A stretch of DNA of 21,007 nucleotides from Armatimonadia bacterium (GTDB lineage Bacteria; Armatimonadota; Zipacnadia; Zipacnadales; UBA11051), in contig JBDKRC010000228.1 of NCBI GenBank assembly GCA_039683575.1, positions 1-21,007 on the forward strand. Reading direction: 5' to 3'. The position numbers were made by a program, and so were the translations under genes. The notes under the pieces were generated by a model. The model saw only the letters and a program-made list of their open reading frames with translations. It did not search any database and was not told the origin of the DNA. How positions within the stretch are numbered: position 1 is the first letter of the stretch; each line of letters starts with the position of its first letter. This document shows, piece after piece, positions 1-21,007 of the stretch.

Positions 1-6
1 TGCGAG

Positions 7-663
7 TTAGTCCGCTTCGGAGGTCCAGAGCCTGTACGCGCCGCTGGCGGCGGGCTGCATCAGGTCGCTGGGCTTGTACCACTTGGCGTGGCCATCGGCA
101 AAGCCGATGTTGTTGCCGTCATTGTGACGGTTGGGCAGGTAGGTCATGAGGTTCTGCTGGCTGGAGATGTACTGCCATCCCATCTCAAAGGCGGTGAAGT
201 CGCCGAGGATGATCGTCTCGGCCGGGGCCTGGATGGCGCCAAGGGCCTTGCCGTAGGGGGAGGTGACAGTGACGCCGGCTACGCCGCTGCCGCCGTAGTA
301 GGCGGTGCTCAGACCGTAGCTGAGGGTGGAGCCGGGGGCGCCATTGTTGGCGACGATGGTGCGGCCGCTGTCACTGGGGCAAAGGAAGATCTGCCAGTTC
401 TTGATGTAGGGGGATACGGCCTGGGGCCACTGGTAGTTGCCAGGATAGGCGTTGGGGCCGCGCCAGGAACTGGGCAGCATTTCGTCGTAGTCCTGGGTAT
501 AGCTCAGGATGGCGGTGTTCATCTGGCGGATGTTGGAGAGACATGAGGCCTGGCGAGCCTTCTCACGGGCCTTGGCGAAGACAGGAAAGAGGATTGCCGC
601 GAGAATGGCGATGATGGCGATGACCACGAGCAATTCGATGAGGGTAAAACCGCTGCGTCGCAT
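7..663 (-). CDS. Prepilin-type N-terminal cleavage/methylation protein with C-terminal H-X9-DG motif (DUF1559-like), 218 aa
   Basis: Starts [29 protein letters not shown] (class III signal, G|F and E5). Has CxSN..Q, FLCPSD and [17 protein letters not shown]. Start moved to ATG 663, which has an upstream AGGAGG. Confidence 0.92.
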
Positions 664-704
664 GGGAACTGCGCCTCCTGTATGATGGCAAACTCCATGG
701 GCAC

Positions 705-733
705 TGTATACACAATGTTCCCAACAATACCAA
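705..733 (-). promoter_or_regulatory. Putative sigma70 promoter of the 7..663 gene
   Basis: Minus strand reads TTGGTA-17 nt-TATACA with TG at the extended -10 position, in an AT-rich patch of a GC-rich window. Confidence 0.4.
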
Positions 734-815
734 GATTGTACCAATTCCGCGCAAAGATGTCCATGCTCATTCCGCAGCCGGAGACGATCTCAGGACCCGA
801 TCAGACTCACGAGAA

Positions 816-840
816 GAGGGACCGGATCGCCCGGTCCCTC
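816..840 (-). terminator. Probable intrinsic terminator between the two prepilin-like genes
   Basis: Perfect 10-bp stem GAGGGACCGG/CCGGTCCCTC with a 5-nt loop, about 26 nt past the stop of 867..1526. The U tail is weak (TTCTC). Confidence 0.65.
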
Positions 841-866
841 TCTTGTTTCAGCAGAGAACTGGATGC

Positions 867-1526
867 TTAGTCCGCTTCGCAGGTCCAGAGCCGATACGCG
901 GTGCTGGCGGCGGGCTGCATGAGGTCGGTGGGCTTGTACCACTTGGCGTGGCCATCCACGAAGCCGACGTTGACGCCATCGTTGTGGCGGTTGGGCAAGA
1001 AAGTACTGAGGTTCGGCTGGTTGGCAAGATACTGCCAGGATATTTCGTGGCCGGTGTAGTCAGCGATCATGATCGTCTCAGCCGGGGCCGTGATTGTGCC
1101 GAGCGACTTGGCATAGGGCGAGGTGATGGTGACACCGGCGACGCCGCTGCCTCCATAGTAGGCGGCGCTGTAACCGTAGCTGACGGACGAGCCGGGAGCG
1201 CCATTGTTGGCGACGATGGTGCGACCGCTGTCACTGGGGCACAGGAAGATCTGCCAGTTCTTGATGTAGGGCGCGCACGCCTGGGGCCATTGGTAGCTAC
1301 CGGGGGAGGGGGTGACGGGGCCGTACCAGGTGGAGGTCAGCTTTTCGTCATAGTCCTGGGCATAGCTGAGGAGGCTCAGGTTGATCTGCTTGACGTTGGA
1401 GAGACATGAAGACTGGCGGGCCTTTTCACGGGCCTTGGCAAAGACCGGGAACAAGATTGCGGCAAGAATGGCGATGATCGCGATAACCACGAGCAATTCA
1501 ATGAGCGTGAAACCACTACGTCGCAT
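867..1526 (-). CDS. Prepilin-type N-terminal cleavage/methylation protein with H-X9-DG motif (DUF1559-like), 219 aa; paralog of 7..663
   Basis: Same 38-aa N-terminus as 7..663 and [17 protein letters not shown]. About 78% aa identity by manual alignment. GGAGG precedes ATG 1526. Confidence 0.92.
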
Positions 1527-1660
1527 GGAAGACGCCTCCCTGGAGGGGTTAGTCCACTGGCCACTGCAGACGCAGTGGTACCAGGATGGCGAGAGTTTAT
1601 CAAGTCTTCCACAAGATGTCCATGGTTGTGCGCAGCCGCTAGAGCGCTTTGTCACACTTC

Positions 1661-1689
1661 TTGACTTATGGCAGGATCTTGTTTACCCT
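1661..1689 (+). promoter_or_regulatory. Putative sigma70 promoter for the sat cluster
   Basis: TTGACT-17 nt-TACCCT with TG extension, in the divergent intergenic region. Confidence 0.45.
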
Positions 1690-1743
1690 CAGGCGGCACC
1701 GGGCTTGCGAACGGGGGCCGGTGGAATGTGACGTCATGTAACC

Positions 1744-1777
1744 ATGCGTGGCGCGACTTGGCGCCACCATCTTTTTT
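1744..1777 (+). terminator. Terminator-like hairpin within the sat 5' leader
   Basis: GTGGCGC/GCGCCAC stem (1748-1767), extendable by ATG/CAT, followed by TTTTTT (1772-1777). Confidence 0.4.
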
Positions 1778-1819
1778 CGTGCCCACGGTCGCGAGGGCCC
1801 AACCTCTGGAGGCGTAATG

Positions 1820-2980
1820 ATGATCGAACCACACGGTGGAAAGCTGGTCAACCGTGTCCTGCAAGGCGATGCACTCAAGGATGCGCGCGCGCGCGCGGAG
1901 TCGCTGCCGCGTCTGACTGTCAACTTCGACACGGCGCGGGATGCGCAGAATATCGCGCGCGGAGTGTTTTCGCCACTGGAGGGGTTCATTGGCAGCGCGG
2001 ACCTGGCGAGCATTGTGGCCGGCTACCGGCTAGTGAGCGGCGTCGCATTTCCTATTCCTATCATGCTTGATGTGGCGACGCAGGACGCAGTGCCGGTGGG
2101 CGACGTGGTGCTGTACCAGGAAGGCAAAGACGAGCCGCTGGCGCTCTATCATGTTGAGGAAGTCTATCCGTGGGACAAGGAGAAGACCGCGCAGGCAGTC
2201 TTCGGGACCACCGAGGTCGAGCACCCGGGCGTGCGCGGGCTATATGAGCGGGGCGATTTCCTCGTTGGCGGCACCATTGACCTGATGGACAACGACCGCG
2301 GGCCGTATGCGGAATGGAACCTCTTCCCTGCCGAGACGCGGCGGGTGTTTGAGGACCGGGGGTGGAAGACCGTGGTGGCGTTCCAGACGCGGAATGTGCC
2401 GCACGCGGGGCATGAGGACCTGCAGAAGACCGTTTTGGGGCTGTGCGACGGACTGCTGATCCAGCCGCTGATCGGCAAGAAGAAGCCGGGGGACTTCAAG
2501 GACGAAGTGATTCTCGAGGCATACAAGGTATTGGTGGAGAAGTACTTCCCGCAGGAGCGGGTGCTGCTGAACATCCTGCCGACCGAGATGCGCTATGGCG
2601 GGCCGAAGGAAGCCATCCTGCATGCCATCATGCGCAAGAACTATGGCTGCACGCATATCGTCATCGGCCGCGACCATGCGGGCGTGAGCCGCAAGGACAA
2701 GACCCCGTACTATGGCGAGGAAGAGGCAATCGAGTTCTTTGCCAACTTCCCCGACCTGGGCATTGAGCCGATCATGATCCGTGGGGATTTCTGGTACTGC
2801 AAGAAGTGCAATCGCGTGGCGAGCAACCGCAACTGCCCGCACGGCGAAGACTGCCAGATCCCGTTCTCGGGCACCATCATCCGCCGGGGCATCTCCGAGG
2901 GCGAGCCGGTGCCGGAGGAAGTCATGCGGCCGGAAGTGATCGAGGTCATAAGGCGGTTTGAGAAGCCGTTTGTGGAGTAG
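1820..2980 (+). CDS. sat: Sulfate adenylyltransferase (Sat-type ATP sulfurylase)
   Basis: PHGGKL N-terminus, FSPLEGF, HPGV, AFQTRNVPHAGHE (QTRN/HxxH), MRYGGPKEAILHAIMRKNYGCTH..GRDHAG, Zn site CxxC...CPH. GGAGG at 1808-1812; ATG 1817 is an alternative start. Confidence 0.96.
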   Translation: MIEPHGGKLVNRVLQGDALKDARARAESLPRLTVNFDTARDAQNIARGVFSPLEGFIGSADLASIVAGYRLVSGVAFPIPIMLDVATQDAVPVGDVVLYQEGKDEPLALYHVEEVYPWDKEKTAQAVFGTTEVEHPGVRGLYERGDFLVGGTIDLMDNDRGPYAEWNLFPAETRRVFEDRGWKTVVAFQTRNVPHAGHEDLQKTVLGLCDGLLIQPLIGKKKPGDFKDEVILEAYKVLVEKYFPQERVLLNILPTEMRYGGPKEAILHAIMRKNYGCTHIVIGRDHAGVSRKDKTPYYGEEEAIEFFANFPDLGIEPIMIRGDFWYCKKCNRVASNRNCPHGEDCQIPFSGTIIRRGISEGEPVPEEVMRPEVIEVIRRFEKPFVE

Positions 2981-2991
2981 GTGAGCGGGGG

Positions 2992-3079
2992 CAGAAACGG
3001 GGACAGACCCCGATTTCGCCCGTAGGCCCGGTATGTGCTGAAGCCCGGTGAACGAAATCGGGGTCAGTCCCCATTTCTG
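2992..3079. repeat. REP-like inverted doublet (GGGGACAGACCCC type)
   Basis: 27-bp arms 2992-3018 and 3053-3079 are reverse complements at 25/27 positions. Each arm is itself a short palindrome. Confidence 0.8.
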
Positions 3080-3146
3080 ATGCAGTGGGCGAGGTGGGTC
3101 GGAGATAACGGCAGGAACCTTCGTGCAACCGTTGTTGGAGTAGTAG

Positions 3147-4532
3147 ATGGAGAGCCGCCGCGTCATGATCATCGGCTGGGACTGCGCGCCGCCGGAGCTG
3201 GTCTTCGGTGAGTGGCGGGAGCACTTGCCGAATCTGGCGAAGATACGCGACGGCGGCATTCATGGGCTGCTGCGGAGCACCGACCCGCCAATTACCGTCC
3301 CGGCGTGGACGGCGATGATGACGTCGCGCAATCCGGGGAGCCTGGGGTTCTACGGGTTTCGCAACCGCAAGCCGGGGGAGTATGAGGGGGCCTGGATTGC
3401 CACCTCGACAGCGATCAAACAGCCGCGGGCGTGGGAGATAGCCTCGCAGGCCGGTAAGCGGGTCTGTGTGCTGAGTGTGCCGCAGACCTACCCTATCAAG
3501 CCGGTCAACGGCGTCTGCGTCTCGTGCTTTTTGACCCCGGACACGAATAGCGAGTTTGTGTACCCGCCCGAGTTGAAGGACGAGGTCCAGCGGGTAGCTG
3601 GCGGGTATCTGATCGATGTGGACAACTTCCGCACCGAAGACAAGCAGTGGCTGCTGGACGAGATCTACCGGATGACGGACAAGCAGTTTGCGGTGGCGAG
3701 GCACTTGCTCCAGAAGGAGCGGTGGGACTTCTTCATGCAGGTGTACATGGGCCCGGACCGGCTGGGGCACGGGTTCTGGAAGTACTGCGACGCGGCCCAT
3801 CCGAAGTATGAAGCCGGGAACTGCTTTAAGAAGGTGATGGTGGAGTATTACCATCACATTGACAACCAGCTTGGCGAGTTGATGGCGCTGGCGGGGGAGG
3901 ATGTCACTTTCCTGGTGGTGTCGGACCACGGCGGGAAGGCCATGCGGGGGTCGCTGAACCTCAATGACTGGCTGATCCGCGAAGGTTACCTGGTGCTGAA
4001 GGAGCCACTGAGCGGCGTGACGCGGTTCAGGGAGAATATGGTGGACTGGTCGCGGACGAAGGCTTGGGGCTGGGGCGGGTACTATGCGCGGGTGTTCATG
4101 AACCTCGAGGGCCGCGAGCCGCAGGGGATCGTTCCGCAGGCCGAGTATGAGGCGGAGCGGGACGAACTGATCCGCAAGCTGCAGGCGATCCCCGATGATC
4201 GCGGCCGGGCGATGGAGACCAAGGTTCTCAGGCCGCAGGACATCTTCACCGGCGAGTGCGTGGACGAGGCGCCGGATCTGATCGTGTATTTCGACGATCT
4301 GCACTGGCGGGCGGGGCAGGATGTGGGGCATGACAGCATCTACTCGTTCGACACGGAGATCGGGCCGGACGATTCGGTGCATGACTATTACGGGATGTTC
4401 GCCATGGCGCCGGTACCGGGGCGCGAAGGGCGGGAAGTGCGCGGGCTGAACATCCTCGACGTGGGGCCGACGGTGCTGAAGCTGATGGGGCTGCCGGTGC
4501 CGGACGAGATGGAAGGCAAGACAATCGTCTGA
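3147..4532 (+). CDS. Alkaline phosphatase superfamily protein (type I phosphodiesterase/nucleotide pyrophosphatase-like)
   Basis: IIGWD, PPITVPAW (Thr nucleophile position), DRLGH, VVSDHG and DSVH metal-ligand motifs. No signal peptide. GGAG upstream. Confidence 0.88.
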   Translation: MESRRVMIIGWDCAPPELVFGEWREHLPNLAKIRDGGIHGLLRSTDPPITVPAWTAMMTSRNPGSLGFYGFRNRKPGEYEGAWIATSTAIKQPRAWEIASQAGKRVCVLSVPQTYPIKPVNGVCVSCFLTPDTNSEFVYPPELKDEVQRVAGGYLIDVDNFRTEDKQWLLDEIYRMTDKQFAVARHLLQKERWDFFMQVYMGPDRLGHGFWKYCDAAHPKYEAGNCFKKVMVEYYHHIDNQLGELMALAGEDVTFLVVSDHGGKAMRGSLNLNDWLIREGYLVLKEPLSGVTRFRENMVDWSRTKAWGWGGYYARVFMNLEGREPQGIVPQAEYEAERDELIRKLQAIPDDRGRAMETKVLRPQDIFTGECVDEAPDLIVYFDDLHWRAGQDVGHDSIYSFDTEIGPDDSVHDYYGMFAMAPVPGREGREVRGLNILDVGPTVLKLMGLPVPDEMEGKTIV

Positions 4533-4626
4533 GTGGAGGCGGGGGCGGGACGGCCTGAGTCAGGATGGACAGTCGTCATGCCGGATTCCCCGGCACCCTG
4601 AGATGATGCAAATGTGCGCAAACGGC

Positions 4627-4697
4627 TGTCATTCTGAGCGAAGCGAAGAATCTCGGCCACCGACACGTGGGGATTCTTCGCTTCGCTCAGAATGACA
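4627..4697. repeat. REP-like inverted repeat (GTCATTCTGAGCGAAGCGAAGAATC type)
   Basis: Perfect 26-bp inverted arms at 4627-4652 and 4672-4697 with a 19-nt spacer. Confidence 0.85.
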
Positions 4698-4802
4698 ACC
4701 TATTTGCGGAGCAGGATGACGGCGGATGGGCAGGATGGAGGCGAGGACGGGGTGGATAGCATGAGTACAAATGTGCCACAGAGGCTTTAAGGAGTTTTGG
4801 CT

Positions 4803-5330
4803 ATGAGCAAACCGGGAGCGGTTATCTGGTTCACAGGGCTGGCGGGGTCGGGGAAGTCCACCATCGCGAGCGTGGTGGAGGCAATGCTGGCAGAGCGCGG
4901 GCTGCCGGTGGAGAATCTGGACGCCGACGAAGTGCGCCAGAATCTGTCGCCGAATCTGGGCTTCAGCCTCGAGGCGCGCGACGAGAACACCAAGCGGCTG
5001 GCGTGGATGGGCAAGATGCTGTCCAAGCACGGCATCAACGTAGTCATCGCCGCCGTGGCGACGCTGAGGAAGTTCCGCGACCGCGCGCGGGAGATGTGCC
5101 CGCACTTTGTCGAGGTTTATGTGTACTGCCCGCTGGAAGTCTGCCAGGAGCGCGACCCCAAGGGCCTGTACGCCCGCCGCGCCCGTGGCGAGATCAGCGA
5201 CGTTGACGGCATCGACATCCCGTACGAGGAGCCGCTGAACGCTGAGGTCGTCGTGGACACCAGCAAGGTGGGCATCGAGGAATCGGCGAAGATGGTAGTC
5301 GCGAAGCTCGAGGAGCTTGGCTACATCTGA
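4803..5330 (+). CDS. cysC: Adenylyl-sulfate (APS) kinase
   Basis: IWFTGLAGSGKST P-loop, LDADEVR..L...LGFS...R..N, RDPKGLY, PYEEP. AAGGAG precedes ATG 4803. Confidence 0.95.
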   Translation: MSKPGAVIWFTGLAGSGKSTIASVVEAMLAERGLPVENLDADEVRQNLSPNLGFSLEARDENTKRLAWMGKMLSKHGINVVIAAVATLRKFRDRAREMCPHFVEVYVYCPLEVCQERDPKGLYARRARGEISDVDGIDIPYEEPLNAEVVVDTSKVGIEESAKMVVAKLEELGYI

Positions 5331-5369
5331 GCGCCGGGGTAGGGCTGGGACAAGGTATTGAAGAGCATT

Positions 5370-5393
5370 GCCCGGCCCTTGTGCCGGGCTTTT
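5370..5393 (+). terminator. Probable intrinsic terminator after cysC
   Basis: GCCCGGC/GCCGGGC stem followed by TTTT. Confidence 0.6.
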
Positions 5394-5416
5394 GCGTCGT
5401 GTGAGGAGGCTAATCG

Positions 5417-5524
5417 ACGCGTGGCAGGCATGCTCCGCATGCCGGATTCAGGTAGCGGGACAAGTTCCGGCCGCGCGTTCAAAGGAATACAAGTTCCGGC
5501 ATGCGGAGCATGCCTGCCACGCGT
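5417..5524. repeat. REP-like inverted doublet (GTGG-CAGGCATGCTCCGCATGCC type)
   Basis: Perfect 30-bp inverted arms at 5417-5446 and 5495-5524. Each arm has a GTGG tetranucleotide followed by the internal palindrome GGCATGC-TCC-GCATGCC. Confidence 0.85.
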
Positions 5525-5550
5525 TCAAGGAAGGTCAGGGAGAAGGCAAT

Positions 5551-6777
5551 ATGGAGACTTTTGTGCAGATCGGGGCGGGGAATATCGGGCGCTCGTTTGT
5601 CGGGCAGCTTTTTGCGCGAGCGGGGTTTGAGGTTGTGTTTCTGGATGTGGTCGACGATGTCATCAACGCCTTGAATGAGCGGGGGCGTTACCGGGTGGAG
5701 ATCAAGGACCGCCAGCCGGAGACGATCTGGGTGGAGAATGTGCGCGGCGTCAATTCCAAGGACGTTGCCGCGGCGGCGCAGGAGATTGCGAAGTGCCGCT
5801 GCGCCGGGACGGCGGTGGGGCCGAAGGCCCTCCCCTACATCTACCCGACTATTGCCGAGGGCCTGAAGCTGCGCCACGCGCAGGGGAACGGGCCGCTGGA
5901 TATCATCATCTGCGAGAACATGCGCGAGGCCGCGGCGGCCGTGCGGGAGGGCCTGAAGAAGCACCTGCCGGCCGATTTCCCGTTCGACGACATGGTCGGT
6001 CTGGTCGAGACCAGCATCGGCAAGATGGTGCCCACCATGAGCGCAGAGGATCGCGCGCAGGACCCGCTGCTGGTCTTCGCCGAGGCGTACAACAACCTGA
6101 TCTGCGATGCCAGCGCGTTCAAGAACCCGGTTCCGAACGTACCGGGGCTCAATCCGAAGCACAACATGAAGGCCTATGTGGACCGCAAGAGCTTCATCCA
6201 CAACTTCGGCCACGCGCTTTGCGCTTATCTCGGCTACATCGAGGACCCGAACCTGACGACGACGTGGGAGGCCGTGGAGCATCCGGTGGTGGGGCCGGCG
6301 GTGCGGGCGGGGATGTGGGAGTCGGCGCGGGCGCTGATCAGGGTCTATCCCGAGGAGTTCAACGAACAAGACCAGGGCGAGCACATCGAGGACCTGATCT
6401 CGCGGTTTGCCAACAAGGCCCTCGGCGACACGCTGCACCGGGTGGGGCGGGACCTGCAGCGCAAGCTGTCGCGGGAAGACCGCGTCATCGGGCCGCTGCT
6501 GCTGGACCTGCAGCAGGGCCTCGAGCCGACCTACACGGCGCTGTGCGCGGCGGCGGGGATGCACTTCCTCAAGCCGGATGAGCAGGGGGAACTCTTCCCG
6601 GCGGATGCCGAGTTCCACAGCCAGATCGTGCCGCAGGGCCTCGACCATGTGCTCACAGCGATTTGTGGTCTTGATCCGAAGCAGGAACCGGACGCGACGG
6701 CGCGGGAACTGATCAAGCAGGCCGAGGCGCACATCGCGGACTGCAAGCGGAGAGGGACTTCAGCTCTGGAGCTGTAG
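5551..6777 (+). CDS. mtlD: Mannitol-1-phosphate 5-dehydrogenase family (long-chain mannitol dehydrogenase) protein
   Basis: GAGNIGR, TAVG, IIICEN, RK..IHNFGHA, RFANKALGD...RVGRD..RKL...DR. Start moved to ATG 5551 because the upstream extension reads through the REP. Substrate is not certain. Confidence 0.8.
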   Translation: METFVQIGAGNIGRSFVGQLFARAGFEVVFLDVVDDVINALNERGRYRVEIKDRQPETIWVENVRGVNSKDVAAAAQEIAKCRCAGTAVGPKALPYIYPTIAEGLKLRHAQGNGPLDIIICENMREAAAAVREGLKKHLPADFPFDDMVGLVETSIGKMVPTMSAEDRAQDPLLVFAEAYNNLICDASAFKNPVPNVPGLNPKHNMKAYVDRKSFIHNFGHALCAYLGYIEDPNLTTTWEAVEHPVVGPAVRAGMWESARALIRVYPEEFNEQDQGEHIEDLISRFANKALGDTLHRVGRDLQRKLSREDRVIGPLLLDLQQGLEPTYTALCAAAGMHFLKPDEQGELFPADAEFHSQIVPQGLDHVLTAICGLDPKQEPDATARELIKQAEAHIADCKRRGTSALEL

Positions 6778-6823
6778 GCAAGCGATGAGACAACCGGAGT
6801 GGTCCGGACGGGAGTTGGTGACG

Positions 6824-9800
6824 ATGACCCGCATGCTGACTATTCTGGCGCTGCTGGGCTCCTGCGCGGCGCTGTATGCCCAGGAGGCCTTCCGGGATGA
6901 CTTCGACACCGTGACGGCCTGGGAGGCCAAGCCGGAGTGGCTTGCCAATGACAGCCCGACCGCCAGCGTGACCACCCAGGGCGGTATCGCGCGGTTTGGC
7001 ATCGCCGAGCCAGGCAAGGGCATGAAGTGGATGCGGCAGCTTGAGGACCCACTGGACCTGGACCTCACCCCCTGGCTTGTGATCCGCTATCGCGCCACCA
7101 ACTTCAACCCTCCCGCTGACTACCTGTTCTGGCTCAACGATGCAAAGCCCAAGGACGGCGTGCCCTTCAAGGCCGGGGAACGCCTGCCGGTTGACGGGCA
7201 GTGGCATACGGTGGCGTTGGATCTGTGGGAACTGAAGGTGCTGTCGCCGGTGACCCAGCTTGGGGTGCAATGCCAGGCGACCGCCGCCGGACAGGCAGCG
7301 GTTGAGGTTGATTACATCGCTTGCATGGAGACCCCTCCGGCGGACGCCGAGGGCCTGCAGCAGCCGACGGGCGCGGCGCAGGAGTGGCCGGTGACGATGC
7401 GCGAGGCCGCGCAGTGGACGCTGCAGCCGACGTGGATCGCCAACCACAGCGAGAGCGCCTCCCTCGCCGCAGCGCCTGACGGCGAGGGGCTGTTGTTCCG
7501 CATGCCGGAGGGCGGGTGCGGGGCGAAGTGGTCGCGCGAACTCGCTACCCCCGTTGAAGGCGCGCGATGGGCGTCCCTGCGCTACCGGGCGCGGAACCTG
7601 CGCACCTATGGCGATTACGTCATCTACATCGCGTCCTCGGGTGGCGGGAAGGCCACCGAGGAGCAGTATGTCATCCAGCAGGGCGACCTGATCTCCGACG
7701 GTGAGTGGCACGTGGCGTTGGGACGGGTGACCGTGCCAAAGATCCAGACAGTGGCGGTGCAGGTGCAGGCGGCACGGGCGGATGCCAGCCTGCAGATCGC
7801 CGAACTCAAGTTCCTCGACCGCAAGCCGGTCATGAAGCTTGCCGACACCTTCGATGGCGTCGCTGGCTGGCCCAAAGACATGAAGCGCTGGCGCGTGGTA
7901 TCCCTCCCCCCTGCCAACCTCTCCGGAACGGACTTGTCCCGACGTCTCGGGGCCGAGGGCTGGATTGCCGAGGGCCAGGTGACCGCGTTTGGCGTGCCGT
8001 TTGAGGTGCGCAAGGTTGACCAGGCGCTGAACATGACGCCGCTCAAGGAGCCGGGGGAGGTCGCGGTGCCGCTAGGCGGCAAGGCTGCTGAGGCATACCT
8101 GCTCATGGCGGCGCAGTTCCCCACTCGCGATGAACCCTCGTACAAGGAGTCGGGCCTGATCCGACAAGTCCACCGGCTGGTGGTGCGGGTGGAGTATGCC
8201 GATGGTTCGGTGGATGAGCAGTTCCCGCTGTCGGTCAACTCCGGCGAGCATGCCGTGTCCCGGTGGCTGCATACCTATGCAGTGGCGCTGGAGCCGCAGA
8301 AGGCACTCAAGCGGCTGGTGCTCGTGGATACGATGGACCGTGGGGCCTTTGGTCTGGCGGCGCTGACGCTGAGTGACAAGCCCGGCCCCGCGAGTCGCGC
8401 CACGACGGCGGTCGCGCAGGCCCTTCCGCGCGGCGACCAGCCCATCGAGTCACGGGCGGCGGGGGTTCGGCGCGTGGGCGATCAGTTGCAGGTTGACGCC
8501 TGGTCGGTGAGCATGACCCTCGACTGCAGCAAGGGCCTGCGCGTCAGCAACCTGAGCAACCATAGCGCCATTCGGCTGAAGACCGGGTTCGCCCCCGGCC
8601 CGCTCTTCCGGGTCATCGGCGACGGGTTCGAGGTCACCTCGGAGCAGTTCGCGGTGAAGTCCATCGCAGACGACCAGGATGGGAAGCGTATTGAACTGAC
8701 GTGTGAGGCGGTCAAGCCCGCAATCACGGTGACGGTGTGGGTGGAGGTCCGCGATCCTCGCGAGATCGGCCTGCGGGCGGAGATCGGCCTCAACGGCCAG
8801 GACCCCGCGAAGACGCGCTTCATCTTCCCGGAACTGAAGGACCTGAGCTTCGGCGGCAAGGAGCCTGAGCAGTGGATCTGGTGCCCCCGGCGCGGGGATG
8901 TCATCACCAACCAGATGCTGTCTTTGCGCGAGAACTACGGCGGCGCGGGCAACCCGCTGCAGATCATCGGCTGTTTCGATGCCTCCAGCCGCACGGGCCT
9001 GTACGTCATGACGCAGGACCAGGACGCCATTTCGCGCTTCTATCAGGTCCAGAAGGCGCAGACCGGCGCTCGGCTGGCGGTCGAGTACAACCCGCTGCAC
9101 ACCAAGCTGCTGCCGCGCACGGTGATTGGCTGCCTGCAGGGGGACTGGCACGAGCAACTGGCGCACTATCGCGAATGGGCCGATACCTGGTACAAGCCCG
9201 CCGCGCCGCGCAAGCGGTGGTTCCGCGAGGTCTTCAACTTCCGGCAGCAGTTCCTTAGCTTCGATGTGCCCACCAAGAGCGGGATGTTCGACATGGACAC
9301 CAAGACGCTACGGCTCAAAGAGGTCGTGGACGCCGATGCGAAGGCCTTTGGCGGCGTAGACTATCTGCACCTGTTCGATTGGGGCTGGGACCCCGTGCAT
9401 GGGCGCTGCGGAGACTATGCGCCGTGGGACTACCTCGGCGGCGTGGACAACTTCAAGCAGGCAGTGGCGGAGGTGCAGGCGTCGGGGGTGCCGGTGGGAC
9501 TGTACCTTGAGGGCGTGCTGGTTGACCCGCAGTCGAACCTGGGCAAGGCCCACGGGGCGGCGTGGCAGATGCTCGACCCACAGGGCAAACCGTACACGTA
9601 CTATGCCCCCAGCTACCACATGTGTTCGAACGTGCCCGAATGGCAGGAGGCGCTGAGCGACACCTACCGGCGGGTGGCGCGGGAGACCGGCGCCAAGGGC
9701 TTCTACATTGACGAGTACGGCTTCGCCCACGTCGGCCACTGGTGCTACAACCCGGCACACGGGCATCCCGTGCCGATGGCCTCGTCGCCCGGCCAGCTAC

Positions 9801-10456
9801 TGATGACGAAGAAGCTCCGGGAGAAGCTAGGCCCCGAGGCCGTCATATACACCGAGGAAAGCCCCATCGATGTGACGTCGCAGTACCAGGACGGGAGCTT
9901 CACCTACAATATCTCCAGCGTCTCGGACGCGTGGTCGCCGTCGCATGTGAACCTGTACCGGTTCGCCTTCCCGGACTTCAAGACCATCGAGATCATCACC
10001 TGTGACAAGCCGCTGGGGACGAACGTGGAGGCGGCCAAGCTCATCCTGTTCAACGGCGAGGCCATCTGGCTGGAGGGAAACGCGGACAAGTGGTTCAGCC
10101 CCTCCCTGCGCGAGCAGATTGCGCAGAACCGCCGGGTCATGCGTGAGAACCGCCAGTGCTTTGCGGGCAACTACCCGACGCCGCTGGTCCCGACGCTGCG
10201 CCGGGGGATCTACGCCAACCAGTTCAGCGAGCGGCCGGATCTGCTCGGCAAGACCTGCTGGACGGTCTACAACACGAACTACCGCACGGCGCGGGGGGAA
10301 CTACTGGCAGTAGACCACCAGCCGGGGTGTCAGTATCTGGACGAGATGACCGGCAAGCCGCTAAAGGCACGGATCGCGGGTGACAAGGCGTATCTGACGC
10401 TCGAAGTGGCACCGAGGGACGTGGTCGTGATCTCGCGGGGGCTGTACGTGAAGTAG
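6824..10456 (+). CDS. Large secreted multidomain protein: two tandem CBM-like beta domains plus C-terminal putative glycoside hydrolase barrel (DUF6259-like)
   Basis: Signal-peptide-like MTRMLTILALLGSCAALYA. Internal duplication (see findings). C-terminal YLHLFDWG...GDY...LGG...GLYLEG...GFYIDEYG...YTEE pattern. Start could be 6785 or 6818. Confidence 0.7.
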   Translation: MTRMLTILALLGSCAALYAQEAFRDDFDTVTAWEAKPEWLANDSPTASVTTQGGIARFGIAEPGKGMKWMRQLEDPLDLDLTPWLVIRYRATNFNPPADYLFWLNDAKPKDGVPFKAGERLPVDGQWHTVALDLWELKVLSPVTQLGVQCQATAAGQAAVEVDYIACMETPPADAEGLQQPTGAAQEWPVTMREAAQWTLQPTWIANHSESASLAAAPDGEGLLFRMPEGGCGAKWSRELATPVEGARWASLRYRARNLRTYGDYVIYIASSGGGKATEEQYVIQQGDLISDGEWHVALGRVTVPKIQTVAVQVQAARADASLQIAELKFLDRKPVMKLADTFDGVAGWPKDMKRWRVVSLPPANLSGTDLSRRLGAEGWIAEGQVTAFGVPFEVRKVDQALNMTPLKEPGEVAVPLGGKAAEAYLLMAAQFPTRDEPSYKESGLIRQVHRLVVRVEYADGSVDEQFPLSVNSGEHAVSRWLHTYAVALEPQKALKRLVLVDTMDRGAFGLAALTLSDKPGPASRATTAVAQALPRGDQPIESRAAGVRRVGDQLQVDAWSVSMTLDCSKGLRVSNLSNHSAIRLKTGFAPGPLFRVIGDGFEVTSEQFAVKSIADDQDGKRIELTCEAVKPAITVTVWVEVRDPREIGLRAEIGLNGQDPAKTRFIFPELKDLSFGGKEPEQWIWCPRRGDVITNQMLSLRENYGGAGNPLQIIGCFDASSRTGLYVMTQDQDAISRFYQVQKAQTGARLAVEYNPLHTKLLPRTVIGCLQGDWHEQLAHYREWADTWYKPAAPRKRWFREVFNFRQQFLSFDVPTKSGMFDMDTKTLRLKEVVDADAKAFGGVDYLHLFDWGWDPVHGRCGDYAPWDYLGGVDNFKQAVAEVQASGVPVGLYLEGVLVDPQSNLGKAHGAAWQMLDPQGKPYTYYAPSYHMCSNVPEWQEALSDTYRRVARETGAKGFYIDEYGFAHVGHWCYNPAHGHPVPMASSPGQLLMTKKLREKLGPEAVIYTEESPIDVTSQYQDGSFTYNISSVSDAWSPSHVNLYRFAFPDFKTIEIITCDKPLGTNVEAAKLILFNGEAIWLEGNADKWFSPSLREQIAQNRRVMRENRQCFAGNYPTPLVPTLRRGIYANQFSERPDLLGKTCWTVYNTNYRTARGELLAVDHQPGCQYLDEMTGKPLKARIAGDKAYLTLEVAPRDVVVISRGLYVK

Positions 10457-10491
10457 GCTTTGCTGCCATGGTGAAGGGCTGATCCGTAGCT

Positions 10492-10521
10492 TTGACAACA
10501 TCATCTCACGCCATGTATAAT
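10492..10521 (+). promoter_or_regulatory. Consensus sigma70 promoter of the pyrF operon
   Basis: Exact TTGACA (10492-10497), 18 nt, then TATAAT (10516-10521), about 95 nt upstream of pyrF. Confidence 0.85.
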
Positions 10522-10616
10522 CAGGGTCACAGCCGCGCCGGCGGAGTCTTCATCATCCGGGGCGGAGTATTGTTGCGCGTGCCACACAAACCTGCGGGAC
10601 CAAGAGGGCGAGTGTA

Positions 10617-11516
10617 ATGGCTGAAAACTTCGCTGATCGCCTGGCTGCCGCGATGCGGCAAAAGGACAGCCGCCTGTGTGTGGGGCTCGATCCCCGCCTG
10701 GACCTCCTGCCCGCCGATGATCTGCCCGAAGACCCCGAGGCCCGCGTCGAGGCTTTCTGCTGCAGCATCTGCGACGTTGTCGCCCCCTATGCCGTGGCCG
10801 TAAAACCGCAGTCAGCCTATTTCGAGGCCCTCGCTCCCGGCGGCCTCGCCTGCATGTGGCGCGTGATCCGCTACGCCAAGAGCCTCGGGCTCCTGGTCAT
10901 CGTTGACGCCAAACGCAACGACATCGGCTCCACCGCCACCGCGTACGCCGCCGCCTGTCTGGGCATGCATACCGGCACGACCGAGCCTATCGCAGACGCG
11001 GTCACCATCAACGCCTACCTGGGCTACGATGGTGTCGAACCCTTCATCAATCTCGCCCGTGACCATGGCACGGGCGCTTTTGTACTGGTCAAGACTTCCA
11101 ATCCCGGCTCGGGCCAGCTTCAGAACCTGACGCTGGAGAGCGGGCAGACGGTATATCAGCACGTTGCCGACCTCGTGGCCCAATGGGGCGGCGACCTGGT
11201 GGGCATCAGCGGCTATAGCTCCATCGGGGCGGTAGTCGGGGCCACATATCCCGAGCAACTCGCGGAGCTTCGCCAGCGCATTCCCACCGTGCCCTTCCTG
11301 GTACCTGGCTACGGCCACCAGGGCGCCACTGCCGCCGATGTCAGCGCGGCCTTTGACGATCGGGGCCTCGGAGCGATAGTGAACTCAGCGCGCGGCATTA
11401 TCTACGCTTTCCGCCGGGAGGGCGGCGACTTCGCGGAAGCCGCCGAGGCTGCCGCTGCCAAGTCGCGGCAGGAGTTGAATGAGGCCGTACAGGGCAGAAC
11501 GGAGGCCGGCAGTTGA
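10617..11516 (+). CDS. pyrF: Orotidine-5'-phosphate decarboxylase (subfamily 2)
   Basis: LCVGLDP, KPQSAYFE, DAKRNDIGST (DxKxxD), LVKTSNPGS, GAVVGAT, LVPGYGxQG, VNSARGI. Confidence 0.96.
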   Translation: MAENFADRLAAAMRQKDSRLCVGLDPRLDLLPADDLPEDPEARVEAFCCSICDVVAPYAVAVKPQSAYFEALAPGGLACMWRVIRYAKSLGLLVIVDAKRNDIGSTATAYAAACLGMHTGTTEPIADAVTINAYLGYDGVEPFINLARDHGTGAFVLVKTSNPGSGQLQNLTLESGQTVYQHVADLVAQWGGDLVGISGYSSIGAVVGATYPEQLAELRQRIPTVPFLVPGYGHQGATAADVSAAFDDRGLGAIVNSARGIIYAFRREGGDFAEAAEAAAAKSRQELNEAVQGRTEAGS

Positions 11517-12658
11517 CACTCAAGGGCAAAAGCCTCGTCTCGCTCTCGGACTTCAGCCATACGCAGATCATGCATCTGCTCGACCTGGCCGAAGCGATGG
11601 CGCGCGCCATCGGCTTTGATGACCCGGCGGACCGCACTCCCGCCGAGCCGCTTGACGCCATCGCCGCCACGCTCTTCTTCGAGCCCAGCACCCGCACCCG
11701 GCTCTCGTTCGAGTCCGCGATGCTCCGCCTCGGCGGCCAGACCCTCGGTTTCGCCGAAGCCAGTTCGAGTTCCGTCTCCAAGGGCGAGACCCTTGCTGAT
11801 ACCGTCCGCACCGTCAGCGCCTACTCAGACATCATCGTGATCCGCCACCCACTCGCCGGCTCGGCCCGCGTGGCCGCCGACTATGCCACGGTTCCAGTAA
11901 TCAACGCCGGTGACGGCGCCCGCGAGCACCCGACGCAGACGCTTACCGACCTGTTTACCATCCGCCGCGAACTCGGCACGCTGTCAGGCCTGAAGATCGG
12001 CCTCGCCGGCGATCTCAAGTATGGCCGCACGGTCCATTCGCTGGCTCCCATGATGGCCGGCCTCGGCTCCGACCTCGTCTGCATCTCCCCCGAGCAACTT
12101 CGCATGCCCGAGGAGGTCCTGGCCAAGGTCGGCGCCGCCGGCCGCCATGTCACCGAGCTTACTGACCTTGCCGAGGGCATCGCCGACCTGGACGTGCTCT
12201 ACATGACCCGCGTCCAGCGCGAGCGTTTCCCCTCTGACGAGGAGTACCAGGCAGTCAAGGGCTGCTGCATCCTGACGCCGGAGCTTCTGGCGCGCGCAAA
12301 GGAGGACATGCGAGTGCTGCATCCACTGCCGCGGGTTGACGAAATCACTCCCGGCGTGGATGTTGATAGGCGAGCCGCCTATTTCCGCCAGGCCGCCGGC
12401 GGCGTCCCGGTCCGCATGGCCCTTATCGCCACGCTACTCGGCCTGCCGTCCGCAGAGACCCGCCGCCCCGGCGCAGGCTTCGGCCGCACCGACAAGGCAG
12501 TCTGCGAAGAGGCAGCGCCAGCCGCCGCACCAACAATCAAAATGTCCGACCGCTGCCCGAACCCCAAGTGCATCACCAAGGCGGAGGGCTACCTGCAGCC
12601 CCAGTGTTACGAACAAGCAGGTGAGCGCTACTGCGCTTACTGTGAGATGGCTCTATAG
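11513..12658 (+). CDS. pyrB: Aspartate carbamoyltransferase catalytic subunit with C-terminal PyrI-like zinc-binding extension
   Basis: FFEPSTRTRLSFE, KGETLADT, INAGDG..EHPTQ.L.D, GDLKYGRTVHS, TRVQRERF, HPLPR. TTG start overlaps the pyrF stop (TTGA) behind GGAGG. Tail is CPNPKCIT...YCAYCE. Confidence 0.95.
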   Translation: MTLKGKSLVSLSDFSHTQIMHLLDLAEAMARAIGFDDPADRTPAEPLDAIAATLFFEPSTRTRLSFESAMLRLGGQTLGFAEASSSSVSKGETLADTVRTVSAYSDIIVIRHPLAGSARVAADYATVPVINAGDGAREHPTQTLTDLFTIRRELGTLSGLKIGLAGDLKYGRTVHSLAPMMAGLGSDLVCISPEQLRMPEEVLAKVGAAGRHVTELTDLAEGIADLDVLYMTRVQRERFPSDEEYQAVKGCCILTPELLARAKEDMRVLHPLPRVDEITPGVDVDRRAAYFRQAAGGVPVRMALIATLLGLPSAETRRPGAGFGRTDKAVCEEAAPAAAPTIKMSDRCPNPKCITKAEGYLQPQCYEQAGERYCAYCEMAL

Positions 12659-12677
12659 AGGCGGAGGAGGTGAGCCA

Positions 12678-13673
12678 GTGTACAATTCAGTACGAGTTCA
12701 GAACTTCCGCGGCCTCCGTGATGTGACGCTAGAGGGGCTGACGCGAGTCAACCTGGTCGTTGGCCAGAACGGCGTTGGCAAGACAGCTCTACTGGAGGCC
12801 GTGTTCCTGCTCGCCGGCCTGCAACTACCTGACCCTCTGCGAGCGATCGAGACCCGCCGAGGGCTCCGCGAACCGTTCAGGACGTGGTCTCTCGATGAGG
12901 GTTTGCTTGAGAGCCTGTTCTATGGGTTCAACATGGCTGACGAGGTAGAGGTACAAGGCAATGGTGACGTGTTCACCCTTGCCTCGACGCGCGAGCAGGG
13001 GCAGCTTGTACCCAGGCTGTCTTGGCACTTAGCCGACGGCAGGGGGTCGACCACAATCTATGATCGTGATGGCAACATTGGTGGCTTTCAATCCGACCCG
13101 CGAGCGTTGCCGTCGCACAGACCGGTCTTCTTGGGTACGCGTGCGTTGCCCGCGCTCAAAGATGAAGCAGATCAGTTCTCAACGATGGTACAGGAAGGCA
13201 AACGGCCTCAGGTCATAGACTCGCTACAGGTGATAGAGCCGAGGTTGCAGCGCCTCGAACTGCTCAAAATGGGAGAGCAGGTTGCAGTGCACGCGGACGT
13301 GGGGCTCGCCAGAATGGTTCCGCTCGGGCTGCTCGGGGAAGGGCTGCAACGCCTCAGTTCCTTCGTCCTTGCCACTGCCGAAGCGTCCGGATACATGCTC
13401 CTGGTTGATGAGATTGACACCGGCCTGCATTACAGCATCCTGACCGACATGTGGCGAGTCGTGTCAGCCGCCGCCAGTGAGTTCAACTACCAGCTCTTCG
13501 CCACCACCCACAGCTACGAGTGCATGACCGCCGCCTACGAAGCCTTCGCCGACAATCCTGAAGACTTCTCCATGCATCGGCTGGAACGTCGCGAGGACGG
13601 CAGCATCGTCAGCAAAGACTTCGGGCATGACATGTTAGGGGTCGCGCTCGAACGCGGCTTCGAGGTGCGCTGA
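12678..13673 (+). CDS. ABC-type AAA ATPase (AAA_15/AAA_21-like)
   Basis: VQNFRGL, Walker A GQNGVGKT, degenerate signature LGEG, Walker B/D-loop LLVDEIDTGLH, H-loop ATTHS. GTG start behind GGAGGAGG. Confidence 0.88.
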   Translation: MYNSVRVQNFRGLRDVTLEGLTRVNLVVGQNGVGKTALLEAVFLLAGLQLPDPLRAIETRRGLREPFRTWSLDEGLLESLFYGFNMADEVEVQGNGDVFTLASTREQGQLVPRLSWHLADGRGSTTIYDRDGNIGGFQSDPRALPSHRPVFLGTRALPALKDEADQFSTMVQEGKRPQVIDSLQVIEPRLQRLELLKMGEQVAVHADVGLARMVPLGLLGEGLQRLSSFVLATAEASGYMLLVDEIDTGLHYSILTDMWRVVSAAASEFNYQLFATTHSYECMTAAYEAFADNPEDFSMHRLERREDGSIVSKDFGHDMLGVALERGFEVR

Positions 13674-14302
13674 TGGCGCGTTGCGGCGATCTTGCGAAGC
13701 CATTCAGTGCAGAACACCCAAGAGTCCTCCTTGTAGAGGGAAATGATGAGTTCTACCTCCTCTTGGAGCTATTGGGGCAGCTTGAACTGAACGTCGACGT
13801 GCGCGTCTACGACGGAGTCTCGGAACTGGCTCCCACTCTCATGGCTTTGGGGACGGGAACCGCCAGGGGCTTCGACAGCGTCACCACCATGGGGGTGTGG
13901 CGAGACGCCGATATCGTCGCAGACGACGCGCTGCAGAGCGTTCAGAACGCCCTGCGGCTCGCGGGCTTCGCGGTGCCTAACGCCTCAGGGGGGTTCGCAG
14001 AGGGGCAGCCTCGCGTGGGTCTTCTCATCCTACCTGATGGCGCCGCTCCAGGGGCACTTGAGAATGTCTGTGTAGCGTCCGTTCGAGACCCCGCTGCTTT
14101 GCCTTGCATAGACGGCTACATCGAGTGCCTACAGCGAGCAGGGGTGCACTTGCACCCCAACCTGGACAAGACAAGAGTGCATGCCTTTCTCGCCTCGCGC
14201 GAAGAGCCGGGCCTAAAAATCGGCGAGGCCGCCAAAGCCAGACACTGGGACTTCTCGCATCCCGCCTGGCAACCGTTGATCGAATTCCTGAGAGCTATGT
14301 GA
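13673..14302 (+). CDS. DUF3226-like TOPRIM-type protein, partner of the ATPase
   Basis: LLVEGNDE, DAD, GALE.VC and K..VHAFLAS.EEPG motifs. TGATG overlap with the ATPase. Confidence 0.75.
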   Translation: MARCGDLAKPFSAEHPRVLLVEGNDEFYLLLELLGQLELNVDVRVYDGVSELAPTLMALGTGTARGFDSVTTMGVWRDADIVADDALQSVQNALRLAGFAVPNASGGFAEGQPRVGLLILPDGAAPGALENVCVASVRDPAALPCIDGYIECLQRAGVHLHPNLDKTRVHAFLASREEPGLKIGEAAKARHWDFSHPAWQPLIEFLRAM

Positions 14303-14328
14303 TTTCTGAAAATACATGGAGGACGTAA

Positions 14329-15579
14329 ATGGACCTTTCCGGCAAGTACTGCATCGAGACCCCCAAAGTCAAAAAGTGCGCCGTCGCTTATAGCGGTGGC
14401 CTTGACTCCGCGCTCGCGCTCAAGCTTCTGCCCGATTACTACGGTGTTGAGGAAGTCCTCGCCTGCACCGTCAACGTCGGCCTCAGCGACTACGAGATCG
14501 AGCTCTGCCGCTCCAAGGCCGAGCTTCTGAACGTGCCGTGGCACTACATCGACGCCGAGAAGGAGTTTGTAGACAAGTTCATCACCCGCGCGATCTATGC
14601 CAACTCCAACTACGAGGGCTACCCCGTCTCGACCTCGATGACCCGCCAGCTCATCGCCCGCAAGGTCGCTGAGTTCGCCGTCGCCAATGGCTGCGACAGC
14701 ATCTGCGAAGGCTCCACCGGCAAGGGCAACGACCAGTTCCGCATGCACAACGTATTCTCGCTGTTTGCCCCGGACGCCACCATCGTGGTCCCCGTGCGCG
14801 ACTTCGACTTCACCCGCCAGGACGAGATGAAGCTCTCCGAGCAGTACGGCATCCCCTACAAGGCCGGCATCGGCGATGACCTCACCATGTGGTGCCGCTC
14901 CATCGGCTCCGGCGAAGTCAGCAACCTCAAGATGGTCATCCCGCAGAGCGATTACCTGTGGTACAAGTTCCCCGAGAATGCCCCGGACAAGCCGCGCCGC
15001 ATGGAAATCGAGTTCACCAATGGCCTGCCGTCCCGCGTGGACGACAAGACCGATCTGGCCGAGATCATCCACTATCTCAACCAGGTCGCCGGCGAGAACT
15101 CCATCGGCAAGATCGACATGTTCGAGGACGGGGTCATCGGCCTGAAGTCGCGGGAAGTCTACGAGGCCCCCGCCGCCAAATTCATCCTCGCGATGCACAA
15201 GGACGCCGAGCAGCTCTGTTTGACCAAGGAACAGATCCAGTTCAAGCCCGAGATCGAGCGGCTGTGGGCCTACATGGTCTACCACGGTGGCTGGTATCAT
15301 CCCGTAACTGAGGACTGCGCAGCCTTCCTGGCGTCTTCACAATGGGCAGTCAACGCCAAATACGAGGTCGAGATCTACAAGGGCAACATCAACATCCTCA
15401 GCCGCGAGAGCGACAGCCGCCTCTTCCGCCCCGAGCTCCGCGCCATCGTCGAGCGCGAGAAGGAAGCTGGCGAGGTCCGGATCGAATGGGAGCAGCAGGA
15501 AAGCGGCCCGGCCGTCAAGATCGCCGGCTTCCAGTACCAGATCATCGGCCACCGCGGCATGCCGTACGCGAAGGATTAA
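14329..15579 (+). CDS. argG: Argininosuccinate synthase (divergent)
   Basis: AYSGGLDS PP-loop, TGKGNDQ.R, GLKSREVYEAP. GGAGG RBS. Lies near argH. Confidence 0.9.
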   Translation: MDLSGKYCIETPKVKKCAVAYSGGLDSALALKLLPDYYGVEEVLACTVNVGLSDYEIELCRSKAELLNVPWHYIDAEKEFVDKFITRAIYANSNYEGYPVSTSMTRQLIARKVAEFAVANGCDSICEGSTGKGNDQFRMHNVFSLFAPDATIVVPVRDFDFTRQDEMKLSEQYGIPYKAGIGDDLTMWCRSIGSGEVSNLKMVIPQSDYLWYKFPENAPDKPRRMEIEFTNGLPSRVDDKTDLAEIIHYLNQVAGENSIGKIDMFEDGVIGLKSREVYEAPAAKFILAMHKDAEQLCLTKEQIQFKPEIERLWAYMVYHGGWYHPVTEDCAAFLASSQWAVNAKYEVEIYKGNINILSRESDSRLFRPELRAIVEREKEAGEVRIEWEQQESGPAVKIAGFQYQIIGHRGMPYAKD

Positions 15580-15591
15580 CAACGCGCTTAC

Positions 15592-15630
15592 CAGCCCTGG
15601 CCGAGGGCCCACCGCACTCGGCCAGGGCTG
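15592..15630. other. 14-bp GC-rich hairpin after argG
   Basis: Perfect stem CAGCCCTGGCCGAG/CTCGGCCAGGGCTG with no U tract. Confidence 0.6.
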
Positions 15631-15671
15631 CCTGATACGATTCACATGATTGGCATGAGGGAGGCAGAGTT

Positions 15672-16196
15672 ATGGAAAAGGTGCTGGAGATTCTGAAGCT
15701 GGCCGTCGAGAAGGAGAGCATGCGCAAAGCGGCATACCTCGAGGCCGCGGCTAACACCACGAATCCGTTGGCCAAGGCAACCTTCGAGGAACTGGCCAAG
15801 GACGAGGACAAGCACGCGGTTTACCTCAAGGCCTACTACGACAAGCAGGTGGCCAATGAGGGCTGGCCGGCGCACGGTGAGATCGTCGAGGACGAAGACA
15901 GCATGGCTGTCGTCCAGCAGATCTTCAAGTATGCCAACCAGATGATCGACCAGGCCGGCGCCTGCAGCGAGGACCTCACCGAGGTCTACGAAGCCGCCCT
16001 CGCCGCCGAGAACGAGAGCATACACCTGTACACCGACGCCATCGCGCACACCGACGACCCCAACGCGAAGGCCTTCTTCGGCATGCTGGTGGAAGCCGAA
16101 AAGACACACGCGAAGGTCCTGACGGAGACCCAGGATTACCTCGACGACACCAGCAAGTGGTTCTTCGACGAGGAAATGTGGATCGTCGAAGGCTAA
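15672..16196 (+). CDS. Ferritin-like/rubrerythrin-family protein (no rubredoxin domain)
   Basis: Two E...Y...ExxH helix pairs (AVEKE..Y..DEDKH and LAAE..Y..AEKTH). GGAGG RBS. Confidence 0.85.
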   Translation: MEKVLEILKLAVEKESMRKAAYLEAAANTTNPLAKATFEELAKDEDKHAVYLKAYYDKQVANEGWPAHGEIVEDEDSMAVVQQIFKYANQMIDQAGACSEDLTEVYEAALAAENESIHLYTDAIAHTDDPNAKAFFGMLVEAEKTHAKVLTETQDYLDDTSKWFFDEEMWIVEG

Positions 16197-16224
16197 GCTC
16201 GCTCCAACTTCCGCTAACCAACCG

Positions 16225-16255
16225 CAAGCGCGGGCTAGCCTCTAGTCCGCGCTTG
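16225..16255. other. 14-bp hairpin upstream of argH
   Basis: CAAGCGCGGGCTAG-cct-CTAGTCCGCGCTTG with one G-U pair. Confidence 0.55.
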
Positions 16256-16286
16256 TCGTAACACCCCTAACCTCACGGTGCAAGAC

Positions 16287-17798
16287 ATGGCCAAGAAATC
16301 CGAAAAGCTCTGGGGCGGGCGCTTCTCCGCCGACCTCAGCGACATCGCCCTCACTTTCAGTGAATCCACCGCCGCCGACGGCCGCATGGTCCCCGAAGAC
16401 ATCTGGGGCAGCGAGGCCCACGCCATCATGCTCACCCGCTGCGGCATCATCAGCGAGGAAGACCTCCGCGAAATCCTCAAGTGGCTCGAAAAGGCCCGCG
16501 AGGCCTGGGAGGACGGCTCCTTCGAGCTCAAGCCCGAGCTTGAGGACGTCCACATGAACGTGGAGACCTACCTGCGCACCGGCGCCGGCCCCGAGTTCGG
16601 TGGCCGCCTGCACACCGCGCGCTCGCGCAATGACCAGGTCGTCACGGACTGCAAACTCCACCTCCGCGCCCGCCTGCTCGACATCCGCGACCGGCTCACC
16701 GCCCTGCAGGAGGCCCTCCTCGCCCGTGCCGACGGCCAGGAAAACACCGTCATGCCGGGCTATACCCACACCCAGCACGCCCAGCCGATCTCGCTGGCCT
16801 ACTGGCTCACGAGCTACGTGGCCATGTTCACTCGCGACCAGGAGCGCCTCGCCGCCGCCTACAAGCATACCAACCTCTCCCCCCTCGGCGCCGCCGCTCT
16901 CGCCGGCACCAGCTTCCCGACGGACCGCAAGCTCAGCGCCGAGCTACTCGGCTTTGACGGTGTGCAGGATCACTCGCTGGACTGCGTCGGCTCGCGCGAC
17001 TTCGCCGCCGAAGTCCTCGCGGCCCTCGCGATCCTCATGGCCAATCTCTCCAAGCTGGCCGAGGAGTTCGTCCTGTGGTCCACGTGGGAATACCGCATGC
17101 TCGAGATTGACGACGCCTACTCCTCGGGCAGTTCCATCATGCCGCAGAAGAAGAACCCCTGCATCGCCGAGCTGACCCGCGGCAAGGTCGGCATCATCTA
17201 CGGCCGCCTGATGCAGATGCTCACGCTCATGAAGGCCCTGCCGAGCGGCTATAACCGCGACCTGCAGGAGGACAAGCCCCCGCTGTGGGAGGCGCTCGAC
17301 ACCCTCGACCTCACCCTCACCGCCGTCAGGGCGATGGTGGACACCGTCACCTTCAATACCGAGCGCATGCGCCAGTCGGTCGGCCAGAACTTCGCGACCG
17401 CTACCGAACTTGCCAACTTCCTGGTCGCCGAGCGTGGCCTGCCCTTCCGCACCTGCCACGAAATCGTCGGCTCCCTCGTCGGCACGCTCATCAAAGAGGG
17501 CAAGACCCTCGACGACCACGAGCGCGTGCAGGAGATCCTGTCCGAGCACGGGCAGGACCTGACCATCGACGAGATCTTCAGCGTAGTAGACCCGCAGGCG
17601 TGCCTGAACCGTCAGGTGAGCCTCGGCAGCACCGGTCCGAAGGAAGTCAAGCGGATGTGCCGGGCGCTGACGAAGGCAGTGGCGAAGCAGAGCGAGGAAG
17701 CAGCCGCGGCGAGGGGCAAGATTGATACGGCGAGGAAACGGACCGGGGATATTGTGCAGAAGGTACTGTCGGGGAAGACGCTCAGCAAGCTGATGTGA
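16287..17798 (+). CDS. argH: Argininosuccinate lyase
   Basis: KLWGGRF, EDVH, LHTARSRNDQV.TD, MPGYTH.QHAQP, SSGSSIMPQKKNP signature, YNRDLQEDK. GTG 16278 is an alternative start. Confidence 0.97.
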   Translation: MAKKSEKLWGGRFSADLSDIALTFSESTAADGRMVPEDIWGSEAHAIMLTRCGIISEEDLREILKWLEKAREAWEDGSFELKPELEDVHMNVETYLRTGAGPEFGGRLHTARSRNDQVVTDCKLHLRARLLDIRDRLTALQEALLARADGQENTVMPGYTHTQHAQPISLAYWLTSYVAMFTRDQERLAAAYKHTNLSPLGAAALAGTSFPTDRKLSAELLGFDGVQDHSLDCVGSRDFAAEVLAALAILMANLSKLAEEFVLWSTWEYRMLEIDDAYSSGSSIMPQKKNPCIAELTRGKVGIIYGRLMQMLTLMKALPSGYNRDLQEDKPPLWEALDTLDLTLTAVRAMVDTVTFNTERMRQSVGQNFATATELANFLVAERGLPFRTCHEIVGSLVGTLIKEGKTLDDHERVQEILSEHGQDLTIDEIFSVVDPQACLNRQVSLGSTGPKEVKRMCRALTKAVAKQSEEAAAARGKIDTARKRTGDIVQKVLSGKTLSKLM

Positions 17799-17804
17799 GC
17801 GGCT

Positions 17805-18068
17805 CTACGTCGTCCACACCAGCTTGTACCTGTCGGGCTGTTCGATGATTGCCAACGTCAGGTCGACATCGAGTGCGGGCCAGTACAGATGATTGCCGTG
17901 AAGGAGTTCGACCTCGCCCAATTGGGCTTTGTTGAGACCACGGAACCAGGGGAATCTGCCAAACGGCAGGAAGTACTCAGTGCCGTCTATCCTTAACCAG
18001 AAGCCGTGCTTGGAAACGGCCGCGACTTCAGGCTTTGAAGTGTTCTTGCCAGGCTTTGATGATGTCAT
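17805..18068 (-). CDS. DUF2442-like protein (putative TA component)
   Basis: HGFWL....EYFLPF..FPWF...........L.WP.LDVDL pattern. Overlaps the upstream DUF4160-like gene. Confidence 0.8.
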   Translation of the reverse strand: MTSSKPGKNTSKPEVAAVSKHGFWLRIDGTEYFLPFGRFPWFRGLNKAQLGEVELLHGNHLYWPALDVDLTLAIIEQPDRYKLVWTT

Positions 18069-18267
18069 CTTCGTGTTTCTCAACTAACTCGTGCAGCCGT
18101 CTCAACTCTTTGTCACTGAAGCCTGTATAGGTAGCCAGAGCGATCACTGGCTGAAGCCAGAACTTGGCTTCACCATCTGGCGACACGATGTGGACATGGA
18201 TGCGTTCCTCTTCGCGAGAGAAGAAGAAGAACCGGCAGTTACCTATCCGCAGTACCGTTGGGCTCAC
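18028..18267 (-). CDS. DUF4160-like protein (putative TA component)
   Basis: MSPTVLR..RFFFFSREE.RIHVHI....EAKFWL.P......GF..KEL...W.EHF. GTG start. Confidence 0.85.
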   Translation of the reverse strand: MSPTVLRIGNCRFFFFSREEERIHVHIVSPDGEAKFWLQPVIALATYTGFSDKELRRLHELVEKHEDDIIKAWQEHFKA

Positions 18268-18273
18268 CTAGTC

Positions 18274-18303
18274 AGTATATGTATACCCGTGGAAGGATGT
18301 CAA
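18274..18303 (-). promoter_or_regulatory. sigma70 promoter giving a probable leaderless transcript of the DUF4160/DUF2442 pair
   Basis: Minus strand reads TTGACA-18 nt-TATACT, then 6 nt, then the GTG start. Confidence 0.7.
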
Positions 18304-18338
18304 CTGCGCTCAATCAAGCGGTTGGCAATGAGCACTGA

Positions 18339-19130
18339 ATGCAAAACATCCAAGCCGAGATAATCCGCAACGATCCCGAGCTCGATGACTACTCTGTCCT
18401 CGAACTCCATGCGCCGCATGTGGCTGAGAATGCCCGGCCGGGGCAGTTCGTGCACATCCGCCTCAACCGCCTGCAGGACCCGCTGCTGCGCCGGCCGATC
18501 TCCATCATGCTCGCCGAGCCGCACTCCGGCACTATACGCCTGCTTATCAAGAAGGTCGGCCGCGGCACCGAGCTACTCTGCGCCGCGCTGGAAGGCGGTA
18601 CGATAGACCTGCTCGGACCGCTGGGCAACAGCTTTCCCTTGCCGCCCGAGGGCAAGGACGTGCTGCTGGTCGGCGGCGGCGTCGGTGTGGCCCCGCTCAT
18701 CTTCTTTGCCGACGTCCTGCAAAAGACGCCCGGCCTCCGCTCCGCCCGAGGGCTGTACGGCGGCGCCAACGAGAATCAACTCGCGGTCTGGACCGAACTG
18801 GCCGGACGCTGCGAGGAGTTCTATGTCGCCACCGAAGATGGCTCCGCCGGCGAACAGGGTCTTGTTACCGACCTTCTCGCCGAGCAGCTTCAGCGTGGAG
18901 ATGCCCAGGCCGTCTACACCTGCGGCCCCCGGCCCATGATGGCCAAAGTGGCCGCCATGTGCGCCGAGGCCTCAATGCCCTGCTATGCCTCGCTGGAGCA
19001 GTGGATGGGCTGCGGCGTCGGCGCGTGTCTCGGCTGCGTCGTCCCCGGCACCGAGGAAGCCTACCTGCGGGTCTGCCGCGACGGCCCGGTCTTCCCTGCG
19101 GAAAAACTCGACTGGGACAATGTCATATGA
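18339..19130 (+). CDS. pyrK: Dihydroorotate dehydrogenase B electron transfer subunit
   Basis: PGQFV, LRRPIS, GPLGN, GGGVGVAP, CGP, MGCGVGACLGC...RVC.DGPVF (2Fe-2S). Confidence 0.95.
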   Translation: MQNIQAEIIRNDPELDDYSVLELHAPHVAENARPGQFVHIRLNRLQDPLLRRPISIMLAEPHSGTIRLLIKKVGRGTELLCAALEGGTIDLLGPLGNSFPLPPEGKDVLLVGGGVGVAPLIFFADVLQKTPGLRSARGLYGGANENQLAVWTELAGRCEEFYVATEDGSAGEQGLVTDLLAEQLQRGDAQAVYTCGPRPMMAKVAAMCAEASMPCYASLEQWMGCGVGACLGCVVPGTEEAYLRVCRDGPVFPAEKLDWDNVI

Positions 19131-20047
19131 CCGCCCCTGATCTCTCCGTCAAAATCGGCGACCTCACGCTCAAGAACCCGGTCATGACCGCCTCTGGCAC
19201 CTTCGGCTGGGGTGTGGAGTACGCCATGCTGGCCGATGTCTCGGCGCTGGGCGCGCTGGTGGTCAAGGCCACAACCCTCCGCCCGCGCGACGGCAACAAG
19301 CCGCCTCGCGTCGTCGAGACGCCCGCCGGTATGCTTAACGCCATCGGCCTGCAGAACCCCGGCGTCGAGGAAGTCATCAAACAGAAGCTTCCCCACCTGG
19401 ACAAGTTCAACATCCCGGTGATCGTCAACATCGCCGGGGACAGCGTGGATGACTACGTCGCCGTCGCCCGGCGGCTGAGCGAAACTGGCCTCGTGCAGGC
19501 GCTCGAGATCAATGCCTCCTGCCCCAACTGCGAGGAAGGCGGCATGCTTTTCGGACTCGACCCGGCCTCACTTGGCGGTCTCGTCAGTGCGGTCCGCGCC
19601 GCCACCGCCCTACCGCTGATCACCAAGCTCTCGCCGAACGTCACCGATATCGTCCCCCTCGCCCGCGCCGCGGTTGAGGCCGGCTCGGACGCCCTCTCGC
19701 TCATCAATACTCTCGTCGGCATCGCGATAGACGTCGAAAAGCGCCGCCCGAAGTTGGGCAACACCACCGGCGGGCTCTCCGGCCCCGCCATTCGCCCGGT
19801 GGCCGTGCGCATGGTCTGGCAAGTAGCCGCCGCCGACCTTGGCGTGCCCCTCATCGGCATGGGCGGCATCATGAACGCGACTGACGCGATGGAATTCATC
19901 CTCGCCGGCGCCAACGCCGTAGCCATCGGCACCGCCAACTTCGTCACCCCGGACACGATCAACAAGGTAGTCACCGGCCTCGGCGACTATTGCCGCCGCC
20001 ACAAGGTCTGCCGCCTGCAGGACCTGGTGGGTGCCGCCCGTCCCTAA
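19127..20047 (+). CDS. pyrD: Dihydroorotate dehydrogenase (family 1B) catalytic subunit
   Basis: KNPVMTASGTFG, MLNAIGLQNPG, EINASCPN, KLSPNVTDI, GGLSGPAI. ATGA overlap with pyrK. Confidence 0.96.
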   Translation: MTAPDLSVKIGDLTLKNPVMTASGTFGWGVEYAMLADVSALGALVVKATTLRPRDGNKPPRVVETPAGMLNAIGLQNPGVEEVIKQKLPHLDKFNIPVIVNIAGDSVDDYVAVARRLSETGLVQALEINASCPNCEEGGMLFGLDPASLGGLVSAVRAATALPLITKLSPNVTDIVPLARAAVEAGSDALSLINTLVGIAIDVEKRRPKLGNTTGGLSGPAIRPVAVRMVWQVAAADLGVPLIGMGGIMNATDAMEFILAGANAVAIGTANFVTPDTINKVVTGLGDYCRRHKVCRLQDLVGAARP

Positions 20048-20073
20048 CCCCGAGACCCCTCCTCCCCTCTGAT

Positions 20074-20097
20074 GTACGCCCGACATTCCTGTCGGGC
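20074..20097. repeat. Single REP-like palindrome (GACATTCCTGTC core)
   Basis: GTAC followed by GCCCGACA-TTCC-TGTCGGGC. Confidence 0.5.
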
Positions 20098-20154
20098 TCG
20101 GGGTCCCCGACCACCACGCCGTAACGCCTCATCCCTCCAACCGACGCTTATACG

Positions 20155-20187
20155 AAAAGCGGGCACTCCCTGAGGAGCGCCCGCTTT
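20155..20187. terminator. Bidirectional intrinsic terminator between convergent pyrD and the prepilin-like gene
   Basis: AAAAGCGGGCACTCC-ctga-GGAGCGCCCGCTTT, a GC stem with A and T runs at its two ends. Confidence 0.8.
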
Positions 20188-20228
20188 GTGATTTCATTAG
20201 CTAGGCCGTTCGGCTATTGCTCGACTGG

Positions 20229-20903
20229 CTAATTGAACGGGTTGCGGAAGGTCTCCTCCGGCGGGTGAACCGAGGAGGCCGCATTGTAAGGCGCGGGGAA
20301 GCCACACGAGACCAGGCTGCTGGTGGAGAACTTCATCCACTTGGCGTGGCCATCCACGAAGGCGAGGTTGCCGCCCTCGTTGTGCCGGGCATCGCACGCG
20401 TAGTACTGGTCCATGAGCACATACTGCGGATTGCCTCCGGCGAGTTTCTCAGTTACCAACATGGTCTCGGCAGGCCGGGTAAACTGGCCCAGGGACGGAG
20501 GGGGAACAGCTCTGAACAGGTCGATCTTGGCCACAGCCGGCGTTGTCGTGTAACCGCAATCCGGGGTGCCGTAGTCGCATCCAATCGGAGCGGGTGTCCC
20601 GCTGGGGCACCTGTACACCTGCGTATTCTTGACGTATGGGTAGATTTTGTTGATCCAGGTGTCCTGATAGGAGCTCCAACTCGCCACCCAGTTGAAGTCC
20701 GGGGCGCCGGGAACCGGGCCGGAACCATAGGCCCCGGCGATCCGACCCGAATCGCGGAGGGGGAATCGCTCATCATAGTCCTGCGTGTACTGGATCATGC
20801 CCAGCGACAACTGCTTGAGGTTGTTCAGACAACTCGTCTGGCGGGCCTTCTCGCGGGCCTTGGCGAACACCGGAAACAAAATCGCTGCCAGAATGGCAAT
20901 GAT
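20229..20903 (-). pseudogene. Third prepilin-type/H-X9-DG gene, lacking the [12 protein letters not shown] leader at the expected position (interrupted or 5'-truncated)
   Basis: Reads [28 protein letters not shown]... to [17 protein letters not shown] with no stops. Similarity to the paralogs ends abruptly at 20903. Confidence 0.75.
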
Positions 20904-21007
20904 GTAGCCGCTGAAAAACAGCAAGCAGGTATCGTTTTGTCTCAAGGGAATCCTTGGTTGAGGTGATCTGCTTGCAGCACAAGTCTCAGCCCCATGCGCC
21001 CTCGCTC
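20904..21007. mobile_element. End of a putative inserted element or structured sequence abutting the broken prepilin motif (runs off the window)
   Basis: Non-pilin sequence starting GTAGCCGCTGAAAAAC with a long imperfect hairpin at 20910-20990. No transposase is visible in the window, so the element type is inferred. Confidence 0.4.

What the first reader, a model, noticed from the sequence alone, without database searches (positions are those of the whole stretch)
20880..21007. Prepilin methylation motif split at VVIA|IIAIL by a structured foreign sequence: possible element targeting a multicopy pilin leader
Seen: paralogs 7..663 and 867..1526 begin [38 protein letters not shown]. The third copy has the second half intact, but upstream of 20903 it reads ...[14 protein letters not shown]. 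The replacing DNA folds into a long imperfect hairpin: 20910-15 with 20985-90, a perfect GCAAGCAG/CTGCTTGC pair (20921-28 with 20968-75), and CTCAA/TTGAG. The frame stays open to the window edge (34 codons, weak evidence), and the downstream gene body shows no decay. Inference offers three models. (a) An IS or MITE targets this conserved, high-copy motif; from memory, GTAGCCGCTGAAAAAC resembles the GCTGCTGAAAAA-type ends of IS1182/IS5-like elements. (b) It is a self-splicing intron: on the sense strand ATGGGGCTGAG...TTCAGCGGCT-A-CATCAT can form a domain-VI-like stem with a bulged A 7 nt before an AT end, but no domain V is recognisable here. (c) It is a leaderless silent cassette or recombination site for swapping variable C-termini onto a constant leader, as in pilS or shufflons.
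Basis: partly seen in the sequence, partly recalled or inferred. Interest (0 to 1): 0.8.

Follow-up and report, generated by a model that had tools for sequence, protein, structure and literature searches.

The report
Transposon that homes into pilin leaders
The foreign DNA that cuts this pilin-like gene is the end of an ordinary IS1182-type jumping gene, but this element and its relatives insert almost only at one exact spot in the signal sequence of a gene family with about 150 copies per genome, a habit I found in no paper.

Summary
Window 20229-20903 (-) is a DUF1559/H-X9-DG prepilin-like gene that lacks [16 protein letters not shown]. Window 20904-21007 is foreign, repeated DNA.

It is the left end of a 1819-bp IS1182-family insertion sequence: a 16-bp inverted repeat, a 5' leader and the first 15 transposase codons on the + strand. 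A full copy lies on a metagenome contig. It matches 102 of 104 window bases, and its transposase scores 322 bits on NF033551 (cutoff 270).

In this genome 19 of 19 IS-end junctions lie at the same nucleotide, GCN-ATCAT|IS|ATCAT-YGC, in both orientations. Relatives with 36-89% transposase identity, and 106-140-bp MITEs, sit at the same site with a 5-bp ATNAT duplication: 12 of 13 junctions in G024 and 22 of 22 in G057.

The target is a 17-bp interrupted palindrome, AT.GC.AT.AT.GC.AT, set by the peptide IAIIAI. It occurs 148 times in leaders and twice elsewhere.

The intron and silent-cassette models are rejected. The hairpin exists but folds no better than shuffled sequence.

The element is a known kind with a target preference I found in no paper. 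The same scan has noted other site-specific IS1182 elements (attC sites, promoters, terminators) on other DNA.

The parts
20229..20903 (-). 3' part (224 codons plus stop) of a DUF1559 / H-X9-DG prepilin-like gene. It starts at the second Ile of AIIA and lacks the start codon and [16 protein letters not shown].
   Evidence: Translation. Pfam PF07596 at 44.4 bits. TIGR04294 at 23 bits. No prepilin N-terminal domain hit, unlike paralog P0003 (TIGR02532, 33.8 bits).
20899..20903 (.). One copy of the 5-bp target-site duplication (ATGAT on the + strand, ATCAT in gene sense).
   Evidence: The duplication is seen on both sides of complete copies in L019, L023, L024 and L028.
20904..21007 (+). First 104 bp of a 1819-bp IS1182-family insertion sequence (left end). 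The contig, and so the window, stops inside the repeat.
   Evidence: 10 copies, all at contig ends. 102 of 104 bases identical to the full copy on L020.
20904..20919 (+). Left terminal inverted repeat GTAGCCGCTGAAAAAC. It matches the right end at 15 of 16 positions (GTAGCCGCTGAACAAC).
20921..20975 (+). Hairpin in the transposase 5' leader. GCAAGCAG (20921-28) pairs with CTGCTTGC (20968-75) and encloses a small CAAGG/CCTTG stem. The 3' arm covers codons 2-5 of the transposase. It may hide the start site in read-through transcripts (inferred).
   Evidence: Minimum-energy folds. The energy is not better than shuffles.
20963..21007 (+). First 15 codons of the transposase ([18 protein letters not shown]). 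An in-frame TTG at 20954 is an alternative start.
   Evidence: The frame continues as ...YDDVVGASYIPQNHLLRR in contig C286 and in the 542-aa ORF of L020.
605..621 (-). Unoccupied 17-bp target site (ATCGCCATCATCGCCAT in gene sense) in the intact paralog 7-663.
1468..1484 (-). Unoccupied 17-bp target site (ATCGCGATCATCGCCAT in gene sense) in the intact paralog 867-1526.

Best explanation
Window 20904-21007 is the left end of a 1.8-kb IS1182-family insertion sequence. The element has 16-bp terminal inverted repeats and one DDE transposase gene of about 540 codons. It has inserted into the leader of a DUF1559/H-X9-DG prepilin-like gene.

The transposase recognises the roughly 17-bp interrupted palindrome ATyGCnAT-N-ATyGCnAT. 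Codon usage makes this sequence from the peptide I-A-I-I-A-I in the hydrophobic core of the prepilin leader. The transposase cuts it with a 5-bp stagger around the dyad centre, so each insertion is flanked by ATNAT. Because the site is two-fold symmetric, the element can enter in either orientation.

The insertion separates the promoter, start codon and [13 protein letters not shown] from the mature protein body and so knocks the gene out. The genome holds at least 158 intact paralogs, so each hit is probably cheap. The family would then serve as a safe landing zone.

The copies here are young: the ends are nearly identical and all interrupted gene bodies are intact.

Shown: the anatomy of the element, its family, its copy number, the exact junctions, and conservation of the site among distant relatives and MITEs. 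Inferred: how the site is recognised, that hits are near-neutral, and that the 5' hairpin masks the transposase start in read-through transcripts.
For: 1. Copies and junctions in this genome. The tip motif occurs at 19 contig ends: 10 left ends and 9 right ends. Left ends abut 6 second halves ([11 protein letters not shown]...) and 4 first halves (...[13 protein letters not shown]). Right ends abut 6 first halves and 3 second halves. All 19 break at the same nucleotide. A twentieth hit, in C233, is a chance 12-mer inside a gene.

2. The junctions are read-supported. In 16 of 19 contigs, the IS bases held plus the flank shared with another junction sum to exactly 127. This is the signature of k-mer assembly through a repeat.

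3. A full copy exists. L020 holds 1819 bp with 15/16 inverted repeats and one 542-aa ORF. It matches the window at 102/104 bases, C286 at 156/159 and the right end at 119/119.

4. Family membership. NF033551 (IS1182) scores 322.4 bits for L020, 308.8 for G024, 348.3 for L023 and 315.8 for L028, against a cutoff of 270. Pfam finds DUF772, DDE_Tnp_1 and DDE_Tnp_1_6.

5. Relatives use the same site.
- G024 has a complete copy inside an otherwise intact gene, flanked by ATCAT on each side. There, 12 of 13 junctions lie in leaders. In G041, 2 of 2 do.
- In G057, 22 of 22 junctions lie in prepilin-type leaders; one is a variant, IIAIMAAALMPA.
- L023, L024, L025 and L028 carry transposases 36-44% identical to L020's and sit at the same codons. 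L024 has the duplication ATAAT/ATAAT.
- MITEs of 106-140 bp occupy the same site.

6. Spread. The junction pattern hits 10 of 401 genomes of the phylum, all in the window's order. The reversed control hits 0.

7. Target uniqueness. AT.GC.AT.AT.GC.AT occurs 148 times in intact leaders and 2 times elsewhere. The 11-bp core occurs 126 times in leaders and 145 times elsewhere, yet no junction is at one of those 145.

8. Literature. IS1272, an IS1182-family element, targets inverted repeats and hairpins in both orientations. Both papers cite Siguier 2015 for palindrome targeting by members of the family (passages of PMC4923244 and PMC5678879).
Against: - The interior of the IS is not in this assembly. 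The identification rests on 104-159 bp of the left end and 113-123 bp of the right end, plus the metagenome copy.
- No first half could be paired with its second half in G000. The duplication was therefore seen directly only in other genomes.
- The one full copy of this very IS (L020) is flanked by two first halves, head to head. This means either an IS-IS rearrangement or a chimeric contig.
- One of 13 junctions in G024 (L040) and one pattern hit in G011 (L051) are not in a leader.
- In 2 of 5 MITEs inspected, the centre base of the duplication differs between the two sides. Several first-half junctions also show the unexpected centre base. A simple staggered cut does not explain this.
- No intact ortholog of this particular gene was found in three same-genus genomes. 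The only empty-site hint is a 275-nt contig in run X3 that differs at 9 of 209 aligned bases.
- Selection against insertions elsewhere could add to the apparent specificity.
Confidence: 0.93

Rival explanations
1. The apparent site specificity is mostly a survivorship effect. The IS needs only a short, loose motif (ATSAT or the 11-bp GC.ATSAT.GC), and insertions outside the redundant pilin-like family are removed by selection.
For: The 11-bp core occurs 145 times outside leaders and ATSAT occurs 11882 times, so other sites exist. One off-target junction exists in G024. Hits in a family with about 150 members should be nearly neutral.
Against: All 19 of 19, 12 of 13 and 22 of 22 junctions are at the same nucleotide, never elsewhere in the roughly 200-codon dispensable gene bodies or in intergenic DNA. 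If the 11-bp core were enough, ten insertions all landing in leaders would have a probability of about 7e-4. That figure is my arithmetic on the counts. Relatives with only 36% identity keep the same position.
Confidence: 0.04
2. The junction at 20903/20904 is an assembly chimera between two repeats (the leader and the IS), and this particular gene is intact in the cell.
For: 246 of 704 contig ends fall in one similarity cluster that includes the leader repeat, so the assembly is fragile here. Logan contigs do not bridge 20903/20904. L020 shows an odd flank arrangement.
Against: The contig extends exactly 127 bases past the last base that distinguishes it from C169 (104 + 23). Unique 127-mers therefore span the junction, and the same holds for 16 of 19 junctions. 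Complete copies with both flanks lie inside long contigs of other assemblies: G024 C34 (316 kb), L023 and L028.
Confidence: 0.02
3. It is a self-splicing group II (or group I) intron in the pilin leader, so the gene is still expressed after splicing.
Against: No Rfam family reaches gathering score on the full element, and there are no intron hits at E up to 10 on 20500-21007. The element has 15/16 terminal inverted repeats, a 5-bp duplication and an IS1182 DDE transposase, with no reverse transcriptase. It lies in both orientations relative to the gene: 6 versus 4 in G000.
Confidence: 0.005
4. The leaderless copies are silent cassettes, and the repeat is a recombination site for swapping pilin bodies onto a constant leader (like pilS or a shufflon).
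For: There are about 10 leaderless bodies and about 10 bodiless leaders, joined to identical repeats. L020 shows that IS-IS recombination may rearrange them.
Against: The repeat is a complete transposon with its own transposase. The halves are scattered over 19 contigs, not clustered at an expression locus. Recombination between IS copies can never recreate an uninterrupted gene. I did not search the genome for a shufflon-type recombinase.
Confidence: 0.005

Closest known systems
IS1272 / TnSha1 of staphylococci (IS1182 family)
   Same: Same transposase family. It has about 16-bp terminal inverted repeats. It targets inverted repeats or hairpins and can enter one target in both orientations (passages of PMC4923244 and PMC5678879).
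   Different: IS1272 shows no primary-sequence specificity, removes part of the target and makes no duplication. Its targets are mostly terminators. The element here uses one defined sequence inside a coding region and duplicates 5 bp.
IS1202-family elements (ISAjo2 group) that target pdif/dif sites
   Same: An IS found at a fixed position in a conserved, repeated site with dyad symmetry (abstract of PMC10132070, seen in the listing).
   Different: A different family. Those elements insert in a single orientation next to a Xer site, and the target is non-coding.
REP/BIME-targeting IS (IS1397, ISKpn1) and the IS1111-attC group. Both are recalled, not checked here; the latter is also named in scan notes e1-5009621 and e1-5140240.
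   Same: Homing into abundant palindromic repeats that serve as harmless landing sites.
   Different: Their targets are non-coding repeats or recombination sites, and the transposase families differ. Here the palindrome is a by-product of a conserved peptide in an expanded gene family.
R1/R2 retrotransposons in rRNA genes (recalled)
   Same: A mobile element specialised for one exact site in a multicopy gene, whose redundancy buffers the damage.
   Different: They are eukaryotic non-LTR retrotransposons with a different mechanism. The target copies are identical genes, not a diverse paralog family.

Membership tests
IS1182 family insertion sequence | The transposase matches the family model above the curated cutoff. 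| tested here: met
   NF033551 scores 322.4 bits (L020, the window's own IS type), 308.8 (G024), 348.3 (L023) and 315.8 (L028), against a cutoff of 270. Only 15 codons of it lie in the window.
IS1182 family insertion sequence | Domain make-up: an N-terminal DUF772 domain followed by a DDE domain. | tested here: met
   PF05598, PF01609 and PF13751 are all above their cutoffs.
IS1182 family insertion sequence | Terminal inverted repeats, a single ORF, and a length within the family range. The range of about 1.3-1.95 kb is recalled from ISfinder and was not checked. | tested here: met
   15/16-bp inverted repeats, length 1819 bp (L020) and 1813 bp (G024), one long ORF.
IS1182 family insertion sequence | A catalytic DDE triad in the transposase. 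| not tested
   Only the HMM matches were examined. Individual residues were not.
MITE (non-autonomous derivative) | A short element with the IS tips and no transposase. | tested here: not met
   The window copy carries the transposase start. True MITEs of 106-140 bp occur in G003, G045 and G029.
Group II intron | Conserved RNA domains (V, VI), an intron-encoded reverse transcriptase, and a single orientation relative to the host gene. | tested here: not met
   No Rfam match. The ORF is a DDE transposase. The element lies in both orientations.
pilS-type silent cassettes / shufflon | Leaderless cassettes clustered near an expression locus, with short recombination repeats and, for shufflons, a dedicated recombinase. 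| tested here: not met
   The interrupted halves lie on 19 different contigs, and each abuts a transposon tip. The genome was not searched for a recombinase.
DUF1559 / H-X9-DG prepilin-like proteins (the interrupted gene) | A prepilin N-terminal cleavage/methylation domain, a DUF1559 body and a C-terminal H-X9-DG motif. | tested here: inconclusive
   The body and the H-X9-DG end are present in the window's remnant (PF07596, TIGR04294). The N-terminal domain is missing because of the insertion. It is present in paralog P0003 (TIGR02532, 33.8 bits).

The most novel reading that the evidence does not exclude
A whole lineage of IS1182-family transposons, down to 36% transposase identity and with its own MITEs, has specialised on one 17-bp site. 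That site exists only because the conserved peptide IAIIAI of prepilin-type leaders is itself a palindrome at the DNA level. The greatly expanded H-X9-DG pilin-like family of Armatimonadota would then serve as the element's safe harbour, and the element would in turn prune and reshuffle that family. The recurrent mismatch at the centre base of the duplication may point to an unusual step in integration, for example donor-flank nucleotides carried over into the new site.
Probability: 0.55. Interest if true: 0.65.

Novelty: new variant of a known kind. Interest (0 to 1): 0.55.

Why it matters
- It gives a clean natural data set for how a DDE transposase of the IS1182 family picks a target. There are dozens of independent insertions at one nucleotide, in both orientations, across transposases that have diverged to 36% identity. 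For this family, target choice has so far been described only for hairpin 'replacement' by IS1272.
- It shows that a protein-coding constraint can create a transposon landing site. Here the constraint is a palindromic hydrophobic peptide.
- It shows that a very large paralog family can act as a safe harbour, much as rRNA genes do for R2 elements.
- On the practical side, it explains part of the fragmentation of these genome assemblies. It also warns annotators that 'leaderless' H-X9-DG genes at contig ends are IS-split genes, not a new gene class.
- A compact transposase with a defined 17-bp site could be worth testing as an integration tool.

Tried and rejected
- Rfam scans gave nothing relevant. 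The window end was scanned at E up to 10 and the full IS at gathering score.
- I looked for the IS interior in the genome. The innermost 20-55 bases occur only at the two contig ends already known. The C233 hit is a chance 12-mer.
- The all-against-all comparison of contig ends was uninformative. The leader itself links 246 of 704 ends into one cluster.
- Laying Logan contigs of four runs produced no contig that bridges 20903/20904, so it neither confirms nor refutes the junction. A 275-nt contig in X3 runs from the gene body into an intact first half. It differs at 9 of 209 aligned bases, so it may be a relative's ortholog or a paralog.
- The search for an intact ortholog in three same-genus genomes found only leader-proximal paralog matches of 84% identity or less, apart from short matches of under 100 bp. 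The same was true for the G024 gene in G041.
- A protein search of 301 genomes of the phylum found the transposase in only 3. IS interiors are mostly unassembled in these MAGs, so transposase presence is a poor measure of spread. The junction pattern worked better, but it misses tips such as those of G225.
- The 5' hairpin is not conserved as a common fold among nine relatives, although the start region is paired in most single-sequence folds.
- Orientation bias: in G000 the transposase is antisense to the gene in 6 of 10 copies, in G024 in 2 of 6 left-end junctions, and in G057 in 9 of 12 left-end junctions. I do not claim a consistent bias.
- Literature searches for an IS in prepilin leaders or DUF1559 genes found no relevant paper. 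Siguier et al. 2015 is known to me only through citations in PMC4923244 and PMC5678879. ISfinder could not be consulted.

Full report
WHAT IS IN THE WINDOW

The minus-strand ORF 20229-20903 encodes the body of a DUF1559 / H-X9-DG prepilin-like protein. It hits PF07596 at 44.4 bits and TIGR04294 at 23 bits. It starts at [22 protein letters not shown].

Two intact paralogs at the other end of the window start [21 protein letters not shown]... Their ATG codons are at 663 and 1526 on the minus strand.

The window is a whole contig (C228 of 352), so the sequence stops at 21007 because the assembly stops there.

THE FOREIGN DNA IS A REPEAT WITH INVERTED ENDS

The 104 bases 20904-21007 occur 10 times in the genome, always at a contig end. 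Nine copies are identical and one is 98% identical.

I scanned all contig ends for half-leaders and found a second end type with the same terminal bases. In all, the tip ...TTCAGCGGCTAC lies at 19 contig ends:
- 10 are of the window type (...CTGTTTTTCAGCGGCTAC).
- 9 are of the other type (...GGTTGTTCAGCGGCTAC).

A twentieth hit, in C233, is a chance 12-mer inside a gene. Read from the outside, the two ends are 15/16 inverted repeats, GTAGCCGCTGAA[A/C]AAC.

Every one of the 19 tips is followed by ATCAT or ATGAT (once ATCAA) and then a leader half:
- Left ends abut 6 second halves and 4 first halves.
- Right ends abut 6 first halves and 3 second halves.

The genome therefore holds about ten copies, in both orientations, all at one nucleotide position: ...ATY GCN ATCAT | IS | ATCAT YGC NAT... 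One right-end junction is missing from the assembly.

THE JUNCTIONS ARE NOT ASSEMBLY ARTEFACTS

In 16 of 19 contigs, the number of IS bases held plus the length of flank shared with the most similar other junction equals exactly 127. This is what a de Bruijn assembler leaves when a unique path enters a repeat. It means that 127-mers spanning each junction existed in the reads.

Logan contigs of four public runs are too short to bridge the site. One 275-nt contig in run X3 runs from this gene's body into an intact first half. It differs at 9 of 209 aligned bases, so it may be an empty-site relative.

IDENTITY OF THE ELEMENT

The interior is not in the assembly. An exact-match scan with 31 bases of the tip found one metagenome contig, L020, with a full copy. 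That copy has these properties:
- It is 1819 bp long.
- It matches the window at 102 of 104 bases.
- It matches the longest left end in the genome at 156 of 159 bases and the right end at 119 of 119.
- It carries one ORF of 542 codons.

The ORF scores 322.4 bits on NCBIfam NF033551, 'IS1182 family transposase' (cutoff 270). It has the Pfam domains DUF772, DDE_Tnp_1 and DDE_Tnp_1_6. Rfam finds nothing in the element.

In window coordinates the parts are:
- 20904-20919: the left inverted repeat.
- 20963-21007 (+): the first 15 transposase codons, [18 protein letters not shown]. An in-frame TTG lies at 20954.

The transposase gene runs away from the pilin remnant.

THE HAIRPIN

The energy is ordinary, however: z = -0.44 and -0.66.

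The 5' arm lies 18-25 bases from the tip, and the 3' arm covers codons 2-5. The same stem is present in L020. It is not conserved as a common fold in more distant relatives, although their start regions are also mostly paired in single-sequence folds.

It may hide the start site in transcripts that read in from outside. That arrangement is known from other IS elements (recalled) and was not tested here.

THE TARGET PREFERENCE IS A PROPERTY OF A WHOLE LINEAGE

- G024 (same order, another family) has a complete 1813-bp relative. Its transposase is 73% identical to L020's. It sits inside an otherwise intact gene...[13 protein letters not shown] | IS | [22 protein letters not shown]..., with ATCAT on both sides.
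- An unbiased search with both IS ends found 13 junctions in G024. Twelve are in leaders and one is elsewhere. In G041, 2 of 2 are in leaders.
- In G057, with a different IS (tips GTGACCGCTGAA), 22 of 22 junctions are in prepilin-type leaders. One of these is a variant leader, IIAIMAAALMPA.
- Three contigs of Armatimonadota MAGs (L023, L024, L025) and G225 (L028, same phylum only) carry IS1182 transposases 36-44% identical to L020's. These score 348.3 bits (L023) and 315.8 bits (L028) on NF033551. They sit at the same codons.
- L024 has ATAAT on both sides. G024 and the MITE in L060 show ATTAT. The duplicated 5 bp is therefore ATNAT, and it is a true direct repeat, not part of the inverted ends.
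- Across relatives the tips share the form S-TRNNN-GCTGA(A/G)AA. This consensus is my reading.
- MITEs of 106-140 bp with such tips occupy the same site in G003 (same genus), G045 and G029. Each MITE brings a stop codon right after the junction, at VVIAIM* or VVIAMI*.
- A junction pattern (tip plus half-site) matches in 10 of 401 genomes sampled from the phylum. All ten are in the window's order, with 1 to 22 matches each. The reversed control matches in none. One of these matches (G011, L051) is not in a leader.
- The pattern misses tips like those of G225, and IS junctions are often unassembled, so the count is a lower bound.

WHY THIS SITE

The peptide I-A-I-I-A-I is encoded as ATy GCn ATC ATy GCn ATy. 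Twelve of the sixteen positions around the central base are fixed by the amino acids, and they are mutually complementary. The leader therefore contains a 17-bp interrupted palindrome.

Counts in this genome:
- AT.GC.AT.AT.GC.AT occurs 148 times inside the 158 intact leaders I could recognise, and twice elsewhere.
- The 11-bp core occurs 126 times in leaders and 145 times elsewhere, yet none of those 145 carries the IS.

Two-fold symmetry explains insertion in both orientations. Cuts staggered by 5 bp around the dyad explain the duplication.

This fits what is published for the family. IS1272 inserts into inverted repeats or hairpins, sometimes in both orientations. Both IS1272 papers cite Siguier et al. 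2015 for palindrome targeting by some IS1182 members (passages of PMC4923244 and PMC5678879). The differences are that IS1272 has no sequence specificity, deletes part of the target and makes no duplication.

CONSEQUENCES

The gene is cut between its promoter and leader and its body. All nine second-half bodies in this genome are still open to the H-X9-DG end, and the IS ends are nearly identical. The insertions are therefore recent.

One remnant (C301) has changes in conserved leader residues, INAIL...FPDF. With about 150 paralogs per genome, single losses are probably cheap, but that is an inference.

L020 is flanked by two first halves, head to head. Recombination between two IS copies would give this, and so would a chimeric contig.

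WHAT REMAINS ODD

In 2 of 5 MITEs inspected, the centre base of the duplication differs between the two sides: ATGAT versus ATCAT in gene sense. At several single junctions (L022, L053, L076, L078) the first half shows the same unexpected centre base. I did not see the reverse case. Recombination between copies cannot produce this pattern. Ideas are in the notebook and are untested.

NOVELTY

What seems undescribed is its target: one exact position in the coding sequence of a signal peptide of an expanded gene family.

Searches for IS with DUF1559, with prepilin and Armatimonadetes, for IS1182 with prepilin, and for 'prepilin-type N-terminal cleavage' with transposase and target found nothing relevant. 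ISfinder and Siguier 2015 could not be read.

Notes of this scan record other site-specific IS1182 elements on other DNA: attC sites, a promoter position and terminators. I did not check those. They suggest that precise homing is common in this family, which tempers the surprise.

The label 'uncultured Armatimonadota' for this genome also comes from scan notes. It agrees with the record titles of L023-L025. Two IS-only contigs are binned as Planctomycetota (L021, L022), but binning of such short repeat contigs is unreliable.

Noticed in passing
window 12336-14302 (+): An AAA_21/AAA_15 ATPase gene followed by a DUF3226 gene sits between pyrB (11513-12658) and argG (14329-15579), inside an otherwise housekeeping pyrimidine/arginine stretch. 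It looks like an inserted two-gene module, possibly defence-related.
   Followed up: no
L049, L065 (G003); L060, L072 (G045); L046 (G029): MITEs of 106-140 bp with IS1182-type tips (GTGACYGCTGAAA...) are inserted at the same leader position as the IS. Each brings a stop codon right after the junction.
   Followed up: partly
L072, L046, L022, L053, L076, L078: The centre base of the 5-bp duplication is G instead of C (gene sense) next to some first halves, so both tips read ATCAT outward. A simple staggered cut or IS-IS recombination does not explain this (note).
   Followed up: partly
L020 (metagenome contig), minus strand 2435-2411 and 591-540: The only full copy of the window's own IS is flanked by two first halves of leaders, head to head. 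This indicates either a deletion or inversion between two IS copies, or a chimeric contig.
   Followed up: no
G000 contig C301, left end: This is the only interrupted copy whose remaining leader residues have changed (INAIL..FPDF instead of IIAIL..FPVF). It may be an older insertion that is starting to decay.
   Followed up: no
L040 (G024:C26, about 10730-10855): One right end of the G024 IS abuts non-leader DNA (TATCTCGCGGTGATGAC...). This is an off-target insertion or a rearrangement.
   Followed up: no
L019 about 500-520 (G024 C34 copy): The transposase of this complete copy has a one-base frameshift after about codon 21 relative to the C21 copy.
   Followed up: no
G000 genome-wide: 246 of 704 contig ends fall into one similarity cluster that includes the prepilin leader and the IS ends. 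The repeated leader may be a major cause of this assembly's fragmentation, but I did not check what the other ends in the cluster hold.
   Followed up: no
window 7-663 and 867-1526 (-): Two intact DUF1559 paralogs lie in tandem, each with an unoccupied 17-bp target site (605-621 and 1468-1484).
   Followed up: yes
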